Program-made: the position numbers and the translations under genes
Shown: one piece after another, positions 1 to 64,000 of the stretch
Numbering within the stretch: position 1 is the stretch's first letter
Layout: every line of letters begins with the position of its first letter
The notes under the pieces: model-generated
Database searches by the model: none
Told to the model about the DNA's origin: nothing
Seen by the model: the letters and a program-made list of their open reading frames with translations, nothing else
Origin: a virus
Taxonomy: Duplodnaviria > Caudoviricetes
Direction: 5' to 3' (one strand)
Length of the DNA stretch: 64,000 bases
IMG/VR virus record: IMGVR_UViG_3300029288_000072
Span: 134,443 to 198,442 of that record

Positions 1-312
1 CCAATATTCTGGATGATGTTTACTATTATTAATATGATGTTCTGTTGCTACTATCATATCATCTTCGATATTTTCTGGCGTATTAAATTCAATACCATCC
101 TTCTTACACTTATACTTCCATGTAACGTAAATATATGGGGTTAATTCTGGTTCTTGGAATTTAGACTTGTCATGATCCATTTTTCTTTGTTCTAATTCAT
201 CTTTCATGTCTGGATATTTTGAAATTAAAATATCTAAATTCTTTCTAACTGAATCAATATGCTTTTGTGTACGTTTGTAAAAGTGATCTTCCATTTCTTT
301 TGTTATAGTCAT
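1..312 (-). CDS. DUF5662/HD-like hypothetical protein (partial, runs off window start)
   Basis: Manual translation from ATG at 312 (AGGA SD upstream): MTITKEMEDHFYKRTQKH...MDHDKSKFQEPE...EHHINNSKHHPEYW; HDxSK and HHPE motifs. Confidence 0.6.
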   Translation of the reverse strand, partial: MTITKEMEDHFYKRTQKHIDSVRKNLDILISKYPDMKDELEQRKMDHDKSKFQEPELTPYIYVTWKYKCKKDGIEFNTPENIEDDMIVATEHHINNSKHHPEYW

Positions 313-321
313 TATTTTTCC

Positions 322-1332
322 TCAAACCGCCATTGGTGCTTTTATTGCTGGATGACATTTATATCCTATCAATTCAAAATCTTCAAAAGAAAGATTTTCA
401 ATATCTTCAAGAGTTTTAATATCAGTTTTAATATTTAGTTGTGGAAATGGATATGGTTTTCTTGAAATTTGTTCCTTACATTGTTCAATATGGTTGAGAT
501 ATATATGCGTATCTCCACCCGAAAATGTCAATGTTCCTGGCTTTAAATTAGTTATCTTTGCAATAAGATATGTTAATAATGCATAAGATGCGATGTTAAA
601 TGGAATTCCGAGTAATGTATCACAACTGCGTTGATACCACTGACAATTTAAATGTCCATCAGTCACATCGAATTGATATAACAAATGACAGGGTGGGAGT
701 GCCATCTTATCAAGATTTTCAACATCCCATGCAGAGATAATTATACGTCTATCATTTGGATTATTAATAATTGTATCAACCGCATTTGCAAGTTGATCTA
801 TTCCATTTTTAAACTGACATTTTGATACTTTATAAAAGTAATCGACTGGAGCATGTTTATAAGAATATTTTGATCCTTCATAATCTGCCCCCCAATGTCT
901 CCATTCGAACCCATACCCAGGCCCGATTTCTCCAACTGGATAGTCTAAACCTCTCTTATCAAGAAATTCTCTTGAAGTATTTCCAACCCAAATCTTGACT
1001 CCTTTTGCCTCTAGTTTTTTAGAGTCGGTTTCTCCACGGATAAACCACAATAATTCTTCTACAACGCCTTTAAAAAATACTTTTTTAGTTGTTAATATTG
1101 GAAATGAATGTTCAAGATTGAATTTAAGTTTCGTACCAAAGATACTTTTTGTGCCAACATTTGTTCTATCAGATTTTATAACACCATGTTCAAGAATATC
1201 TTCTAGTAGATGAAGATATTGATATTCTTCATGTTGTTTTTTCTGTCTATGTCTTAATAAAAGTTTTTCTTCCTCTTTACTTACATAAACAGAATTATCA
1301 TGTTCATATGATGCATATGAATTTAAATCCAT
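322..1332 (-). CDS. thyA: Thymidylate synthase (T4 td-like)
   Basis: DRTNVGT, EELLWFIRG, RRIIISAW, MALPPCH, YQRSCD, GIPFNIASY (Asn = dUMP-specific), GDTHIY. Confidence 0.97.
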   Translation of the reverse strand: MDLNSYASYEHDNSVYVSKEEEKLLLRHRQKKQHEEYQYLHLLEDILEHGVIKSDRTNVGTKSIFGTKLKFNLEHSFPILTTKKVFFKGVVEELLWFIRGETDSKKLEAKGVKIWVGNTSREFLDKRGLDYPVGEIGPGYGFEWRHWGADYEGSKYSYKHAPVDYFYKVSKCQFKNGIDQLANAVDTIINNPNDRRIIISAWDVENLDKMALPPCHLLYQFDVTDGHLNCQWYQRSCDTLLGIPFNIASYALLTYLIAKITNLKPGTLTFSGGDTHIYLNHIEQCKEQISRKPYPFPQLNIKTDIKTLEDIENLSFEDFELIGYKCHPAIKAPMAV

Positions 1333-1348
1333 TTGAAATCCCCTTTAA

Positions 1349-1510
1349 TCATTTTGAATCTTCAACTACTTCTTCTTCTAATAGAATTAAAAATGTGCCA
1401 TTTTCTATTTTAGTTTCTTGTACATTTTTTCCTAGTTTTTTTGAGACGACTTTAGCTACTATATTAAGTGCTTCTGCTTCGTCTACTTTAACAGTTTTTT
1501 GAACCTTCAT
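1349..1510 (-). CDS. Small hypothetical protein (53 aa, below ORF-track cutoff)
   Basis: AAAGGAG SD then ATG at 1510; MKVQKTVKVDEAEALNIVAKVVSKKLGKNV...; fills the gap between the AAA gene and thyA. Confidence 0.6.
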   Translation of the reverse strand: MKVQKTVKVDEAEALNIVAKVVSKKLGKNVQETKIENGTFLILLEEEVVEDSK

Positions 1511-2855
1511 TTAATTCTCCTTTGTTATATGTTTCTAATGCTAGGTTTATACATTTTTCTTTGAATTGTGCTGGTGTAACTTCTTTATCTTCTTCAAGAA
1601 CCTTTTCTATTAATTTTTCTTCGTTAATCATACCAGAAAAAATATTTTTTGCAATGAACAATTTACCATCTGGTCCTATAGGATCCATCTCATACACATA
1701 ATCTATTCTTCCTGGCCGGGTTGTTCCGCCACCACCTAATGCAGAATCTATTTTTTCTGGAAAATTGGTTGTTATGAACGTAACAATTCCGTCATATTTT
1801 TTTGCACCATCTAATATATTTAGAATACAATCAAACGATACTGGCTTTCTTCCAGACGTTGTATTTTTAAGATATATATTATCTCTTTTATCAAATACGG
1901 AATCAAAATCTTCAAATACTGCAAAACACGGAGAATATGATCTTAATGATTCCCATTCTTCCTCTAGATCATCATTTGTCATCGTAGACAAATCAAAAAT
2001 AAATACTGGAAAATCGAGATATTCTGCCATCGCATTTATAAAACTTGTTTTTCCTGTACCAGCGGGTCCGTGTAAAAGTATTCCTCGTTTCCATGATATC
2101 CCGCGTGTTTGAAACCATTTTTTATTTTCAACCCATCTAATTAATTTATTTTTTAGATCTTTCATATTATTTGTTAAATATAAATTATCAATCATTTTTG
2201 TAGACCCATACGCATATGTTATAAACCTATGAAATTCATCTGTTGTATAATTTACTCTAATTCCAATATTTAAACTTTCTAATTGGAAAAAAGTTAAGCA
2301 TGATGGATTTATATTACTTGATGGAGAAATATCTCTAGGAGGTTCAGCCGTAACTCCACCACCCCGTCTAGGTCTAGAATTTCGTTCACTTTGTTCTGAA
2401 TAATTTAAACTTCCTCTTTTAAATGATACCATATATCTTTCTATTTTTTCATTATTATATAGAGTATTATAATCTTTCAGAATTTCAGACATAATTTTTT
2501 CATGATTTATAAATGGCTTTAATCCAAGTATCATAACAGAACGAGAATCTATTTTTGCTAAAATAGGACATTTTTTAATAAAAATTAGTCTAAAATTATT
2601 AAATCCGTATTCTTTAATAAATATTTTTGCCTCTTTATCAGACCCCAAATATGCATAATCATAAATAGGAGATAAAGATTTTTTAAATTTTAATTTTTTC
2701 CACACATATGATGCCGCATATTTATAAAATACATCAGTACAATCACATTTACATATAAAGAAACTTAAAAAATACCAAAGAATTCCTTTTATTTTATCCC
2801 ACACGGCAACCAACAAAGTTGCAAATATTCCACCTGTTAATATAGGATTCATCAA
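1488..2855 (-). CDS. BCS1-like AAA+ ATPase with N-terminal hydrophobic segment
   Basis: WF..RGISWKRGILLHGPAGTGKT Walker A, FEDFD Walker B, ILNILDG, TTN, RPGRID. Confidence 0.85.
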   Translation of the reverse strand: MMNPILTGGIFATLLVAVWDKIKGILWYFLSFFICKCDCTDVFYKYAASYVWKKLKFKKSLSPIYDYAYLGSDKEAKIFIKEYGFNNFRLIFIKKCPILAKIDSRSVMILGLKPFINHEKIMSEILKDYNTLYNNEKIERYMVSFKRGSLNYSEQSERNSRPRRGGGVTAEPPRDISPSSNINPSCLTFFQLESLNIGIRVNYTTDEFHRFITYAYGSTKMIDNLYLTNNMKDLKNKLIRWVENKKWFQTRGISWKRGILLHGPAGTGKTSFINAMAEYLDFPVFIFDLSTMTNDDLEEEWESLRSYSPCFAVFEDFDSVFDKRDNIYLKNTTSGRKPVSFDCILNILDGAKKYDGIVTFITTNFPEKIDSALGGGGTTRPGRIDYVYEMDPIGPDGKLFIAKNIFSGMINEEKLIEKVLEEDKEVTPAQFKEKCINLALETYNKGELNEGSKNC

Positions 2856-2864
2856 AAACCCTTT

Positions 2865-3101
2865 CTAAATATCTTCAATAATAATAGTAATTTTTTTCTG
2901 GACATTTCTATCTGTAAATATAGCACCGGGATACAATAACCATCTTGAATCCATATGCAATTCTTTTAATTCTTCTTTTATTTCAGTTTCTATTTTCCAA
3001 TCTTCCTCTCCACAAATTTCTTTATATGTTTCTTCACCAACATCCCAACAGAAACATTCTCCATCACCAGTTGATTTTCCATAAAATTCAATTTTCTTCA
3101 T
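2865..3101 (-). CDS. Hypothetical protein
   Basis: Co-directional overlapping ORF in operon with GGAG SD. Confidence 0.6.
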   Translation of the reverse strand: MKKIEFYGKSTGDGECFCWDVGEETYKEICGEEDWKIETEIKEELKELHMDSRWLLYPGAIFTDRNVQKKITIIIEDI

Positions 3102-3495
3102 TATAATCTCCTAACATTTCATCTATTTTCTCGTATATAATATTTAATTCAGTTTCTATAATATTTGCATTTTGATAATCACAATTTTTCTCATAATCAT
3201 CTCTCATATATTGCAACTTTTCTATTCCTTTAGATAATTCTTTTATTAAGTTTGACGCATCACTTGCTATGATATCGACTTCATGATCCATTTTTATTCC
3301 ACATTCTTTACACTGATCCCACAATAATGTTCCGTAGTTCCAATCACCCATTTCTAGATATGAACAATAACCATTACAATACTTATCATATTTTTTGTTT
3401 CTTGACCAATATGGACAATTTTTTTGCTTTCCGTTTTCGTGTGTATAGCAATACATTCCTTCTGGAATTACTGATGTATCTTTTTTATTTGACAT
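3088..3495 (-). CDS. Cys-rich hypothetical protein (possible Zn-binding)
   Basis: CY..CPYW..YCSYL..CKECG; overlaps neighbours in operon. Confidence 0.6.
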   Translation of the reverse strand: MSNKKDTSVIPEGMYCYTHENGKQKNCPYWSRNKKYDKYCNGYCSYLEMGDWNYGTLLWDQCKECGIKMDHEVDIIASDASNLIKELSKGIEKLQYMRDDYEKNCDYQNANIIETELNIIYEKIDEMLGDYNEEN

Positions 3496-4210
3496 TTTGC
3501 ATCATCTCCGCCAATTTTTTACTTCTATTTCCTACTTGTGAATACCATTTAGAATCTATCATTTCTTCTGCTGCTTTTTTATAATCTTTTTCTTTAATTG
3601 CAGCAATCATTTTTTGAAATTTTTGTAATCCAAAAACACCTAAATTAAAACACATATCAACAAGTATTAATTGGACATCATTAGGTAATAGGGCAAAATC
3701 ACTAAAAATATTTGTTACTGCTTTTATAGTGTCAATTATATCAAGTTTAAATATTTCATAAAGAATATCTTTTTTAACTTGTATTCCATTTAACACAGTT
3801 TCATATACATAGCCATATTGTCTTAATTTTTCTTTTGCATCATATCTATTTAAATTAAATCCAACACCGATTGTAGGATTTCCTCTGGTATCTGTGTATA
3901 CAATATCTCTAAATCCTTCATGAGTTTCTACAAATTGCATGAAGTCTTCAAGTTTTAATTTATTTTGTGTTTGATTGGATTGAATACAATCTTCAAATCC
4001 TATTGTTTTAAGATGAGACATGATCCAATCTGCCCGGTCTTTATGCATACTACAAAATTCATATGAATACCCATGTTCACATACTGGCATATAAATTGTT
4101 GTTTCATTTTCTTTTATAATATCTTGAATAAGAGATATTAATTCTGTTTTCCAATAGTCGTTTAGACACGGATTTCGGTCTAAAAATTCTTGTAGATTTA
4201 GTAAATTCAT
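3485..4210 (-). CDS. GH24 phage lysozyme with ~85 aa N-terminal extension
   Basis: HEG..VYTDTRGNPTIGVGFNL (E-D-T triad), DMCFNLG, AAEEMIDSKWYSQV. Confidence 0.9.
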   Translation of the reverse strand: MNLLNLQEFLDRNPCLNDYWKTELISLIQDIIKENETTIYMPVCEHGYSYEFCSMHKDRADWIMSHLKTIGFEDCIQSNQTQNKLKLEDFMQFVETHEGFRDIVYTDTRGNPTIGVGFNLNRYDAKEKLRQYGYVYETVLNGIQVKKDILYEIFKLDIIDTIKAVTNIFSDFALLPNDVQLILVDMCFNLGVFGLQKFQKMIAAIKEKDYKKAAEEMIDSKWYSQVGNRSKKLAEMMQNVK

Positions 4211-4216
4211 ACTATT

Positions 4217-4225
4217 ATTATATCA
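4217..4225 (-). promoter_or_regulatory. Extended -10 promoter (TGATATAAT) for lysozyme gene
   Basis: TGnTATAAT ends 6 nt before ATG 4210. Confidence 0.5.
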
Positions 4226-4240
4226 GATAATATAATGATG

Positions 4241-4867
4241 TCAATTAACTAAAATCAAAACCATTCTATTTGTTTTTCTGCCATGATTACGCGCAATATA
4301 TTGACACGCATTTATGCTTCTCCATGTACCATCATATTTTAATTGTGGAATTCTTAAATCTAATACTGTTTCTTTCTTCATTCTCCATGCTCTTTTTAAG
4401 GCACCGCCAGTGTCATCAACGGAATGGATACCGTATCCTTCTACATGAATGGTTGATCCTATTGGTATAAGAGGGCTTCCAGAGGCAATTCCATATGTTC
4501 TAATTGCATCTTTTAATATCGCAGTTTTTCCGTCACCCGCACCAATAGAATGATTTACTCCATCATCTTTCCATGTATAAGCAGTCGTCGTAACCATAAT
4601 TGGTTTCCAAATTCTACCATCCAAATCATGATAATACCCATTTTCATCAATTATATAAGTCTTGTTACCATAAGTAGTTGTAACAAAATTTATTTTGATT
4701 TCATTTTCTATATTGTTTTTATAATCATAATATATGTCTAACTCTGGATATGTTTGTATTTGGATAGATTTATTTGGTGTCGAATCTTTAGTCTCTTTTG
4801 TTGTATTAAACAACAAAATCCCTGTCATAAGTAAACTTATAATATAAGTTATAGGATAATTGAACAT
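4241..4867 (-). CDS. 3D-domain (MltA-like) peptidoglycan-active protein with N-terminal hydrophobic anchor
   Basis: TTTAY, IPIGSTIHVEGYG, DDTGGA, VLDL; start reassigned to ATG 4867 after AGGAG SD. Confidence 0.8.
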   Translation of the reverse strand: MFNYPITYIISLLMTGILLFNTTKETKDSTPNKSIQIQTYPELDIYYDYKNNIENEIKINFVTTTYGNKTYIIDENGYYHDLDGRIWKPIMVTTTAYTWKDDGVNHSIGAGDGKTAILKDAIRTYGIASGSPLIPIGSTIHVEGYGIHSVDDTGGALKRAWRMKKETVLDLRIPQLKYDGTWRSINACQYIARNHGRKTNRMVLILVN

Positions 4868-4925
4868 AAATTCTCCTAAAAGATGGACCATTATAATTGA
4901 TGATTGGCAAAAGTCAATAAAAACA

Positions 4926-4933
4926 TATTTATA
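4926..4933 (-). promoter_or_regulatory. T4-type late promoter TATAAATA upstream of 3D/lysozyme genes
   Basis: Exact gp55 consensus in the divergent intergenic gap. Confidence 0.5.
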
Positions 4934-4948
4934 AAAAATAATTATTTT

Positions 4949-4957
4949 TGATATAAT
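4949..4957 (+). promoter_or_regulatory. Extended -10 promoter (TGATATAAT) for glycan operon
   Basis: TATAAT at 4952-4957, 7 nt before ATG 4965. Confidence 0.55.
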
Positions 4958-4964
4958 TTAAAAT

Positions 4965-6050
4965 ATGAAAAAAATATTTGTTTCTGGTTGTTATGACATT
5001 ATACACGGTGGTCATATAGAATTTTTTAATCAAGTCAAGAACTTGGGTGATTATCTTATTGTTAGTATAGCATCAGAAAATGTTTTGTTACATTATAAAA
5101 ATAGAAAATCATCATTACCAACCGAACATAAAAAAAGATTATTAGAATCTATATCAATAATAGATAAAGTTGTCGTTAGTGATTCTATAGAGTTTAATGG
5201 GTTGGATTTTATAGATAATTTTAAAGAATTAAAACCCGATGTATTAATATCTACAGAAGATGATAAGTTTAAAGCAGAAAAGAAATTATTTTGTGATTCG
5301 TGTGACTGGAAACCACAATATATTAATTTACCAAAAACACTAAATTATGAAAAAATATCAACAACTGATATTGTTAATTGGATAAAAGCACCAAAAGAAG
5401 TTCCTCTTAGAGTAGATTTTGCTGGAGGATGGTTGGATGTTCCAAAATTTTCAACTAAAGGTGCATTTATTGTAAATTGTACTATATCACCAAAAGTAGA
5501 TTTAAATAACTGGAATTATAATATAGGTGGTGGGCTGGGTGGATCTGCGGCGTATGCTATATTAAATGGAAAAAATTCAGTTCAAAGTGAATTAGATCTT
5601 GGTGTTGGTTGGCAAGATCCAGCAGCAATACAAGAGACTGGTTTATGTATATGGAGAAGTGGCTATACTCCAATTTTAGAGGCAAAATATAATCCAGACT
5701 GGCTAAATGGTAAAATGGCTTTAAAGTGGACAGGAAAAAATCATACTACATATTCGTTTACAGACAATAAACGAGATTTTGATAAAATAATATTTGCTGG
5801 TCAACAAGCAAAAATAGCTTGCCAGCTAAAATCTTTAACTCAATTAGCATACTCAATACATTTATCATATCAATGCCAATTAAATGAAGGAATGGAACCA
5901 TTAGAAGATTTATCATTGGCAAGAAAATATTGCGGTGGTGGATTTGGTGGTTATGCATTATACTTATTTAAATCAAATGATGAAAGAGATTGTTTTGTAG
6001 ATAAATATAATGGTGTTACAATAGAACCTTATATTAAGGAATATAAATGA
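4965..6050 (+). CDS. Cytidylyltransferase-like (HxGH) nucleotidyltransferase fused to GHMP sugar kinase (HddA-like)
   Basis: GCYDIIHGGH; PLRVDFAGGWLD, GGGLGGS, GWQD, KYCGGGFGG. Confidence 0.85.
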   Translation: MKKIFVSGCYDIIHGGHIEFFNQVKNLGDYLIVSIASENVLLHYKNRKSSLPTEHKKRLLESISIIDKVVVSDSIEFNGLDFIDNFKELKPDVLISTEDDKFKAEKKLFCDSCDWKPQYINLPKTLNYEKISTTDIVNWIKAPKEVPLRVDFAGGWLDVPKFSTKGAFIVNCTISPKVDLNNWNYNIGGGLGGSAAYAILNGKNSVQSELDLGVGWQDPAAIQETGLCIWRSGYTPILEAKYNPDWLNGKMALKWTGKNHTTYSFTDNKRDFDKIIFAGQQAKIACQLKSLTQLAYSIHLSYQCQLNEGMEPLEDLSLARKYCGGGFGGYALYLFKSNDERDCFVDKYNGVTIEPYIKEYK

Positions 6051-7426
6051 TAAAATTGATAGTATTCGATCTAGATGGTGTATTGGTTGAATCAAAAGAA
6101 ACACATTTTGAAGCATTAAACATGGCATTGACAGATATAGATAAAAAATATGTGATTTCACATGATGAACATTTGAAATTTTTTGACGGACTTCCGACCA
6201 ATAAAAAATTAGAAATATTAACACAAAGAAAAGGATTATTAAAAGAATTTTATCAAGAAATATGGAATAAGAAACAAAATTATACATTTGATGTTATTAA
6301 AAATATTGTAAAAGAAAATAATGAAATTATAGAATTATTTAAAGAATTAAAAAATAGAGGACTACAAATTTGGGTAGCATCAAACTCAATTAAAAAAACA
6401 GTTAAATTATATTTATTAAAACTAGGTTTGATAGAATATGTGGATGATTTCATATCAAACGAAGATGTTAAATCACCAAAACCAAAAGCAGAAATGTATC
6501 TAAAATGTATGGTAAATACATCATCAGATCCACAAGAAACTGTTGTTGTTGAAGATTCATATGTGGGAATAACAGCAGCAAATAAATCTGGCGCACATGT
6601 TTGTATTGTAAAAAATTCAACAGAGACTACTAGAAACAAAGTATTATCATTTATTGATAAAATAAACGGACAAAATGATTATAAAACAACTTGGGAAGAA
6701 CCAACCATGAATATTTTAATACCTATGGCCGGTGCGGGTAGTAGATTCGCAACAGCAGGATATACATTTCCAAAACCATTAATAGAAGTACATGGAAAGC
6801 CAATGATTCAAGTTGTAGTAGAAAATATTAATATAAAAGGAAAATACACGTACATTGTTAGAAAAGAACATCATGAAAAATATAATTTACAATATTTACT
6901 GAACATGATAACTCCAAATTGTAATATTGTATGTGTTGATCATTTAACGGATGGTGCCGCATGCACTACGTTATTAGCAAAAGATTTAATAAATACGGGG
7001 GATCCTCTATTAATAGCAAACTCTGATCAATTTGTTGAATGGGATAGTGCATCATTTATGTATTCAATGAATTCTGGAATATGGGATGGCGGAATTTTAA
7101 CATTTGATAATACACATCCAAAATGGAGTTATGTAAAAACTGATGATGATGGATATGTCACTGAGTTGGCTGAAAAAAAGGTAATTTCAAATACAGCAAC
7201 AGTTGGAATATATTGGTGGAAAAAGGGTTGTGAATATGTTTCTTATGCTGAACAAATGATTAGTAAAAATATTAGGGTTAATAATGAATTCTATGTTGCG
7301 CCTGTTTATAACGAAGCAATATCCGATAATAAAAAAATAAAAATATTTAATATAGAAAGAATGTGGGGTATTGGAACACCAGAAGACCTCGATTACTTCT
7401 TAAAAAATTATAAAGGTAAAATATGA
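6047..7426 (+). CDS. HAD phosphatase fused to sugar-phosphate nucleotidyltransferase
   Basis: FDLDGVL, SPKP, VEDS; IPMAGAGSRF, PKPLIEV, NSDQ, WGIGTPEDL. Confidence 0.9.
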   Translation: MIKLIVFDLDGVLVESKETHFEALNMALTDIDKKYVISHDEHLKFFDGLPTNKKLEILTQRKGLLKEFYQEIWNKKQNYTFDVIKNIVKENNEIIELFKELKNRGLQIWVASNSIKKTVKLYLLKLGLIEYVDDFISNEDVKSPKPKAEMYLKCMVNTSSDPQETVVVEDSYVGITAANKSGAHVCIVKNSTETTRNKVLSFIDKINGQNDYKTTWEEPTMNILIPMAGAGSRFATAGYTFPKPLIEVHGKPMIQVVVENINIKGKYTYIVRKEHHEKYNLQYLLNMITPNCNIVCVDHLTDGAACTTLLAKDLINTGDPLLIANSDQFVEWDSASFMYSMNSGIWDGGILTFDNTHPKWSYVKTDDDGYVTELAEKKVISNTATVGIYWWKKGCEYVSYAEQMISKNIRVNNEFYVAPVYNEAISDNKKIKIFNIERMWGIGTPEDLDYFLKNYKGKI

Positions 7427-8241
7427 AAGTAAATATTTTTATAACAACATATAATGCAGTTGATGATTTAAATAATTGTTTAAAAAGTTTATTTGAAAGC
7501 GATATTAATAAAGTAGAATATTCTGTTAATATTATTAATAATAATACAAATTTTAAATTAATTAATAACTATAATGTAAAAATTTATAATAACCAATGTC
7601 GTCCAGATTTTTCAACTGGTCATTTGTCTAGAACGTGGAATCAATGTATAATAAATGGATTTAAAAGTATAACAAATCCAGATTGTGATGTATTAATTAC
7701 CATGCAGGATGATCAAATTTTAAAAAATAATTGGTTTTCATTATTATTACCACATATAGAAAAAAATTCATTTATTGAAATTGGTGGTGGCGATATAATG
7801 TGTATATATAAGCCGAGTTCAATATATAATGTCGGTTTATGGGATGAAAGATTTTGTGGTATAGGTTATCAAGAAGGCGATTATTTTTTAAGACAACTAA
7901 TTTATAATAAAGAAAATATTTCTATAAACGATTATTGTCATGGAAGAATTTATAATCCAATTTATGCCATTAGTAATAGAAAGAGAGAAATAGACAACGA
8001 ATATTTAAGAGTTCCTTCACGTAATAGTGTGCGTAGCACAGCACATCATAAATCTGCCGCATATCACGATCTTTGTAATAAATTCTTCCTTTTAAAATGG
8101 GGAATAGAATCTATTGATTGGAATATTGAACATATAAAGAATAATGTTACTCCGAAAATTGATTCATATATTATGTATCCGTATTTTGAATATCAATTAA
8201 ACCTTCCAGAATTGAGACTCCAACGATATTTTGTTATATAA
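7423..8241 (+). CDS. GT-A fold glycosyltransferase (GT2-like)
   Basis: FITTYN, QDD, VGLWDERF..GYQEGDYF. Confidence 0.7.
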   Translation: MKVNIFITTYNAVDDLNNCLKSLFESDINKVEYSVNIINNNTNFKLINNYNVKIYNNQCRPDFSTGHLSRTWNQCIINGFKSITNPDCDVLITMQDDQILKNNWFSLLLPHIEKNSFIEIGGGDIMCIYKPSSIYNVGLWDERFCGIGYQEGDYFLRQLIYNKENISINDYCHGRIYNPIYAISNRKREIDNEYLRVPSRNSVRSTAHHKSAAYHDLCNKFFLLKWGIESIDWNIEHIKNNVTPKIDSYIMYPYFEYQLNLPELRLQRYFVI

Positions 8242-8251
8242 AAGGAAAAAT

Positions 8252-8953
8252 ATGCAATTTAGTAATAATGAAAAAGAAATAATAAACACTTCTCAAAAAA
8301 TTTATGATAGCTTTAATGCTTTTATATTCAGTAATGACACTAAAGTTTTATCGAAATTAATAGCAAGAACATTATTATTTAATAAAGTAATAGATGTTCC
8401 TGGTGATATAGTTGAGTGTGGCGTTTTTAAAGGATCTGGTATTGTATCGTGGTTAAAAATAAAAAATATAATCAGTCCAAATATTTTTAAAAAAATTATA
8501 GGATTTGATTTCTTTGATACAAATAAATTATTAACTAGTTTAACTGGTGCAGATAAAGAAAGAATGGAAAATTTATTTTTAAGTAGAAATTTCAATTTAA
8601 ACGAAAATTATATTCCTATTTTAAAAGAAATTATTAAAAATATAGGATTTGATGAGTCCAATTTTGAATTAATTTCTGGAGATATTTCTACTACATCTGA
8701 AGAATATGTTAGAAATAGACCAGGAGCAAAAATATCTTTGTTATATTTAGATCTAGATATAGAAACCCCAACATATAATACATTAAAACATTTTTGGGAT
8801 ATAATATCATATGGGGGAATAATAGTTTTTGATGAGTATGGATATCATCAATGGTCAGAAGCAAAGGGGGTTGATGCCTTTTTTAAAGATAAAAAAATAA
8901 AAATAAGAAACTTACCATATACAGCACCAACAGCATATGTTATAAAGGAGTAA
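8252..8953 (+). CDS. TylF/MycF-family O-methyltransferase
   Basis: PGDIVECGVFKG, GFDFF, LYLDLD, GGIIVFDEY; ATG after AAGGA. Confidence 0.85.
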   Translation: MQFSNNEKEIINTSQKIYDSFNAFIFSNDTKVLSKLIARTLLFNKVIDVPGDIVECGVFKGSGIVSWLKIKNIISPNIFKKIIGFDFFDTNKLLTSLTGADKERMENLFLSRNFNLNENYIPILKEIIKNIGFDESNFELISGDISTTSEEYVRNRPGAKISLLYLDLDIETPTYNTLKHFWDIISYGGIIVFDEYGYHQWSEAKGVDAFFKDKKIKIRNLPYTAPTAYVIKE

Positions 8954-8956
8954 TTA

Positions 8957-9664
8957 ATGAATATTGACATGATAAAAAAATCATTTTTTGAAAATTATAA
9001 ACATTTTCCTGAAATTGCCCCGCAAAATACACTAATACATAAGATATTTAATGGATGCAGAATTCATACTAGAAGTGGTATCAAAACACTAATAAAAATT
9101 CTAAAACCAAAAAATATTTTAGAAATAGGATCATTGCATTTTGAGACAACAAATCAAATGGCATTATCAATGGCTGAATTATTTCCCGCCGACGTTGGTA
9201 AAATTCATTCATTTGATATTAAAACTGGTGGATATGATGGTGCAAGACAATGTATTCCATTATCAACGAGAATAGTATCTCATATATGGATTCCCCATAA
9301 AACATCTTATGATGATTGGAAATACAAAGATGAAGAAATATTAAAAACAGGATTTGCGGACTTGACAAATGAGCAAATTTTCGAAAAGAATTTGACATAT
9401 TTAAAATCAATCGCGCCGACTGAAGGATTTGATCTAGTTTATATAGATGGCGATCATTCATTTCAAGGTACTATGTATGATTATCAATATGCAAAACAAG
9501 TAATAAATGAAAACTCTTTTATTGTAGTAGATGATATATGGGATAATAGACTTCATGAGGTTAGAGAATTTTTTGATAGTCTAAAAAATGATAAATGGGA
9601 TTTTTATGAGTGGAATATTGCTCACAAAGATATGGTACAAAATATGGGAATATTCAAGCCATGA
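8957..9664 (+). CDS. Class I SAM-dependent methyltransferase (Methyltransf_24-like)
   Basis: ILEIGS, YIDGDHS, VVDD. Confidence 0.8.
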   Translation: MNIDMIKKSFFENYKHFPEIAPQNTLIHKIFNGCRIHTRSGIKTLIKILKPKNILEIGSLHFETTNQMALSMAELFPADVGKIHSFDIKTGGYDGARQCIPLSTRIVSHIWIPHKTSYDDWKYKDEEILKTGFADLTNEQIFEKNLTYLKSIAPTEGFDLVYIDGDHSFQGTMYDYQYAKQVINENSFIVVDDIWDNRLHEVREFFDSLKNDKWDFYEWNIAHKDMVQNMGIFKP

Positions 9665-10290
9665 TCCATTGTATAGGCAATAGTCATGCAAATGTGTTTG
9701 TCGATGCACATCCAGCAAATATGTTTAATACTACATATTTAAACAATTTTTCATCAACAAGTATTGGTCCTGTTATAGCATATAATTTTTATGACCATCA
9801 TTTAAATAAAGTATATGATGTTCTAAAAAAAGTAAAAAAATCACCAAATGACTATGTTATGCTAATTGTTGGAGAAGTAGACTGTAGATGGCACTTGCCT
9901 AAAAGAATAGACTCTAATAAAGAAGAAATATCTGTAGTAGTAAAAGAATGTATTGATAGATTCTTTAAATCTGTACTTGAATTGCAATCCCATGGATATA
10001 AACTCGTTTCTTGGTGTGGTCATCCCTCCACAACAGCAGGTCACGATGATAATCCAAATGAGCCTGTATGGGGAGAATGTTTATTCAGAAATAAAATAAG
10101 TATTGAATGGGCAAAATATTTAACTGAAATTAGTAATAATAATAATATTAAGAGTATTAATATAACAAATGATTTAATAATGGAAAATGGAATTACTAAT
10201 ATGACATATTTTAATGACTATTGCCACTTAAATCATAATAAAATTATGCCATTAGTTTTAAATAAATGTAGAGAATTAAATATATTATGA
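9661..10290 (+). CDS. SGNH/GDSL hydrolase-like (O-acyl transferase/esterase)
   Basis: IGNSH, GEVDCR, DYCH; ATGA overlap start at 9661. Confidence 0.7.
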   Translation: MIHCIGNSHANVFVDAHPANMFNTTYLNNFSSTSIGPVIAYNFYDHHLNKVYDVLKKVKKSPNDYVMLIVGEVDCRWHLPKRIDSNKEEISVVVKECIDRFFKSVLELQSHGYKLVSWCGHPSTTAGHDDNPNEPVWGECLFRNKISIEWAKYLTEISNNNNIKSINITNDLIMENGITNMTYFNDYCHLNHNKIMPLVLNKCRELNIL

Positions 10291-10910
10291 CCGATATTGT
10301 ATGTTTTATCCATAGTTATAATATAAACAATTGTAATGAAATATTAAACTATTTCAATGAAAAAGGGAAAAATTTTTTTAAAAATTGTAATAATATATTC
10401 CATTATAATTATGGCAATAAGCCAGAGAATGACATTTTTAAATCAATAAATTTATTAAAAGCAGAAGAAATAGAGACTATTAAAAATATATATTCATATT
10501 CTCTTAATGAAAATAAAAATACAAAAATATGTTATATTCATACAAAAGGCGTTACTACTCCTAATAATATTTGTATAGAAGATTGGCGAAATTATATGTT
10601 TTATTTTTGTTGCGAACAGTTTGAAAATATGGTAAAATTATTAGATTCTAATGATACATGCGGAGTAGATTTAAAAAATGATCCAGCATTACATTATTCG
10701 GGAAATTTTTGGTGGGCAAAGTCTGATTATATTAAAAAATTATGCCATCCAAATAATATAAAAAGCCCATTAACAGAAAGACACAAGTCTGAATTTTGGA
10801 TATGCTCTTCAAATGGCAAACATTTTGGAGTACACGATTCTAAAATTCCAGTATATGAAAGACATAAATATAGATATCTACCAGAAAACTATAAAGGGCA
10901 ATTATTATGA
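10287..10910 (+). CDS. Putative glycosyltransferase (HTKG..SGNFWW family)
   Basis: YIHTKG, HYSGNFWWA, EFWI; cluster context. Confidence 0.55.
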   Translation: MTDIVCFIHSYNINNCNEILNYFNEKGKNFFKNCNNIFHYNYGNKPENDIFKSINLLKAEEIETIKNIYSYSLNENKNTKICYIHTKGVTTPNNICIEDWRNYMFYFCCEQFENMVKLLDSNDTCGVDLKNDPALHYSGNFWWAKSDYIKKLCHPNNIKSPLTERHKSEFWICSSNGKHFGVHDSKIPVYERHKYRYLPENYKGQLL

Positions 10911-11470
10911 ATTTAAATGATTTGGCAATAAAACATAAAACAGATAAAAGCAACTTGGGTCACGGATATACAAAATATTATGAGGAATATTTTGAACCTA
11001 TTAAAGATGATAATTTAAAAATTTTAGAATTGGGTGTTAGAGAAGGATGGTCAATGACCATGTGGGAAGAATATTTTCAAAATTCTATTATATATGGGAT
11101 TGATAATAATTATGAAGGTCTATGCCCAGAAAAATTTGATTCTGAAAGAATAATTTTTACTTTATGTTCTCAAACAGATCAAAAAACATTAACTGAATTA
11201 TCAGAACATGTGGGTGGATTTGATATAATAATAGACGATTGTTCTCATATATCATCATTAACAATAAAAAGCTTTTTAATATTATATCCATTATTAAAGC
11301 CTAACGGACTCTATGTAATTGAAGATTTACATGTATGTGGATTTTCCGCAGAATATAATCCAGATAATTTCACAACAATACAATTTTTAAGCACTCTAAA
11401 ACATGATGAAGATAAAATCATAAATTTTCATTTAAATCAAAAAATATGTTTTATTAGGAAAACTTTATAA
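10907..11470 (+). CDS. SAM-dependent sugar O-methyltransferase (MycE-like)
   Basis: TDK..HGY, LELGV, IIIDDCSH, GLYVIEDL. Confidence 0.8.
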   Translation: MNLNDLAIKHKTDKSNLGHGYTKYYEEYFEPIKDDNLKILELGVREGWSMTMWEEYFQNSIIYGIDNNYEGLCPEKFDSERIIFTLCSQTDQKTLTELSEHVGGFDIIIDDCSHISSLTIKSFLILYPLLKPNGLYVIEDLHVCGFSAEYNPDNFTTIQFLSTLKHDEDKIINFHLNQKICFIRKTL

Positions 11471-11471
11471 T

Positions 11472-12170
11472 ATGTTTATTATTTCATGTAAATATACTAA
11501 AACAAGCAATCATATTATTAATTTAGTGTCTGATATTAGAAAATATCATGATGATGAAAAAATTTTAGTTGTTGACTCGGATTCATCAGATAAAACATAT
11601 TTTAATGCTTTAGAAAAATATAATGCAGAAATTTTAGATGTAGCAAATCAAAATTGGATGGTAGGTGCATATTGGAAAGGATTTTTTAAATATCCAAATG
11701 AAAATTTTTATTATTGTTTTCATGATTCAATGCGTGTAAAAGATAATTTAGACTATTTAAAACAAAAAGAATTAACAATGTTAGCAACCTTTAATCGGAC
11801 TGGCCATATAAGTTTTAATGCATGGAATAAAAGAATAAATACTGAAACAAAATATAAAGTAACAAATACTGGATATGGATGTTATGGTCCAATTTTTATG
11901 ATTTCTAATAGATTATTTACTAACTTATATAATAATAATGCACATGTTTTATTACCAGCAAATAAAGCCGAAACTGGATTTATGGAGGGGGCATTTGGGG
12001 CATTGTTTGAATGTGAAGGGTTCAATTTAATGGAGTGTTCTTTATATGGAGATATTCTAGAACAAGAGTCTCCTGGCGGGAAATCATATCCTCAACCTTT
12101 TTATACTGGATGGCAATATCCTATAGAAAAATTTTATGCTTCTCATATAGATAATACTAGGAAACTCTAA
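11472..12170 (+). CDS. Putative GT-A glycosyltransferase
   Basis: ILVVDSDS, FHDS; cluster context. Confidence 0.5.
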   Translation: MFIISCKYTKTSNHIINLVSDIRKYHDDEKILVVDSDSSDKTYFNALEKYNAEILDVANQNWMVGAYWKGFFKYPNENFYYCFHDSMRVKDNLDYLKQKELTMLATFNRTGHISFNAWNKRINTETKYKVTNTGYGCYGPIFMISNRLFTNLYNNNAHVLLPANKAETGFMEGAFGALFECEGFNLMECSLYGDILEQESPGGKSYPQPFYTGWQYPIEKFYASHIDNTRKL

Positions 12171-12964
12171 TGAAAACTGGATTCATAATATTTGCACATT
12201 GTAATGGACATACAAAGGAAGATGTTGATGATATAATAGAAAATATATCAGTTTTTCATCCAGAATGTGAATTTTTTATAAATCATCCAACAATTAGTCA
12301 TGAAAAAATATTTACGACTCACAATTTAGGACCACTTAATAAATCATCATTTATTTTTGGTGCATTTGTTGATATCATAAATAAACTGTCAATAGAAGAT
12401 ATACATAAATGCGATAATTTTTGTTTGGTTTCGGCTAACCAATATTTTATAGATAATATAAAAGCAGAAAAAAATATAAATTATGTACAATTTTATAATA
12501 CAGACGATTGGACAAATAGATATAATGGTAAAGATTTTTCAACTAATATTATAGGAACCCCATTAAGGCAACCCTATGGTGTATGGGATCAAAAATGTTT
12601 TTATAAAAAAATTGGGATTTCTAATCCAATGGCGTCTAATTGGGAAGGTGCTATATTAACAAAAGAATCAATGATATTATGCAAACAATATATAAATGTT
12701 GCTATTCAAGAATATCCAAATTCAGATTTAATATCATTATTTCCCGGTTATATGGCTTTAAAATCAGGACAAGAATGGAAATTTCCTTCATTTTTTGGTA
12801 CATTTGATCCATCAAATAGACCTATTTTTAATCATATTATAACAATAGATCAACTTATAAATAAAAAACGGGAAGGATATTCAACGATAAAAAGAGTTAA
12901 TTATGAAAAAAATTGCCCAATTAAAGATTATATAAGAAAAAATTATTATAAAAAGGAAATATAA
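12170..12964 (+). CDS. Hypothetical protein in glycan cluster (possible glycosyltransferase)
   Basis: Translationally coupled ORF; no decisive motif. Confidence 0.45.
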   Translation: MKTGFIIFAHCNGHTKEDVDDIIENISVFHPECEFFINHPTISHEKIFTTHNLGPLNKSSFIFGAFVDIINKLSIEDIHKCDNFCLVSANQYFIDNIKAEKNINYVQFYNTDDWTNRYNGKDFSTNIIGTPLRQPYGVWDQKCFYKKIGISNPMASNWEGAILTKESMILCKQYINVAIQEYPNSDLISLFPGYMALKSGQEWKFPSFFGTFDPSNRPIFNHIITIDQLINKKREGYSTIKRVNYEKNCPIKDYIRKNYYKKEI

Positions 12965-13329
12965 TGAGTACTGATAATAGACCAAAAACAATAATATGCG
13001 ATATAGATGGAACATTATTTAAACACGAAGGCGATATTACACAGCAACACTTAATTGTTCCGACTTTATTACCGGGTGTTAAAGAAAAGATACAAGAATG
13101 GGATAGAAAAGGATATAGAATTATATTAATGTCTGGTAGAAGAGAGAGTACAAGAAAATATACAGAAAAACAATTAACTGATGCTGGTATATTTTTTGAT
13201 CAATTAATATTGGGTGTAACTGGAGGAATACGAGTTTTAATAAATGATAGAAAACCAAATGGTACATTTGATACCGCAGAAGCAATAAATTTAGAACGAA
13301 ACAGTGGCATGGAGAATATCAATGTATAA
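12964..13329 (+). CDS. Small HAD phosphatase (EcbF/BcbF capsule-phosphatase-like)
   Basis: CDIDGT, MSGR, INDR; 121 aa capless HAD. Confidence 0.8.
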   Translation: MSTDNRPKTIICDIDGTLFKHEGDITQQHLIVPTLLPGVKEKIQEWDRKGYRIILMSGRRESTRKYTEKQLTDAGIFFDQLILGVTGGIRVLINDRKPNGTFDTAEAINLERNSGMENINV

Positions 13330-13663
13330 AAAAATAGATAAACCATGGGGATATGAAGAAATTTTAGAACAAAATGATATGTATGTTGTAAAACGTCTTT
13401 TTATGAAGAAAGGAAATAAATGCAGTTTACAATATCATGAAAAAAAGAAAGAAACTTTTATTTTATTAAGCGGAATCATGAAATTTACATACGGTAATAC
13501 TCAAAAGAATTTAAAAGAATATATTTACAACCCTGGAGAATTTATTACTATAGATCCTATGAAAGTGCATAGAATGGAGGCTATAGAAGATATACTTTAT
13601 ATTGAAGCATCTACTAATTATTTAGACGATGTTATTAGATTACAAGATGTATATGGAAGATAA
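13322..13663 (+). CDS. Cupin, phosphomannose isomerase type II-like
   Basis: KPWG, SLQYH..K.E, HRMEA, DVIRLQD.YGR. Confidence 0.8.
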   Translation: MYKKIDKPWGYEEILEQNDMYVVKRLFMKKGNKCSLQYHEKKKETFILLSGIMKFTYGNTQKNLKEYIYNPGEFITIDPMKVHRMEAIEDILYIEASTNYLDDVIRLQDVYGR

Positions 13664-13666
13664 AAT

Positions 13667-15217
13667 ATGTATAAAGTGTTATTAACAACAAGCGGAACTG
13701 GTAGTAGACTAGGAAATATTACAAAATTTACAAACAAATCTCTTGTAAGAGTTGGGAAAAAACCATCTATTTCATATATTATAGAACAATATCCTTCTGA
13801 TGTTGAATTCGTTGTTACATTGGGGTATTTTGGTAGTCAAGTTAAAGATTTCTTAGAATTGGCATATCCTAATAAAAAATTTACATTTGTTGAAATTGAT
13901 AAATATGAGGGTGAAGGAAGTAGTCTTTTATATTCTATTAGTAAAACAGAAAAATATTTACAAGAGCCATTTATATTTCATGCATGTGATACTATTACAT
14001 TTGATGAAATATTACCACCAACACAAAATTGGTTGGCCGGGTGTTCTTCTGGCGACCCATCACAATATAGATCATTTAATACATTAAATGATAAAGTTAT
14101 ATGTTTAAATGAAAAAGGAGAGAGTAATTGTAATTATTATTATATGGGAATATGTGGAATAAAAGATTATGAGTTTTTTTGGGATAGATTAAAAACTATT
14201 TTAAAAGAAAATGCAAAAGAACAATCTTTATCAGATTGTCATGTAATACGAGATTTATTATTACATAAAGACGTGACATATAAAGAATTTACAAGTTGGT
14301 TAGATATAGGAAACATGAAAGGTCTTTCTCATGCAAGAACTCATATAAATGACGAATTTCATATATTAGATAAAGATGATGAAAGCATTTTTATTTTTGA
14401 AAATTTTGTTATAAAATTCTTTTATGATAAAAAAACATGTTTAAATAGAGTAAAACGGGGTGATATATTATATCCATATGCACCAAAAATGTTAGGATAT
14501 AGAGATAATTTTTACAAATATGAATATGCTAAAGGAGACTTATTATCCAGAGCAGCTACAGAAGAAAATATAGAAAAATTAATAAATTGGGCATCTGCGT
14601 GTATCTGGAATACAAAAACAAATGAAGAGTTTGAAAAGATTTGTGAAGACTTTTATATAAAGAAAACAGAAAAAAGATTGTTGGATTTTTATAATAAAAA
14701 TAATATAAAAGATTGTTCTGAAACTATAAATGGATACAAAATTCCTCCATTATTCGACTTATTAGGAAGAGCAAAAGAAATATTATTAAAAGATTGCATT
14801 CCTACAGGATTCCATGGAGACTTTATTTTAGATAATATATTAATTGATAAAGATAATTTTATTTTACTTGATTGGAGACAGGATTTCGGTGGAAAAATTG
14901 ATATAGGTGATATGTATTATGATTTAAGCAAACTAAATCATAATTTTATTGTTAATCATGATATTGTAAATAATAATTTATTTACAATTAATATTGATAA
15001 AAATAATATATCATGTGATATTTTATGTCATTATAATCTTATAAAATGTCAACAAAGATTTTTGGATATAGTTAATAAAAAAGGATTCAACATTAAAAAG
15101 ATAAAAATATTAACTTCTATTATATGGTTAAATATGTCGCCACTACATGAATATAAGGTTGGATTATTCTTATATTATTTTGGAAAATATAATCTCTGGA
15201 GAACATTAAATGTTTAA
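13667..15217 (+). CDS. Nucleotidyltransferase fused to APH/choline-kinase-like phosphotransferase
   Basis: TSGTGSRL, NKSL, HACD, WLDIG; FHGDFILDN, LLDWR, YYDLSKL. Confidence 0.85.
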   Translation: MYKVLLTTSGTGSRLGNITKFTNKSLVRVGKKPSISYIIEQYPSDVEFVVTLGYFGSQVKDFLELAYPNKKFTFVEIDKYEGEGSSLLYSISKTEKYLQEPFIFHACDTITFDEILPPTQNWLAGCSSGDPSQYRSFNTLNDKVICLNEKGESNCNYYYMGICGIKDYEFFWDRLKTILKENAKEQSLSDCHVIRDLLLHKDVTYKEFTSWLDIGNMKGLSHARTHINDEFHILDKDDESIFIFENFVIKFFYDKKTCLNRVKRGDILYPYAPKMLGYRDNFYKYEYAKGDLLSRAATEENIEKLINWASACIWNTKTNEEFEKICEDFYIKKTEKRLLDFYNKNNIKDCSETINGYKIPPLFDLLGRAKEILLKDCIPTGFHGDFILDNILIDKDNFILLDWRQDFGGKIDIGDMYYDLSKLNHNFIVNHDIVNNNLFTINIDKNNISCDILCHYNLIKCQQRFLDIVNKKGFNIKKIKILTSIIWLNMSPLHEYKVGLFLYYFGKYNLWRTLNV

Positions 15218-15767
15218 TATTAACTATGTATCTACCTTATTATCAAGGGAGTTTCCTCACATTTTAGAGTTTGGAGTATATAAAGGATATACTATTTCTC
15301 AAATCAAAAAATATGTCAGAGAAGATTATAAAATATACGGATTTGATTCGTTTGAGGGTCTTCCAGAAGATTGGGAAAATACTGTTTGTAAAAAAGGGGT
15401 TTTTTCTACTAATGGGGCTATTCCAAGTATTCCCGGTGTTAAATTTTTTAAAGGTTTGTTTGATGATACAATAAAAGAATATTTAAAAGAAGCAGATAAT
15501 ATATCATTATTACATGTAGATTGTGATTTATATTCATCAACAAAAACTGTTCTTTGGAATTTGAATGACTATATAAAGAAAGACACTATTATCGTATTTG
15601 ATGAGTGGTTTTACTGTTCTGACTATGGTTATAAATTTAATTCAGATCATGAACAAAAATGTTTTTATGAGTGGTGTCGGGAGTTTAATAGAGATTATGA
15701 TTTTTTTGATGATAATACTAGAGACGAAAATGCACACGAAAGAAAATTAGTGAGGATTATAAAATGA
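15210..15767 (+). CDS. TylF/MycF-family O-methyltransferase
   Basis: LEFGVYKG, GFDSFEGLPEDW, HVDCDLYSS, IVFDEW. Confidence 0.85.
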   Translation: MFNINYVSTLLSREFPHILEFGVYKGYTISQIKKYVREDYKIYGFDSFEGLPEDWENTVCKKGVFSTNGAIPSIPGVKFFKGLFDDTIKEYLKEADNISLLHVDCDLYSSTKTVLWNLNDYIKKDTIIVFDEWFYCSDYGYKFNSDHEQKCFYEWCREFNRDYDFFDDNTRDENAHERKLVRIIK

Positions 15768-16726
15768 AATATTGTATTGGTCCTATGTCAAGAAATGTCG
15801 TTGATACTATTATAAATTTTTCAAATAATTATAATATAAAAATAGGTCTTATACCATCACGAAGACAAATTGAATTTAATGGTGGTTATTCTAATAATTG
15901 GACAACATACGAATTTTCTAAATATGTAAAATCAAAATCAAAAAACATTTTTTTACAGCGTGATCATGGTGGCCCAAAACAGGGGGCAAAAGATGATGAC
16001 GGATTTACATCATTTGCTGTAGATAGTTTAACTTTAGATTCAATTCATATTGATCCTTGGAAATATACAAAGGATTTAACTGAAGGAATAAATAAAACAG
16101 TAGAATATATAGATTTCTGTCTATCAATTAATAAAAATATAAAATTTGAGGTTGGTACAGAGGAATCAATAAGAAGATTTTCTAATGAAGATTTAGATCA
16201 ACTTCTAAAAACTCTTGAAAATAAATTAATTGATAAATTTGAAACTATTTTGTATGTTGTAATTCAAGGAGGAACCGCATTAAAAGAAAATACAAATACT
16301 GGCAATTTTGACGAACAAAGATTATCCGATATGATACAAATATGTAAAAAATATAACAAGTTAACAAAAGAACATAATGGAGACTATATAACACAAGATT
16401 GTAAAAATAGAAAATTTAACTTTGGGTTAGACTGTATTAATATTGCACCAGAATTTGGATTAATAGAGACAAAAACAATTATGCAATATATAAATGAATA
16501 TGAATTTGAAACGTTCTTTAATATCTGTTATACATCTAAAAAATGGGAAAAATGGGTTTCTGCGGATTTCGACCCTTATAAAAATAAAAAAACATTAATA
16601 GAAATTTGTGGTCATTATGTTCTTTCTAACCATATAGTCAACTCTTGGATAGAAAATAAGCATTTACATGCTATAATATATAAAAATATAGAAGGAAAAT
16701 TAAAAGAATTATATGGAATTAAATAA
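15764..16726 (+). CDS. GatZ/KbaZ-like (tagatose-6-phosphate epimerase family) TIM-barrel protein
   Basis: SRRQ..GGY, RDHGGP, IHIDP, EVGTEE, KEHNGDY, NIAPEFG. Confidence 0.7.
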   Translation: MKYCIGPMSRNVVDTIINFSNNYNIKIGLIPSRRQIEFNGGYSNNWTTYEFSKYVKSKSKNIFLQRDHGGPKQGAKDDDGFTSFAVDSLTLDSIHIDPWKYTKDLTEGINKTVEYIDFCLSINKNIKFEVGTEESIRRFSNEDLDQLLKTLENKLIDKFETILYVVIQGGTALKENTNTGNFDEQRLSDMIQICKKYNKLTKEHNGDYITQDCKNRKFNFGLDCINIAPEFGLIETKTIMQYINEYEFETFFNICYTSKKWEKWVSADFDPYKNKKTLIEICGHYVLSNHIVNSWIENKHLHAIIYKNIEGKLKELYGIK

Positions 16727-17042
16727 CATAAAAAATATGATAAAAGGATGGTTTATAGGAGATATAACACCAGTCGCATTTAAATCGTCCGCATGTGAAG
16801 TTGCCTTTAAAGAATATAAAAAAGGTGATTATGATAAGTCACATTATCATAGAATCGCAACAGAAATAACTTTAATAGTATATGGTAAAGTTGAAATGAA
16901 TAAAGTTGTTTATGAAAAGGGTGATATTATAACAATAAATCCCAATGATATAACAGATTTTCTTGCGTTAGAAGATAGTGCTACAGTTGTTGTAAAAATC
17001 CCTGGAGAAAAAAATGATAAATATGAAGTTCATATCTCATAG
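16713..17042 (+). CDS. Cupin-domain protein
   Basis: KGWFIGD, HYH...E, VVKIPG..NDKY. Confidence 0.7.
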   Translation: MELNNIKNMIKGWFIGDITPVAFKSSACEVAFKEYKKGDYDKSHYHRIATEITLIVYGKVEMNKVVYEKGDIITINPNDITDFLALEDSATVVVKIPGEKNDKYEVHIS

Positions 17043-17475
17043 AGGTAATATTTTAGGTAAAAATCCAGAAAAAGAGAATACGTTAGAATATATTTATTCT
17101 GCAATAGATCGCGGATTTGATGTTGAAATTGATTTATGGTTTAAAGATGAAACATTCTATTTGGGTCATGATGTCCCAACTCATAAAGTTAAACTTTCTG
17201 AAATACAACATCCAAATTTATGGATTCATGCAAAAAATCTCGAAGCTTTAAGATTGACATCAAAAATTTTAAATACGTTTTATCATACTGATGAAGACTA
17301 TGTATTAACATCAAGAGGATATATATGGACATATCCTGGGAAAAAATTAAATTCTGAATGTATATGTGTTTTACCCGAAACTGTTAATTATGAATTTGAA
17401 GAAATTTTATTATCAAATGGAATATGTTCAGATTATATAGCATCATATAGGAATATGTTTCCATGTTATCAATAA
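17023..17475 (+). CDS. Glycerophosphodiester phosphodiesterase-like protein
   Basis: ISHRG, PEKENT, VEIDLW, GHD, HAKN, GICSD. Confidence 0.75.
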   Translation: MKFISHRGNILGKNPEKENTLEYIYSAIDRGFDVEIDLWFKDETFYLGHDVPTHKVKLSEIQHPNLWIHAKNLEALRLTSKILNTFYHTDEDYVLTSRGYIWTYPGKKLNSECICVLPETVNYEFEEILLSNGICSDYIASYRNMFPCYQ

Positions 17476-18371
17476 ATTTCCTACCATTTGAACGACCACA
17501 TTTAATGTTAAGAACATTACAAAATTGGTCAAATATAAGCGAAAATTATAAAGATAAATTTACAATTAATATTCATACAAAAATAGATGATACTTTTTTT
17601 AATCAGATTAAAGATGAGTTTAATAAAAATAATATACTATTAAATATAATATATCATCCATCTCATCATTATATGACAAAAATATATTCATCATCAAGTA
17701 CTGAGGCTGAATATTCTATGAAAATTGATGAAGATATTTTTATAAATTTTCATGTACTTGAATATATTATTGATAATTTACCATTATTAAACAACGAATC
17801 TACCCTTATATTAACACCAACATTATCTACAGGAATTCCATCTATAGAAATGTTTATAGAAGATGTTTGTACGGATGATGAAAAAAATATATTATTTAAT
17901 TTGTTTAAAAATACTCATATTCCTAGTATATGGGGGGCAAATTATACATCGTTAAATTATCATAAAAAAACTTGGGATTATGGCCATTACTATAATATGG
18001 TTGCAACACTCTCTCATCATTATAAAGGTATACATCCAGTTAGAGTAAATCGACAGCCCCAATTATTATTGTGTGATTTGTGTATAAAATATATAGATAA
18101 AATAAAAAATAAAAATAATTACTATATTGATTGCAAACATATAACATATATATGTAATACGGTTTTTATAATAAAAACTGATATATGGAGAAATATTATA
18201 AATAACAAATCTTTATTTAGAGATGATTATGATGAAGTTCCATTAAATTTATATATGAAAAATCATAATCATAAAGTGTGTTTTATTAGAAATTCGAATG
18301 GTATACATCCAAGTTATAATACACTTGTTGGATATTCAGAAATATCAGATAAATTTTTTAATGCGTTATAA
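17463..18371 (+). CDS. Putative GT-A glycosyltransferase
   Basis: KIDEDIF (DxD), DE motif; cluster context. Confidence 0.5.
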   Translation: MLSINFLPFERPHLMLRTLQNWSNISENYKDKFTINIHTKIDDTFFNQIKDEFNKNNILLNIIYHPSHHYMTKIYSSSSTEAEYSMKIDEDIFINFHVLEYIIDNLPLLNNESTLILTPTLSTGIPSIEMFIEDVCTDDEKNILFNLFKNTHIPSIWGANYTSLNYHKKTWDYGHYYNMVATLSHHYKGIHPVRVNRQPQLLLCDLCIKYIDKIKNKNNYYIDCKHITYICNTVFIIKTDIWRNIINNKSLFRDDYDEVPLNLYMKNHNHKVCFIRNSNGIHPSYNTLVGYSEISDKFFNAL

Positions 18372-18381
18372 AGGAAACCCC

Positions 18382-19065
18382 ATGAAATTCACATTCGGAA
18401 TTATAACGGCTGGCAACGATAATTTTATACATAATATAATTAATTCAATAGAATCCCAAATTCCTCCAGATTGTTATGAAATAATAATAATTGGGAACTC
18501 ATCTATTAATAAAAACAATACAAAAATTATTCCATTTGATGAAAATATTAAACCCATGTGGATAACAAAGAAAAAAAATATAATAACAGAAAATGCAAAA
18601 TTTGAAAATATAGTATATATGCATGATTATATTTCATTAGAATCTAATTGGTATAACGGATTTTTACAATTTGGTGATGATTTTAATGCATGTATGACTA
18701 AAATAATTAATACTGATGGAAGTAGATTTAGAGATTGGACATTGTTTCCGTTATTTTCTAATGTTCAGGCATTAAATATACCAAAACAAAGAAATTTATT
18801 GCCGTATAATATAACTCATATGTCCAAATATCAATATTTTTCCGGTGCTTATTGGGTAGCAAAAAAATCAATAATGCAAGAATTTCCATTAAATGAAGCA
18901 TTGTCATGGGGGCAAAGCGAAGATATTGATTGGTCACAAAGATATACATCAAAATATGTTTTTTCTATAAATCCACTATCAACTGTAAAATTATTGAAAT
19001 TTAAACCTAGAATTTTTGACGAATTAACGTCACAAGATTTACAAAAAATAAATGGAATAAAATGA
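18382..19065 (+). CDS. Putative GT2-like glycosyltransferase
   Basis: FGIIT, YMHDY, ED.DWS; ATG after AAGGA. Confidence 0.65.
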   Translation: MKFTFGIITAGNDNFIHNIINSIESQIPPDCYEIIIIGNSSINKNNTKIIPFDENIKPMWITKKKNIITENAKFENIVYMHDYISLESNWYNGFLQFGDDFNACMTKIINTDGSRFRDWTLFPLFSNVQALNIPKQRNLLPYNITHMSKYQYFSGAYWVAKKSIMQEFPLNEALSWGQSEDIDWSQRYTSKYVFSINPLSTVKLLKFKPRIFDELTSQDLQKINGIK

Positions 19066-19859
19066 TTAATATTATTATTTTCAGTAAAGATAGAGCATGT
19101 CAATTGCATTATCTTTTAGAAACATTAAAATTAAATTTTAAAGAGTACTATTTTGAAAAAATAAAAGTTATATATAAATATAAAAATCAAATACATCAAA
19201 CTGCATATGATATATTAAAAACAACATTTCCTGAAATAGAATATTTTTGCCAAAATACAAATAAATTATCGTTTAAAGATTTAATATTACAAAATATAAA
19301 TGAAAATAACAAATTAACTGTATTTTTTGTAGATGATATGTTTATAAAAAATAGATTTTCTTTAGATGATGCCGAAATACAAATGATGAATAATAATGAG
19401 AATGCGTGCGTTTCTTTAAGGATGAATGATGGGATGAATTATTGTCAGCCAGCAAAACTTAAATATACAACAATTCCTACCATTATAGATAATAGATGGA
19501 AATGGAGAGGACAACAAGGAGATTGGGGTTATCCTATGTCTCTTGATGGACATATCTTTAGAACTAATGAAATAAAACATAAAATATCTATTATAAACTT
19601 TGAAAATCCAACATATTTAGAATCTCATCTTAGTGGATTATTGCCAGAGCAAGAATATATGATTTGTTATAAAAGATCAATTGTAATAAATAATCCAATG
19701 AATAGAGTACATAATTTTAATTTAAATCCGTGTTCAAATATTTCAGAAGATTATTTGTGTAAAGAATATTTAGATGGAAAAAAATTGAAGAGTACAATAC
19801 CACCAGAAGAAATTATAAATAATTCCCCACACTATCAGTTAGAAACAATTTTATATTGA
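19062..19859 (+). CDS. Putative glycosyltransferase
   Basis: FSKDR..QL, FFVDD, WGYPMSLDGHIF. Confidence 0.6.
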   Translation: MINIIIFSKDRACQLHYLLETLKLNFKEYYFEKIKVIYKYKNQIHQTAYDILKTTFPEIEYFCQNTNKLSFKDLILQNINENNKLTVFFVDDMFIKNRFSLDDAEIQMMNNNENACVSLRMNDGMNYCQPAKLKYTTIPTIIDNRWKWRGQQGDWGYPMSLDGHIFRTNEIKHKISIINFENPTYLESHLSGLLPEQEYMICYKRSIVINNPMNRVHNFNLNPCSNISEDYLCKEYLDGKKLKSTIPPEEIINNSPHYQLETILY

Positions 19860-20671
19860 TCCAAATTTATTTTGGATAATATTACATCTAATATATTATT
19901 TTCCGGTGTTAAGTATTTTTTAGATAATTCAAAATTTTCTTTAATATATTCCAATTTTGAATTATAATCATTTTCAGATATTATATTTAATATATTATTT
20001 AATTCTTCAATTGAACTGAATGTATAAAACCCATTATTATTAAAATATTTATGTATGGAATCACACCCCCAATAAATTGGTATTGTTGCCGTGGCAAAAC
20101 AATCAATTATTTTTTCTGTAAAATATGTATCTTTTTTGCAATTTTCTATTGATATAGAATATCTAAAATCTTTTAATGCCTCAATTTTTTCATTAATCGG
20201 TAAATATCCTCTTCCACATATAAAATCTATTTTATTTCTATATTTTGATACTATTTTATGCCGCAAATCATGTCCTTCTAAATGTTTTTTGTTGCTCGCA
20301 ATAATAGATATATTTTTATGTTTATTAAATATTTTTATATTTTCTTTGCTCATCCAACAACCACCAAGAAAATATTGTAAATATTTTTCTCCTCTTGATA
20401 ATAAGTCAGTATCAAATGTTAAAATATAATTAAAATTATTTTCATATTGTTGTATTTCATCATATAAATTTTTTGTAACATATGGAGATTCTATTAGTAA
20501 TGCAATTTTTGTTTTACCAATTGCTGGATTTGAAAAATTTGATGTATAAAATACAACTTCGTCCATCATAGATACATTTCTATCCCATATAATATTTTGA
20601 TCCAATTGATGCATATTACCTAAACAATGTATATGAGAAAAAAATGAATCAACAATTTTTAATTTATACAT
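19835..20671 (-). CDS. GT10-like (alpha-1,3-fucosyltransferase-type) glycosyltransferase
   Basis: YSISIEN...YFTEKIIDCF...IPIYWG. Confidence 0.85.
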   Translation of the reverse strand: MYKLKIVDSFFSHIHCLGNMHQLDQNIIWDRNVSMMDEVVFYTSNFSNPAIGKTKIALLIESPYVTKNLYDEIQQYENNFNYILTFDTDLLSRGEKYLQYFLGGCWMSKENIKIFNKHKNISIIASNKKHLEGHDLRHKIVSKYRNKIDFICGRGYLPINEKIEALKDFRYSISIENCKKDTYFTEKIIDCFATATIPIYWGCDSIHKYFNNNGFYTFSSIEELNNILNIISENDYNSKLEYIKENFELSKKYLTPENNILDVILSKINLDQYKIVSN

Positions 20672-21444
20672 TATTTACACCAATTCCAATTTTTTATAGT
20701 ATTTTTCAGTTGATCTTTAGACATTCTAGATATTTCATTAAATAATCTTTGGTTATTAGTGGTTATATCTTTCATGGAGTAATTAATAGAACTTCTATCA
20801 TGATTTAGATGAAATAAAGATCCATTAACTCTTCCGATTCTAAGTCCCAAAATCCTGCTTCTTGTAACACGTTCATCATCCTCAAATCCCCAGCCAACAA
20901 AATTTTCATTTTCCATTCCAGATTCTATATATTTTTCTTTGTTCCACATAACACATCCACCAATTGCATGATCATTCCACCATTCAAGTTTATCTTTTGT
21001 GTATAAAGAAAAATCATATCCAGAATCTATTACTGTCTGTGTATTATGTAATCTAACATTATAAAAATGTCCATCATATGGATAACACATGTCAAATTGA
21101 TTGTTTTTTATTAAATTATAACATTCTATTATCTGAGTATTTGGAATAAACGCATCTGTATCACAATTTAAAATAATTGATGTTTCTGTATTTTTACATA
21201 ATGTATTAAATGTTTTAGTTTTTAATATATATTCATTGGGATTTTCTAAAAATATATACTTTGTTTTGAACTTTTCGCATATATCCAATAATTTAGTTGA
21301 TTTTTCTTTATTACATTCACAAATAGTAATATTGCAAATAAAACATTGTTTAAAATAATTTAAAAGTATAACCAGATTATCAAATCTATCTTGACTATCA
21401 ATTTTAACAGGTATGTTTATTGATAATTCACTCAAATCAATCAT
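20671..21444 (-). CDS. GT2/GT7-like glycosyltransferase
   Basis: NCDTD, GG, ENENFVGWGFEDDE, FHLNH. Confidence 0.85.
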   Translation of the reverse strand: MIDLSELSINIPVKIDSQDRFDNLVILLNYFKQCFICNITICECNKEKSTKLLDICEKFKTKYIFLENPNEYILKTKTFNTLCKNTETSIILNCDTDAFIPNTQIIECYNLIKNNQFDMCYPYDGHFYNVRLHNTQTVIDSGYDFSLYTKDKLEWWNDHAIGGCVMWNKEKYIESGMENENFVGWGFEDDERVTRSRILGLRIGRVNGSLFHLNHDRSSINYSMKDITTNNQRLFNEISRMSKDQLKNTIKNWNWCK

Positions 21445-22250
21445 TTATGCGTATCCCAAAATATTTTTGCTTCTTGCATTTGCTCTTCGGTTAGTGTTCT
21501 AAATGGGTTTGAATCTCTTTGACATATTCTAACTTTCCATTGAGCATACACAGGATCATCTTCATGTGGGTGAATAACTGAACAAGTTTCAAAAATTTGT
21601 ATTGATCTTTTTAAATTATATACATCCATTAAAAAATATGCATCGTCTCCTGCGTATACTCCCATAACTTTATATCCACCAATTAATTTCCATAGTTTAT
21701 TTTCGAAGAAAATGCATCCTCCAGCTATACCCCCCCCACCATCAGGAAAGCAATGTGCCTCATATCTTCCAAATTTATTATCATATTCTACTCGTTGATT
21801 ATAACAGAAAGATAAATGGCAGTTGTTTCCTGATTGATTTAAAGATAACATCCCAAAGGGTATACCTCGTATAACAGGAGATATTTCAGCAGCATTAATA
21901 AGACGCTCAAACATCTTATATTCTTCTTTTAAGAATAAAATGTCGCTATCAGCAGTTAATACATATTTTGTATCTACATCTTTCATTAATGTATTAACAA
22001 CTTTTCCTTTACCATAATTCTTGTCAAATTTTTTCAAAATAAACTTCCTTCCTGCAAACTCTCTAGTAACAACTTCTGATATTAATGGCCAATATTCGTC
22101 CTTTGCCCACCCACCAAAATAAAATTCTATATCATCAAATGGATGACATTGTAAATGAACCGACATACTATGTAATGAATCTAAATTTCTATCTAACCGT
22201 ATCTTATCTGGTGCAAATATAGGCTGCACATATGCCATTATTTTACTCAT
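21441..22250 (-). CDS. GT2-like glycosyltransferase
   Basis: NYGKG, TADSD, AGGC, YAGDD. Confidence 0.7.
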   Translation of the reverse strand: MSKIMAYVQPIFAPDKIRLDRNLDSLHSMSVHLQCHPFDDIEFYFGGWAKDEYWPLISEVVTREFAGRKFILKKFDKNYGKGKVVNTLMKDVDTKYVLTADSDILFLKEEYKMFERLINAAEISPVIRGIPFGMLSLNQSGNNCHLSFCYNQRVEYDNKFGRYEAHCFPDGGGGIAGGCIFFENKLWKLIGGYKVMGVYAGDDAYFLMDVYNLKRSIQIFETCSVIHPHEDDPVYAQWKVRICQRDSNPFRTLTEEQMQEAKIFWDTHK

Positions 22251-23566
22251 ATTTTAATTTCCTTTAATTCTTTACTATATTCAGCTTTACGCAAATTCTC
22301 ATTATTACATAATTCTACCAAATATTGTATTTTTTTCTTCAATTCTTTTAATTCTTCTTTTAATTTATCTACCTCTTCCTTTCCGAATCTATAAATAGGA
22401 ACATTAATTATTCTTTGAATATTATATTCCTTTATTTCATTATCAACTAATAGTTGTTCTATTTGTTTCTTATTTAGATCTGGAAACTTTTTAAATATAC
22501 CCTTTTCTATTACTTTTAATAAATCTCTCTTGAACTCAAACTCTGTTTTGTTTTCTCTTCCTAATTTCTTATATCTTTTTAAATAGAATGAAAATCTAAA
22601 ATCAGTAAATTCTTTAATAATATCGGTAACTGTCATTTTTCTAACTTTACCATTAAAATCAATGACAGTTATGTTTTCATGCAAAGTATCCCGCAATTTA
22701 AACTTTTCATATATTTCTTCGTCTTGCAGTTGAACTTTTAAAGTTATTGTAAAATCAAATGTAGATTTACAATCATCTGCATAATTTGAAATTATTTCTT
22801 TTTCTTCTAATGAGTCTAAATGTCTAACATAATCTTCTCTATTCCATCCTATAGGCAATTCCGTTATTCTTATTTTTCTTTCATTTAATCTATTAAATAC
22901 GCCTTGGGTTTGCCAAGCAAACGTATCTATCTTTTTTATTTCACCAGTAAATCCCGCAAAATATACTTTTGGTTCTCTAAATTCCTTTCCTTCTATATAA
23001 TTTTGCTGACATCTTATAATATCTTCTACTTTTCTTGGTAGAATATTACATGCAAATCCTACCGCTATCCCTTGTGTAGGATTTAATAATATAGTAGGAA
23101 TTATAGGAAGGAATGCACTAGGTTCTTTTTCTGTATCATCATAGTTTGGGATCATTTTAATTAGATCTGAGTCAACATCCATAACGGTTTTAAAACTATT
23201 AGATAATTTTACACTAATATATCTTGCTGCACCAATACCTTTTCCTGGACCAGCAATTCTGGACCCGAATGCCCCTTTACCTTCAAACCAGTTTATATTA
23301 TTTGATCCTGGAAAGTTTTGTGACATATTTGAAATAGCATCTTCTATTGAAGTATTTCCATGAGGATGTATTCCCATAGTAGAACCGGCTAATTTGGATA
23401 CTTTTATATAATCATTTTTTGCAAGATGTCTGGCAATCCATAATGATCTACGATGTACTGGTTTTAATCCATCAATTACACTCGGTATTGCCCGTGATTC
23501 TAGTACATATCGTGAATAATCATGATATTGCGTATTAATTAATTCTGAAATATTTAATTCTCTCAT
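22247..23566 (-). CDS. 52: DNA topoisomerase II medium subunit (T4 gp52 / GyrA-like)
   Basis: RAIPSVIDGLKPVHRR, HPHG, GAARY catalytic Tyr, GIAVG; start reassigned to ATG 23566. Confidence 0.95.
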   Translation of the reverse strand: MRELNISELINTQYHDYSRYVLESRAIPSVIDGLKPVHRRSLWIARHLAKNDYIKVSKLAGSTMGIHPHGNTSIEDAISNMSQNFPGSNNINWFEGKGAFGSRIAGPGKGIGAARYISVKLSNSFKTVMDVDSDLIKMIPNYDDTEKEPSAFLPIIPTILLNPTQGIAVGFACNILPRKVEDIIRCQQNYIEGKEFREPKVYFAGFTGEIKKIDTFAWQTQGVFNRLNERKIRITELPIGWNREDYVRHLDSLEEKEIISNYADDCKSTFDFTITLKVQLQDEEIYEKFKLRDTLHENITVIDFNGKVRKMTVTDIIKEFTDFRFSFYLKRYKKLGRENKTEFEFKRDLLKVIEKGIFKKFPDLNKKQIEQLLVDNEIKEYNIQRIINVPIYRFGKEEVDKLKEELKELKKKIQYLVELCNNENLRKAEYSKELKEIKI

Positions 23567-24120
23567 AATGATTGTTTTAATCCTTCCTGATAACAAAAGT
23601 TGGTCCATTTATGTGCAAGTTCATCTTTAATTATAATATCAACTTTATAATAATATACCGCGTATGTAGTATTCCATGTGCAAGCAGGAATTGTATTTGT
23701 AGACGATATAATCGGATTATCAGATATAATTGTTCTAAAATCAAATGGATTTGCTAGTTTTCCCGTTTTAATGCAAAAATTTACCCATGCTTTTGATATA
23801 GCATCTTTTGTATCAAATATAGTATATGTATAATTTGAAAGTGAAGTTACATACGATGGAGGATTTGAGGCCGAATCTATTTCAATTGTAGTATAGTTAT
23901 TAATATTAACTGGATTGGAAAAATACGTATATGAGGCTTTATAACTTTTTTCATTAATACAAAATTCTACCCATTTTCGGGAAATTTCATCTTTTTTTTC
24001 TATTTGTACCCATTCAAATGAATTAAAAACTGTATTTCCTTTTTTACCATTAATAATAAAATTGTTTTTATTAGGATTATTAAAATAATACATTCCGCCA
24101 GTAGTTTTATAGCTCATCAT
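23563..24120 (-). CDS. Hypothetical protein with three internal KDxxxxxWxxFC repeats
   Basis: KDEISRKWVEFC / KDAISKAWVNFC / KDELAHKWTNFC. Confidence 0.65.
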   Translation of the reverse strand: MMSYKTTGGMYYFNNPNKNNFIINGKKGNTVFNSFEWVQIEKKDEISRKWVEFCINEKSYKASYTYFSNPVNINNYTTIEIDSASNPPSYVTSLSNYTYTIFDTKDAISKAWVNFCIKTGKLANPFDFRTIISDNPIISSTNTIPACTWNTTYAVYYYKVDIIIKDELAHKWTNFCYQEGLKQSL

Positions 24121-25186
24121 CCCCCCATTTACCGATTAATTCAACTTTTAATTTCATTTTACCAACAGATCCTTTATATAGATTATTATTTATTATATCC
24201 ATATCGACAGATTTAACATTTAATTTTATAGCTATATCATTTATATCTTTACAATCTCTAAATTCTTTTGGTGGAATAAAACAAGTTTCTCCCATATTTA
24301 ATAAGCATAATGATCTTAAATATCCAGTTTTATCTATCCATGGATTATCAAGAATCCATACCCGGTTTTTAAACGTTTCTTTAATTAAATCTGCTGTTTG
24401 TCCTGTAACGTTTGCATTACATAAAGCAATAGAATTATTTAAAAACATTGAATCTATTAATCCTTCGCAAATATATACTGTTTCTTCTTTATTTGCGCCA
24501 TAAAAGTTATATAGTCTATTATCTGGAAATTTTATATCTTTAAACGATGCAGTTAAATATTTTTGTACATATTCTGCATCTTTTGTTTTTGGATTTATAT
24601 CTCTTCCTTGAAAGTAATATAACATATTATTTTGATCTTTAAATGGTATTATTACTCTCCATCTATATTTTCCTTTATAACAAAAATAAAAATCTTTCCA
24701 GAATTTTTCTTTTATATTTCTTTTTACCATTTGTTTAATCGCATATAATCTAAGTTTTTCATATAACTCTATATTTGATTTTTCATCTAATTTAATACAA
24801 TTATCTTCTAAAAACTCCTTTAAAAAATCATTTATTTCTGTCGTTACTTCTCTTTTCTTTACAATTGTTTTTGCGTGTGTTTTAAAAACTTCTCCACTCT
24901 TTATTTGGTCAAAACATCTTAATCTTATTGATTCATACTCTTCTGGATAAAATTCTTTTAAAAACGATTCTAAATTATTTCTTAAATCGCAGTTATAACA
25001 AGTAACAGCATACCAATCATTATCTTCATGAACCCAAAATCTTTTTTTAGATTTATTCTTTTTAGAATCTCCGCATATAGGACATCGTCCGTTCATTACT
25101 AAACGTCCGTCTCCTCTATTCTGTACGGTTGCTCTATCAGAAATTCTCTTTATAAGAGATTCTACTTCGGATCGTGGATATTTCAC
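24107..25186 (-). CDS. 61: DNA primase (T4 gp61-like)
   Basis: RCPICGDS, CYNC zinc finger, VIIPF, QGR, CEGLIDSMF, LDN, KDIND. Confidence 0.93.
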   Translation of the reverse strand: MKYPRSEVESLIKRISDRATVQNRGDGRLVMNGRCPICGDSKKNKSKKRFWVHEDNDWYAVTCYNCDLRNNLESFLKEFYPEEYESIRLRCFDQIKSGEVFKTHAKTIVKKREVTTEINDFLKEFLEDNCIKLDEKSNIELYEKLRLYAIKQMVKRNIKEKFWKDFYFCYKGKYRWRVIIPFKDQNNMLYYFQGRDINPKTKDAEYVQKYLTASFKDIKFPDNRLYNFYGANKEETVYICEGLIDSMFLNNSIALCNANVTGQTADLIKETFKNRVWILDNPWIDKTGYLRSLCLLNMGETCFIPPKEFRDCKDINDIAIKLNVKSVDMDIINNNLYKGSVGKMKLKVELIGKWGDDEL

Positions 25187-25208
25187 AACAATATTATATC
25201 ACAAAAGT

Positions 25209-25604
25209 TTATGCATTCAAGACAATTTTCTTAGAAAATTTAAACTTATGAATTATTTTATAATTTTTCTTTTCTTCATATGGAAGGACAGGAATTTTCT
25301 TTAATAATATTTCAGAAATATCTGCTTTATCTATTGTATCAATGAGATTCCATGACTTTAATAAATATACTATTGTATTTCTACGAAGTTTATCGTCTTC
25401 GTTATATGTAGATTCTCTTCCAGATAAAGGAAATAGTTCTTTAAAATGGACTATTTTAAATATACCTTCTTGATCTGTTCCAACTATATAACATGATGGA
25501 ATAAACAATTTTTTCTTTTTGTTTATAACACCTACACGTTCTAATGTTTCTCTAATAACAGAGAAATCTTCCTTTAAACTAACTGATATTCCTATATTAT
25601 TCAT
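25209..25604 (-). CDS. regA: Translational repressor RegA
   Basis: F..IRETLERVG, SC, IVHFKELF, RRNTI..LL..W; downstream of gp62 as in T4. Confidence 0.93.
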   Translation of the reverse strand: MNNIGISVSLKEDFSVIRETLERVGVINKKKKLFIPSCYIVGTDQEGIFKIVHFKELFPLSGRESTYNEDDKLRRNTIVYLLKSWNLIDTIDKADISEILLKKIPVLPYEEKKNYKIIHKFKFSKKIVLNA

Positions 25605-26107
25605 TTTTTAATCCTTCCTTTAGATTCAAATTTTTCATTTATTATTTTGGCCCACTCGGTTCCCATCACATCAATATAATCTTGTGCTTCCCGGTTTGAT
25701 ATTTGATAATATCTAGAAACCGAATCTACATTTGTATTATTTTCTTTTTTATTTGGTTTGATATATTTATAAAATGTTCTATCTTCTTTTATTAGACCTA
25801 TTAAGGCAGTATACATTGATTCTTTTGGAATTTCAGATTGATATTGATTTAAAATATTACAAATTGATATATCATCGGGCGACATAGATAATGCTTTTAA
25901 TATTAAATATGTATTCCAAACCTTCTTATTTTCGTCAGTATCTAACAAATCTCCATGTTTTGTTATTCTAATATCTTTAACAAAATCAAATGGAGATATA
26001 GATTCTTTTTTTACAATTTTTTCAATTGTAACATCTTCTTTTACTGGTTTTTGTTTATTTTCAAAAGCTGCTTCTATGTCAAGAAGTGTAAACTGTTTTT
26101 CACTCAT
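25601..26107 (-). CDS. 62: Clamp loader small subunit (T4 gp62-like)
   Basis: SPFDF, ..LS..D, YY.IS.REA..Y; synteny 45-44-62-regA. Confidence 0.8.
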   Translation of the reverse strand: MSEKQFTLLDIEAAFENKQKPVKEDVTIEKIVKKESISPFDFVKDIRITKHGDLLDTDENKKVWNTYLILKALSMSPDDISICNILNQYQSEIPKESMYTALIGLIKEDRTFYKYIKPNKKENNTNVDSVSRYYQISNREAQDYIDVMGTEWAKIINEKFESKGRIKK

Positions 26108-26124
26108 ATAGTTATATTATAACA

Positions 26125-26478
26125 TCAAGTCTTTCTTGATTCAATAACATTTCCTGATGCATCCAATAATGCAGGTCTATCTTGTTTCTGTTTTTCTTCT
26201 TCTGTTGGTTTTTCAAATTTTGGTACTTGATTGCGTATAGTTTGCATTATTTTAGATGGACTATCATTAAAAATTGGTCCATCTGCAAGGAAACTTTCAA
26301 ATTGTTCTTGTGTCAATCCTTCCTTTTGAAGAGGAAGTAATCTATGCCATATTTCCCATTCTGTTAATGTTTGTTCCATTAATGTAATTAATGCTGCCAT
26401 TTCTTCTATTTTTTGTAGAAGCATTTTTCTTGTTATATCTTTTGCTTTTTTTTGTTTAAATGCACTTGGTTTACTCAT
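26125..26478 (-). CDS. Hypothetical protein
   Basis: Coupled ORF between gp44 and gp62. Confidence 0.6.
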   Translation of the reverse strand: MSKPSAFKQKKAKDITRKMLLQKIEEMAALITLMEQTLTEWEIWHRLLPLQKEGLTQEQFESFLADGPIFNDSPSKIMQTIRNQVPKFEKPTEEEKQKQDRPALLDASGNVIESRKT

Positions 26479-27410
26479 TGTTCTATCTCACTTTGTAATT
26501 TTGCAATTTCTTCGTCGGATAATGGAGAATCATGAGGCAATTCCAATAAAGATCTATCTTCGGTTAATCTTATTTGACTTGGATCTTCATCAATAGGCTC
26601 CATTATAACTTCTGGTCCGCTTCCTAATGCACCTAATGATGCTAATATTTTTGCTTGTTCAGGAGAAATATTTGCGGGCGCACTTAATGTTTTACTAGGA
26701 GAATTTAAAGAATGGTCTACTCCCGTAGATGCGTTAACTCTAGGATTAGTCGCTTCATCCGACCCAGCAAGGCGTCTACTAGCTCCCAAAGAAGAAATAA
26801 TCCTGTTTTGACTTTCCGTAAGAGCATCTGGCGTAGATCTTGCTTCGTATTCTTTTTCTTGAAATTGTGATGATCTAAGACTTTTATTGGCCTGTATGAT
26901 AACCTCATTTTTATCTGGATCTGCAACTGCTGGAGGAGGTTCTGCTTTCCGTGTATCTACTGTTCTACTATCTTGTGGCTGTGTTATTGTTTGGTTGCCA
27001 AGTGTTGTCTTTTCTACTGCAACTTTCTTTTGTGGTTGAGGTAAAGTGGTTGTTTCTGTCTTGGGTGGTCTACGATTTCCTGGTAATACGAATCTAAATG
27101 CTGGAGTTCCTCCCTTAGAAATCATATCATCCATATCTACTACCATTTTATCTAAATTAAATACATACAAATTAGACTGTAATTGTGGTCGTAATGCTGG
27201 CGAAATGCTATTTAAAAACGTTAATCTAGCATGTGCTTCATCTACTGCTGCCAATATTTGTACGTCCAATATTGTTCTTGGTAATTGGCTTGGTATCTGG
27301 CTATGGGTTGTATCAACCACTATTAAATATTTTGTCATTCCCATGAGTTTTCTCCTAATATATATTTTTATTCGATCTATTATACCAAACTTTTTACTTT
27401 TATCATCCAC
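26475..27410 (-). CDS. Hypothetical protein with Pro/Ser/Thr-rich disordered C-terminal two thirds
   Basis: GTG start after AAGGA; long low-complexity tail. Confidence 0.65.
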   Translation of the reverse strand: MDDKSKKFGIIDRIKIYIRRKLMGMTKYLIVVDTTHSQIPSQLPRTILDVQILAAVDEAHARLTFLNSISPALRPQLQSNLYVFNLDKMVVDMDDMISKGGTPAFRFVLPGNRRPPKTETTTLPQPQKKVAVEKTTLGNQTITQPQDSRTVDTRKAEPPPAVADPDKNEVIIQANKSLRSSQFQEKEYEARSTPDALTESQNRIISSLGASRRLAGSDEATNPRVNASTGVDHSLNSPSKTLSAPANISPEQAKILASLGALGSGPEVIMEPIDEDPSQIRLTEDRSLLELPHDSPLSDEEIAKLQSEIEQ

Positions 27411-27412
27411 AT

Positions 27413-28351
27413 CTATAGTTCCTTATTTTTAATTATTTCAAATAAATCATATAAACATGCCATAAAGTTTATTTCTGGATCTATTACTAATGAATGCATA
27501 TATTGATAATTTGCTATTGTAGTTATTATTTGTCCTACTTTTGTACCATCATCCGAAAATTTTCTATTATTTGTAGCATCATATAATGCTCTATATAGTT
27601 TAGGATATTCATAATTACTTAATAAACATTCTTTTCTAATTGTTCCTAATTTTCCTTCACACAACATTGATACCATTTGATCTGTAACTTCATTTCCTAC
27701 CATTTCTTTTTTAAATGTAAATACTGCCCCATTTGTAAATTTTTGCATATTGTTTATCGTTGAACGGATATCAGGATAAAAATGTTTTACTAATTCTTTT
27801 AAATCATTTTTAACAGCATCCGTTAATTCTACGCCTTTATCTTTTAAAATCTTTCCACATCGTTTTAAAATATCAATTGGTTTTGTATTTTTAAAATCAA
27901 ATTTTTGAAATCTTGATTTTAAAGGTTCTATAATTTTATTATCATAATTTGCTGTCATTATGAATCTACAATGTTCTTGAAATTCTTCTGTTGTATTTCT
28001 TAACATAGCTTGGGCAGACGTACTCAAAAAGTCTGCTTCATCTAATACTATTATTTTAAGATTTTCTATACCTACCGTATAACAAAAGTCTTTAACATCT
28101 GTTCTTATTGTGTTTACATCATTTCTATCAGATGCACTAATATAAAGATAATCCCCTCCAGAAATTTGTTTTGCTAATATTTTGGCAACTGTAGTTTTAC
28201 CCGTTCCTGGATCACCAACAAATAACAAATTTGGGATTGATTTTGTTTTAATAAAATCATTAAATTTTTCGATTAACAATTCTGTTCCAAGAACATCCTC
28301 TATCTTAGTTGGTCTGTATTCTGCTTCCCACGGATGATTAATATCGCTCAT
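27413..28351 (-). CDS. 44: Clamp loader large subunit (T4 gp44 / RFC-like)
   Basis: W..EYRP, GDPGTGKTT, LDEAD, CRFI, PLKSR, YPDIR. Confidence 0.95.
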   Translation of the reverse strand: MSDINHPWEAEYRPTKIEDVLGTELLIEKFNDFIKTKSIPNLLFVGDPGTGKTTVAKILAKQISGGDYLYISASDRNDVNTIRTDVKDFCYTVGIENLKIIVLDEADFLSTSAQAMLRNTTEEFQEHCRFIMTANYDNKIIEPLKSRFQKFDFKNTKPIDILKRCGKILKDKGVELTDAVKNDLKELVKHFYPDIRSTINNMQKFTNGAVFTFKKEMVGNEVTDQMVSMLCEGKLGTIRKECLLSNYEYPKLYRALYDATNNRKFSDDGTKVGQIITTIANYQYMHSLVIDPEINFMACLYDLFEIIKNKEL

Positions 28352-28361
28352 TATTTTCCCT

Positions 28362-29117
28362 TCATGCAATCATTTTAGACATAAAATATTCGGTTTTGCA
28401 ATAACTTGTTGTTATTGAAATATTAATCAACTTTGAGCCAATATTTATTTTAATATCTTTCATATCCTTTGTACCAAATATTATAGGAAATGCTTTTTTT
28501 CTAAATATTATATCAAAATTTTCTTTTACTGTTGCATCTGTATAAACAGTAAATGTATTAGATTTTGTATCTTTGTTTTTTATACTTAATTTCAATCTTC
28601 CTTTTTCTTCTTGTCCGGTAATAAAAATACATTCTTCGCTCATTTTATTTAATGCTGTTATAAACTTGTCTAAACTAGTTGAATAATCTAATGTTGCTAA
28701 CCAATCTACACCTTTAAACGACCGTTTGCCTTCCTGAATTAATTCTGTATCAGATGTTTTAAACTCTAATGTGCAATTCTTTTGTAAGAATGATAATAAA
28801 GAACAATCATCAAATTCAAATTCTAATGGGATATCTTTATCAAAAATACTTAATCTACTTAATAAATCTTGTGGTTTTAAAATTCCTATTTTTTGTTCAT
28901 CTTTTTGAAATTCAAAAGAATCAAATAATGAATTCCATGTATGAATGATAATAATACCATCATTCCTGTTTATAGCAGGAATCATAGAAACTCGTTTACC
29001 ATTTTCGTCTTTAAAAAATACTATATTAACACCATTTTCACCAACCAGACTACCAATTGTTTTTAATGGTTCTGTAAATTGGTTTAATTCTTTTGATGAT
29101 TCGAATTTGCCTTTCAT
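28362..29117 (-). CDS. 45: Sliding clamp (T4 gp45-like)
   Basis: 251 aa beta-rich protein directly upstream of gp44; size and synteny. Confidence 0.65.
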   Translation of the reverse strand: MKGKFESSKELNQFTEPLKTIGSLVGENGVNIVFFKDENGKRVSMIPAINRNDGIIIIHTWNSLFDSFEFQKDEQKIGILKPQDLLSRLSIFDKDIPLEFEFDDCSLLSFLQKNCTLEFKTSDTELIQEGKRSFKGVDWLATLDYSTSLDKFITALNKMSEECIFITGQEEKGRLKLSIKNKDTKSNTFTVYTDATVKENFDIIFRKKAFPIIFGTKDMKDIKINIGSKLINISITTSYCKTEYFMSKMIA

Positions 29118-29434
29118 AATTTTAGTCCTCTGTTAATAATTATACCGTCTTCTTTTTTAGAGTCAATAAATAATTGCCATTTACATAATAACTCAAATGT
29201 AAAAAATTTTTGTTCTAGTTCGTCAAGTTGGTTTTCTGTTAGTGGAGACTCAAGTTTTATATATCCATTTTTAAATATACTTTTTATTGTATTATAACAA
29301 AGACATATATTTTTAATAATTAAAGGATTTTTAAAATATTCTTTATTAAAAATAATTGACGGACGCGATGGAAAATCTTTATTTCTTAAATAAAACTCCA
29401 ATTTTTTAGTGTTTAAAGTTATAGTATAAGCCAT
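29114..29434 (-). CDS. Hypothetical protein
   Basis: Overlapping ORF between topoisomerase and gp45. Confidence 0.55.
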   Translation of the reverse strand: MAYTITLNTKKLEFYLRNKDFPSRPSIIFNKEYFKNPLIIKNICLCYNTIKSIFKNGYIKLESPLTENQLDELEQKFFTFELLCKWQLFIDSKKEDGIIINRGLKL

Positions 29435-31290
29435 TCTTTTCTCGCGTCGCTATCATCACCGAATGCTAATGTTAGCATTTTTGTGGCATCTTTTGTATTA
29501 GAAATTCTTATCATATTTGGTTTTTCATTTATCATATAATCCCATGCTTCTTTTCCACATGAGCCAAGACCTTTAAAATATGATATTTCATATGCAGATG
29601 ACTTTTTATTTTTCATAAAGTCTTCAAATTCTTCTTTTGTATAAAAGTAATGTGGATTGCCTTTCTTTTCTATTACTTCATATAATGGACTTTCTAACAC
29701 AAATATTCTACCATGATCAAATAATTCTGGCCAAAATTTATAGAAAAAGTTTATTAATAAGCATCTAATACAATATCCATCCATATCTTGGTCTGTTGCA
29801 ATAACAATATTACCATAATTTAGTGCCTTTAATGATGCTGGTTCACCAATTCGCAATCCTATTGCTGATATCAGAGATTGTATTTCTTTATTATCTAAAA
29901 CCTTTGCTGGTGACATACCATGAATATTTAATACTTTTCCTCGTAATGGCAGCCCGGCCATTGTCTTACTATCCCGCACCATAGCTAGGTTAGATATTGC
30001 AGAATCTCCTTCTGTTATATACAGAGTACATACTGATCTATCTCTTCCAGATGCTTCAATTAATTTAGGTATCTTTAATTTGGAAGTTATTTTTTGTGCT
30101 TTTTTGATATCTAATAACTCTTTACGATCATTTTTAAAATTTATCATGTCCACTAATGCTTGTTTCATTATTGGAAGATCATTTATAATAGATGTTAATT
30201 TTCTTGGACTAAACAATTCATCAAAATGATTAGTTACTTCCTTTTTATCATTTACAAATTTTTCTTTTGTTTGTCCTTCAAATGAAGGAGCATTCCATGT
30301 CTGGAACAAGATTATTAATAATTTTTTGGATACATCTGCATTAGTTGTTTCTAGTTTAAATTCTTTCTTCATCTTTTCTCTCAAATCTGTAGAAAAGACT
30401 TCTTTCATATACTCAATATGAGTACCACCCCTAAATGTATCTGCCCCGTTTATATTTGAATACTGTTCAAAACTTTCTGTAAATATATTATGACATATTG
30501 CCAGTTTCATACCTTTTTTCTTATCTTCAACAATTTTATATTCTGTATTGAATTTCTTTACAAAATCTTCAAATGATTTACAATTAAAAGTTTCTTTTAT
30601 ATTGGTTTCATTGTGTATAATTGTTAAGTTTATCTCAATATTTGGATATGCTACAGTTAATTCAAGACACCGTTTTCTAATTAATTCTACTGGTAATTGG
30701 TGTGTAAAAATCTTTTGATCTGGAATAAATGTTACTGATGTTCCAGGTTTATCTTTTGATGATGTTATTTCTGGTTTACTTATCTTACTTAAATTATTTG
30801 AAAATACTTGTTGATATAATCTTCCTCTTCTATTAACTTTTATAGTCATTTTTTCGGAGAATATAGTTACAAGAGATGCACCAACACCATTCATACCAAT
30901 AGTTTCACGTTTGGTATCATCGAAGTTACTTCCAGATCTTAAATGTGTAAATACTACTTGGGGTGTTGGAACTTTAGCTTCCTTGTGCTTTTCTAATGGA
31001 ATTCCTCTTCCATAATCCCTAAAAGAATATTCATTTGTATCATAATTAACATAAACATCAATTCTATTACCATATCCTCTAACATGTTCATCAATTGAGT
31101 TATCTAATATTTCACAAAACAATTTAAATAATGCAGGAATATATTTTATATCATCTTTTGTAAATGTCCCATCAGGTTTTAAAACCCAAAAATTTTGGGT
31201 TTCTTCTTTTGTAGACCCAATATACATTTGTGGTCGTTTAAGAGCATGTTCTATATCTGATAGAATTTTTATTTCTTGATCTGATGCCAT
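29419..31290 (-). CDS. 39: DNA topoisomerase II large subunit (fused gp39+gp60 / GyrB-like)
   Basis: HALKRPQMYIGS, EILDNSIDE, DYGRGIP, GMNGVGA, EGDSA, PLRGK, TDQDMDG, YFKGLG. Confidence 0.96.
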   Translation of the reverse strand: MASDQEIKILSDIEHALKRPQMYIGSTKEETQNFWVLKPDGTFTKDDIKYIPALFKLFCEILDNSIDEHVRGYGNRIDVYVNYDTNEYSFRDYGRGIPLEKHKEAKVPTPQVVFTHLRSGSNFDDTKRETIGMNGVGASLVTIFSEKMTIKVNRRGRLYQQVFSNNLSKISKPEITSSKDKPGTSVTFIPDQKIFTHQLPVELIRKRCLELTVAYPNIEINLTIIHNETNIKETFNCKSFEDFVKKFNTEYKIVEDKKKGMKLAICHNIFTESFEQYSNINGADTFRGGTHIEYMKEVFSTDLREKMKKEFKLETTNADVSKKLLIILFQTWNAPSFEGQTKEKFVNDKKEVTNHFDELFSPRKLTSIINDLPIMKQALVDMINFKNDRKELLDIKKAQKITSKLKIPKLIEASGRDRSVCTLYITEGDSAISNLAMVRDSKTMAGLPLRGKVLNIHGMSPAKVLDNKEIQSLISAIGLRIGEPASLKALNYGNIVIATDQDMDGYCIRCLLINFFYKFWPELFDHGRIFVLESPLYEVIEKKGNPHYFYTKEEFEDFMKNKKSSAYEISYFKGLGSCGKEAWDYMINEKPNMIRISNTKDATKMLTLAFGDDSDARKEWLIL

Positions 31291-31296
31291 ATTATT

Positions 31297-32610
31297 TCAA
31301 ACCTCTCTTATCATTTTTACTTTATCTATTATAGCTTGATCACAATCAAGTTCAATATAATTCTTATTTTTCAAGAAAATTTCTGGGTTGTTTACAACCG
31401 TCATACTCGACAAAGGCAAATCTTCTATTTGTAAATTCGACATTTCAAAAAATTTATCAAAAAATTGTTTAACAGTATATGATTTTCCTGACAAATTAAC
31501 ATATTGATTAAAAGAATCTATTGACGGCAAATATGTATTACTCAAAAATTTTGATATTTCTTCTACATTTGTTGGCATAAGTTTTAATTCTGTTGGTATT
31601 ACAATCTTGTCTTGAGTATTTTGACATCTACTATAAAACTTATTTATCATATTATGTACATCAGATTTTTCCAAAGAAAATAAATTAGCAAGTCTAATTA
31701 TTTTAATATATTTTTTAATTAATGCCTTTTTATTTGGTATTAATTCAACAGAAGACAATATACTATCAAACCAATTTTCGTATTGTTGTTTTGATTTGGC
31801 ATATGCGCTTACTTCGCCAGTCTGATAAACATAATCAGTAGAAAAATGTAATAAATATAAATTATTTTGTAAACAAAACTCGGTTAATTGTTTTGGTATA
31901 AAATAATTTGCATATGTAAAATCATCATTTTCTGCTTGGACATTTGTTTTTGCTATACAATTTACAATTATATCATTTTCACTTGTTTTTGATTTTAAAA
32001 TCAAATTAAAAATATCATTTATATTTTTATCATTTATAATATCTTCTATTGGTATAACATGATACTTATGCATTCCCATGTTTTTAAATAATGTATTTGT
32101 TAGTTTTTTACCCAATCTACCATCTGCGCCCAAAATAAATATTGTTTTATTTTTTTCAACTTCTGTTTCATATCGGATTTCATCTATTTGTTCTTTTTTA
32201 TTTTTTCCCATGAATAATGATGATGGGAAATTTGCTGTTTTTGCATCGTCTATTGTAGATAGATTTCTATAGGAATGTATTACTGTTGGATCTACTTTTA
32301 TCCTATATATTTTATTTGGATTAGTAATAAAATATTCTAATTTGTTATCATATACAAACATATAAACCATTGATGAGTTTAAAGTTATAAACCAATCTGT
32401 TTGGGAAGTATGATAGTGTGGTCCCCTCATAACAAATGGTTTAGTATGTGAATAGTAACACATTTCTGGTTGTGAATCTTTGGTTTGTTTATCGTCAGTT
32501 CTCCACAATTCGCATAGAAACCCTCTTGAGTCATTAAACTCTTTAAGTTCATCTATTATTACTTTATGATCAAAAAAAGATACCAATCTTGTATGATTTA
32601 CTGTGTTCAT
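31297..32610 (-). CDS. RmlC (3,5-epimerase cupin)-RmlD (4-reductase) fusion
   Basis: DSRGF, RGPHYH, HSY; GADGRLG, HFSTDYV, YAKSK. Confidence 0.85.
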   Translation of the reverse strand: MNTVNHTRLVSFFDHKVIIDELKEFNDSRGFLCELWRTDDKQTKDSQPEMCYYSHTKPFVMRGPHYHTSQTDWFITLNSSMVYMFVYDNKLEYFITNPNKIYRIKVDPTVIHSYRNLSTIDDAKTANFPSSLFMGKNKKEQIDEIRYETEVEKNKTIFILGADGRLGKKLTNTLFKNMGMHKYHVIPIEDIINDKNINDIFNLILKSKTSENDIIVNCIAKTNVQAENDDFTYANYFIPKQLTEFCLQNNLYLLHFSTDYVYQTGEVSAYAKSKQQYENWFDSILSSVELIPNKKALIKKYIKIIRLANLFSLEKSDVHNMINKFYSRCQNTQDKIVIPTELKLMPTNVEEISKFLSNTYLPSIDSFNQYVNLSGKSYTVKQFFDKFFEMSNLQIEDLPLSSMTVVNNPEIFLKNKNYIELDCDQAIIDKVKMIREV

Positions 32611-33050
32611 TTTTTTCCTATTTCAATTTCTTTTGTTATTTTATTATTCGTTTTAGCCATATCAAATTCTTTTTTACTTTGTTTTCCTCCACCAAATTTT
32701 AAAATAATATCACAATAATTTATAAAATATGATGATTCGTCACCAAATTTTTCTCCAAGTATTATTTTTATATCAACATTAAATAATTTATATTGTTCTG
32801 CTTCTTTTGCTGATATACCTATTGTTTTCCATTTTCTGTGAGTTGCTTCTTTATATGCAATACCAGGAATACCTATATTTGTCAATCCAGAGACTATAAC
32901 AATTTTTTTGTCATTATATTTCTTTTCTAATTTATCGAATTCGATTTTTATTTTTTCTTTAGCATCATCTAAATCAAATTTTGATTCATCACTATATCCT
33001 ATTATACCAACATAAAAATCATTAACAAATTCTTTGAATGTTTTATTCAT
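32607..33050 (-). CDS. Stand-alone SLOG-superfamily nucleotide-binding protein with capsid-targeting-like N-terminus
   Basis: GIIGYS, IVSGLT..GIP, TIGIS, CDIIL.FGGG.QS..E; N-terminus MNKTFKEFVND. Confidence 0.6.
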   Translation of the reverse strand: MNKTFKEFVNDFYVGIIGYSDESKFDLDDAKEKIKIEFDKLEKKYNDKKIVIVSGLTNIGIPGIAYKEATHRKWKTIGISAKEAEQYKLFNVDIKIILGEKFGDESSYFINYCDIILKFGGGKQSKKEFDMAKTNNKITKEIEIGKK

Positions 33051-34036
33051 TTTATTTTCCTTATTTTTAAATAATATTCTATTGTTTCATCCAACGCTAT
33101 ATCAAATGATGTTTTATAATAATCTTGAATTTCTTTTGTAACTGATAAACAGTATACCATATCATGTCCAGGTCTATCTGTTATATATTCTATTTTGGGA
33201 TTAAATTCTTTACATTTAGTCAAAAGTATATTAGCAATTGTATTATTATCTAATAAATTATTTGTATCTGCTAAATGTATTATTTGATATTTTTTATCTT
33301 CTAATTTTATATTATTATAAATTATATCATTTATTATTTTAACGGTATCTTTAACATATGTCCATTGGCGGCAATTTTTTCCTTCACCATAAACTTTTAT
33401 TGTTTCTCCATTAAAAATTCTATGTAATGACGCAGGTATCATTTTTTCTTTATATTGATATGGACCAAATTGATTTGCCATTCTTATTAGAATAACATTT
33501 AATCCAAATGTTCTTGCCATTGCCTCTAAATATGCATCCTGTGCAACTTTTGAAGCACTATATGGATTTGATGGTCTATATGGAGAATCTGTTTTAAAAT
33601 CTATTAGTCCCTTTTGATCTAATGGAATATCGCCATATACTTCATCAGTTGATATATGATAATATTTACTTATTTTATTTACTCCAAATAAATCAATTAC
33701 TTTTGCAGGAATAAGACTATTTTCTTTGAACATTATAGATGGAGTCTTTATAGAATTATCAACATGGGATTCGCTTGCAAAATCTAAAATATCTATTAAA
33801 GTTTCATTTACAAAATATTTTAGTGTGCAAATATCATGAATATTACTATTAATAGGAAATATATCATATTGTTCGCACAATTTTAAATATTCTTCTTTTA
33901 TATGCTCTGTTGCATATCCTAATTTATCAATAGATATAATTTTGATATAATTTTTTCTTTCTCTTTTTACAAATTCTTGTAAAAAATTATATCCTATAAA
34001 TCCAGAACATCCGGTTAAAATTAATATTTTTTCCAT
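33047..34036 (-). CDS. rmlB: dTDP-glucose 4,6-dehydratase
   Basis: TGCSGFIG, DKLGYA, ASESHVDNSI, ISTDEVYG, NPYSASK, DRPGHD. Confidence 0.93.
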   Translation of the reverse strand: MEKILILTGCSGFIGYNFLQEFVKRERKNYIKIISIDKLGYATEHIKEEYLKLCEQYDIFPINSNIHDICTLKYFVNETLIDILDFASESHVDNSIKTPSIMFKENSLIPAKVIDLFGVNKISKYYHISTDEVYGDIPLDQKGLIDFKTDSPYRPSNPYSASKVAQDAYLEAMARTFGLNVILIRMANQFGPYQYKEKMIPASLHRIFNGETIKVYGEGKNCRQWTYVKDTVKIINDIIYNNIKLEDKKYQIIHLADTNNLLDNNTIANILLTKCKEFNPKIEYITDRPGHDMVYCLSVTKEIQDYYKTSFDIALDETIEYYLKIRKIK

Positions 34037-34047
34037 ATATTTCCTCT

Positions 34048-34092
34048 AAAAGAAATGAACACAGGATAGTATTATAACATATCCTGTGTTCA
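34048..34092 (-). terminator. Rho-independent terminator after gene 32 (13-bp perfect stem)
   Basis: TGAACACAGGATA (34056-68) / TATCCTGTGTTCA (34080-92), then TTTCTTTT on minus strand. Confidence 0.75.
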
Positions 34093-34108
34093 ATTCAAGC
34101 TAAAGATT

Positions 34109-35095
34109 TCACTTTATGTCAAAATCATCATCATTAAAATCGACATCATCTAAATCTGTATTGTCGATTTCGTCATCATCTTTTGCTTCTTCTACTTTTG
34201 CTTCTGTTTTTGGTTTTTCTGATGCTTTAGGAGTTTCCTTTTCGACATCATCATCACCAAAATCAACCTCGGAACTACCGATTTCTGCATTATCATTTGT
34301 GACTTCTGTTGCAGTATTTGTATCTGCTACTTCATCATCATGTCCTTTTAGACCACCAATTAGGCATTCTCGCAATTCATTTGCTGTCTTAATTGGGTCT
34401 CTTTCAAGGATCTTATTCTTAATTACAAGTTCCTTTGCTGTCTTATATACTTCTTCCATTTTTTCTTCATTTTCATCAATTGGCTTGCTACCACCAACGA
34501 ATTTAGAATCTGAATAATCTGGCCATTCTCCCTTTTGCTTCATTAGAAGCAAGAAGTCTTTACCTTCAAATGGATCCCAGAATGGTGCTTCATCTTCTGA
34601 TGTTTCTTCAATTTCATCCATCCACTTATCAAATAATGTCTTTGATGCTTCATAGATTAAAATTTTACCAACCATATCTTGATTAGCCTCTGGTGCCTCT
34701 TTAACATAAACTTTTACGAAATAACGAGGTTTGCGATAAAATTGTTGGGCCTGCTTCTTATCAAGTGCATTATCGCTGGAATATAATTCTGCAGCTTTAT
34801 CTGCAATTGGGTTTGCAGCCTTGCTATCAAATGAACGAGGGTCGATAACTTTAATATATTTATTATCTCCCTGTCTCTGGAACATATGATATCTAATCTC
34901 TACCCAAGGCTTTCCTGTAGGTGATTCGTCGTCTAAAGGAAGAATACGAATACGGTATTTTGCTTTCGTCTCTCCTTTTACAATCACTGGCTTGAAAAAG
35001 CTTTCGCTGGCATATGAACTGCCCGGTTTCTTGCGTTCCTCTCCGATCTTTTGTTTGACCTGTTGGAACTTATCTTTTACTGACTTAAAGCCCAT
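34109..35095 (-). CDS. 32: Single-stranded DNA-binding protein (T4 gp32-like)
   Basis: IRILP, PW, Y..VYV, GKILIY, FWDPFEG.DF.L, YSDSKF, acidic C-tail. Confidence 0.9.
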   Translation of the reverse strand: MGFKSVKDKFQQVKQKIGEERKKPGSSYASESFFKPVIVKGETKAKYRIRILPLDDESPTGKPWVEIRYHMFQRQGDNKYIKVIDPRSFDSKAANPIADKAAELYSSDNALDKKQAQQFYRKPRYFVKVYVKEAPEANQDMVGKILIYEASKTLFDKWMDEIEETSEDEAPFWDPFEGKDFLLLMKQKGEWPDYSDSKFVGGSKPIDENEEKMEEVYKTAKELVIKNKILERDPIKTANELRECLIGGLKGHDDEVADTNTATEVTNDNAEIGSSEVDFGDDDVEKETPKASEKPKTEAKVEEAKDDDEIDNTDLDDVDFNDDDFDIK

Positions 35096-35123
35096 ACTGT
35101 TTACTCCTTACTTGCTGGGTACT
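35095..35123 (-). repeat. Four AGUA motifs over the gene 32 RBS/start
   Basis: TACT on + strand at 35095, 35102, 35109, 35120. Confidence 0.6.
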
Positions 35124-35124
35124 T

Positions 35125-35727
35125 TTATATGCAATGATTGCATATTTGTCGGTTTTTTATTGTTTTTAACATACTTTCTGATCTTTCTTTTAATAATGCA
35201 TTTAAATTCTTATCTAATATTCGTAACTTTACATTATCATAATTATTAATAAAAGATCGTAATAATATTTTTTCTACTCTTTTTAATTTTCTTCTATCTA
35301 TTAATTTCATATAAACTACTATAGCCTCATCAACTTTATTTTCTCGTACATGACTTTTTATATATTGCTCACAATAATCCTCAAATGATAAATTGTTTTT
35401 TATACAGTAATTTTCTATAAAATCAAATCCTTCTTTTACATGTTGTAAATATAATGATACTGTTGATTTGTTTTTTTCCCATTCTTCATATAATTTATCA
35501 TTATCTTCATTAATTAATGAGAATGGATCGAATCCCTTCACATCATTATTATACACACAACAAATATACCCGTCAACATCTTTTTCGGTCAATCCTCTAT
35601 CAATAAAAAGTTTTGCCATTGCCTCAAAATAGTTTTTATATGAACAATTTAAATACTTATCAAAAGAAAGTACATATTTCTTTTTTAACTTATTACACTT
35701 ACAATATATTAAATAACCAGTAATCAT
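35125..35727 (-). CDS. Helicase loader (T4 gp59-like)
   Basis: TG..IY, YF..M..., LYEEW.K pattern; T4 order 33-59-32. Confidence 0.6.
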   Translation of the reverse strand: MITGYLIYCKCNKLKKKYVLSFDKYLNCSYKNYFEAMAKLFIDRGLTEKDVDGYICCVYNNDVKGFDPFSLINEDNDKLYEEWEKNKSTVSLYLQHVKEGFDFIENYCIKNNLSFEDYCEQYIKSHVRENKVDEAIVVYMKLIDRRKLKRVEKILLRSFINNYDNVKLRILDKNLNALLKERSESMLKTIKNRQICNHCI

Positions 35728-36008
35728 AATACTTTTTTCATTTCCTTTTCAAATATTTTTTCTGATTCTTCATGCAATAAGTCTAAATTTCTAGTATTTA
35801 ATTTTCCATATAATTGATTTGGTTCTACACCAAACATTTCTGACATTTTTATGATAATATCAAATATATTAAACTTCATTAATCTTAATTTATCTACCAT
35901 ATTATTTATTGCTTCTTTTTCTATTTTGTGTACTTGCTGCGCTGACATATTTAACTCTGATCCTATTTGTTCATATGTTAGGTTTTTTTTAACTTTCTTT
36001 GGATGCAT
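35724..36008 (-). CDS. Sigma70 region-4-like HTH fused to gp33-like late co-activator segment
   Basis: LTYEQIGSELNMSAQQVHKIEKEAINNM matches sigma4.2; C-half resembles gp33 core; gene-33 position upstream of gp59/gp32. Confidence 0.6.
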   Translation of the reverse strand: MHPKKVKKNLTYEQIGSELNMSAQQVHKIEKEAINNMVDKLRLMKFNIFDIIIKMSEMFGVEPNQLYGKLNTRNLDLLHEESEKIFEKEMKKVL

Positions 36009-36103
36009 TGATAATTCCTCATAATGTTTCCTTTATATTTCATAGCGTTTAAATAAACATTACCATATTATATCATTTTTAATTATCAATGCAAGAATTA
36101 TTT

Positions 36104-37573
36104 TCAGAAATCTTTAATCTCCCTCGTCTTAACTACTGTAGTATCAGATGGTTTTTCATCTTCATCATTCATTTCGGTTTCTATATCCAATGTATCCTTT
36201 TTCGGTTGTTGTTTTTCTTCTGTTTTAGTATCCGGCTTTTTTGCAGTTATTTTTGGTGTTGCCGTAGATTCTTGGTCGTCTATAAGTTTCATATACTTAT
36301 AATTTACTTTTGCTAAGAATGATCCACCATTCCTTGAGAATCTTGATTTCGCAATTGATATAATCATAGAATCATCATCATCCAAATCACTATTTCTTGC
36401 CATTGTAACCAATACATCAACGGTTTGTGCAATTCCAATAGAGTCCGCTACATCTTCCATTCCTATGTTTGTTTGTCCGTATGATTGTCTGCCAGTTTGT
36501 GCAGCCGACATAACACATGCTTTATATTCAATAGCCAATGCTCTTAATTCTTCACAAACAGTTACAATCTTTCCATATGTATTATCAGAAAATGCCTTTC
36601 CATTTGGCCTTACTAATTTCAAATAGTCAACTATTATAAAATCTGGTTTAAAATTACTTTGTAGTTCAAGATTTTTTAATAATACTCGTATATCATTTGA
36701 TGAAATTGCATTTGGTGCATATTCTTTATATACTAATCGGCCTAATGATTTTCCATCCTTCTTTAATTGTTCTCGTCTAATAATAGCTTTCTTCAACGCT
36801 AATGCAGGGTCGATGTTTACCTCATCCATAGGAACATTTGCAAATTTTGCATCTGTTCTTTGTTGGATATAATTTTCACTCAATTCTAGAGACAAATATA
36901 AAACATTATATCCATTAAAAGCTAATGTCGATGCAGCGTCATTTAATATTAGCGTTTTTCCTACGTTTGACGGACCAGCAAATACGAACATAGATTTTCT
37001 TCTATATCCGCCACCTATTCTATTATCCAATGATTGGATTCCAGTTGGAATAATTTCTTCTCTTATATTTGAATCTGCTAATCTTTGTTCTAATGCAGAA
37101 AAATATTCTACACCAACGCTTTCATCAAAACTTATTTGGAATGCATCTTCCATAGTTTTAACAATTTCTTCATGCTTATGTTCATCAATAAGATCTGTTA
37201 CTTTTATAACAGCATTTATTATTCTTTTTGTTTTAATAAATTTCTTTGTTTCGTCACATATCCAATCATAGTTTTTTGCAACATCCAATTCTATAGAAAA
37301 TGCTTGAGTCAGAGTATCAAGACTTTGACCCAAGCGTTTTTCACTTTTCTTGGCTATAACAGGTAATATTTTATCTTCTAGAATTTTTGGACTTGGAGAC
37401 CTGTTATATTTATTAAAAAAACTTTTTATTCCTAAAATAACATCCTGTGATTTTGGGGAAAATAAATCGGTAGTCATTTTAGAAACATATGTTCTGCAAT
37501 AGATATCAGATGATATTAGAGATTTTATAATATAAAATTCTATTGCATCAAAATCATGTTGTACATCAGTCAT
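36104..37573 (-). CDS. 41: Replicative DNA helicase (T4 gp41 / DnaB-like)
   Basis: IPTG, AGPSNVGKT, SLELSE, KEY, IIVDYL, EELR, AQTGR, DSIG, KSR. Confidence 0.95.
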   Translation of the reverse strand: MTDVQHDFDAIEFYIIKSLISSDIYCRTYVSKMTTDLFSPKSQDVILGIKSFFNKYNRSPSPKILEDKILPVIAKKSEKRLGQSLDTLTQAFSIELDVAKNYDWICDETKKFIKTKRIINAVIKVTDLIDEHKHEEIVKTMEDAFQISFDESVGVEYFSALEQRLADSNIREEIIPTGIQSLDNRIGGGYRRKSMFVFAGPSNVGKTLILNDAASTLAFNGYNVLYLSLELSENYIQQRTDAKFANVPMDEVNIDPALALKKAIIRREQLKKDGKSLGRLVYKEYAPNAISSNDIRVLLKNLELQSNFKPDFIIVDYLKLVRPNGKAFSDNTYGKIVTVCEELRALAIEYKACVMSAAQTGRQSYGQTNIGMEDVADSIGIAQTVDVLVTMARNSDLDDDDSMIISIAKSRFSRNGGSFLAKVNYKYMKLIDDQESTATPKITAKKPDTKTEEKQQPKKDTLDIETEMNDEDEKPSDTTVVKTREIKDF

Positions 37574-37592
37574 TAGTTAGAACCTCTACCAT

Positions 37593-37621
37593 ATTATATC
37601 AAAGATTTGAATGGGAATCAA
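37593..37621 (-). promoter_or_regulatory. Sigma70-type promoter for gp41 (TTGATT-17-TATAAT, extended TG)
   Basis: -35 at 37616-21, -10 at 37593-98. Confidence 0.6.
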
Positions 37622-38811
37622 TTTTCTTTTTCGGAATCTTCTGTAGTTTCTTCCTCTATATTTTCTACAGTATCTTCAAGAACATCGTCAAAATCACCTT
37701 TTTGTAGACTTTCGTAACAAATCGATTCTTCTACTTTCTTATTCAAATCTTGAAGAATTCCTTCCCAAACATCTTTAGAATTTTCTTTTAGATATAATTG
37801 CTTTTCAAAAAACATTTTATCTAAATGTTTAACATAAACTCTGGTTGTTCGCTTTTCAAAAAATCCATGTTCAATTCCATCAACAATAAGATCGTAAAAT
37901 TTACTTAGACCTTTTGTAAATGATAATAATATTTCACATGAAAGACCTTCTGGAACAACTCTATTTTTATCTGTTCTTGCTCTTAAAATAACACCTTTAG
38001 CAACTTTAACATTATCGCCAGCGGCATTCTTTTCGTCCTCTCTAATTGTTTTCTTTGTTAAAGAGATTACACCAGTACATGCATAAATAAATCCTTCACC
38101 ACCACTCATTTTTCTTGTAGGAGCGGCATGTGGATTTGCTGCAGCTTGTTCATAACTATGGTTTATAACTACCATTGGGATATTATAATGACCACATTTA
38201 TTTGTTAGTGCTCTGGCACATGTACGCATTTCTTTTGCACGTTGACCCATGTCAGATGCATGTTTTCCTTCTTCGATATCATTAGATTCTTTTGTTCCTA
38301 GTAAGTTTCCTATAGAATCACATACCATAAATAATTTTGCATCATCTCCAAACTTTTCTCTCCACTTTTTCATATCATTTGATGCCATATTTCTAAATTC
38401 ACTAATTGTTTCTGGTGTTCTGATAATCAACGAATCAGTATCTACACCAATTCTTGTTAAAAACATTTTATCTACAGCATTTTCAGTATCATAATAAATT
38501 ATTTGATAACCTTTCTTTTGTGCTTCTCTTGCTGCGCATCCTGCTAATAATGACTTTCCGCAACCGGATGGACCATGTAAAGCATATAATCTATTACTTG
38601 CATATCCTTTAAAATATGATCCACTAATCATTCTATTAAATGCATAAGATCCGGACGATATAAAATCGACCATATTTCCCTTCGCATCATCTAGTAGTGC
38701 TGCTTTTTCATCATTAAGACTTTCTACGAAGTCTAGTGCCCGCTTTGCGGCATCGGATAAACCACTTTTTGCTTTTGGCTCATCTGTATCTATTTTCTTT
38801 GGCCTTGCCAT
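37618..38811 (-). CDS. uvsX: RecA-like recombinase UvsX
   Basis: GPSGCGKS, YDTENA, DSIGNL, DMGQRAK, INH.Y, SGG.G, KNR. Confidence 0.95.
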   Translation of the reverse strand: MARPKKIDTDEPKAKSGLSDAAKRALDFVESLNDEKAALLDDAKGNMVDFISSGSYAFNRMISGSYFKGYASNRLYALHGPSGCGKSLLAGCAAREAQKKGYQIIYYDTENAVDKMFLTRIGVDTDSLIIRTPETISEFRNMASNDMKKWREKFGDDAKLFMVCDSIGNLLGTKESNDIEEGKHASDMGQRAKEMRTCARALTNKCGHYNIPMVVINHSYEQAAANPHAAPTRKMSGGEGFIYACTGVISLTKKTIREDEKNAAGDNVKVAKGVILRARTDKNRVVPEGLSCEILLSFTKGLSKFYDLIVDGIEHGFFEKRTTRVYVKHLDKMFFEKQLYLKENSKDVWEGILQDLNKKVEESICYESLQKGDFDDVLEDTVENIEEETTEDSEKEN

Positions 38812-38822
38812 ATTTTTCTCCT

Positions 38823-38878
38823 TACTTGTTGTACTTCTGTGTACTTGTTTACTTCGTGTACTTGTGGTACTGTTTACT
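38823..38878 (-). repeat. Seven (A)AGUA repeats at 7-10 nt spacing in uvsX leader
   Basis: TACT at 38823, 38832, 38842, 38850, 38859, 38868, 38875; the 38823 copy abuts the AAGGAG SD. Confidence 0.85.
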
Positions 38879-38955
38879 TTTTCGTTCCGAAGAACTTATA
38901 TCTATTTAGATTCGTTCTACGATTTTAAAATAAACTTTTTGTACCACATAAGTAC

Positions 38956-41900
38956 TTATGCGAAAAGATCTTCTATGTCCTCTATTTCACAATTTGGTAT
39001 TTCCCATCTTAAAACTTGAAAAAATTGATGTAATGGTTTCATGAAAATCTTCTCCCACATTGTATCATAATCTATACAATCTTCTAGACCAAATTCTGAT
39101 GGTATTTTTTCTTTAAATGAAATTGCATTATTTCTAAAATGATCCTGTTCATGAATATATACTACTCGTACTTTGTCACCTTCATATATTAATTCATATT
39201 TGTCTTCTAACTTCATTTCTTTAATTAATTTATTATAAATTATGGCACCTTTTATATGCTGTGGACATCCTTTGATCGGATATCCAGTCAAAGAATCTGT
39301 ATATTTTTCCAAATTATTCGCAGTACTTACTTTAGATATTGATACTGGTGTAGATTTCATAAATTCTGTATAATATTTTAAAATTTCATTTTTAACTTTT
39401 TCTTTATCTAATGTTTTCATTAATATTGTAACTACAGATTTTAATGCGTTTCTTACAATTTCTGGTGTGCTTGATCTGACAATTTCAACCCCTTTAACCT
39501 CTAATTCGTGTTCATCACCCTCTGGAATATCCTTCCCTTCCATGTTTAATACATATGCAACATATCTCTTTTTTGCTAAGTGTAATCCTCTTCTAGATAT
39601 CATTTCTCTCTTAAATGATATTCTGTTCTCTGGACAATTCATTCTTACTTTCGCAAGATGTTCCATTCTTGTATCAATTATTTTTGTAATTAATGGTGAT
39701 ATCTTTTCATCTAAAAACTTTACAGTCTTTTGAATATCAGTATCATCATAATTAATACTTTTTAAAATTCTTCCTGCTGCTAAATAGCAAGAATTGTGTA
39801 ATAATATATCGTTTGCAAAATATGTATGTGGAGTATCTACCATTCCTATATCATAAACGTCCTGATAATCAGAATTAATGTATTCTACTGACTCTACTTC
39901 GTCAACTTCATAATCTAATTGTAATTCATTGTTTTGCAGTTCACAATCAACATATATATTATGTTGTTTATACTTCAAACTAATTATTTTATCACCACGG
40001 ATTATTTCTTTTGGTTTCTTTTCTACTAATTTTCCATTACTATCTATAACCATACATGAATGGTCTTCTGTAACACTTACATGTTTGCCAGATTTTGTTT
40101 TTATTTTAAATATAGGTTTTTGTACAAAATGTCTCTCAATATACTGGACCTTACCAAAATTTATTTTCTTGTTTTCTTCATCATAAAACGGTAATTCCGT
40201 ATTATTACAAAATATAAATGCTCTTCCATCATGATGTACTTTTATTAAGTTATCATTTTGTATTGCTTCTTGTTCAAAAAACTCTCTAAAAGTCTTTTTT
40301 TTACCATTTTTCATAACAACAATATCAGAAAAAACGTTGGAGTCGGTGTCATTATACGTAATAATATTACTGATATTTTTAGCTTTTAATTTTTTTCCAA
40401 TGTTAGTATCTTCCCATTTTTCAAAATATGAGTTTATTGCATGAGAAGTATTTTTAATTATTTCTTGACCAGTTAAAGTAATAGCAGCAGCACTATCTTG
40501 GTCATATAATCTAGACCATTCAGTACCAAAAAACCCAAAAACAGAGTTTATCAAAATTTTAAAATTATACTGAAGTCCATTTTGAATTTTTTCTTCATCA
40601 TGATTGCCAGATTTTTTAGCATCTTTCATTAAATTTTTATGATAATTTCTTTTTTGAAACCATTCTTCTACGAATTTTGGTACAACACCTTGTTTATCAT
40701 GTCTATAAATTGCACCATTTGATGCGATTGATAATTTGTGTTCTTTTATTTTATTTACCCATTCTATACATGTAGAACCATCTTCTGTTTCAATATCTCT
40801 GTGTTTATTTTTTTCAAAATCTTCTAACATATCAAGAATAATTATTGCTTCTTGTTCAGTAACTTTTGATATTTTTGTTTCTGGAGATATATTATGTTGT
40901 ATCATAATAGACGGATACAGAGAGGTTGCATCATATGACATCAACCACTCATGTACACCAGTTTGGGGATCGTGAACATATGCACCTGTAAATTTATCAT
41001 TTTTTTCTGACCCCGCAACATCCGGTAAAACTATTTTATCCAATAACAGTTTAGATATGAATGCCCCATCTAATATTTTTGTTGTAACCGCAAATTGTTC
41101 AAATGGAACTCTGCATCCATAACAAATAGTTGTCATAATGCTCATAAACTGTAATTTTTCATCTAATTTAATTAGAAGATTAACGTCTTGTACGTTATAT
41201 TCTACGTATTTTTGCCAATCTTTATTATATAGTTCTTTTAATGATCCTTCATAATGGATTTTAGACTCATTTATTTCTAATCTAGCTATATAATCAAGTC
41301 TATATGATTCTTGTTGATTTGGGTGATATTTCTTATAAAGTTCTAAGTAGTCTATACAGTTTATACCTGCAATTTCAAATCGTTCTACTTCTTTATTAGA
41401 AAACTTTGTTCTTGATATATGTTTTTTAATAATACCTATAGGAGAAAGTTTACTTGTTTGTCTTTCTCCTAATATTTTATTACAACGGTTTATTATATAT
41501 GGTATATCATATGAACTACTGTTCCACCCCGAAACTATATCCGGATGGATCTGATTAATAAATTTTACAAACGTTGCCAACAATTCTTTTTCTGTTTTAA
41601 AAGATTTTACATAATGGTTCATTTCTCCATTTTTATCTTTTAAAAAATCTGTATTAAAATCGTTTGCAGCAAAAATATAATATTTTTGTCGTTTAGTTGA
41701 CCATACAGTAATAATTACAATAGGATGTTCTGCTTCTTCTGCCTTTGGAAATCCTGTTTCAGAATGCACTTCGATATCTATAAAATGTACGTCGAATTTT
41801 GGTGGGATTAATTCTTGTCCTGCCCAATGATCTAAAATAAATCTATTATTTTGTGATATATCAGATTCGAACAATTTTCTTCCTGCATCTTTATACATTT

Positions 41901-42105
41901 TTTTAGTATCAATAAATTTTCCTATTGTGTCAAATTCAACCTTTCTTAGTTTATCTCCATAAATTGAAGTATATTCTCCTTCTGGATGTTGCATATAAAA
42001 ATAAAGGGGAGCCGCCTCTTTATAATGGCGTTTCTCCCCTTCATTGTCATATTCCCACCAATGAATAGTACTATTTGATTTTTGGAAATATACTGAACTA
42101 TACAT
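38956..42105 (-). CDS. 43: Family B DNA polymerase (T4 gp43-like) with mini-intein
   Basis: DIEV exo I, GWNS..YD, YNVQDV, DATSLYPS, KILINSVFG, YNDTD|S, KKRY, KGVE. Confidence 0.97.
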   Translation of the reverse strand: MYSSVYFQKSNSTIHWWEYDNEGEKRHYKEAAPLYFYMQHPEGEYTSIYGDKLRKVEFDTIGKFIDTKKMYKDAGRKLFESDISQNNRFILDHWAGQELIPPKFDVHFIDIEVHSETGFPKAEEAEHPIVIITVWSTKRQKYYIFAANDFNTDFLKDKNGEMNHYVKSFKTEKELLATFVKFINQIHPDIVSGWNSSSYDIPYIINRCNKILGERQTSKLSPIGIIKKHISRTKFSNKEVERFEIAGINCIDYLELYKKYHPNQQESYRLDYIARLEINESKIHYEGSLKELYNKDWQKYVEYNVQDVNLLIKLDEKLQFMSIMTTICYGCRVPFEQFAVTTKILDGAFISKLLLDKIVLPDVAGSEKNDKFTGAYVHDPQTGVHEWLMSYDATSLYPSIMIQHNISPETKISKVTEQEAIIILDMLEDFEKNKHRDIETEDGSTCIEWVNKIKEHKLSIASNGAIYRHDKQGVVPKFVEEWFQKRNYHKNLMKDAKKSGNHDEEKIQNGLQYNFKILINSVFGFFGTEWSRLYDQDSAAAITLTGQEIIKNTSHAINSYFEKWEDTNIGKKLKAKNISNIITYNDTDSNVFSDIVVMKNGKKKTFREFFEQEAIQNDNLIKVHHDGRAFIFCNNTELPFYDEENKKINFGKVQYIERHFVQKPIFKIKTKSGKHVSVTEDHSCMVIDSNGKLVEKKPKEIIRGDKIISLKYKQHNIYVDCELQNNELQLDYEVDEVESVEYINSDYQDVYDIGMVDTPHTYFANDILLHNSCYLAAGRILKSINYDDTDIQKTVKFLDEKISPLITKIIDTRMEHLAKVRMNCPENRISFKREMISRRGLHLAKKRYVAYVLNMEGKDIPEGDEHELEVKGVEIVRSSTPEIVRNALKSVVTILMKTLDKEKVKNEILKYYTEFMKSTPVSISKVSTANNLEKYTDSLTGYPIKGCPQHIKGAIIYNKLIKEMKLEDKYELIYEGDKVRVVYIHEQDHFRNNAISFKEKIPSEFGLEDCIDYDTMWEKIFMKPLHQFFQVLRWEIPNCEIEDIEDLFA
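39793..40341 (-). mobile_element. Mini-intein (183 aa, no homing endonuclease) at the DTD|S site of Pol motif C
   Basis: Starts Ser after YNDTD; block B VTEDHS; block F VYDI; ends HN followed by Ser. Confidence 0.92.
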
Positions 42106-42107
42106 TA

Positions 42108-42569
42108 TTATTTACCTGATGACCCAAATCCTTTTTCTCCACGGGTTTCGTTTGTTGGTTTTTCTTGTATTTCTTGTAAAGAAATAACAGGTATTCGTTG
42201 AAAAACCATCTGTGCAATTTTATCACCTATTTCCACTGTAAATGTCTGTTCACCAGTATTTTGTAAAATTACCATTATCATGCCGCAATATGAGCAATCG
42301 ACGGTGCCTGGAGAATTTGTTACAGTAATTCCATATTTTGCTGCATTTCCACTACGGGGTCTAATCTGTGCTTCCCATCCATCTTGCATTTGAAGATGAA
42401 TACCAGTTTTTACAATCTTTCTATCTCCTGGTCGGAGAGTAACCTTTTCTGCCGCATACAAATCGTATCCAGCATCAGTGGAGTGGGCCTTTGTAGGCAA
42501 TTTAGAGTCTGGAAATTCTTGTAAATTTCTCCATACTCCAAATATTACTTCTTCATGGCAACAACTCAT
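42108..42569 (-). CDS. dut: Trimeric dUTPase
   Basis: AGYDL, RPRSG, NSPGTVD..Y.G, IAQ, RGEKGFGSSG. Confidence 0.96.
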   Translation of the reverse strand: MSCCHEEVIFGVWRNLQEFPDSKLPTKAHSTDAGYDLYAAEKVTLRPGDRKIVKTGIHLQMQDGWEAQIRPRSGNAAKYGITVTNSPGTVDCSYCGMIMVILQNTGEQTFTVEIGDKIAQMVFQRIPVISLQEIQEKPTNETRGEKGFGSSGK

Positions 42570-42910
42570 TCATCTTCCTCATCATCAAATGTATCGTCGT
42601 CTTTCTTTTCCGACTTTCTAGGAGTTTTTTGTTCCACTACTGGTTTTACATCGTCACCTTCCAATGACAATTCTTCTCTGAAAAACTTTAGAAGACCATA
42701 TTTTGACATTGCACATTTGTCAACTTCATTAATAAACTTTTCTTTATTTTCAAAGATTATCTTTCTTGGTGCGCCTCTGCCAGATTCGCGTGGTTTAAAA
42801 CGAACACAATCCATTTCCAATTCACCATCGTCCCATATGGTGACATGAATTTCGGCGTATTTCTTTGGCTTTTGTGCCTTTTCTTCATCTTCGATAAAAT
42901 CTTCTGCCAT
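42566..42910 (-). CDS. Hypothetical protein with acidic termini
   Basis: AAAGGAG SD; own extended -10 at ~42947. Confidence 0.65.
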   Translation of the reverse strand: MAEDFIEDEEKAQKPKKYAEIHVTIWDDGELEMDCVRFKPRESGRGAPRKIIFENKEKFINEVDKCAMSKYGLLKFFREELSLEGDDVKPVVEQKTPRKSEKKDDDTFDDEEDE

Positions 42911-42975
42911 TGTGTTCTCCTTTATTTAATTTGGCGCGAGGTATATATTATATCAAACTCTTTAAAGAGTGCAAT

Positions 42976-43629
42976 TTATTTGTTTATATACGTTGAAACT
43001 AATTTTCTTAATGTTTCTGGATAATCACAATCTATTTTTTCCCATTTTTCATAATATTCTTTTGGAATTTTTGGGTTATTGATTGCAGATCCACGATATA
43101 GATAAAATTTATTATGTTCTTTAAACATCTCTAACATTCTATCAATACTATATCCATTTTCTATATCAATTTTATTATCATATTCTGTAAAATTAAATAA
43201 TTTTTTATAGACAAATTTTGCTTCATCTACTGAATATATCTTTTTCTTGCCAAATATTTCATAGACCATTTCTTTATCTATTCTATCTACTAGCATATTA
43301 GAAATCTTTAATCCTCTTTTGATATCATTTTCCCAAAAGTCCAGCCAATTTTTCATATTGTCTGGTGTTCCATAATAGCAACATTTTAATTCTGCTTTTT
43401 TATTATATATTCCTATTAACCAATGAAGAGTTCTATATCTCTTTATCACGTTTAGAGTTAGGGAACTTGCAGTTGAAACTTTACCTACTGTAGTAGATTT
43501 AAGTTCAAATCCAACTATTTGTTTTTTAATTTTTAGTTTTGCATCGACACCAGTTCTTCCGGTATCTTTTATGAGTTCAAAAAGAGATATTAATTGTCGT
43601 TCTCTTTTATTATCCTGTATTTCAACCAT
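42976..43629 (-). CDS. PvuII-like type II restriction endonuclease
   Basis: QDN, GRTGVDA, ELKS, ST, I.RYR..W..IY, INNPKIP..Y collinear with R.PvuII as recalled; ~60 aa insertion. Confidence 0.75.
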   Translation of the reverse strand: MVEIQDNKRERQLISLFELIKDTGRTGVDAKLKIKKQIVGFELKSTTVGKVSTASSLTLNVIKRYRTLHWLIGIYNKKAELKCCYYGTPDNMKNWLDFWENDIKRGLKISNMLVDRIDKEMVYEIFGKKKIYSVDEAKFVYKKLFNFTEYDNKIDIENGYSIDRMLEMFKEHNKFYLYRGSAINNPKIPKEYYEKWEKIDCDYPETLRKLVSTYINK

Positions 43630-43933
43630 ATGTTATTGTGTTGCCATCCGTATCAGTTAATACTTCTTTTTCATCATATACTATTTTTTCTTTAATAGTA
43701 GATTCTTGAGAATTTTTAGTTATTCGTATTTTCATATTAGTAATTGAATTTATATAATTTGAAAATACTGATATTGTTTCATTAAAAAATCTATCTTCAA
43801 ATTTGATACCATCTAACATATAACAATCATTATCTTTATCATAATATCCACGATTGAACGAATTTGTTATTTTTATTATTTTTTTAATTTCTGAGAATTC
43901 TATTTTAAATGTTTTTTTATTTTCATCACTCAT
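43622..43933 (-). CDS. Hypothetical protein
   Basis: Overlapping operon ORF. Confidence 0.55.
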   Translation of the reverse strand: MSDENKKTFKIEFSEIKKIIKITNSFNRGYYDKDNDCYMLDGIKFEDRFFNETISVFSNYINSITNMKIRITKNSQESTIKEKIVYDEKEVLTDTDGNTITYG

Positions 43934-44135
43934 CAGAGATTTCCTTTTTAATTTTCTTTTTGGGTTTTATTGATTGTATTTGTTTTGACTTATTTATTAA
44001 TGTGTCCACATATCTGATATATATTTTAGCTTGTCTAAAATTCTTTGTCAAGTATTCTTTATATGTCTCTTGTAAATAAATTAATATTAACTTATCACAG
44101 TCTTCAACTGTTTTTATATTTTTTAAATTTAACAT
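43926..44135 (-). CDS. Small basic hypothetical protein
   Basis: Overlapping operon ORF. Confidence 0.5.
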   Translation of the reverse strand: MLNLKNIKTVEDCDKLILIYLQETYKEYLTKNFRQAKIYIRYVDTLINKSKQIQSIKPKKKIKKEISDE

Positions 44136-44142
44136 AAAAATC

Positions 44143-45195
44143 CTAGAAATTAAATGCGTCTTTATATTTATTAATATTATCTTCTAACCAACGATTCTGT
44201 AAAAATTCATGCTGTAAATTTATTGTATCATAGTATTTTTCATCATTATTGATCAGATCTTTTATTGATTGATACCAAGAATCTGGATCATTATCAACTA
44301 AATTAGGAGAATTTGTTTGATCATATGGACCCCTACCATTCCCAATTTTAGATAAAATAGCAGGAATATTTATTGCAGAATATTCTAAATATTTCAAATC
44401 TGATTTAGCATAATTAAATATACTATCATTAATTGGGGCAATAGCAATATCTGCTTTTACCTTTTGCATTCCTGCTGGATAATTATAAAAATGACTCCAA
44501 GGAATTACCTTTACTCTACCATTTAATTTAGGAGGGCATACACCTACAAATATCCATGTAAATTCATCCATAGTAGCTTCAATCATAGGAAGTAAAAATT
44601 CTAAATCTCCACCAGGGCCAACGTGAGATGCAGAACCAGCCCACATAATAACAGGTTTATCCCCATCTCTTTCTTCTTTTGTTGGTCTTTTACTTTCTGC
44701 TGGATTAGGATTCCACATAAATTTTGGTAAATAGTTTGGAATAACCACAGAATGTTGGATACCAAATTGTTGTCTATAAAATTGTGCTAAAAATTCGGTT
44801 GAAAATGTAATTCTATCTGACATCTTCATTATATCTACTACATTTTGTCGTCTGGTTGGTGTATAATATTGATATGCTAAAATATTATGTGGTTCAATTC
44901 CATGAACAAGATCATCTAATTCATACATTATTTTTGCTTTAGATTTAGTAGCATTTATACATTTTCTATATTCTGTTATACATTTCTTTTGATTTTCTGT
45001 ACATTGTCTTTGAAATCTAATTACAGAACTTGATTGTACTAAGTTTAGATCAAAAACGAATTGAAATAAAAATGTTGTATCCCAATTATATTCTGCCATA
45101 CAATAGTTTAAAGGTATTATATTTCTATAAAATCCACATCCATTTTTATCAGATGGAAAAATTATAACTCTTTTATGATCTTGCTGATTATCCAT
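44143..45195 (-). CDS. GT-B fold glycosyltransferase (GT4-like)
   Basis: GCGFYR, ELDD, FST..L, IPNY, WAGS.SH, DIAIAP..FN.AKS.LKYLEY. Confidence 0.85.
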   Translation of the reverse strand: MDNQQDHKRVIIFPSDKNGCGFYRNIIPLNYCMAEYNWDTTFLFQFVFDLNLVQSSSVIRFQRQCTENQKKCITEYRKCINATKSKAKIMYELDDLVHGIEPHNILAYQYYTPTRRQNVVDIMKMSDRITFSTEFLAQFYRQQFGIQHSVVIPNYLPKFMWNPNPAESKRPTKEERDGDKPVIMWAGSASHVGPGGDLEFLLPMIEATMDEFTWIFVGVCPPKLNGRVKVIPWSHFYNYPAGMQKVKADIAIAPINDSIFNYAKSDLKYLEYSAINIPAILSKIGNGRGPYDQTNSPNLVDNDPDSWYQSIKDLINNDEKYYDTINLQHEFLQNRWLEDNINKYKDAFNF

Positions 45196-45272
45196 ATATA
45201 TGTATCACCTTTAATGTATATCCTACCATTATATACGACAAAAATTAAAAATCAACATTAAGATTCAAATAA

Positions 45273-45280
45273 TATAAATA
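45273..45280 (+). promoter_or_regulatory. T4-type late promoter TATAAATA
   Basis: Exact consensus, 5 nt before ATG 45286. Confidence 0.65.
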
Positions 45281-45285
45281 CTAAT

Positions 45286-45993
45286 ATGCTAAAATATTAC
45301 GATTCTAAATTGAAGTTGTTAACAGAAAATTGGAAGAAAATTGTTAGAAAACGATTAGTAGAATCTGCTGTACTTTCTGGTGAATATTGGATTATTGATG
45401 GTTCACCAGTATTTGCAGACGGTGATATAGGAGATATGAATCATGAAGCACATGTTATTTCATATTTAACATCTCAATTTGCAAATTTATTAGGAATTGA
45501 TAAAGATGACGTTCCACATTTACAATATTTAGAAGACCAAATTAAACACAATTTTATAGAAGATGGTTTAATAGAAAAAGGCGAAGAATCAGAAGAAAAA
45601 TATGACAATGATCCAGCAAGTTTTATATTAGAATATTTAAAACAGAATTATTTACATGTATTTAATAATAATGAAAAACAATTAACAGACGCATTCTTTT
45701 TAGCATATGGATCTTCTGGAAGGAATGATGCAAGAGACTATGGAATGAAATATTTAGGATGGATTAGAGTTCAAGGAAATAATATACAAACATGGACTTT
45801 AACATCAGAAGATATGTCAAATATAACAAGAGGAATATCTAGCGTAATTGAACAGGAAATAGGATCTGAAGAAGATGATTTACAAGATTTAACATTTAAT
45901 GTTGAATCTATGACAAACAAAAAATATTATTCTGATGTACCATTTGAAGTCATTGATTCTGGTGATGTTACAAAATTATTAGCATATCGTTGA
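45286..45993 (+). CDS. Acidic hypothetical late protein (possible head-internal)
   Basis: Late promoter; LTE and LVE motifs near N-terminus. Confidence 0.65.
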   Translation: MLKYYDSKLKLLTENWKKIVRKRLVESAVLSGEYWIIDGSPVFADGDIGDMNHEAHVISYLTSQFANLLGIDKDDVPHLQYLEDQIKHNFIEDGLIEKGEESEEKYDNDPASFILEYLKQNYLHVFNNNEKQLTDAFFLAYGSSGRNDARDYGMKYLGWIRVQGNNIQTWTLTSEDMSNITRGISSVIEQEIGSEEDDLQDLTFNVESMTNKKYYSDVPFEVIDSGDVTKLLAYR

Positions 45994-46059
45994 TATTAAA
46001 TTAATTATTTTTCTGATATAATTAGTTTTGTAAACCTTTTATACTATTTGGGGAATAAT

Positions 46060-46602
46060 ATGTCAACAGAGAAAATTATCAAAAATCGTCGTCGTGGAAG
46101 AGGAAAAATAAAGATTACAAAACGACAATTAGTAGATAATTCCGAATTAGTACAAGAATTGGTCAATTTTAGAGCATCATATGAAAAAGAAGTAAATGAT
46201 CATAAAAATAAAATAAAAGAACGTAAAAAGAAAGGTGCATCTGCAACCGAAATTAAAAAATTAGAACAAAAAGAAATATTTGGAACTCCATCAGAAAGAT
46301 TAGGAGAAATATTCGTAAATTTAGTAGACAATTTCGCTACTAAAACAAACTTTTCTGGATACACATATCTTGAAGAAATGAAATCAAGAGCAATATTCTT
46401 CCTATTAAAATATAGCAAAAACTTTGATCCTGCTAAGAGTAAAAACGCATTCGCATATTGTACACAATTCGTATATCATGCATTTTTACAGGTAATTAAA
46501 AAAGAAAAGAAACATATTGAAACTAAAAAGGCATTAGTAGAAAAATACTATAATGAACGACATTTTGAGAGAAAAGATGATGACTTGATTTTTGGTGCAT
46601 AA
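46060..46602 (+). CDS. 55: Late-transcription sigma factor (T4 gp55-like)
   Basis: VDN.EL, LGE.F, NFSGYTY.EEM, NFDP.KSKNAFAY.TQ...AFLQ.IKKEKK. Confidence 0.92.
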   Translation: MSTEKIIKNRRRGRGKIKITKRQLVDNSELVQELVNFRASYEKEVNDHKNKIKERKKKGASATEIKKLEQKEIFGTPSERLGEIFVNLVDNFATKTNFSGYTYLEEMKSRAIFFLLKYSKNFDPAKSKNAFAYCTQFVYHAFLQVIKKEKKHIETKKALVEKYYNERHFERKDDDLIFGA

Positions 46603-46613
46603 TGTGTTATAAT
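46585..46613 (+). promoter_or_regulatory. Sigma70-type promoter for gp47/46 (TTGATT-17-TATAAT, extended TG)
   Basis: -35 at 46585-90, -10 at 46608-13, ATG at 46619. Confidence 0.6.
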
Positions 46614-46618
46614 ATGGC

Positions 46619-47707
46619 ATGAAATTATTATTAATATCAGATATTCACTTCGGAGTTAAAAAGAACTCCGAATTTTTTTTAAACTTAATAAAATCCTTTT
46701 TTATTAATCAAATAATTCCTGTAATTGAAAAAGAAGATATTGATCAATTATGGATTCTTGGAGATTTATTTGATGATAAATTTAATAAAGATATATTAAT
46801 GGAAAATGTAGCTATATCTATTCTAAGAACATTATTAAAAAATTATAAATCATTAGAGATAAAAATACTAATAGGAAATCATGATATTTATTATAAAGAT
46901 TCACTAAAAGTGCATGCACTTAAACCATTAGAAAAAATAAACTCAAGACTTGATATTATATCAACTGTTAAAGAATATGATTTAAATGGGTTTAAAATCC
47001 TTGCTGTCCCTTGGATTATTGATGGTAGTGAGAACTGGATACACTTTACAAAGATAATAAATGAATATGAAGAAACAAATATTAAAAAATATAATTTATG
47101 CATGGGACATTTTGAAATAAATGGATTTAATAAGACAAATGAACAAATAGAAGAAAATGGATTATCACAATCAATGTTTGATGCGTTTGAAGAAGTATAT
47201 TCTGGTCATTTTCATATAAAAGGTAAACATGGTCATATTAATTATTTAGGTTCTCCATATGAAATTACCTGGAATGACTTTGGTTCACAAAAAGGTATAA
47301 CTGTTTATGATACTGATACAAAAACATCAAAATTTATTGAAAATACTATTTCCCCAAAACATAAACATGTAAATATTTCATCAATTATAAAAGAAAAAGA
47401 GTTATTAAATACATTAGATAATAATATAGTAAAGTTTCATATAGATCAATCAATAGAGGAAGATAAATTAGTAAATATTTTAAACTTATTAGATAAAAAG
47501 AACTTATTTAATTTACAAATATTAGATGAAAGAATAGAAGATTTAGATAATGATTATGTAGACATTGATACTGATTTTGAAAAAGATGAACTAAAATATG
47601 GTTTGGATTATATAGAGCAAACAGAACATCCAGAAGATATAGATATAAAAGAGTTAAAAAATAGATTTATATTATTACATAAAACGATAATGGAAAACAA
47701 AAAATGA
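46619..47707 (+). CDS. 47: Mre11/SbcD-like recombination nuclease (T4 gp47)
   Basis: SDIHFG, LGDLFD, GNHD, GHFE, SGHFH, YLGSP. Confidence 0.95.
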   Translation: MKLLLISDIHFGVKKNSEFFLNLIKSFFINQIIPVIEKEDIDQLWILGDLFDDKFNKDILMENVAISILRTLLKNYKSLEIKILIGNHDIYYKDSLKVHALKPLEKINSRLDIISTVKEYDLNGFKILAVPWIIDGSENWIHFTKIINEYEETNIKKYNLCMGHFEINGFNKTNEQIEENGLSQSMFDAFEEVYSGHFHIKGKHGHINYLGSPYEITWNDFGSQKGITVYDTDTKTSKFIENTISPKHKHVNISSIIKEKELLNTLDNNIVKFHIDQSIEEDKLVNILNLLDKKNLFNLQILDERIEDLDNDYVDIDTDFEKDELKYGLDYIEQTEHPEDIDIKELKNRFILLHKTIMENKK

Positions 47708-49479
47708 AATTAGAAATTCAAAAAATATCAGTTAAAAACTTTTTAAGTGTAGGTTCTCAACCTATACTACTTACATATGAAAAAGGAATACATAAAGTTT
47801 CTGGTTCTATTGAAGGCACGTCAATAAGAAACGGAGTGGGAAAATCTCTATTATTCATTGATGCACTAGTGTTCGCATTTTATGGGAAAAGTATAAGAGA
47901 CTTAAATTTAGAAGAAATGATTAATGCTATTAATGGTAAAGAATGTTTGGTCATTGTTTGGTTTAAACTCAATAATATTGAATATAGACTTGAACGAGGA
48001 TTAAAACCAGGAATATTTGAATTATATAAAGAGGATATAAAACAAGATAAAATAGGTAGTAAACCTAAAGCACAAAAAGAACTTGAATATATTCTAGGTA
48101 TATCATATAAAAGTTTTATTAATATGATTACTTTAAATATAAATTCAAGTCAACCATTTTTTAAAATGTCTTCATCCGATAAAAGACAATTATTAGAAGA
48201 TATTTTAAATTTATCTGTATATGGTGATATGTTTGAATATATTAAAAAATCATATAATGATTCTAAAAATAATAAAAAAGTACTAACAACCGAATTTACA
48301 TCATTAGTAGAAATATATAAAAATAAACTTGATACTTATAAAAAAATAAAAGAACATAAAGAAACATTTGAGAAAACTAAAAAAGAAAAATTAAACGAAT
48401 TAAATGAAAAATTAAATACACAAGAAGTTAAAAAATCTTCATTATTAATAGAAAATATTGATTATAATAAAAAAATAGATGACCTAGATGATGAATTAAC
48501 ATCATTAAATACTAAAAATACAGAAATACTAACAAATATAAAAAGAAATATTAAAGATAAAGAAGAAAATGAAACTAAATTAAATAACTTAACCAAAACT
48601 CCTATATGTCCTATATGTAATACTCCTACAAATGATTCTCATGTAGAAGAATTTAAAACAGAATTGAAAGTAAAAATAATAAACTTAACTACATCAATCA
48701 CACATATGGAAAAAGAATCAAAAATAATATCAAATAAAATAAAATCAATTTCATCAAACAAAACTTCTATAAAAGAAAAAATAAATGATCAAAACAAAAT
48801 AAAAAAAGAATATGACAAACTATTAATTGAAATAGAAAATACCCATAAAGAAATAAAAGAAGTTGAATCTTCTTCTTTTATTATGACAGATGTAGTAACA
48901 AAAGAAGAAGTAATAAAAGCAAAATCTATTGCAACTATAAAAAAAGAAGAATTAAATAAAGAATCAGAAAATATGAAATATGCGGAAAGATTAAAAAATA
49001 TATTAGGTGATAAAGGTATTAAAAATTATATTATTAGAAAAATACTACCCATTTTAAATAAAAAAATGAATGAATATCTATCGGTAATGAATGCAAATTA
49101 TACTATAAAATTTGACGAAGAATTAAATGAAACATTAAAACATAGAAACTGTAATGTGTTTACATATAATAACTTCTCATCCGGCGAAAGAAAACGATTA
49201 GACTTAGCTTTAATGTTTACACTTATTGAAATATCTAAACTTAGAAGATCAATAGATTGTAATATATTAGTATTAGATGAAGTATTAGATTCGTCATTAT
49301 GTGCTGATGGTACAGAATTATTCTTAAACTTTATGAAAAATGGGTTTAAAAACAATTATCCTGACCTATGTACATACGTAATAACACATAACTCTAATAT
49401 AACAGAAAACTTTTTTGATAGTATAATAGAACTTAAAAAAGTTAATTCATTTACAAAACTCCATAATATTAAAAAATAA
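47704..49479 (+). CDS. 46: Rad50/SbcC-like ATPase (T4 gp46)
   Basis: KNFLSVG, NGVGKS, CPIC hook, FSSGE, LDEVLD, ITH. Confidence 0.95.
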   Translation: MKLEIQKISVKNFLSVGSQPILLTYEKGIHKVSGSIEGTSIRNGVGKSLLFIDALVFAFYGKSIRDLNLEEMINAINGKECLVIVWFKLNNIEYRLERGLKPGIFELYKEDIKQDKIGSKPKAQKELEYILGISYKSFINMITLNINSSQPFFKMSSSDKRQLLEDILNLSVYGDMFEYIKKSYNDSKNNKKVLTTEFTSLVEIYKNKLDTYKKIKEHKETFEKTKKEKLNELNEKLNTQEVKKSSLLIENIDYNKKIDDLDDELTSLNTKNTEILTNIKRNIKDKEENETKLNNLTKTPICPICNTPTNDSHVEEFKTELKVKIINLTTSITHMEKESKIISNKIKSISSNKTSIKEKINDQNKIKKEYDKLLIEIENTHKEIKEVESSSFIMTDVVTKEEVIKAKSIATIKKEELNKESENMKYAERLKNILGDKGIKNYIIRKILPILNKKMNEYLSVMNANYTIKFDEELNETLKHRNCNVFTYNNFSSGERKRLDLALMFTLIEISKLRRSIDCNILVLDEVLDSSLCADGTELFLNFMKNGFKNNYPDLCTYVITHNSNITENFFDSIIELKKVNSFTKLHNIKK

Positions 49480-49487
49480 TATAAATA
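49480..49487 (+). promoter_or_regulatory. T4-type late promoter TATAAATA
   Basis: Exact consensus right after gp46 stop, upstream of AGGAG SD. Confidence 0.6.
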
Positions 49488-49504
49488 TATCATAGGAGTA
49501 TATA

Positions 49505-49690
49505 ATGACAGAAAAATTAGAAGAAAAAAAGAAAAGAAAAAAGAGAAAGAAAACAGGATTTGGTGCATATAAAAGAAATGGTAGATTGTATTGGGGATGG
49601 TCAACTGGTCTAGAAACTGGTGGACAACATTTTAACTCTGATACTACATCAGACTCAGGGGATTCTGGTGGAGACGGCGGTGGAGAATGA
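49505..49690 (+). CDS. Small late protein, Lys/Arg-rich N-half and Gly/Asp/Ser-rich tail
   Basis: AGGAG SD, late promoter, coupled to next ORF. Confidence 0.65.
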   Translation: MTEKLEEKKKRKKRKKTGFGAYKRNGRLYWGWSTGLETGGQHFNSDTTSDSGDSGGDGGGE

Positions 49691-50130
49691 AACAAAATTT
49701 ATCACAATTATTTCTTGAAAATATAAATGAACCACTTAATTATAACGTAAATTATAAACTAAATGTATCAGATGAGTGTAAAAGTATAATTAATAAGTTT
49801 ATAGAATATACAAAAAATACCCTTGATATAACAGAATTACCAAATATTGTAATAACTGACGATAGAACTACTGTTCCTATGACAACTGGTGCTTTTTTAC
49901 CAGATTCAAATACTATATATATCTATGCTAAAAATAGAGCATTATGTGATTATTTAAGAACATTAGCACACGAACTTAGCCATTATAAGCAAAGATTGGA
50001 TGGTAAGATACCAAAAACCTTAAATGGTAGAAATAAACCATTAGAAGATGAGGCTAACATAGATTCTGGTGACTTAATTTATAATTTCGCCCACTCTAAT
50101 GAAGATAATAAAGTAATATATGACTTATAA
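49687..50130 (+). CDS. Zincin-like metallopeptidase
   Basis: LRTLAHELSHYKQ...EDEAN (HExxH plus downstream E). Confidence 0.75.
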   Translation: MKQNLSQLFLENINEPLNYNVNYKLNVSDECKSIINKFIEYTKNTLDITELPNIVITDDRTTVPMTTGAFLPDSNTIYIYAKNRALCDYLRTLAHELSHYKQRLDGKIPKTLNGRNKPLEDEANIDSGDLIYNFAHSNEDNKVIYDL

Positions 50131-50132
50131 CT

Positions 50133-52535
50133 TTATTTGGTTATTTTTTGTGTTTCTTCCTGTTTCTTTTTAATAGATTCTCCTAATTCTCCTACTTCAC
50201 ATGCACCACCACTACAAGCAGCACCAGCAAGTTTCGTAACATCTACTTTTTGCTCTATTTCCTCTTTAACATTTGTCCAGTCTACTTCTTTGTATTCTCT
50301 TTTTAAATCTAACCATAATTTTAGATTTGATACATCCTTTAATAGATAAGTACATTTCTTCAAATCATTATTTACATATCGTTCCGCAAATTGGTTAACC
50401 CTTCTAAGCCAATCCTTTTTTAATGTCATTGATTTATATTTTTCATTATATTCAATATATTTAGAATAGTTTAAAGTAAATTCTAATAATTTATCATTCC
50501 ATTGTTTTTGTGTATAACCATTTTTTTCTGGTAATATTGGTTCATCCATTTTTTCTAAATCTTCTATTTTTTCACCTATACCTAGTACACAATCACATGC
50601 TGCCCATAAATTGTTATTAAATGCATGTAGTCCATCAACAATTAATCCAGATGCCATTAATGCCCCGTCTCCGTAATATTTAACTATTTGAGAAGAATCA
50701 TAAATCGTTGTAAACGGTGCTTGTGGATAATCTTTATCTCCATCCATCGGCAATAATGATATTCCAGCAAACCATTTACGATTTTTATAGATATACTCTT
50801 CTACATCATTCCATTCTTCTGGTTTGACCGAAATAGTATTACTTACATTATGTCTTAACCAAGGATATTTTTCAAATCTCCAATCATTTTTTCTTGTTCC
50901 ATATTCAATCCAATTTTGCTGAGTTAATTTTACATGTTCTAATAATTCGATAGCACCAGTTTTATTTTTTGTTTTTGCTCCATCAGGAACTTCACACAAG
51001 AAAGATAATACAACATCAGTTTTATTATTAGACCAAACTGATTCTTCGACTGCCAATGGATTCATTTTTTGAAATTCTTGAGCAGGAAATTCTAGTTTAT
51101 TTGCCTGAACTCTTCTTATATATTTTTTAGCATGATTAGGATGAATACCAGAACTTGTACCTAAAATACAACTTGATGTACCACTAGGTTTTAAGGTACA
51201 TCCTCTTGCACACGAATTTATTCCCAAAATTTTTGCAATTTTTTCATTTGTTTCTAAAACTACTTTTGCTCCTGTTTTTTGAATTTTTGTATCAAAAATA
51301 ATGGTTGGATTATCCATCATTCCTGTTATAGAAACACCTAATAATGCATCACGTTCAATAATTTTTTTAGTTGATTCAGATAAATAATCAAGATTCATAT
51401 AAGTTGCTTGGATTGTTCCTAAAATTGCTGCTGCTCTACAAGCATCATAAAAATCCTGATCGGTTTTTACTTTCTTTCCATTTATTTCTGAAAGGTTGCA
51501 AAAATTCCATCCAGAATTACCTTCTTCGTCATAACAATGTAAACTAATTTCGGAACACGGGTTAAACATTGTTTCTGTATTATCTGTCCATATGAATCCT
51601 GGTTCACCAAATTCTTTTACACTCTTCATAAGTTTTGAAAACTGTTCTTTTGAAACATTATCTCTAAGTAGTAATGCAGAATTGTTTGATCTTCCTCTTT
51701 GTGGATTTGTTATAAACCAATCACCAGTTTTTGCATTAGCCATTTCTTCGTCATCAGGAGAGAATAAAATAATTGTTGCACTTCTTCTTATTCCACCAGA
51801 TAACACAGAATCACTCATATGCATAATAATATCATAAACTTCAATTGGTTTTAATTTTCTATTTTTTATATTTTTTAAAATATTCTCTATTAATTCTAAT
51901 GATCTTTTTAATCCTGCTGGACCTGGAGCAATACCACCCCAAGAAATCATTGCTCCTTGAGGTCTAATCAGGCTATAATCAAATTCTATTTCATAACCAC
52001 TAAAAGAATCAAAATTACATTGTGTATCATATGAATAAAATTTTGATGATGTATTAAAAAAAGATTGCATTAATACACCAACCGAATCTGCCCATCCTTC
52101 AATGGTATCGGGTATAACAAATATTTTTTTACCTTTATTTCGTTCAATAACTTTTGGTAATTTTTCTATATGATGTTTTTGTACACTTGCACCCACACCA
52201 CAACCACATAATAATAAATATAATGTTTCTTTAAAAAAATCTAGTCTATCAACGTAACTAGCACAACAATTATATATTTTAGCATTCTTCTTTAGTATAG
52301 GATCACCGCCAAATTGTAATGCTCTTTGTGACCCTAAAATTCTTTTTTTAAGAATCATATCTTTTGCAAATTCAATTTCTGGTTTTATTAAATCATATTT
52401 TTCACCTAAATGAATTTTATGCATATTAAAAACACGTTCTACTAGTTCTTGCCATGTTTCTCTACGTTTCTTTTCTGGGATATATTTAGCATATTTTGCA
52501 TATTGAGTATATTCTGATAAAGCCTTTAAGGACAT
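50133..52535 (-). CDS. nrdJ: Class II (adenosylcobalamin-dependent, monomeric RTPR-type) ribonucleotide reductase
   Basis: RETW, YNC, GCGVG, EGWAD, GGIRRSA, GEPG, NPCSEI, CNLSE, KPSG, C-terminal ACSGGACEV. Confidence 0.88.
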   Translation of the reverse strand: MSLKALSEYTQYAKYAKYIPEKKRRETWQELVERVFNMHKIHLGEKYDLIKPEIEFAKDMILKKRILGSQRALQFGGDPILKKNAKIYNCCASYVDRLDFFKETLYLLLCGCGVGASVQKHHIEKLPKVIERNKGKKIFVIPDTIEGWADSVGVLMQSFFNTSSKFYSYDTQCNFDSFSGYEIEFDYSLIRPQGAMISWGGIAPGPAGLKRSLELIENILKNIKNRKLKPIEVYDIIMHMSDSVLSGGIRRSATIILFSPDDEEMANAKTGDWFITNPQRGRSNNSALLLRDNVSKEQFSKLMKSVKEFGEPGFIWTDNTETMFNPCSEISLHCYDEEGNSGWNFCNLSEINGKKVKTDQDFYDACRAAAILGTIQATYMNLDYLSESTKKIIERDALLGVSITGMMDNPTIIFDTKIQKTGAKVVLETNEKIAKILGINSCARGCTLKPSGTSSCILGTSSGIHPNHAKKYIRRVQANKLEFPAQEFQKMNPLAVEESVWSNNKTDVVLSFLCEVPDGAKTKNKTGAIELLEHVKLTQQNWIEYGTRKNDWRFEKYPWLRHNVSNTISVKPEEWNDVEEYIYKNRKWFAGISLLPMDGDKDYPQAPFTTIYDSSQIVKYYGDGALMASGLIVDGLHAFNNNLWAACDCVLGIGEKIEDLEKMDEPILPEKNGYTQKQWNDKLLEFTLNYSKYIEYNEKYKSMTLKKDWLRRVNQFAERYVNNDLKKCTYLLKDVSNLKLWLDLKREYKEVDWTNVKEEIEQKVDVTKLAGAACSGGACEVGELGESIKKKQEETQKITK

Positions 52536-52654
52536 TTTTAAACTCTCCTAACATTTTTTATGTTTAATGTATTTATGTTAATAAGATTTTGTACTTAATT
52601 AAAATCTTTGATACAAAATTATATCACAAACTTATTAACGATCAATTAAAAAAT

Positions 52655-52662
52655 TATAAATA
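52655..52662 (+). promoter_or_regulatory. T4-type late promoter TATAAATA
   Basis: Exact consensus, 5 nt before ATG 52668. Confidence 0.65.
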
Positions 52663-52667
52663 CACAT

Positions 52668-53150
52668 ATGAGAAAACGTTTAAAATTACAGATTTTATCT
52701 ATATTTTCAGAGAGTGTAAACATTGAAAAAGATGATTTATTTTTGTTACTTATAGATAGAAAACCTAAATTAAAAATTTTAACATCAAAAGGTGAATATA
52801 ATGAAGAATTTGGATATGTTTTGCCTTTTGATTATGGAGAATTTTTAGAATATAAGAAAAATGATGTTAATTGGAAGTTTATAATAACACCAAATTCATT
52901 TTCTTATGATGATAAATTGAAACCAGTTGGAATTATTAATAATACAATAATATTAGCTAATAAAGGTAATATTAGTGATGATGAAAAGACTTTAATTAGA
53001 AAAGTTTTTAATAAAGATGATGTTGATTTTAGTTTAAAAGAGAATTGGGAAGATTCAATATTTAAAACATATAAGCTAACAAAGGTTAAAGACAAATATT
53101 ATGGTGGAATAGGTGTAGGAAAAGTAGCTAGAAAATCTTTCTATAATTGA
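52668..53150 (+). CDS. Hypothetical late protein (weak pyrophosphatase-like PFDYG motif)
   Basis: Late promoter; LPFDYGE but no DxDxxD catalytic motif. Confidence 0.55.
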   Translation: MRKRLKLQILSIFSESVNIEKDDLFLLLIDRKPKLKILTSKGEYNEEFGYVLPFDYGEFLEYKKNDVNWKFIITPNSFSYDDKLKPVGIINNTIILANKGNISDDEKTLIRKVFNKDDVDFSLKENWEDSIFKTYKLTKVKDKYYGGIGVGKVARKSFYN

Positions 53151-53242
53151 GTTACAATATAATTTCAGGCAGATATTAAGAATGTTTAAGTAGTTTAATA
53201 TGTTTTGTTTATTATTTTATTTAAATTAATTTTAACTTATTA

Positions 53243-53379
53243 TAGATCTACGGATACTACGTTTCACTTCGTATCCTCCGATCTACTCAACCTGCTAACA
53301 CTTCGTGTTATCAGGTTTCGTAAGATTTATTTTTGATTTAAACTAGTTAAATTAGTTTTATTTAGTTTTATTTAGTTTT
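53243..53379. other. Hairpins with GNA-triloop motifs plus 3x TTAGTTTT direct repeats (candidate replication origin)
   Basis: TAGATC/GATCTA, GGATAC/GTATCC, AACCTG/CAGGTT, TAACAC/GTGTTA stems; 10-bp-period repeats at 53352-53379. Confidence 0.45.
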
Positions 53380-53380
53380 C

Positions 53381-53664
53381 GTCTGTGAAAATTTCTAGAT
53401 TTTTAATACACAGACATATATTCCTATTTTTCTTGTACTATAAGTACAAAAATATACAGGACTTATGTGACTAGCGTTGCAACACATCAGGCAATTAGAG
53501 TCCGCTGACCGTCTTATGTTTTCGGACTAAATATTATTTCTATGTTTTCCTGGCTTGTTAACACCAGCACCTATACAATCGGTAATATATAAATTGATTA
53601 TATAGATGGTCTACTGTGCTTTTGTTTATCGTGGTAGCCGTAGTCTTAATCCATTACTAACAAG
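53381..53664 (+). ncRNA. Candidate structured non-coding RNA (multi-stem, pseudoknot)
   Basis: At least 7 stems found by eye; G.U wobbles favour + strand; loop CTTGTTA (53554-60) complements TAACAAG (53658-64). Confidence 0.45.
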
Positions 53665-53691
53665 TTCATATGTAAATAAACGGTTACTTTC

Positions 53692-55554
53692 TTATACTAT
53701 AATTCGATATACTTGCTCCTTACTATTACTATTTGGTGGTAAAATATAAAGTGATATTCTTTCATTTACACCAAATGCGGTTGTTGATCGCCATTGATTT
53801 ATATTTAGTTCTCTTAACATTATATGAAATCTTTTTGCGTCGTCAATATAATTTTTATAAGATTCTTCGGATCTAAGATTTTTCTTTCCATCTAATGAAT
53901 TATGATAACAATATGCATCAATAGCAAAATTATGTAATCCTTTAGATTTTGCATTCATACAAATATCTGCCCCATAAAAATGAAACCCTGTTATTCTTTC
54001 ATCTCTAAATCTTAGACCAGTTTGCTTATTTATTATAAGACATAACTCATCTAATGTCAAGACTTCGTTTTTATATTTATTTGGAGGATTTAATGGTGTT
54101 AAACTGGCATCTGTTAAATAATAATATGCTTTATGGTCTAACGTTACGCCAGCAGGACCAATTACACCCCATTTAGATTGTTCTACTTCTAATTGTTTTA
54201 TATTTTTTGTAATTGAATTTAACCAATTGTCCGGAACAACAACATCTTGATGTAAAAATATAACATGTTTACCAGAACTAATATCCATAGCATTATTATA
54301 TGCCTTTCCAACATTTGTATACATATTATTAAAATTAGGAATTGCGATTAATTCTATACTATGTTTTCCTTGTTGAGTTTTTAATGAATTACAAAAGTTT
54401 AAATATTCATTAAAATCATGAACTAATGTTATTATTGAATAATCATAATTTACAATTTTATTTCTTGTTATTGCATTTGCAGAAACTTTTCCTCTCAAAT
54501 ATGAACTATCCTTATGCATTTGTTTTAACCGTTCTTCTGGCATACCATTTCTAAATCTTGATGCATTATCTTTATGAATTATTTCTGCTTTTCTATTACA
54601 TATATTATATTTTTTCAAAACGCTTGTTATTTTCATCATAATATCAACATCTTGAAATATATCTTCATATTGTTCATCAAACCCATTTATTTTTTTATAA
54701 TCATTTACATGTATTAATACACCAGCAGCAGTATTACCATCAACTATTTTTATTCCATTTTCTTTTTCTATTAATTGTGGTTTTCTTAGTCCAAGATTAA
54801 TATGACCAGGATTTGTGTATTTACCTGATGCATCATAAATATGTTGACCATCATGTTGAATTCTACCATCTTCATAGTACATTCTACAACCAACAGAACC
54901 AACTTTTCTAAAGATTCCAATTTCCATCATTTGAGTAACATAATCATTTAATGCTTTTGTATCATTATTTTGAATTACTACAAAATCTGTTGTAACATGA
55001 TTAAAAATTGCAGAATTATAATTTTTTCCGAAATGATAGTTTTTAAGTTGGACAAATTTATAATTAAAGTTTTTCATATTACATAATTCTTGTAATGACT
55101 TATAATAATCAAATACTAATGGATCTGTTGTTCCAGTATCTACTATCATTATTGTTGTGTTTGGATATTTAACATGTTCTAATATAGAATCACAACATGG
55201 CTTAATTAAGTCCAAACTATCTTTAGTTAGTATAGAAATAGTTACTGTAGGATTTCTACCTAAACTATGATAATATTTTAAATGATTTAATTCATCATTA
55301 ATAATTGTATTTAAATTTGTTGTTTGTGGTATAGATGATAATATTTTATCAATACTATTTGCTTGTGGAGGAGGTTTTATAGTTGAATGTTCATTAGGTA
55401 TTTTTGGTTGTACAGTTTGTCCAATCATTGATAATCCAGGAATCATAGATAATGAATCTGGTCCATGAATAACAGCATTTGGCTTAATTACTCTTCTACT
55501 ACCATTTATCATGATAGGTATTTCATAAATAGTGTTGTTTTTAAATACTGCCAT
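53692..55554 (-). CDS. Tandem two-domain GT2 glycosyltransferase
   Basis: VDTG, QNND, HDG, GFDE.Y...QDVD; second domain AYN..M, FLHQD, TLDE, FHFYGAD. Confidence 0.88.
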   Translation of the reverse strand: MAVFKNNTIYEIPIMINGSRRVIKPNAVIHGPDSLSMIPGLSMIGQTVQPKIPNEHSTIKPPPQANSIDKILSSIPQTTNLNTIINDELNHLKYYHSLGRNPTVTISILTKDSLDLIKPCCDSILEHVKYPNTTIMIVDTGTTDPLVFDYYKSLQELCNMKNFNYKFVQLKNYHFGKNYNSAIFNHVTTDFVVIQNNDTKALNDYVTQMMEIGIFRKVGSVGCRMYYEDGRIQHDGQHIYDASGKYTNPGHINLGLRKPQLIEKENGIKIVDGNTAAGVLIHVNDYKKINGFDEQYEDIFQDVDIMMKITSVLKKYNICNRKAEIIHKDNASRFRNGMPEERLKQMHKDSSYLRGKVSANAITRNKIVNYDYSIITLVHDFNEYLNFCNSLKTQQGKHSIELIAIPNFNNMYTNVGKAYNNAMDISSGKHVIFLHQDVVVPDNWLNSITKNIKQLEVEQSKWGVIGPAGVTLDHKAYYYLTDASLTPLNPPNKYKNEVLTLDELCLIINKQTGLRFRDERITGFHFYGADICMNAKSKGLHNFAIDAYCYHNSLDGKKNLRSEESYKNYIDDAKRFHIMLRELNINQWRSTTAFGVNERISLYILPPNSNSKEQVYRIIV

Positions 55555-56995
55555 TTATTTGTATATCCTTCACATCAATTGAAAACTCTGCTTTATCATA
55601 AAACTTAATCCTCTTATCTAAATGTGCATCTGAATATTTAAGACTATCTCCTATATCATACAAGAAAAGTTTATTTTTTTCTTTATGAAGTCTTAATCCT
55701 CTACCAACAGATTGTAAAGTTCTTATTTTAGATTTACCTGCAGCAGCAAATATGATTGCATGTAACCTCTTGATAGATATACCAGTTGAAAAAACTCCAC
55801 TAGTAGCAACAATAATAACTTTTTTATTAATATTTGTAAATTTTCTTATTCGTTCTCGTTCTTCGGGGTCTACATCACCAGTTACTAAAAATATATGATC
55901 ACAACAATTTAATTCTTTTAAATTGTTGTAAATAAAATCTGCATGATCAAGTTTATTTACAAGTATTAATATATTATGTTCCTTTTCAAGATGCTTTTTA
56001 CATACACATTTAATTATATTTGCTCTTGGTTTAGATGATTCTAAATATTTCTTTTCTAATTCATATGGAGCATTCTTTAATTGTTTTTGTACCTCTTCTG
56101 GGTAATTTAAATATAATATTTTTATAGCTATATCTGATGCATCACCTTTTTCGATTAATTCTTTTGTTGTAACACGGTGTAAAACTGGACCTAATGTACT
56201 AATTACTCTATATTCATCAGATTTATGGTCTGGCATAGTTCCTGTACACCCAATTCTTATTTCTGCATTAATACAATTTTCTGAAACTGATCTAACAACA
56301 TCTCCCTTAAGAGAGTGTGTTTCATCACAGATTAACATATCAAATTCTTTACTTAGTTCTTTTTGTTTACACATTGATTGCCATGTACTGATAATAATAG
56401 ATTGATTTTTATCTTTACACTCACCATTAAATCTACCAATCATATCTTCTTTTATACCATAACTTATTAAGTCCGATCTCATTTGTTCAATAAGACCTAA
56501 TGTTGGAACTAAGATTAAAACTTTGTTAATTTCTTTTGTTAATAAGAAGTGCATTGCGATTATCGCAATAGTTAAAGATTTTCCTGATGATGTAGCATGT
56601 TCTAAAATACCACGTCGATATTTTATAATTTTTTTAGCTCCATCAATTTGATGTGTTCTTGGTATCCATTCAGATGATAACCACGATTCTAAAATATTAT
56701 CAAAATTATCTAATGAACTATATTTAACTAAATCTTTATCAAGTTGAATATCCAATTCATCACTTTTAACAAAATTATAAACTTGTTTTAATAATCCAAT
56801 AGGAAATGTACCATCTTTATTTACAAACCTTATTTTACCATCCCACAATCCTGCTTTGACTTTAGGCTGAAACCAATAATTTTCAATATAAACAGAAAAA
56901 TGATTTATTACATCATTCATTATAAATGGATGATTTGTAATTATTCTAGCATTAACATTATTTAATTTTTTAATTTTTAAATATTTTTTATCCAT
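55541..56995 (-). CDS. uvsW: SF2 DNA helicase UvsW
   Basis: WDGKIR, ATSSGKS, STWQS, DETH, TGT, STGISI, QSVGRGLR. Confidence 0.95.
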   Translation of the reverse strand: MDKKYLKIKKLNNVNARIITNHPFIMNDVINHFSVYIENYWFQPKVKAGLWDGKIRFVNKDGTFPIGLLKQVYNFVKSDELDIQLDKDLVKYSSLDNFDNILESWLSSEWIPRTHQIDGAKKIIKYRRGILEHATSSGKSLTIAIIAMHFLLTKEINKVLILVPTLGLIEQMRSDLISYGIKEDMIGRFNGECKDKNQSIIISTWQSMCKQKELSKEFDMLICDETHSLKGDVVRSVSENCINAEIRIGCTGTMPDHKSDEYRVISTLGPVLHRVTTKELIEKGDASDIAIKILYLNYPEEVQKQLKNAPYELEKKYLESSKPRANIIKCVCKKHLEKEHNILILVNKLDHADFIYNNLKELNCCDHIFLVTGDVDPEERERIRKFTNINKKVIIVATSGVFSTGISIKRLHAIIFAAAGKSKIRTLQSVGRGLRLHKEKNKLFLYDIGDSLKYSDAHLDKRIKFYDKAEFSIDVKDIQINGSI

Positions 56996-57504
56996 CAGTT
57001 AAGTCCGAGTTCGTGTGTCCATACATCAATTATGTTTTTTATTGTATAATTTCTGTTATTTAAATTTTTTGCGGTATTTTCTATGAATTCGATTAATGCT
57101 TTATAATTTTTAATTAATTCATATAATGCAAGTCTACATTCATTTGCATCAACATATCGTGTTACTGCTGAATCATATTTTAAACTAGTTGAAAAATCTG
57201 AGCAAAATTTATAATAATGAAATATTTGTGTTTCCATTTTTTGTAATTTAGCTTCAAGATCGTTTAGTAATTTTTTAGAACTATAAAGACGTTCTAGCCA
57301 TCTTTGGAATTTTCCGATATTGGCATTAAGTTCTTCCATAACTATTTCTTTAGTTATATATGATGTATCTTTTTTTGCTTGTTCAATATATTCTTCAAAT
57401 GTTGTATCTAATTTTTCTTGAAGAGAAGTTACCTTTTGTACATAAGAATCTATAAAAGATTTATCAGTAACATACTTGCATTTTTGATCCATTGAATATG
57501 ACAT
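56995..57504 (-). CDS. uvsY: Recombination mediator (UvsY-like)
   Basis: Helical 169 aa protein directly upstream of uvsW; C-terminal NRNYTIKNIID pattern. Confidence 0.65.
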   Translation of the reverse strand: MSYSMDQKCKYVTDKSFIDSYVQKVTSLQEKLDTTFEEYIEQAKKDTSYITKEIVMEELNANIGKFQRWLERLYSSKKLLNDLEAKLQKMETQIFHYYKFCSDFSTSLKYDSAVTRYVDANECRLALYELIKNYKALIEFIENTAKNLNNRNYTIKNIIDVWTHELGLN

Positions 57505-57524
57505 TTTAAAATCCTTCTTAAACG

Positions 57525-57532
57525 TATAAATA
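57525..57532 (+). promoter_or_regulatory. T4-type late promoter TATAAATA
   Basis: Exact consensus in divergent gap ahead of + strand operon 57592-62194. Confidence 0.55.
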
Positions 57533-57591
57533 TGTACGACCGCAATAAATATTATACCATCATTTCATTATATTTATCTGAAAGGAACCAA

Positions 57592-57990
57592 ATGATTCAA
57601 AGTATTACTGATAAATTAACTGAACAACTTGACTATATAAAATATAGTCAACAAACATTAAATGGTATATTTTTAGAAAAAGAAGATGTACAATTAATAT
57701 TTAATACTTTAAAAAAATATGATTTAGAATTATTTCCTTTATTAGAAACAGTAGAAAAAATATCATTAAAAATGTTTGATATAGATCATTATTATATGAA
57801 GAATATAGTTAAAGAACTTTTAGAATATTATAATATTATAGAAAATCCTGATTGTATGAAATCAAGACATAAATTGTTTTTTACAGAAAGCAAAAATCTT
57901 GTTAAAAAACCATATTTAAGCGAAAATGTTTTGAAATCAATTAAAGATGAATTTAATAAAAGAAAAATATTTTCTAAGGTATCATCATGA
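57592..57990 (+). CDS. Hypothetical protein
   Basis: Start reassigned to ATG 57592 after AAAGGA. Confidence 0.6.
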   Translation: MIQSITDKLTEQLDYIKYSQQTLNGIFLEKEDVQLIFNTLKKYDLELFPLLETVEKISLKMFDIDHYYMKNIVKELLEYYNIIENPDCMKSRHKLFFTESKNLVKKPYLSENVLKSIKDEFNKRKIFSKVSS

Positions 57991-58916
57991 ATTTTAAATC
58001 ATATGATAGATTAAATACTGTATTAATGGAATCTACAAAAGTTGAAAAGTTTTTTAGTGATAATTTGCGTCCTAAATTAACAGAAGAATTAATGAAACTA
58101 TTAAAAGAATATAATAATAGTCCATTAGCAAAATATATAATTAGAAGAATACATAATCCAGAGTTAAATCCTCCTCAAAAATTAGAAATAGGAAAAGTCG
58201 GAAATTTGGACTCATATAAAATGGATAAGATTTTTTATGATGTACTGTTAGATGTAAAATCTGGTGATATTGGGCCAGGAGAAATATTAATAGGATTAAC
58301 ATTGGGAGATTGGATTGGTGGTACAAAAGGAGATTATGACGTTGAATTAAAGGATATAGGAAGAACAGAAGTAAAATATCTTGTACCATTTGCAAAATCT
58401 ACAAATGTTCCTATGGGATCTGCTAATAAAAAACGTCTAATACATACAGATATACCAGTAATATTTAATACGTTTGTAAAAATTATAAAAGATAAACCAA
58501 AATTATTGAAAAGATACCTTAATGATGAAGAAATTGCATATTTTGCCGATTATACATTAGATCAATTACAAGGTAATAATGATGTATCTACAAATAGTTT
58601 ACGATTATTGGGCAGAATTTTAAGAAGTTCTGAAAATCAAAAAGATAATAGTTTTATAAAAGAAGAAATTACATTTGATAGACTTAAAATTGCAATGGAA
58701 AGTACTTTAAAATTGGCAATGGGAGAAGCAGAATATTTATTGTTTATAGGCAACAGAATAAAAGATGATGACGAAATTGGTGGAAAATATTATTTAATGT
58801 CTAAAGATGATATTAAATATTATATGTTTTATAGGATATATGATGGTGACAGAATAAAGATTGCACCATTTACAACCGAAAAAGATTTTATGCAATCTAG
58901 GATTTATAATAAATGA
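57987..58916 (+). CDS. Putative PD-(D/E)xK nuclease-fold protein
   Basis: GPGE...GDYDV...TEVK; N-terminus MNFKSY...LME. Confidence 0.5.
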   Translation: MNFKSYDRLNTVLMESTKVEKFFSDNLRPKLTEELMKLLKEYNNSPLAKYIIRRIHNPELNPPQKLEIGKVGNLDSYKMDKIFYDVLLDVKSGDIGPGEILIGLTLGDWIGGTKGDYDVELKDIGRTEVKYLVPFAKSTNVPMGSANKKRLIHTDIPVIFNTFVKIIKDKPKLLKRYLNDEEIAYFADYTLDQLQGNNDVSTNSLRLLGRILRSSENQKDNSFIKEEITFDRLKIAMESTLKLAMGEAEYLLFIGNRIKDDDEIGGKYYLMSKDDIKYYMFYRIYDGDRIKIAPFTTEKDFMQSRIYNK

Positions 58917-59536
58917 ATTTTAAATTTTTCTTTTTAGAAAATGAATTAAAAGGAAAGAATCTGGTCATTGTAGATGTACAACCAGAATATCAGCAATATT
59001 TTGAAAAATATGCATTTTCTATTAGAAATTTTACAAAATGGATTAACAAAAAATATAATACGTTTAATAAAGTTTTGTTTTTATTTAATGGGCCATCTTT
59101 GGGTATGATATCGGAAGATGATTTAAAATTATGGTATATAGAAAATGGATTAAAAGAAGATGTAGTTTATGAATCAGAATTTTTTGATAAAGGATATGCG
59201 TTTTTTAGAACATGCATTGATAATAATGTATCTGAATCTGACATTGTTTATCTTGTTAAATATATGTTAGAAAATAATATAAATGATTCCAGACAATTAG
59301 AAGAAACTGGATTATGGGATAAATTTGAAGAAAGATATAGTAATACACAATTAAGAAGTGTTTTAGAACATACAGGAGACATGATTTATATTCCTGATGT
59401 AATGGATGTATTAAAGAAATATGGAAATAATATAGTTCTTGTCGGTGGAGGAGCCGCTGAGTGCTTAAAAGAAGTAGAAATTGCATTAAATGCAAACGAT
59501 CAGGAATATACACAAATAGCCGAATGGGTTTATTAG
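58913..59536 (+). CDS. Isochorismatase/nicotinamidase-like cysteine hydrolase
   Basis: LVIVDVQ (Asp), DKG (Lys), GG..ECL (Cys); N-terminus MNFKFFFLENE. Confidence 0.65.
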   Translation: MNFKFFFLENELKGKNLVIVDVQPEYQQYFEKYAFSIRNFTKWINKKYNTFNKVLFLFNGPSLGMISEDDLKLWYIENGLKEDVVYESEFFDKGYAFFRTCIDNNVSESDIVYLVKYMLENNINDSRQLEETGLWDKFEERYSNTQLRSVLEHTGDMIYIPDVMDVLKKYGNNIVLVGGGAAECLKEVEIALNANDQEYTQIAEWVY

Positions 59537-59545
59537 GAGATAAAA

Positions 59546-59842
59546 ATGTTACCACCAGATGAAGGATTAAATGAAGAAGTCATGCTATGTCCAGCATGTG
59601 GATCATCAGATGTAGAAAAGACAGATACAAAATATAGAATCTGTCCAGGAAATAACGAAATGAATGAATATAAATGTAAAGCATGTGGTGCTACATATTT
59701 TCCTGCTATGGAATCTCATGATAAAACTGGAATTGATAAAATGATAGAAACATGGGGAAGAAAAACAGATCATGATAATTGGCTAAATAATATGAGAAAT
59801 AAAAAAATAACCAAAATATATTTCATAAGAGAATCTAAATGA
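59546..59842 (+). CDS. Zinc-ribbon protein
   Basis: CPACG...CKACG; AGGAG SD. Confidence 0.7.
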   Translation: MLPPDEGLNEEVMLCPACGSSDVEKTDTKYRICPGNNEMNEYKCKACGATYFPAMESHDKTGIDKMIETWGRKTDHDNWLNNMRNKKITKIYFIRESK

Positions 59843-60375
59843 GAATAGTTGGTGTCGATCCAGGTATTAATGGTGGATTATGTTTTATGACCGATGGGGT
59901 TGTTAATGCGGTTGTAAAAACACCTACATATGCATATACAGTAGGTTCGGGAAAGAAATTAAAGAAAAAGAAAATGCTGGATGCAGAAATTGTCGGGGAA
60001 TTGATAAAAAAGTTTAATCCTCATGCAGTCTATATTGAAAAGGTTGGAGGAATGCCAGGACAGGGAATTACATCTACATTTAATTTCGGGTTTGTAACTG
60101 GAATGGTCCACGGAATTTGTGGTGCATTAAAAATAAAAGTAACTACTGTTAGACCTCAAGAATGGAAAAAAGTTATACTAGAAAATGAAGATCATGATAA
60201 AGATGCAGCTATAGGATTTTGTCAACAAAACTTTCCTGATGTCAATTTATTACCAACAAAAAGATCCACAGAACCACATGATGGAATGGCAGAATCTATT
60301 TGTATAGCAATTTTTGGTCTGAAAAATGAAATAAATAAAATAAATACTACCGGAGATTCTACTAATGAAGGCTAG
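59839..60375 (+). CDS. RuvC-like Holliday junction resolvase
   Basis: GVDPG, YIEKV, F.FG, P.EWKK, DGMAE. Confidence 0.88.
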   Translation: MRIVGVDPGINGGLCFMTDGVVNAVVKTPTYAYTVGSGKKLKKKKMLDAEIVGELIKKFNPHAVYIEKVGGMPGQGITSTFNFGFVTGMVHGICGALKIKVTTVRPQEWKKVILENEDHDKDAAIGFCQQNFPDVNLLPTKRSTEPHDGMAESICIAIFGLKNEINKINTTGDSTNEG

Positions 60376-62194
60376 ATATAACGGAATACTATATAAAGTT
60401 ATAGATAAAACAGATAAATTCGTTATTCTGGAAGGAAAAGGTGGATACACATTTAAAGCATACTTAGAAAATGTAATATTTGAAAATAAACCAGAAGAAG
60501 TTCTTCCAAAAGAAAGACCACCTGTAAATGATATTGTAGAACAATCTGAAGATAAAAGCCTAATAGAAATGCCGTATGTAGATACACCAGATCATAGAGG
60601 ATTTGATTTTGCATTTGAAATATTAAATAAAAATTATCCCGATATAAATGAACGTAAACAAGTCTTTATTACTATGTTAAAAGATATTTTTGATGGAAAA
60701 AAAGTTCAAAGCCCTAGAAACGAAGATAATATTATAGAATTAAAAACAGATGAAGATAAACAAGATTTTTCAGATTATCTGTTGTCTGATGATACATTTA
60801 AATTATCAATACAAAAGTTTTTTAATCTATCCATAGAAGATATAATGGATACAATATCAAGACCTACGTTAATAAATGAAATAGATTTAAAAAAGATCGC
60901 AACTCATCCTGATGTAATTGATGCTATCAAAACAGTTTATAGTATAAAAGGGGTTGGTGATAGAAAAGGTGAATATAGTCCAGAAAGAGCAGTAGGTATG
61001 TTAAAACGTGCCGCAGAATTATTAAAGAAAGAAGGTAAATTAACAGAAGAAGAATATATAAAAAGAATAGTCGAATGGCTAAAAAAATCTGGTGATAGAG
61101 GAAAAGGAAGAAAAGTTATAGGTCTAAATGACTTACCTGGAGAAGTTATGTCAGATATTTCAAAACAACCAAAAAAAGAACCAGAAACAAAATTAAATGA
61201 TAATACAAAAGAGTTAGTACAGAAAATTATTGATTATATAGAAAATGGTAAGGTAACATATGATGAAATTAATACTGTTTTAAAAGATGAAAATGCACTA
61301 GAATATTTAGACCAAATAATAACAGTTTTAGAAAAACTTAATGTTGAAATAGTTGACGAAAAAACTCCTGAAACACAAACTCCTGCAATGTCTGGTGAAT
61401 TAAACGAATGTGGTGTTACATCTGCTGCTGCACCAGGAACAATGGATGCAACAACAAATCAAGCAATAGATGGAACTAGTGGAATTGCTATTAGACCATC
61501 ACGATTCGGCAAAAAAGATGAATATAAGTCTGATTTACAAAGAAGACTTGCAGAAGAAGTTGGATATGCCTCTTTAGAAGAAGTTTTTAAAACAGAAGTT
61601 CCTACAACAGGATTAACAAGTATAGAAGTATTAAAAAAGAAACAAAATGATGAAAAACAAAAAGAAGAATTAAAAAAATATTATTCGGAATTAGAAAATA
61701 ATAAACAAACCCCCGAAGAACTAGAAGAAGTAGTTAAAACAAAACTTAGAAAAAGACAAGACGCAACAAGTATATCATCATTAAAAGGTCCATATGAACA
61801 TGCTACAAAAGTTTTAAAAGATAAAGAACAACAAAATACTCCTAAAGAAAAAGAATTGGATGAAGTCGTTTCTACAAATTTAAGACCAACCCAAAATCTA
61901 AGAGATATAACAACATTGAAAGGTCCACATGCGGATGCGGTTAAAGCACAAGGAACTGCAACTACACGAAGAATGCCAGCAATAACCCCTTCTGTATCTA
62001 AAACTGATGATACAAAAAAATATACAAAGCCTAAATCTCACTCTGTCGGAATTATGAGGGAAAAAATTAAAAAATTATTTGATAATATTAATAATTCCGA
62101 TAATTTTGAATTTGATATAGAAGAACAAGAAGAAACAACATTAGAAGAAGAATTTGATTTAAATAAAATAATAGACGAATCACTAAACTCTTGA
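60365..62194 (+). CDS. Multi-module late protein with a sigma70 region 1.1-like domain and tandem repeats
   Basis: GKVTYDEINTVL...LDQIITVLEKLNVEIVDE; two ~43 aa repeats; many L/I-x-E motifs. Confidence 0.7.
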   Translation: MKARYNGILYKVIDKTDKFVILEGKGGYTFKAYLENVIFENKPEEVLPKERPPVNDIVEQSEDKSLIEMPYVDTPDHRGFDFAFEILNKNYPDINERKQVFITMLKDIFDGKKVQSPRNEDNIIELKTDEDKQDFSDYLLSDDTFKLSIQKFFNLSIEDIMDTISRPTLINEIDLKKIATHPDVIDAIKTVYSIKGVGDRKGEYSPERAVGMLKRAAELLKKEGKLTEEEYIKRIVEWLKKSGDRGKGRKVIGLNDLPGEVMSDISKQPKKEPETKLNDNTKELVQKIIDYIENGKVTYDEINTVLKDENALEYLDQIITVLEKLNVEIVDEKTPETQTPAMSGELNECGVTSAAAPGTMDATTNQAIDGTSGIAIRPSRFGKKDEYKSDLQRRLAEEVGYASLEEVFKTEVPTTGLTSIEVLKKKQNDEKQKEELKKYYSELENNKQTPEELEEVVKTKLRKRQDATSISSLKGPYEHATKVLKDKEQQNTPKEKELDEVVSTNLRPTQNLRDITTLKGPHADAVKAQGTATTRRMPAITPSVSKTDDTKKYTKPKSHSVGIMREKIKKLFDNINNSDNFEFDIEEQEETTLEEEFDLNKIIDESLNS

Positions 62195-62245
62195 TTTCTA
62201 TTTTAAACTCGCTATAATAGATTATTGCCCATAAGGATAATCTAA

Positions 62246-63127
62246 ATGCAAGTTATATTCGACCTAAATCACCTATCATATAGATGCTTTTTCGCTTGTA
62301 GAAATGATATTCAACAAGTTGGATACAAATATCTACATCATGTAATGTTTAATAATATAATTAACTTATCTAGAAGATTTGAAGCAGATAAAGTAATTCT
62401 TTGTGTAGATGATAAACAAAATTGGAGAAAAAAGATATACCCAGAATATAAGGCACAAAGAAAAGAAAATAGAGCAGAAGATATTAATTGGGAAGAATTT
62501 TACGCGGAATTTGATAAGTTTATAGAATATTGTAAAACATATTTCCCTTTCTACGTACTCCAAGTTAAATATATGGAAGCAGATGATATTGCTGCTATGT
62601 TGGCCAAAACATATCAGAATGAATCTAAAACAATCGTAACATCAGATGGTGACTATATTCAACTACTAAGATATAAAAATGTAAAAATATACGATCCTAT
62701 TAAATCTACATTTAAAAAAGAAGATGATCCAGTAAGAGCATTAAAAATAAAATGCCTGATGGGAGATAAATCTGATAATATACCACCTATTAAACCAAGA
62801 GTAGGTGAAGTAACGGCTGGAAAAATAGCAGACGATCCTAAATTGCTACAGGAAATACTTGAACATCCAGAATTAGGTGAAGAATATAAAGAAAACTATA
62901 AACGTAATATTAGACTAATAGATCTAAACCGTATTCCAGATAAATTACTATCTAAATCAATCCAACAATTTGAATCATATCAACTTGTTGACGGAAAAGG
63001 AATTTTTAACTTCCTAGCAAAAAATAAATTTAGAGATTTATTAAATAGATTAAATGAAATAGAAGAACTCTGCCTTAAATTAGTGGAAACATATAATAAT
63101 TCAAAAATATTAGATGGACAAGTTTAA
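62246..63127 (+). CDS. rnh: T4 RNase H-like 5'-3' exonuclease (FEN family)
   Basis: D, WRK.IYPEYKA.R, EADD, SDGD..QL, GDKSDNI, G..TA, RN..LIDL. Confidence 0.93.
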   Translation: MQVIFDLNHLSYRCFFACRNDIQQVGYKYLHHVMFNNIINLSRRFEADKVILCVDDKQNWRKKIYPEYKAQRKENRAEDINWEEFYAEFDKFIEYCKTYFPFYVLQVKYMEADDIAAMLAKTYQNESKTIVTSDGDYIQLLRYKNVKIYDPIKSTFKKEDDPVRALKIKCLMGDKSDNIPPIKPRVGEVTAGKIADDPKLLQEILEHPELGEEYKENYKRNIRLIDLNRIPDKLLSKSIQQFESYQLVDGKGIFNFLAKNKFRDLLNRLNEIEELCLKLVETYNNSKILDGQV

Positions 63128-63565
63128 ATCACGTTCTGTAATGATTCTAAAATTAATTCCTCTTTTATTGCAGTATTGAATTGCTGCATCCCATTTTGCT
63201 TTATTAACTGCCCATGTTTTTGCTTCTTGTAATAATGTAGTTTTCTTTTTGCCTTTTTTAGGAACAGGCTGTATTGTCTGCCTATATGGTTTAATCTCAA
63301 TTAAATCAATTTGTTCCTTCCTATTTACATCTATATATTTAATTAAAAAGTCTGGATAATATCTACAGACTTTTCCTTTTATTGGATTAAAATACATTAT
63401 TATTGAAGATTCTGACGACCATTCTAGTACTGATGGTGTAAGATCACAAAAACGCATGAATTTATATTCCCAAGACGACCTAGCCACAACCGGCCTTTTT
63501 CCTTTATACTTATCATTATTTACTATTTGATAAATACTTTTAATCCATTTGTTTTCTTGATGCAT
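63110..63565 (-). CDS. 4: Head completion nuclease (T4 gp4-like, TnsA-type fold)
   Basis: KYKG...RSSWE..FM..CD, WSSE, RYYPDF, IEIKP, N.AKW.AA, ITE. Confidence 0.88.
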   Translation of the reverse strand: MHQENKWIKSIYQIVNNDKYKGKRPVVARSSWEYKFMRFCDLTPSVLEWSSESSIIMYFNPIKGKVCRYYPDFLIKYIDVNRKEQIDLIEIKPYRQTIQPVPKKGKKKTTLLQEAKTWAVNKAKWDAAIQYCNKRGINFRIITERDLNLSI

Positions 63566-63579
63566 AATAACCTCAAAAT

Positions 63580-63591
63580 TATTTATAAATA
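63580..63591. promoter_or_regulatory. Overlapping bidirectional late promoters (TATTTATAAATA)
   Basis: TATAAATA on both strands between divergent genes at 63565 and 63610. Confidence 0.6.
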
Positions 63592-63609
63592 TATTATACG
63601 AGAAATATT

Positions 63610-63936
63610 ATGTTATTCAAAGAATATTTTTTATTAGAAAGAAAATCATTAGAAGAAAAAAGTATTTTTATCCAAAAATGGTATGAGGAAGCATTGGATA
63701 AAATTAGAAAAGGAGATTTCATAGTCTGTTCCGGTTTAAAAATGTCTTTCGGCAAATTATACGGAATAAAAGTAGTTGGTGAATATAATACAGATATAGG
63801 TTTTAGAAACGTCTATTATTTCGGTGTATTGGATGATGAACAACAACCATCAAGTGCTACTGGCAGAGCAGATATAATAGATATTCCAACAGGCGGAAAA
63901 CAAGGAGGCATATCTAGATATATAAATTGTACATAA
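63610..63936 (+). CDS. Hypothetical late protein with capsid-targeting-like N-terminus
   Basis: MLFKEYFLLE; late promoter upstream. Confidence 0.65.
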   Translation: MLFKEYFLLERKSLEEKSIFIQKWYEEALDKIRKGDFIVCSGLKMSFGKLYGIKVVGEYNTDIGFRNVYYFGVLDDEQQPSSATGRADIIDIPTGGKQGGISRYINCT

Positions 63937-63964
63937 TAATGTATATAAGTATAAAAATAAGTAT

Positions 63965-63992
63965 TTGACAAATCAAAATTATATGATATAAT
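63965..63992 (+). promoter_or_regulatory. Consensus sigma70 promoter (TTGACA-16-TATAAT with extended TG)
   Basis: TTGACA at 63965-70, TG at 63984-85, TATAAT at 63987-92. Confidence 0.75.
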
Positions 63993-64000
63993 ATTATATA

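Follow-up and report, generated by a model that had tools for sequence, protein, structure and literature searches.

In the literature on T4 late transcription, the co-activator gp33 is treated as a functional mimic of sigma domain 4. No sequence similarity to sigma can be discerned in this protein (PMC2988020), nor is its structure related to that of sigma region 4 (PMC7892883). T4 late promoters have no -35 element, and gp33 reaches upstream DNA through K75 alone (PMC2988020, PMC7892883). Clamp-binding tails are expected of gp43, gp55 and gp33 (PMC2988020, PMC7892883), and the tail of T4 gp33 is essential for activation (PMC7892883). Some accepted gp33 homologues have no obvious clamp motif according to a 2010 review (PMC2988020), so the clamp tail is not universal in the gp33 family. 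Some phages of the T4 superfamily, such as phiM9, have no detectable gp33 (PMC4621102), and our scans of the phiM9 and RM378 genomes found none. A search of the open-access literature turned up no gp33 described as having a sigma-4.2-type HTH. The 94-aa ORF described here is a divergent gp33 relative whose front end resembles a sigma HTH.

The window, that is the whole 64,000-nt stretch analysed here, forms the final 64 kb of an IMG/VR virus record of 198,442 bp, with 27% G+C and a CheckV completeness of 84%. Its minus strand carries a T4-like gene series in the order pol, uvsX, 41, 94-aa ORF, 200-aa ORF, 32. The series comprises the gp43 DNA polymerase (38956..42105; phrog_262, E 3e-216), whose C-terminus EDLFA is the clamp-binding motif of the phage, a UvsX-type RecA (37618-38811), a gp41-type DnaB helicase (36104..37573; phrog_19, E 4e-85), the 94-aa ORF itself (35724..36008), the 200-aa ORF (35125..35727) and the gp32 ssDNA-binding protein (34109..35095; PF08804, E 3.3e-16; phrog_224, E 6e-29). 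No cultured phage has a helicase more than about 34% identical to this one, which indicates a deep-branching T4-like lineage. Elsewhere in the window, a 217-aa ORF on the minus strand (42976-43629), between genes for a dUTPase and a glycosyltransferase, matches the PvuII restriction endonuclease family (PF09225, E 1.7e-7).

The start of the 200-aa ORF overlaps the stop of the 94-aa ORF. Its product has no Pfam or PHROG match and its hhalign comparison with gp59 is not significant; it was the fold search alone that identified it as a homologue of the helicase loader gp59. The AF2 model of this protein (pLDDT 88.5), compared by VIA with 48,161 chains, has T4 gp59 (1c1k_A) as its top match, with Z 8.5 over 177 aligned residues against Z 5.3 for the second-ranked chain. 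Two adjacent ORFs thus independently pick gp33 and gp59 of T4, in the T4 order 33-59-32. The preliminary description had put the 94-aa ORF in the 33 slot of that order, and the assignment is borne out by the best match of the neighbour to T4 gp59 and by the PF08804 match of gp32. T4 DsbA, a neighbour of gene 33 in T4, was also compared and is unrelated.

A word-indexed search with the 94-aa ORF returned six relatives at 52-63% identity, and a HMMER scan of 1.8 billion representatives (E <= 0.001) extended the family to 45 members, nearly all of 85-119 aa and aligned end to end. The family alignment and the counts given below refer to 44 members, and the close subfamily to seven homologues. The gene order pol, uvsX, 41, 94-aa ORF homologue, 200-aa gene, 32 is kept in nine related uncultured contigs, eight from IMG/VR and one from Logan (L039), which marks the ORF as a gene conserved and under selection in one phage clade. 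Among 50,697 phage records, neither tblastn of the 94-aa ORF nor megablast of the region returned anything; at the sensitivity of these searches, cultured phages thus show no member of the family. Searched with the family profile, the PDB sequences gave chance matches alone.

The AF2 model of the 94-aa ORF (pLDDT 85.8) contains five helices. A VIA-align comparison of this model with 48,161 PDB representatives, run without prefiltering by Foldseek, had as its top match 3tbi_A, T4 gp33 on the beta flap (Z 6.9, rmsd 4.0, runner-up Z 5.6), a score that is moderate when taken alone and lies in a range that the tool calls common for helical models. The alignment covers 68 of 71 residues and places model residues 26-93 on gp33 residues 32-101; the five-helix fold of T4 gp33 (3TBI) is present in the model, at that moderate Z. 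In an hhalign comparison, the 44-member family matches 19 canonical gp33s with Prob 87.8 and E 3.3e-6 over 50 columns, corresponding to window residues 37-85 (35754..35900, minus strand), the Trans_coact core homology region. The canonical set was located via PF16805 and spans T-even-type phages, two cyanophages, Synechococcus phage B23, HTVC008M, pf16, Moby, a Rhizobium phage and a Paraglaciecola phage. Against T4 gp33 alone the match is weak (E 0.0086). The structural alignment, at an offset of +6 to +8, is in the same register as the profile-profile alignment and the single-sequence comparison with T4 gp33. In this register K69, which is K or R in 36 of the 44 members, aligns within one residue of K75, the upstream-DNA contact of T4 gp33 (PMC7892883). 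An initial hhalign of seven sequences against T4 gp33 had shifted the core by one helix compared with the profile and structural alignments made later; it was discarded, and with it the claim that the N-terminal 30 residues of T4 gp33 are a degenerate HTH.

Genome scans point the same way. On six-frame translations, the family HMM has a single match in each of P-TIM40, P-RSM6 and HTVC008M, in each case on the PF16805 gp33 gene (E 0.003-0.009 per genome); the canonical gp33s of T4, pf16, RHph_I1_18, Paraglaciecola GD1, B23 and Moby are missed. Conversely, three family members match PF16805 directly, one with 25.9 bits against a cut-off of 25 (P0036) and two with E 0.001-0.003 (P0017, P0022), while the window protein itself has no PF16805 or phrog_254 match. 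Foldseek against BFVD returned two "late-transcription coactivator" models among the better superpositions, none at E <= 0.001; a lead to Tenacibaculum phage pT24 from this search was dropped, as neither the family HMM nor PF16805 matches the pT24 genome. By profile comparison and predicted structure, the 94-aa ORF is, over its C-terminal two thirds, homologous to the T4 late co-activator gp33, in agreement with the preliminary description of a gp33-like helical segment behind the HTH, and the profile-profile E-value and the top rank of 3tbi_A bear this out. That description had also raised a case in which the C-terminal half showed no gp33 similarity and a canonical gp33 stood elsewhere; in the 198-kb record the similarity is present, and a scan with PF16805 and phrog_254 found no canonical gp33 there or in a 92%-complete relative of 332 kb. 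The HTH-bearing form therefore replaces the canonical gp33 and is not added to it.

The resemblance to T4 gp33 extends to length (about 90-110 aa), to the position of the gene beside genes 59 and 32, to the presence of gp55, gp45 and gp44 in the same genome, to a basic residue near K75 and, in many relatives of the ORF, to a clamp-type C-terminal tail. The differences lie at the two ends and in overall divergence. Compared with every canonical gp33, the protein has about 20 extra N-terminal residues, predicted to form a basic arm and one helix, and its N-terminal half is basic and not acidic; the window copy has no clamp tail and is too divergent for PF16805 and phrog_254. The closest canonical relatives by sequence, the gp33s of cyanophages and of the pelagiphage HTVC008M (about 69-73 aa), share the pol-uvsX-41 order. 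Unlike the 94-aa ORF, they begin at the core helix and have no first HTH helix, so that the clade adds to them the basic arm, the first HTH helix and the turn.

The added segment begins with the arm (residues 1-8; 35985..36008, minus strand), which holds four Lys and is modelled as disordered (pLDDT <50 for residues 1-6). Combined with the beginning of the gp33 core helix, the arm and helix form an HTH of the sigma-70 region-4.2 type (residues 9-36; 35901..35984, minus strand). In Pfam terms, these residues match positions 20-47 of the 50-position Sigma70_r4 profile (PF04545) at E 2.5e-5, and the score of 24.1 bits coincides exactly with the gathering cut-off. The start of the ORF and its sigma-4.2 match stand as they were first reported. 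A six-frame scan of the whole 198-kb genome gave this as the sole Sigma70_r4 match (genome 170343-170429, window 35901-35987). The same model is matched by all seven close homologues and by 22 of the 44 members of the wider family (best E 7e-7); the second-commonest Pfam match is HTH_3, in 10 of the 44. The match spans the 28-residue HTH only, and short HTH matches can cross between families. Among the matches of the family profile outside the family (E 3.6e-5 to 9e-4) are four Sigma70_r4 proteins and one Cro/CI-type repressor. Another distant match of this profile, a metagenomic protein of 325 aa (P0044), consists of two repeats, each with Sigma70_r4 followed by an RNA polymerase alpha C-terminal domain.

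With Foldseek against the PDB, the HTH superposes locally on solved sigma-4 structures at an rmsd of 0.4-0.9 Å over 26-34 residues, with non-significant E-values. In the ESM Atlas, the ten best clusters with a Pfam family are all Sigma70_r4 (score 0.93); by structure, the closest neighbour is a viral Sigma70_r4 cluster of 70 aa. The long recognition helix (23-43 in the model) contributes its C-terminal half as the start of the gp33 core as well. In one relative (P0017), Sigma70_r4 lies on residues 8-36 and Trans_coact on residues 29-68; because the two matches overlap, they share one helix. The 94-aa ORF and sigma-70 region 4.2 are thus alike in the sequence pattern of both HTH helices (Pfam positions 20-47), in local backbone and in the presumed docking site on RNA polymerase, the beta flap. 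In contrast to sigma-70 region 4, the ORF has no 4.1 helices, as the match begins at profile position 20 and is preceded by eight residues modelled as disordered. It also lies outside a sigma polypeptide: a search without length limits returned no sigma-fused family member, and the ORF stands alone. Its recognition helix runs on into a gp33-type bundle and not to the end of the protein. In the Pfam register, the positions of the -35-reading R-E-R of sigma-70, which we take to be R584-E585-R586, are occupied by A-Q-Q in the window protein and by A/P-Q-Q in the family; the replacement of RER by AQQ noted earlier thus holds. We conclude that the 94-aa ORF is a gp33 variant carrying a sigma-4.2-like HTH.

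The protein could also be a free-standing HTH repressor or activator that acts without binding to RNA polymerase and whose resemblance to gp33 is coincidental. The best PHROG matches of the protein are indeed generic "transcriptional regulator" families, and several HTH Pfam families score weakly on it. This explanation is nevertheless very improbable, since the profile-profile match, the top structural match and the scans that land on canonical gp33 genes are three independent lines leading to gp33, to which are added the clamp-type tails of relatives, the gene-33 slot and the lack of another gp33. We consider it probable that the 94-aa ORF is the gene-33 orthologue of this phage lineage, a flap-bound late co-activator with an HTH placed near the DNA.

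As a gene-33 orthologue, the small helical protein would most likely clamp onto the flap-tip helix of the beta subunit of host RNA polymerase, by analogy with T4 gp33, and would act in late transcription with gp55, the sigma-2-like factor expected to recognise TATAAATA, and with the gp45 clamp. The gene for gp55 was confirmed on the plus strand where it had been proposed at 46060-46602 (46048/46060-46602; phrog_234, E 2e-29), and its product ends in the tail DLIFGA. This gp55 has a strongly basic N-terminal stretch, with several Arg and Lys in residues 10-30. A candidate gp45 sliding clamp (28362..29117, minus strand; phrog_223, E 1.4e-6) lies directly upstream of the gp44 clamp loader (27413-28369, minus strand; phrog_168, E 1.6e-77). 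The Pfam gp45 models PF09116 and PF02916 match no clamp in the genome, the candidate being too divergent for both.

The sequence upstream of the 94-aa ORF suggests expression driven by the host sigma factor, before the late phase. The 95-nt spacer between genes 41 and 33 contains a sigma-70-type promoter-like site read from the sequence (TTGCAT, 16 nt, TGaTATAAT; 36067..36094, minus strand), followed by a GAGGA ribosome site; the consensus scan omitted this site, whose -35 hexamer agrees at three of six positions only. The octamer TATAAATA is absent from genome positions 160213 to 179715, a range that covers the pol-uvsX-41-33-59-32 cluster. The promoter-like site and the lack of TATAAATA in the cluster together point to pre-late expression, as a late-transcription factor needs.

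Genome-wide, TATAAATA is under-represented, with 43 copies compared to about 125 expected from an estimate based on base composition. As many as 22 of the 43 copies fall in the approximately 7% of the DNA that is non-coding, at most 60 nt upstream of a gene and in the correct orientation; examples in the window lie at 45273-45280, 49480-49487, 52655-52662 and 57525-57532. Such placement is what a T4-type late promoter would show. Upstream of these 22 promoters, in this one genome and for sites of the TATAAATA type, no position from -60 to -1 exceeds 0.5 bit, and no 5-mer or 6-mer is enriched after correction.

These promoters bear on how the HTH would meet the DNA. The preliminary description had suggested that it reads a -35-like element, a claim left unsupported by the 22 TATAAATA promoters without a conserved upstream element and by the A/P-Q-Q at the R-E-R positions. 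Had the phage a true split sigma factor, the HTH would read a specific upstream element and, with gp55, define a bipartite late (or middle) promoter. The sigma-4.2-like character of the HTH is in keeping with such an arrangement, as are the presumed flap position, which is the sigma-4 site, and the invariance of S22, Q24, Q25, V26, H27 and K28 among the seven close homologues, which are 49-56% identical overall. Given the flat information profile upstream of the TATAAATA sites, with no enriched k-mer, and the absence of region 4.1, we regard a sequence-reading split sigma as unlikely.

A stronger rival holds that the ORF is an ordinary gp33 orthologue whose HTH-like N-terminus has no DNA role and serves as a structural cap or as a surface that touches another protein, such as gp55 or the beta-prime zinc-binding domain, being either the remnant of a sigma-4 ancestor or a gain by fusion. 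Several observations agree with it: the TATAAATA sites have no upstream element, the -35-reading residues of sigma-70 are replaced, and the exposed residues of the recognition helix, invariant in the close subfamily only, vary across the 44 members. In addition, T4 gp33 alone does not bind DNA, and among phages gp33 varies greatly in its N-terminal third (PMC2988020, PMC7892883). The charge of the segment argues against it. The first 45 residues have a family mean net charge of +2.1, compared to -5 for residues 1-52 of T4 gp33, a protein that is acidic throughout (-5 and -5), and a basic arm followed by an HTH is a typical DNA-binding layout. Moreover, 38-41 of the 44 members retain Ser/Thr where the recognition helix starts, as well as the N-K pair at 35-36, and Val-His at 26-27 is well kept; in the close subfamily S22, Q24, Q25, H27 and K28, which are exposed, do not vary. 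On balance, an N-terminus without a DNA role is plausible and less probable than the co-activator with a DNA-near HTH.

For the flap-bound co-activator, the basic HTH half, the lack of an upstream element, the A/P-Q-Q residues and the parallel with T4 together speak for a DNA contact that is non-specific or weakly specific; the main rival is an HTH that contacts protein or is vestigial. The mildly basic HTH may thus lie near upstream promoter DNA and touch it in a sequence-independent or weakly specific manner, a contact that would extend the single backbone contact of K75 in T4 gp33.

The C-terminal ends of the family members vary. About 20 of the 44 relatives end in an acidic linker followed by an LF-type motif (DDLFG, DDLFA, EDLFR), and these tails resemble the ends of the polymerase (EDLFA) and gp55 (DLIFGA) of the same phage. 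The window protein lacks both the acidic linker and the LF-type tail and ends eight residues past the last conserved core aromatic, as do its nearest relatives (P0010, P0013). The clamp would therefore be held through the gp55 tail alone. Members with a tail and members without one do not differ in the net charge of their HTH half, which gives no support to the idea that the HTH compensates for the missing tail.

The preliminary description further proposed that regions 1.1, 2 and 4 of sigma are spread over three genes, with a sigma-1.1-like module at 61208-61360. At the Pfam level this module is real: a 609-aa ORF (60365-62194, plus strand) matches Sigma70_r1_1 over residues 293-338, at about nt 61241-61378, with E 6.9e-7 and 29.6 bits against a cut-off of 22.5. 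The 609-aa protein has no other domain and no PHROG match, and a search for relatives of the sigma-1.1-like segment returned only the protein itself. We found nothing that functionally links this protein to gp55 or to the gp33 homologue, and the working of 1.1-like, 2-like and 4-like pieces as one modular sigma would be pure inference. Besides an HTH-bearing gp33, the 332-kb IMG/VR relative (G002) has a gene for a sigma factor of the ECF type (L020:1063-1617), which contains regions 2 and 4 and whose region 4.2 starts with LTYEQI, as the HTH does.

Three origins of the HTH fit the data: retention of a sigma-4.2 HTH by a gp33 that descends from sigma-4, fusion with a stand-alone mini-protein, and convergence. 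Phages have abundant stand-alone sigma-4.2-like mini-proteins of 60-70 aa, among them P0047, P0053 and the ESM Atlas clusters with Sigma70_r4, that resemble the 94-aa ORF in the HTH and in the residues just after it; unlike the ORF, they have no gp33 core and lie in arrays of small genes and not in the replication cluster. The earlier suggestion of an intermediate in gp33 evolution is possible, and secondary fusion with such a mini-protein accounts for the data just as well. The lability of gp33 in its N-terminal third (PMC2988020) favours a gain of the HTH, whereas the sigma-like pattern that reaches into the conserved core helix favours retention or a fusion within the helix. More tentatively, gp33 as a whole may descend from sigma region 4, with this clade keeping the 4.2 HTH that T4, cyanophage and other gp33s have lost. 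The pair gp55 and gp33 would then be a sigma split by descent and not a sigma-4 mimic, and the HTH may still touch upstream DNA and partly replace the clamp tether in the tail-less copies.

Taken together, these results assign genes 33 and 59 in a deep-branching T4-like lineage where the standard family models find neither. A natural gp33 clade with an HTH that shares the core helix makes the origin of gp33 testable, as a sigma-4 descendant, a fusion or a product of convergence. Such a variant is also a natural test case for upstream DNA contact by a flap-bound co-activator and for activation without the clamp-binding tail of gp33.

What the first reader, a model, noticed from the sequence alone, without database searches (positions are those of the whole stretch)
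53381..53664. Unrecognised ~280 nt structured RNA with a long-range pseudoknot
Stems found by eye: GTCTGTG/CACAGAC (53381-87/53409-15); TTGTACT/AGTACAA within a longer stem (53422-61); closing stem GACTA/TAGTC (53469-73/53641-45) enclosing AGTCCG/CGGACT (53499-504/53523-28), CTGG/CCAG (53550-53/53564-67), CTATA.AATC/GATT.TATAG (53571-605) and CTACTGTG/CGTGGTAG (53611-37). The CTGG/CCAG loop CTTGTTA can pair with TAACAAG (53658-64) outside the closing stem. Extensions rely on G.U pairs on the + strand. The region is more GC-rich than its flanks and matches no RNA family I recognise. It could be a new ncRNA or ribozyme, or a primer RNA for the adjacent origin-like element.
Basis: partly seen in the sequence, partly recalled or inferred. 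Interest (0 to 1): 0.75.

Follow-up and report, generated by a model that had tools for sequence, protein, structure and literature searches.

The report
New pseudoknotted RNA in T4-like phages
A roughly 300-base RNA gene with co-varying hairpins and three co-varying pseudoknots lies just after a glycosyltransferase gene in a small group of uncultured T4-like phages; it matches no catalogued RNA family and its job is still unknown.

Summary
The same about 300-nt element lies downstream of a two-domain GT2 glycosyltransferase in 11 distinct phage contigs with the gene order uvsY, uvsW, GT, RNA, nucleotidase-like gene, RNR. The flanking GT proteins are only 37-56% identical.

Supported by covariation:
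On the model-fitted alignment, 88.8% of cells pair versus about 42% when partners are slid, and 39 of 51 pairs show double changes.
- Two further pseudoknots found here: the hairpin loop at 53583-89 with 53530-36, and 53505-09 with 53486-90.

The stem 53381-87/53409-15 is at best window-specific.

The RNA most likely lies on the minus strand, co-directional with GT, not the plus strand. The minimum free energy is lower on that strand in 9 of 9 members. G.U versus A.C is 39:11. Sigma-70-like sites lie just upstream in five members. One member has an intrinsic terminator after the last hairpin.

No Rfam 15 family matches any member, no tRNA or tmRNA is called, and there is no conserved ORF. I read it as a new, independently transcribed, compactly folded non-coding RNA. 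Its function (binding scaffold, ribozyme or primer) is not determined.

The parts
53371..53688 (-). Whole conserved RNA element. The covariance-model match is 53371-53664. Sequence conservation with the closest relatives runs to 53688, directly after the GT stop codon at 53692-94.
   Evidence: nhmmer iteration; covariance model R1, 275.6 bits; single copy in the 198-kb record.
53658..53664 (-). PK1, 5' strand: the leader just upstream of the first hairpin. It pairs with the loop at 53554-53560.
   Evidence: Own-versus-other complementarity, 1 of 20000 permutations. Seven of seven pairs show double changes on an alignment not fitted to this pairing.
53632..53653 (-). Hairpin H1. It is weak in the window (3 bp) and 4-6 bp in relatives. 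Some members carry an extra variable hairpin after it.
   Evidence: four of five pairs show double changes, 80% of cells paired.
53605..53631 (-). Conserved A-rich joining strand.
   Evidence: Alignments A1, A2 and A5. No covarying partner was found.
53571..53605 (-). Its loop at 53583-53589 is the 5' strand of PK2.
   Evidence: Six of six inner pairs show double changes, 91.7% paired. RNAalifold recovers it on its own, with an outer U.G pair that is C-G in three members.
53550..53567 (-). Its loop at 53554-53560 is the 3' strand of PK1.
   Evidence: Four of four pairs show double changes, 100% paired; RNAalifold.
53530..53549 (-). A-rich joining strand. Its last seven bases (53530-53536) are the 3' strand of PK2.
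   Evidence: PK2: 0 of 20000 permutations. 86.9% paired and six of seven pairs show double changes on an unfitted alignment.
53498..53529 (-). It has an 18-nt loop. A near-invariant nine-base motif lies at 53511-53519. The PK3 5' strand lies at 53505-53509.
   Evidence: for the stem. The loop motif holds four columns that are invariant in all 10 sequences of A9.
53486..53490 (-). PK3, 3' strand. It pairs with 53505-53509 to make a classical H-type pseudoknot with H_A.
   Evidence: The segment-pair scan gave 0 of 3000 permutations. Pairings are listed. Five of five pairs show double changes.
53474..53485 (-). Small hairpin H_F.
   Evidence: Four of four pairs show double changes, 86% paired.
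53414..53468 (-). Long bulged stem H_C enclosing hairpin H_B (53429-53453). A conserved nine-base motif at 53464-53472 leads into it.
   Evidence: H_B: eight of eight pairs show double changes, 93% paired. The outer five pairs are conserved with no double change.
53376..53391 (-). Terminal hairpin H_G. In L054 the equivalent hairpin is followed by a T-run and scored as an intrinsic terminator.
   Evidence: 79% paired, little variation; terminator at L054 5247-5261 on the RNA strand.
53819..53846 (-). Sigma-70-like site (11 of 12 consensus positions) inside the 3' end of the GT gene. It is a possible promoter for the RNA in the window.
   Evidence: The same site is visible in L006, but it lies in conserved coding sequence, so this is weak evidence.

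Best explanation
This is a gene for a previously uncatalogued non-coding RNA of about 300 nt, on the window's minus strand. It is carried by a small clade of uncultured, AT-rich T4-like phages.

Inferred expression: host-type RNA polymerase transcribes it, either from its own sigma-70-like promoter or together with the upstream glycosyltransferase gene. It ends at or shortly after its last hairpin.

Shown by covariation: eight hairpins are locked together by three pseudoknots.
- PK1: the 5' leader with the loop of hairpin H_E.
- PK2: the loop of hairpin H_D with the strand just before hairpin H_A.
- PK3: the 3' part of the H_A loop with the strand just after H_A.

Inferred function (not shown): two A-rich joining strands and three near-invariant single-stranded motifs would make a rigid, specific surface. 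The most likely mode of action is as a stable trans-acting RNA that binds a defined partner, a phage or host protein or a small ligand, rather than by simple antisense pairing.
For: Homologues and synteny:
- The element lies in 11 distinct contigs that share the order uvsY, uvsW, GT, RNA, nucleotidase-like gene, RNR.
- The DNA is conserved although the neighbouring GT proteins are only 37-56% identical.

Hairpin covariation:
- 88.8% of cells pair versus 33-45% with slid partners.
- 39 of 51 pairs show double changes, and 0 of 500 shuffles reach the observed values.
- RNAalifold recovers four of the helices independently.

Pseudoknots:
- Own-versus-other complementarity gave 1/20000 for PK1 and 0/20000 for PK2, and 0/3000 for PK3. 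These were the only three strongly significant pairs among all segment pairs scanned.
- On an alignment built without knowledge of them, 70.8% pair versus 34-46% slid, and 18 of 19 pairs show double changes.

Strand:
- Minimum free energy is lower on this strand in 9 of 9 members.
- G.U versus A.C in the hairpins is 39:11, p about 0.003.
- One outer pair is U.G in seven members and C-G in three.
- Same-strand sigma-70-like sites lie directly upstream: 11/12 in L054, L011 and L015, and 10/12 in L050 and L009.
- An intrinsic terminator follows the last hairpin in L054.

Not coding and not a known RNA:
- There is no conserved ORF, and the window has no stop-free stretch of 45 codons.
- No Rfam 15 family matches the window or seven relatives.
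- No tRNA or tmRNA is called.

Not a 5' leader: the next gene is convergent in most members.
Against: - There is no transcript evidence. No RNA run holds this DNA, and the host is unknown.
- The window and its closest relatives have no clear promoter between the GT stop codon and the RNA. They also have no T-run after the last hairpin, so the RNA there may be a 3' UTR or a processed piece of the GT mRNA.
- The pseudoknot helices themselves do not discriminate the strand.
- The hairpin statistics come from an alignment fitted to the model.
- The RNA is missing, or diverged beyond detection, in related phages that carry the same GT. One of these records is 90% complete. It is therefore accessory.
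- The proposed binding function rests only on architecture.
Confidence: 0.5

Rival explanations
1. It is a ribozyme. The pseudoknotted core and the near-invariant unpaired motifs form an active site. That site would cleave or ligate RNA, for instance to process the GT transcript or the RNA itself.
For: - Three pseudoknots and invariant single-stranded nucleotides in a 300-nt RNA are typical of catalytic or ligand-binding cores.
- In the window-type members the RNA abuts the GT stop codon with no promoter between them. This would fit release by cleavage.
Against: - No self-cleaving, group I, group II or RNase P model in Rfam 15 gives a hit at an E-value cutoff of 5-10 in any member.
- No conserved candidate cleavage site was identified.
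- Several members have their own promoter, so processing is not needed there.
Confidence: 0.12
2. It is a cis-acting 3' untranslated element of the glycosyltransferase mRNA. A compact fold there would block 3'-to-5' or endonucleolytic decay, or set the mRNA's 3' end.
For: - It lies downstream of, and co-directional with, GT in every member.
- It directly abuts the GT stop codon in the window, L006 and L007.
- No separate promoter is found in that gap in the window.
Against: - Strong sigma-70-like sites lie between GT and the RNA in L054, L011, L015 and L050, and L054 also has a hairpin there that looks like a GT terminator.
- In L009 another gene separates GT from the RNA.
- Three pseudoknots and invariant loops are far more than a decay barrier needs.
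- Relatives with the same GT lack the RNA.
Confidence: 0.15
3. It is a structured pre-primer RNA for a replication origin. Transcription runs through the folded RNA into the AT-rich, repeat-bearing spacer at 53151-53370. There it forms a persistent RNA-DNA hybrid, as ColE1 RNA II and the T4 oriF transcript do (from established knowledge of those systems).
For: - Transcription on the minus strand points into a very AT-rich spacer with direct repeats in the window, L009 and L015.
- Most members have no T-run after the last hairpin.
- The locus lies two genes from uvsW and uvsY, the T4 genes linked to oriF R-loops (the link is from general knowledge).
Against: - L054 has a scored intrinsic terminator and L015 a T-run right after the last hairpin.
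- The spacer sequence and its repeats are not conserved between members.
- The GC-rich hairpins beyond it look like terminators of the convergent gene.
- No skew switch independent of gene orientation is seen.
- Related phages lack the element.
Confidence: 0.1
4. The conserved pairings act at the DNA level, as single-stranded DNA hairpins of an origin or a packaging signal, and no functional RNA is made.
For: Watson-Crick covariation is strand-symmetric, and the pseudoknot helices do not discriminate the strands.
Against: - Pseudoknots between loops and distant single strands, the G.U excess on one strand, and a U.G to C-G exchange are features of RNA folds.
- A promoter and a terminator bracket the element in L054.
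Confidence: 0.03

Closest known systems
Large 'ornate' phage-associated RNAs of unknown function (ROOL, GOLLD; Rfam families; cryo-EM study, bioRxiv 10.1101/2024.12.08.627333)
   Same: These are phage-borne, stand-alone, unusually complex folds with many covarying helices and long-range loop contacts, and no assigned biochemical function.
   Different: No Rfam model for them matches here at any threshold used. This RNA is about 300 nt rather than 500-800 nt. It is found in T4-like phages next to a GT gene. Whether it multimerises is unknown.
phi29-family packaging RNA (pRNA)
   Same: It is a phage-encoded structured RNA in which loop-loop Watson-Crick pairings covary between relatives (from general knowledge).
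   Different: pRNA is 120-174 nt and belongs to small phi29-like phages, where it is part of the packaging motor. T4-type terminase motors are not known to use an RNA. There is no Rfam match. Here the covarying long-range pairings can all form within one molecule.
ColE1 RNA II and the T4 oriF/oriG R-loop primers
   Same: A folded transcript is read toward an AT-rich region, and the locus is close to uvsW and uvsY.
   Different: A terminator follows the RNA in at least one member. The downstream spacer is not conserved. T4 origin transcripts are not known to need a conserved tertiary fold.
Classical H-type pseudoknots, such as the T4 gene 32 mRNA leader and frameshift pseudoknots
   Same: PK3 together with hairpin H_A has the H-type layout: stem, loop strand pairing downstream, and an A-rich third loop.
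   Different: Here it is one module of a much larger RNA. It is not placed at a ribosome-binding site or a slippery sequence, and its first loop is long (12-13 nt) and nearly invariant.
Cobalamin riboswitch (considered because a class II, B12-type RNR lies nearby)
   Same: It is of similar size and uses a loop-loop pseudoknot.
   Different: No Rfam cobalamin model matches. The RNA is not upstream of any gene on its strand in most members, because the next gene is convergent.

Membership tests
Any Rfam 15 family (4227 models) | Covariance-model score at or above the family's gathering threshold | tested here: not met
   There were no matches in the 64-kb window. At an E-value cutoff of 10 in 53000-53900, the only hit lay outside the element, at 53821-89 inside the GT gene, below threshold. 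Nothing fell on the element in seven other members at a cutoff of 5.
tRNA / tmRNA | Cloverleaf or tRNA-like domain with a tag reading frame, as detected by ARAGORN | tested here: not met
   ARAGORN found no genes in the window.
Group I intron | It interrupts a gene with flanking exons, and has the P3-P7 pseudoknot with adjacent P7/P3'/P8/P7' order | tested here: not met
   The element follows the GT stop codon, and GT homologues end at the same place with or without it. There is no Intron_gpI hit. The order of helices and pseudoknots differs.
Bacterial RNase P RNA | A terminal P1 stem joining the 5' and 3' ends, a P4 long-range helix from conserved regions CR-I and CR-V, and an Rfam RNaseP model match | tested here: not met
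   There is no Rfam match. No covarying pairing links the 5' and 3' ends in the segment-pair scan.
Riboswitch (cis-regulatory 5' leader) | Located in the 5' untranslated region of the regulated gene on the same strand | tested here: not met
   The next gene downstream on the RNA strand is convergent in the window, L005, L006, L010 and L011.
Structured non-coding RNA (general criterion) | Base pairs maintained by compensatory changes beyond controls | tested here: met
Structured non-coding RNA (general criterion) | A stable transcript of defined ends on the predicted strand | not testable with these tools
   No RNA run holds this DNA. Only promoter-like and terminator-like sites could be scored.
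Self-cleaving ribozyme | Site-specific self-scission in vitro | not testable with these tools
   Only the absence of matches to known ribozyme families could be shown.

The most novel reading that the evidence does not exclude
This is a new class of large functional RNA: a ribozyme, a ligand-sensing RNA or a self-assembling RNA particle. T4-like phages would use it during early infection, with the three pseudoknots and invariant loops forming an active or binding site unlike any described family.
Probability: 0.2. Interest if true: 0.9.

Novelty: categorically new. Interest (0 to 1): 0.72.

Why it matters
Large, intricately folded RNAs with strong covariation and no known function are rare. 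Past examples have turned out to be ribozymes, riboswitches or RNA-only assemblies.

This one is compact enough for structure determination, at about 300 nt with three pseudoknots. It has clear, testable pairings and sits in a defined genomic slot of T4-like phages, the best understood phage group, where no such RNA has been described. That would make it a tractable new entry point into what phage-encoded structured RNAs do.

The practical limits are that the phages are uncultured (the window's DNA is from a landfill metagenome) and the host is unknown.

Tried and rejected
DNA pattern scans:
- A pattern built from the five closest members found nothing in viral or metagenome contigs.
- A looser two-gap pattern found only known members plus 2 random hits in viral contigs and 15 random hits in prokaryote genomes. 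The model rejected all of these.

Protein-guided searches:
- Single-protein locus searches with the 160-aa protein and with UvsW found nothing.
- A GT search of cultured phages gave only distant partial hits.

Covariance models:
- A full-length second model could not be calibrated.
- Searches with filters off failed.
- An 85-nt core model (R2) added no new members and found no copy elsewhere in five related virus records.

Sequencing runs: no RNA holder is listed. Only landfill metagenome DNA runs hold the stretch.

Pairings tested and not supported:
- A possible fourth pseudoknot between 53407-13 and the last hairpin loop is weak.
- By eye, the 3' arm at 53414-18 could pair alternatively with look-alike motifs in the H_A loop and the A-rich joiner. 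This is not conserved in L054.

Other checks:
- A strand test on the pseudoknot helices alone was inconclusive.
- Coding potential was rejected.
- The convergent neighbour was examined as a possible partner protein. It belongs to an NT5C-like nucleotidase family, which gives no reason to link it to the RNA.
- The weak GA-cis match at 53821-89 lies inside the GT gene, below threshold, and was dismissed.

Full report
**Context**

The window is the last 64 kb of a 198-kb, 27% GC virus record. It encodes T4-type replication and recombination genes: UvsW, UvsY, a family B polymerase with an intein, a DnaB-like helicase and a class II-like RNR. UvsW is only about 34% identical to that of any cultured T4-like phage. 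The DNA is held by landfill metagenome runs.

The finding lies in the only large non-coding gap of the region, 53151-53691. On one side is a plus-strand 160-aa gene (52668-53150). On the other is a minus-strand two-domain GT2 glycosyltransferase (53692-55554).

**The observation in the window alone**

Folding energy is only modestly better than dinucleotide shuffles: z -2.3 for the plus strand and -2.9 for the minus strand. Rfam 15 gives nothing at gathering thresholds in the whole window. At an E-value cutoff of 10 it gives nothing on the element itself. ARAGORN finds no tRNA or tmRNA. On this evidence alone the case would be open.

**Relatives**

- GT homologues of 37-56% identity were retrieved. 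Their contigs were fetched directly and through GT-profile scans.
- The close contigs share the order uvsY, uvsW, GT, a 500-650-nt gap, a convergent small gene, then RNR.
- Gap DNA corresponding to window 53371-53688 is conserved.
- A covariance model built from four close members with a hand-drawn structure (R1) found the element in L005, L006, L007 (cut by the contig end), L008, L009, L011, L015 and L054, and marginally in L050.
- An 85-nt core model (R2) confirmed all of these and added the GC-richer L016.
- That makes 11 distinct contigs.
- The element is single-copy in its own genome.
- It was not detected near GT in L010, L012-L014, L044, L045 or L048, among other GT-bearing loci searched. 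It was also not detected anywhere in five related virus records, one of them 90% complete. It is therefore an accessory feature of a subclade, or it diverges quickly.
- Pattern scans of viral, metagenome and prokaryote collections added no further members.

**Hairpins**

On the model-derived alignment A5:
- 88.8% of cells form standard pairs, against 33-45% when partners are slid by 1-3 columns.
- 39 of 51 pairs show changes on both sides.
- 0 of 500 shuffles reach the observed values.

That alignment is fitted to the structure. Three independent checks answer this:
- The same compensatory exchanges are visible in plain MAFFT alignments.
- RNAalifold recovers the four strongest helices on its own, with 28 of 30 predicted pairs showing double changes.
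- Averaged single-sequence pair probabilities pick out the same helices.

In window coordinates the supported helices are:
- H1, 53632-53
- H_D, 53571-605
- H_E, 53550-67
- H_A, 53498-529
- H_F, 53474-85
- H_C, enclosing H_B, 53414-68
- a terminal hairpin H_G, 53376-91

**Pseudoknots**

I cut every unpaired segment out of each member. For each pair of segment types I compared the best contiguous complementarity within a sequence with that between different sequences.

Only three of about a hundred segment pairs stood out:
- PK1: the 5' leader with the H_E loop. Result: 1 of 20000 permutations.
- PK2: the H_D loop with the strand just upstream of H_A, 53583-89 with 53530-36. Result: 0 of 20000.
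- PK3: the 3' end of the H_A loop with the strand just upstream of H_F, 53505-09 with 53486-90. Result: 0 of 3000.

In nearly every member each pairing is 5-9 bp long, and the sequences differ from member to member. On alignment A5, whose model knew nothing of these pairings, 70.8% of cells pair against 34-46% when slid. Eighteen of 19 pairs show double changes, and 0 of 500 shuffles reach this.

- The closing stem (53469-73 with 53641-45). It forms 4-5 bp only in the window, L008 and L009.
- The stem at 53611-37.

The stem 53381-87/53409-15 is long in the window but weak elsewhere.

**Strand**

Evidence for the minus strand, the strand of the GT gene:
- Minimum free energy is lower on that strand in 9 of 9 full-length members.
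- In the consensus hairpins there are 39 G.U pairs against 11 A.C juxtapositions, where composition predicts about 1.4:1 (p about 0.003).
- One outer pair of H_D is U.G in seven members and C-G in three.
- Sigma-70-like sites matching 11 of 12 consensus positions lie on this strand just upstream of the element in L054, L011 and L015. Sites matching 10 of 12 lie upstream in L050 and L009.
- In L054 the last hairpin is followed by a T-run and is scored as an intrinsic terminator. L015 has a similar T-run.

Caveats:
- The pseudoknot helices alone do not discriminate the strands.
- In the window the only good promoter-like site on this strand (53819-46) lies inside the end of the GT gene. Co-transcription with GT remains possible there.

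**What it is not**

- No reading frame is conserved. The window has no stop-free stretch of 45 codons on either strand.
- It is not upstream of a gene on its own strand in most members, because the next gene is convergent. That neighbour belongs to an NT5C-like nucleotidase family. This rules out an ordinary riboswitch leader.
- It interrupts no gene, since GT homologues end at the same point with or without it. Its order of helices and pseudoknots also differs from group I introns and RNase P.
- No Rfam family matches in eight members.
- A survey of structured RNAs in viruses (PMC10690425) mentions none of glycosyltransferase, UvsW, T4-like, ribonucleotide reductase, jumbo or helicase in its main text. 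A second literature search found nothing relevant.

**How it probably works**

Shown: a conserved fold with eight helices and three pseudoknots, two conserved A-rich joining strands, and near-invariant unpaired motifs at 53511-19, 53464-72 and around 53568-72.

Inferred: early transcription by host-type polymerase, and termination at the last hairpin.

Inferred with low confidence: the rigid fold presents a specific surface and acts in trans by binding a protein or small ligand.

Alternatives are listed with their tests: a ribozyme, a 3' UTR stabiliser of the GT mRNA, a pre-primer for an origin in the adjacent AT-rich spacer, and a DNA-level element. I could not obtain transcript data, so expression itself remains an inference.

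**Verdict**

This is a real and apparently new family of phage non-coding RNA. The strand, two stems and the overall topology need correcting. Function is open.

Noticed in passing
L008:3877-5641: In one relative, an IS607-type pair (serine resolvase plus a TnpB/Cas12f-like gene) lies on the opposite strand about 200 nt beyond the RNA's 3' end. It occupies the slot held by the small nucleotidase-like gene in other contigs.
   Followed up: no
L005:5850-6007 and L008:3228-3386: These two relatives carry an extra conserved segment of about 110-160 nt between the GT stop codon and the RNA. It contains its own hairpins and may be a 5' extension or a second element.
   Followed up: no
window 53151-53370: The other half of the gap has three 10-bp direct repeats and two GC-rich hairpins capped by three-base loops. 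Similar short-looped GC-rich hairpins recur at the same relative place in L006, L050 and L011. On the plus strand the second hairpin is followed by a T-rich run, so they may simply terminate the convergent gene.
   Followed up: partly
window 52668-53150: The 160-aa protein has no Pfam or PHROG hit. It is homologous to 190-203-aa proteins at the same position in relatives, and to the C-terminal half of a 381-aa protein in L009 that matches 5'-3' deoxyribonucleotidase families.
   Followed up: partly
L010:5860-6200: A relative with the same synteny has a gap of similar size with several hairpins and a promoter-like site, but neither RNA model matches it. It may be a strongly diverged version or a different RNA.
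   Followed up: partly
window 38956-42105: The family B DNA polymerase gene carries an intein splicing domain at residues 596-771.
   Followed up: no
window 60365-62194: A 609-aa protein has a segment matching sigma-70 region 1.1 at residues 293-338.
   Followed up: no

Follow-up and report, generated by a model that had tools for sequence, protein, structure and literature searches.

A sigma-70 region 1.1-like module and a copy of the capsid maturation site in one protein of an uncultured T4-like phage

The protein encoded at 60365..62194 of the window (the whole 64,000 nt stretch of DNA analysed, positions 134,443 to 198,442 of IMG/VR virus record IMGVR_UViG_3300029288_000072, from an uncultured T4-like phage) contains, as far as its sequence tells, a true homolog of sigma-70 region 1.1 (residues 279-338) together with a copy of the maturation cleavage site of the capsid protein. 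Because it pairs a sigma-1.1 module with this cleavage site and appears to be expressed late, it is probable that the protein becomes part of the phage head and is cut there into pieces. On balance, we lean towards describing it as a late-expressed, head-targeted, multi-module protein that is cut into pieces by the phage's T4-type prohead protease. An earlier note on this DNA had already proposed a connection to the head and its protease. That idea is strengthened here by conserved late promoters, an adjoining head module and the internal copy of the maturation site, and is weakened by the nearest neighbours of the gene, which are recombination genes (RuvC, RNase H, UvsY, UvsW) and not virion genes. 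All features described below lie on the plus strand.

The gene, its family and its modules

The gene (609 aa; protein P0001) is real and lies where the earlier note placed it, as supported by the ORF listing and by relatives that share 40-44% identity with it across at least two thirds of its length. With 25 clusters among 1.8 billion, the family is rare; its members range from 463 to 670 aa, and this variation in length, together with disorder, rules out a tape-measure protein. No homologs of the window protein were found in cultured phages, and the cultured-phage matches of two relatives (P0012 and P0006) are confined to small inserted modules. Scans of viral contigs and metagenomes with the close family returned no loci, all loci coming from the distant branch, and a tblastn search for cultured-phage homologs with the 43 aa capsid-like segment returned no match. 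PHROGs gave only an insignificant match for the 609 aa protein and none for its L001 ortholog, Foldseek and ESM Atlas searches with the whole protein gave no usable match, and domain and profile searches found no enzyme domain.

The modular build that had been claimed for the protein is supported: it has at least four folded modules, of which the sigma-1.1 module is the sole identifiable one, with conserved L/I-x-E sites of the T4-protease type at module boundaries. At the N-terminus is a small SH3-like beta domain (residues 1-40, 60365..60484; AF2 pLDDT 80-84), a family signature that is common to all distant members and conserved in P0011-P0025; Foldseek matched it weakly to the KorB C-terminal domain, Hfq, and SH3 and Tudor domains. 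The beta domain is followed by a helical domain (residues 69-165, 60569..60859) that was delimited from the structure model and occurs alone or fused in P0022, P0024 and P0026, and then by the most conserved domain of the protein, a helical core (residues 173-268, 60881..61168; pLDDT 79-89). The core is also found in P0008-P0010, and searches of PDB and BFVD gave no convincing match to its fold. Beyond the sigma-1.1 module, a disordered region holds two diverged tandem repeats (residues 452-483 and 497-528, 61718..61948), each opened by L-x-E. These had been described as repeats of about 43 aa; the repeats themselves are genuine (16/32 identical, E 6e-10), with a period of 45 aa rather than 43. 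They are no longer detected by TRF at the DNA level, and relatives have a single copy, the duplication being specific to the lineage of the window protein. The protein ends in an amphipathic basic helix (residues 559-576) and then a very acidic tail with F-E-F (62039..62191 for both), a conserved C-terminal element of the family.

The sigma-70 region 1.1-like module

Region 1.1 of sigma-70 gates the DNA channel of RNA polymerase, and its negative charge underlies its behaviour as a DNA mimic; some phages exploit it indirectly (T7 Gp2). The module that resembles it in the window protein (residues 279-338, 61199..61378; net charge -9) was identified by Pfam, a family profile and a fold search. 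It includes the peptide (residues 282-332, nt 61208-61360) that the earlier note had matched to region 1.1 of RpoD, and Pfam together with the reciprocal profile indicates that this match reflects genuine homology. The Pfam model Sigma70_r1_1 (PF03979) hits residues 293-338 with an E-value of 6.9e-7 and 29.6 bits, against a curated cutoff of 22.5, and reaches 34.7 bits in a six-frame search of the genome. In the reciprocal direction, a profile of the family searched against PDB (177,635 sequences) gave three hits, and those at E < 1 are RpoD N-termini alone; the top two are RpoD 7YE1_F (residues 7-92; E 0.0038) and 2K6X (E 0.09). The structural comparison that the note had also proposed agreed in direction and was weak in score: Foldseek placed 2K6X at rank 4 and 5MWW at rank 12 (target TM 0.49-0.50, E about 2), and VIA matched 5MWW with a Z of 5.2, in the middling range of that tool, and an rmsd of 5.4 over 66 residues. 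The module model used for fold matching had a pLDDT of only 62-65.

A rival view is that the resemblance is convergent, the module being a generic acidic helix-strand-helix-helix-strand unit that is unconnected with sigma factors in evolution or function. This view draws on the weak fold scores, with other winged-helix-like domains nearly equal, on a phmmer search of the module segment against PDB sequences that retrieved no sigma factor, and on the lack of any word-sharing protein in a set of 5.8 billion sequences. The latter two results also give no support to a recent capture from a host rpoD. We nevertheless regard convergence as distinctly unlikely, given that the score exceeds the Pfam curated cutoff, that RpoD N-termini are the best two of the three hits of the reciprocal profile, and that two structural aligners, independently of each other, rank solved sigma-1.1 domains first or close to first for the module.

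The module is like region 1.1 (PF03979; 2K6X, 5MWW) in its profile matches, in the predicted order of its secondary structure and in its strong negative charge (-9 over 62 residues, and -3 to -9 in all seven close relatives). Unlike region 1.1, it sits mid-protein in a non-sigma context without regions 1.2 to 4, and it is weakly conserved even inside its own family. The Pfam model is matched by only two of the seven close relatives, even at E <= 10, and the module is present in the close subfamily only, with distant positional orthologs carrying other small modules in the slot. The remainder of the 609 aa protein is unrelated to sigma factors and largely disordered. A full (group 1) sigma factor was ruled out because regions 2-4 are absent, Pfam at E <= 1 finding no other sigma domain.

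The capsid maturation-site copy and the L/I-x-E sites

Downstream of the sigma-1.1 module lies the sole targeting-like element of the protein, an internal copy of the capsid maturation site (residues 346-382, 61400..61510) that was recognised by BLASTP and by alignment with gp23. It consists of L-N-E (residues 346-348) and about 30-34 further residues, up to residue 382, which resemble the start of the mature capsid protein, where T4 has its N-fist. Same-genome BLASTP comparisons matched the family protein to the capsid protein in G003 (26/44, E 8e-10) and G001 (24/44, E 7e-9); for the window protein the match was 15/30 (E 4e-5), with capsid genes seen in relatives only. Altogether, 19 family members match residues ~40-80 of the capsid protein at E <= 3e-4. 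Other head proteins gave no match to family members, BLASTP with the scaffold of the clade yielding nothing below E 0.2, and each genome has exactly two copies of the site, one in the capsid protein and one in the family protein.

T4 gp23 is cut after residue 65, as determined experimentally, and the N-fist of the T4 capsid protein contacts four subunits (PMC9958956). In our alignment, 50 residues separate the maturation site from GVQPM, versus 48 in T4 gp23, and MAFFT leaves a 6-residue ambiguity in the register with T4 E65. The capsid-derived segment is predicted to be disordered and has been kept over deep divergence; co-variation with the capsid protein of its own genome was not seen.

The L/I-x-E tripeptides that the earlier note had listed are all present, at module boundaries. 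Their raw count (17, versus 10.7 +/- 2.9 in shuffles, p about 0.02) is a mild excess over composition. By position, L/I-x-E is the most conserved tripeptide in the family, with nine conserved columns in alignment A2 (0-6 for 14 control tripeptide classes) and five in alignment A3 (0-1 for controls), and the sites fall in linkers of low pLDDT. Two candidate protease sites are each kept in 6/7 close relatives: L-I-E at residues 66-68 (60560..60568), in the disordered linker before the helical domain, and I-N-E at residues 170-172 (60872..60880), directly before the core domain and of low pLDDT. A third candidate, L-A-E at residues 395-397 (61547..61555), follows the capsid-derived segment and is kept in 6/7 close and 6/8 distant relatives. 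An N-terminal capsid-targeting peptide of 10-20 residues ending in L/I-x-E is absent from the protein, its N-terminus being the folded beta domain; neighbouring late ORFs have conserved N-terminal peptides with L-x-E at their end.

Promoters and genomic context

An exact T4-type late promoter box, TATAAATA (57525..57532), heads the plus-strand block 57532..62194, the genes of which are tightly packed (overlaps of 4-11 nt or gaps of 9 nt), and the late box also heads the equivalent block in L001-L004, at the same place. Directly 5' of the window gene the only late boxes are two overlapping one-mismatch variants, AATAAATA, at 60330-60337 and 60339-60346 (60330..60346), 18 nt ahead of the start codon and followed by GGAG at 60352-60355; since this variant is common in the AT-rich genome (90 copies), it is weak evidence when taken alone. 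At the orthologous loci, on related phage contigs of the distant branch, exact TATAAATA occurs 22-29 nt 5' of the start codon in four out of four cases (the chance of this per 40 nt window is about 0.016), with a spacing equal to that ahead of the scaffold and protease genes. A sigma-70-type promoter for the downstream RNase H gene (TTGATT-16-TATAAT, 62191..62218), conserved as a motif in L001-L004, marks where the late unit ends. No late box was found ahead of RNase H in three of three loci.

In relatives, about 2 kb separate the family gene from the head module, which comprises gp4, portal, T4-type protease, scaffold and capsid protein. The gene order in L001 is family gene, RNase H, gp4, portal, protease, scaffold and capsid protein, and Peptidase_S77 is detected in the related records G001, G003 and G004 at E-values of 1e-27 to 1e-30. 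The contig of the window ends after gp4, just before the head module, and the window phage's own protease and capsid protein are therefore unseen; searches of its genome for the Peptidase_S77 and Gp23 families found nothing, which is explained by the head module lying beyond the contig.

Proposed role and alternatives

In the mechanism that we propose, the capsid-derived segment, possibly with the N-terminal SH3-like domain, would bring the protein into the assembling prohead, an entry that may be likened to that conferred by the T4 capsid-targeting sequence. The protease would cut after E68, E172, E348 and E397, and probably at further sites, releasing a helical piece of ~11 kDa, an acidic piece of ~19 kDa made up of the conserved core and the sigma-1.1 module, a capsid-like peptide of ~5 kDa and the disordered tail. 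By analogy with the T4 internal proteins and Alt, the folded pieces would remain in the head and pass into the cell together with the DNA, and the acidic sigma-1.1 piece might then, more speculatively, occupy or compete for the DNA channel of the host RNA polymerase. The most specific form of this proposal is unlikely: the capsid-derived segment would be an internal signal of a novel kind, serving capsid targeting and cleavage, that loads a free sigma-1.1 domain into the head, and the domain, freed by the prohead protease and injected with the DNA, would plug or compete for the channel in the first moments of infection. If true, this would be the first case of an injected decoy derived from a sigma factor domain of the host itself, and a phage delivering its own copy of region 1.1 would represent a new route of host takeover. 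The T4 model of head-packaged, protease-processed, injected proteins would also be extended in two ways: the signal for targeting and cleavage would lie inside a polyprotein and be taken over from the maturation site of the capsid protein, and the cargo would count among its parts a domain of the primary sigma factor of the host. The swappable small-module slot of the family is a possible source of new injected effectors, and the family may show how foreign proteins could be loaded into heads of the T4 type.

The many conserved L/I-x-E sites, the long disordered acidic stretches and the acidic tail would also suit a disposable prohead-core (scaffold-accessory) protein, the protease fragments of which leave before DNA packaging, as happens with T4 gp22, gp67 and gp68, which are degraded to small peptides (PMC9958956). 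The sigma-1.1 module would then be acidic, compact filler and nothing would be injected. The gap between portal and protease, where T4 has genes 67 and 68, holds no gene in this clade, which also speaks for such a role. We consider it unlikely, since the protein has no sequence relation to gp22, gp67 and gp68, its core domain is strongly conserved and lengths in the family vary from 463 to 670 aa. Moreover, lineages differ in the folded modules that occupy the slot ahead of the capsid-site copy, and a cargo or arms-race role therefore fits better than a structural one.

It is very unlikely that the protein is instead a shell-anchored minor structural or decoration protein, with the capsid-like segment filling N-fist binding sites that are left unoccupied, such as those near the portal or at the vertices. 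The similarity does run ~30 residues onto the mature side of the capsid protein, into the T4 N-fist region, and the segment is conserved over deep divergence, but it is predicted to be disordered and the other conserved L/I-x-E sites at module boundaries would be left unexplained. The sigma-1.1 homology, the use of T4-type late promoters by the phage and the position of the gene among recombination and replication genes are in keeping with a protein that does not belong to the head at all and works as a late factor in the cytoplasm. Its sigma-1.1 module would act on RNA polymerase, for example by assisting or insulating gp55/gp33-driven late transcription, and its capsid-like segment would be a decoy or timer for the prohead protease. 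This too seems very improbable to us: the distant positional orthologs lack the sigma-1.1 module, yet their N-terminal domain, capsid-site copy and L/I-x-E sites are retained, and the conserved features point to the head and not to transcription.

Comparison with known phage proteins

[quoted passage not shown] Like these, it is the product of a late gene in a T4-type phage, with predicted prohead entry by a short peptide, predicted cleavage after L/I-x-E by a T4-type protease and variable cargo. Unlike these, it has a putative signal that is internal, capsid-derived and extends onto the mature side, rather than a 10-residue N-terminal peptide, and several conserved sites, as in a polyprotein, rather than a single N-terminal trim. 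IPI-III, gp61.1, gp22, gp67 and gp68 of T4 were rejected as homologs on hhalign probabilities below 1%, as was Inh, a minor head protein and protease inhibitor (0.2-0.3%), and gp21 was rejected as well.

The ejection proteins of giant phages such as SPN3US and phiKZ are, in the portions of PMC7411985 drawn on here, head-internal proteins that a T4-related prohead protease processes at a Glu-terminated motif and that include transcription machinery delivered to the host; those portions report no capsid-site copy. Unlike the window protein, they are described there as losing one long N-terminal propeptide (111-130 residues), and the families are unrelated. Polyvalent proteins (Iyer et al. 2017; PMC5512222) are multi-module, encoded near virion genes, predicted to be packaged, sometimes processed, and injected. 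The window protein is likewise a multi-module phage protein encoded near virion genes; unlike it, polyvalent proteins combine recognisable enzymatic domains, often with their own peptidase, whereas here one module is recognisable, and the word "sigma" does not occur in the paper that describes them. The kind of action proposed for the sigma-1.1 piece is that of the phage proteins T7 Gp2 and Ocr, which act by targeting the DNA channel of RNA polymerase or by DNA mimicry (PMC3778932, PMC7064336); unlike the window protein, these are early cytoplasmic proteins, with unrelated folds.

T4 gp61.1 (54 aa) is a small precedent for the capsid-site copy, as it joins an internal-protein targeting peptide to a gp23-like segment (17/37, E 6e-9). 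Like the window protein, it has N-fist-like residues and copies the capsid maturation site; unlike the window protein, it is tiny, has no other domains, is encoded upstream of the primase gene and has its targeting peptide, of the internal-protein type, at the N-terminus. gp61.1 hints that the borrowing of the capsid site is older and wider than this clade.

The gene and its family

The ORF at 60365-62194 (+) is a real gene encoding 609 residues. The window that holds it is the 64-kb end of a 198,442-bp contig, whose source is a T4-like, uncultured phage of low GC content (about 27%). Four metagenome proteins show 40-44% identity over two thirds of its product. Only 25 related clusters emerged when 1.84 billion representatives were searched exhaustively with a profile, and the family was absent from cultured phages in searches with the window protein and its relatives. 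No recognisable Pfam domain was found in any relative. Small modules inserted in two of these (P0012 residues 162-243 and P0006 residues 502-542) stand elsewhere as separate ORFs; one such module occurs in phages of Pelagibacter, Roseobacter, Methylophilales and Flavobacterium and in Nitrosopumilaceae viruses, and another in KVP40-like Vibrio phages. The family is a carrier of mobile mini-domains.

Modular organization and the sigma-1.1 module

The protein was partitioned using AlphaFold models and alignments. At the N-terminus, residues 1-40 form an SH3-like beta domain (pLDDT 80-84). A proline-rich, acidic linker leads from it to a helical domain (residues 69-165) and a strongly conserved helical core (residues 173-268, pLDDT 79-89) for which structure searches gave no convincing fold match. 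Next are a sigma-1.1-like module (residues 279-338), a conserved Gly/Ala-rich segment predicted to be disordered (residues 346-382), and a long disordered region with two diverged repeats. The C-terminal end consists of an amphipathic helix of basic character and a strongly acidic tail. The tandem repeats, which an earlier note had put at about 43 residues, are real (16/32 identical, E 6e-10) and span 45 residues each; they are a duplication specific to the lineage of the window phage.

The resemblance to RpoD region 1.1 proposed in that note is confirmed by Pfam, in which Sigma70_r1_1 matches residues 293-338 (29.6 bits vs a cutoff of 22.5), and by a reciprocal profile of seven full-length family members searched against all PDB sequences. 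Only three matches were obtained at E ≤ 10, the best two being RpoD N-termini: residues 7-92 of 7YE1_F (E 0.0038) and 2K6X, the Thermotoga maritima sigma-1.1 domain (E 0.09). We take entry 7YE1, which contains the first of these (a 652-aa RpoD), to be an alphaproteobacterial (Caulobacter) holoenzyme; this match, the 27% GC content and the pelagiphage-type inserts in relatives hint at a SAR11-like host. When a domain-level model was compared with 350,542 chains using Foldseek, 2K6X and 5MWW, the Bacillus subtilis sigma-1.1 domain, were recovered at ranks 4 and 12 (TM about 0.5 on target), with an E-value of about 2 that is weak taken alone. 5MWW was also the top VIA-align match for this module (Z 5.2, likewise weak by itself). 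The module is acidic in 7/7 relatives. The Pfam cutoff was passed only by the window phage; one further close relative matches Sigma70_r1_1 at E ≤ 10, and no match was found in the four related records. Recent capture of the module gained no support from sequence searches. The protein is not a full sigma factor, because Pfam detected nothing like regions 1.2-4 after the module.

Conserved cleavage-type motifs and a copy of the capsid maturation site

The raw count of L/I-x-E, the T4-type prohead protease cleavage tripeptide, is only mildly high. In both alignments it is the tripeptide class with the highest positional conservation, with nine conserved columns vs 0-6 for 14 controls in the first and five vs 0-1 in the second; the mirror pattern gave two and zero. 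As had been claimed, these motifs separate modules: conserved sites at residues 66-68, 170-172, 346-348 and 395-397 fall at module boundaries, in low-confidence linkers of the AlphaFold models. A further conserved motif (residues 21-23) falls inside a beta strand, where its role is probably structural.

Judged by its sequence, the Gly/Ala-rich segment (residues 346-382) is a copy of the capsid protein maturation site. In genome G003, where the capsid protein site reads I-L-K-E then S-G-T-A-S, the family protein matches its own capsid protein with 26/44 identities (E 8e-10); the corresponding values are 24/44 (E 7e-9) within G001 and 15/30 (E 4e-5) when the window protein is compared with the capsid protein of G001. 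Matches to capsid protein residues about 40-80 were obtained for nineteen family members, none of which matched other head proteins. The site occurs exactly twice in each genome, in the capsid protein and again in the family protein. The L-x-E opening the segment is 50 residues upstream of a conserved GVQPM, and the T4 major capsid protein gp23 is cut after residue 65, 48 residues upstream of GVQPM. The MAFFT register of the two differs by 6 residues, but no other conserved L/I-x-E lies nearby. The protease gp21 trims 65 residues off gp23, whose next 25 residues form the N-fist touching four subunits; before expansion, these N-terminal regions are disordered inside the prohead (PMC9958956).

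Gene order and late promoters

Local BLAST shows strict synteny between the window and four viral contigs carrying distant family members (loci L001-L004), which makes these distant members positional orthologs. The shared order is a glycosyltransferase-like gene, UvsW and UvsY (leftward); a small ORF, variable ORFs, a zinc-ribbon ORF, RuvC, the family protein and RNase H (rightward); and gp4 (leftward). In G003, the slot after the family gene, which RNase H occupies in the other phages, holds a 666-aa serine/threonine-kinase-like gene (L003:12088-14088; PHROG 2361, E 3e-63).

In 4/4 of these loci, the start codon of the family gene is preceded at 22-29 nt by an exact T4 late box, TATAAATA (about 0.016 expected by chance per 40-nt window); the spacing resembles that of the scaffold and protease genes. 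No late box precedes the downstream RNase H gene, which has a conserved sigma-70-type promoter, near consensus (TTGAxx, 16-17 nt, TATAAT; window 62191-62218 and equivalents) and kept in 5/5 phages. RNase H is a predicted early gene wedged between late genes. In the window, an exact late box at 57525 heads an overlapping gene block ending with ORF 60365-62194, and only one-mismatch variants lie directly upstream of this ORF. The listed start codon of ORF 57532-57990 overlaps the late box itself; the real start is likely the in-frame ATG at 57592, behind GAAAGGAA, giving a 132-aa product that agrees with the 132-140 aa orthologs in L001-L004. In the divergent intergenic region (57505-57591), the minus strand has an extended -10-like TGGTATAAT facing uvsY, so early-type and late promoters appear back to back.

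Immediately after gp4, L001 has genes for the portal, Peptidase_S77 prohead protease, scaffold and major capsid protein. The window contig ends just after gp4 (63566-64000) and thus lacks a head module of its own; because these genes directly follow gp4 in relatives, the missing ~16% of the genome probably starts with this module. Genes for an HNH endonuclease and a TnpB-type transposase (L001:18997-21362) directly follow the major capsid gene in G001.

Possible roles of the protein

The reading towards which we lean as most likely is that the 609-aa protein would be made late, enter the prohead and be cut at its conserved sites by a T4-type protease. It is possible, with distinctly less confidence, that some pieces remain in the head and are delivered into the host, as T4 internal proteins and Alt are (PMC7411985, PMC5512222). 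Action of the sigma-1.1 piece on host RNA polymerase would be an attractive but improbable further step. Unrelated small modules occupy the slot just upstream of the capsid-site copy in other lineages, which fits exchangeable cargo. Less probably, the protein is anchored to the shell, serves as a disposable core protein or acts as a late factor in the cytoplasm. It is likewise less probable that the sigma-1.1 module is a convergent look-alike; the fold evidence for sigma-1.1 is weak taken alone.

T4 gene 61.1 and candidate targeting peptides

Searching T4 with gp23 residues 57-101 revealed a second matching location, gene 61.1, an uncharacterised 54-residue ORF (NC_000866 18966-19130, minus strand; L013:667-831). 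Its product aligns across the cut to gp23 residues 57-93 (17/37, 46% identical, E 6e-9), a segment spanning the gp21 cut and N-fist, and its first codons match the capsid-targeting sequence of ipI, ipII and ipIII. The gp61.1 product is an internal-protein targeting peptide (MKTFKEFIKE) joined to a gp23-like segment and, like the 609-aa protein, carries a capsid maturation-site segment, a precedent in T4. In T4, the peptide used for targeting is therefore similar to the maturation site of the capsid protein itself, which suggests that the former may derive from, or mimic, the latter.

Other late-block ORFs (window 57987-58916, 58913-59536 and 63610-63936; L001:7688-9229, L002:7678-9228 and L003:8394-8975) have conserved N-terminal peptides whose closing L-x-E falls at residues 10-15: MNFKSYDRLNTVLME, MRFNDYFGLSILVE, MLFKEYFLLE and MNLKKYCLKE. 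These parallel the F-x-x-x-hydrophobic-L-x-E preceding the clade's capsid cleavage site and are therefore candidate capsid-targeting sequences.
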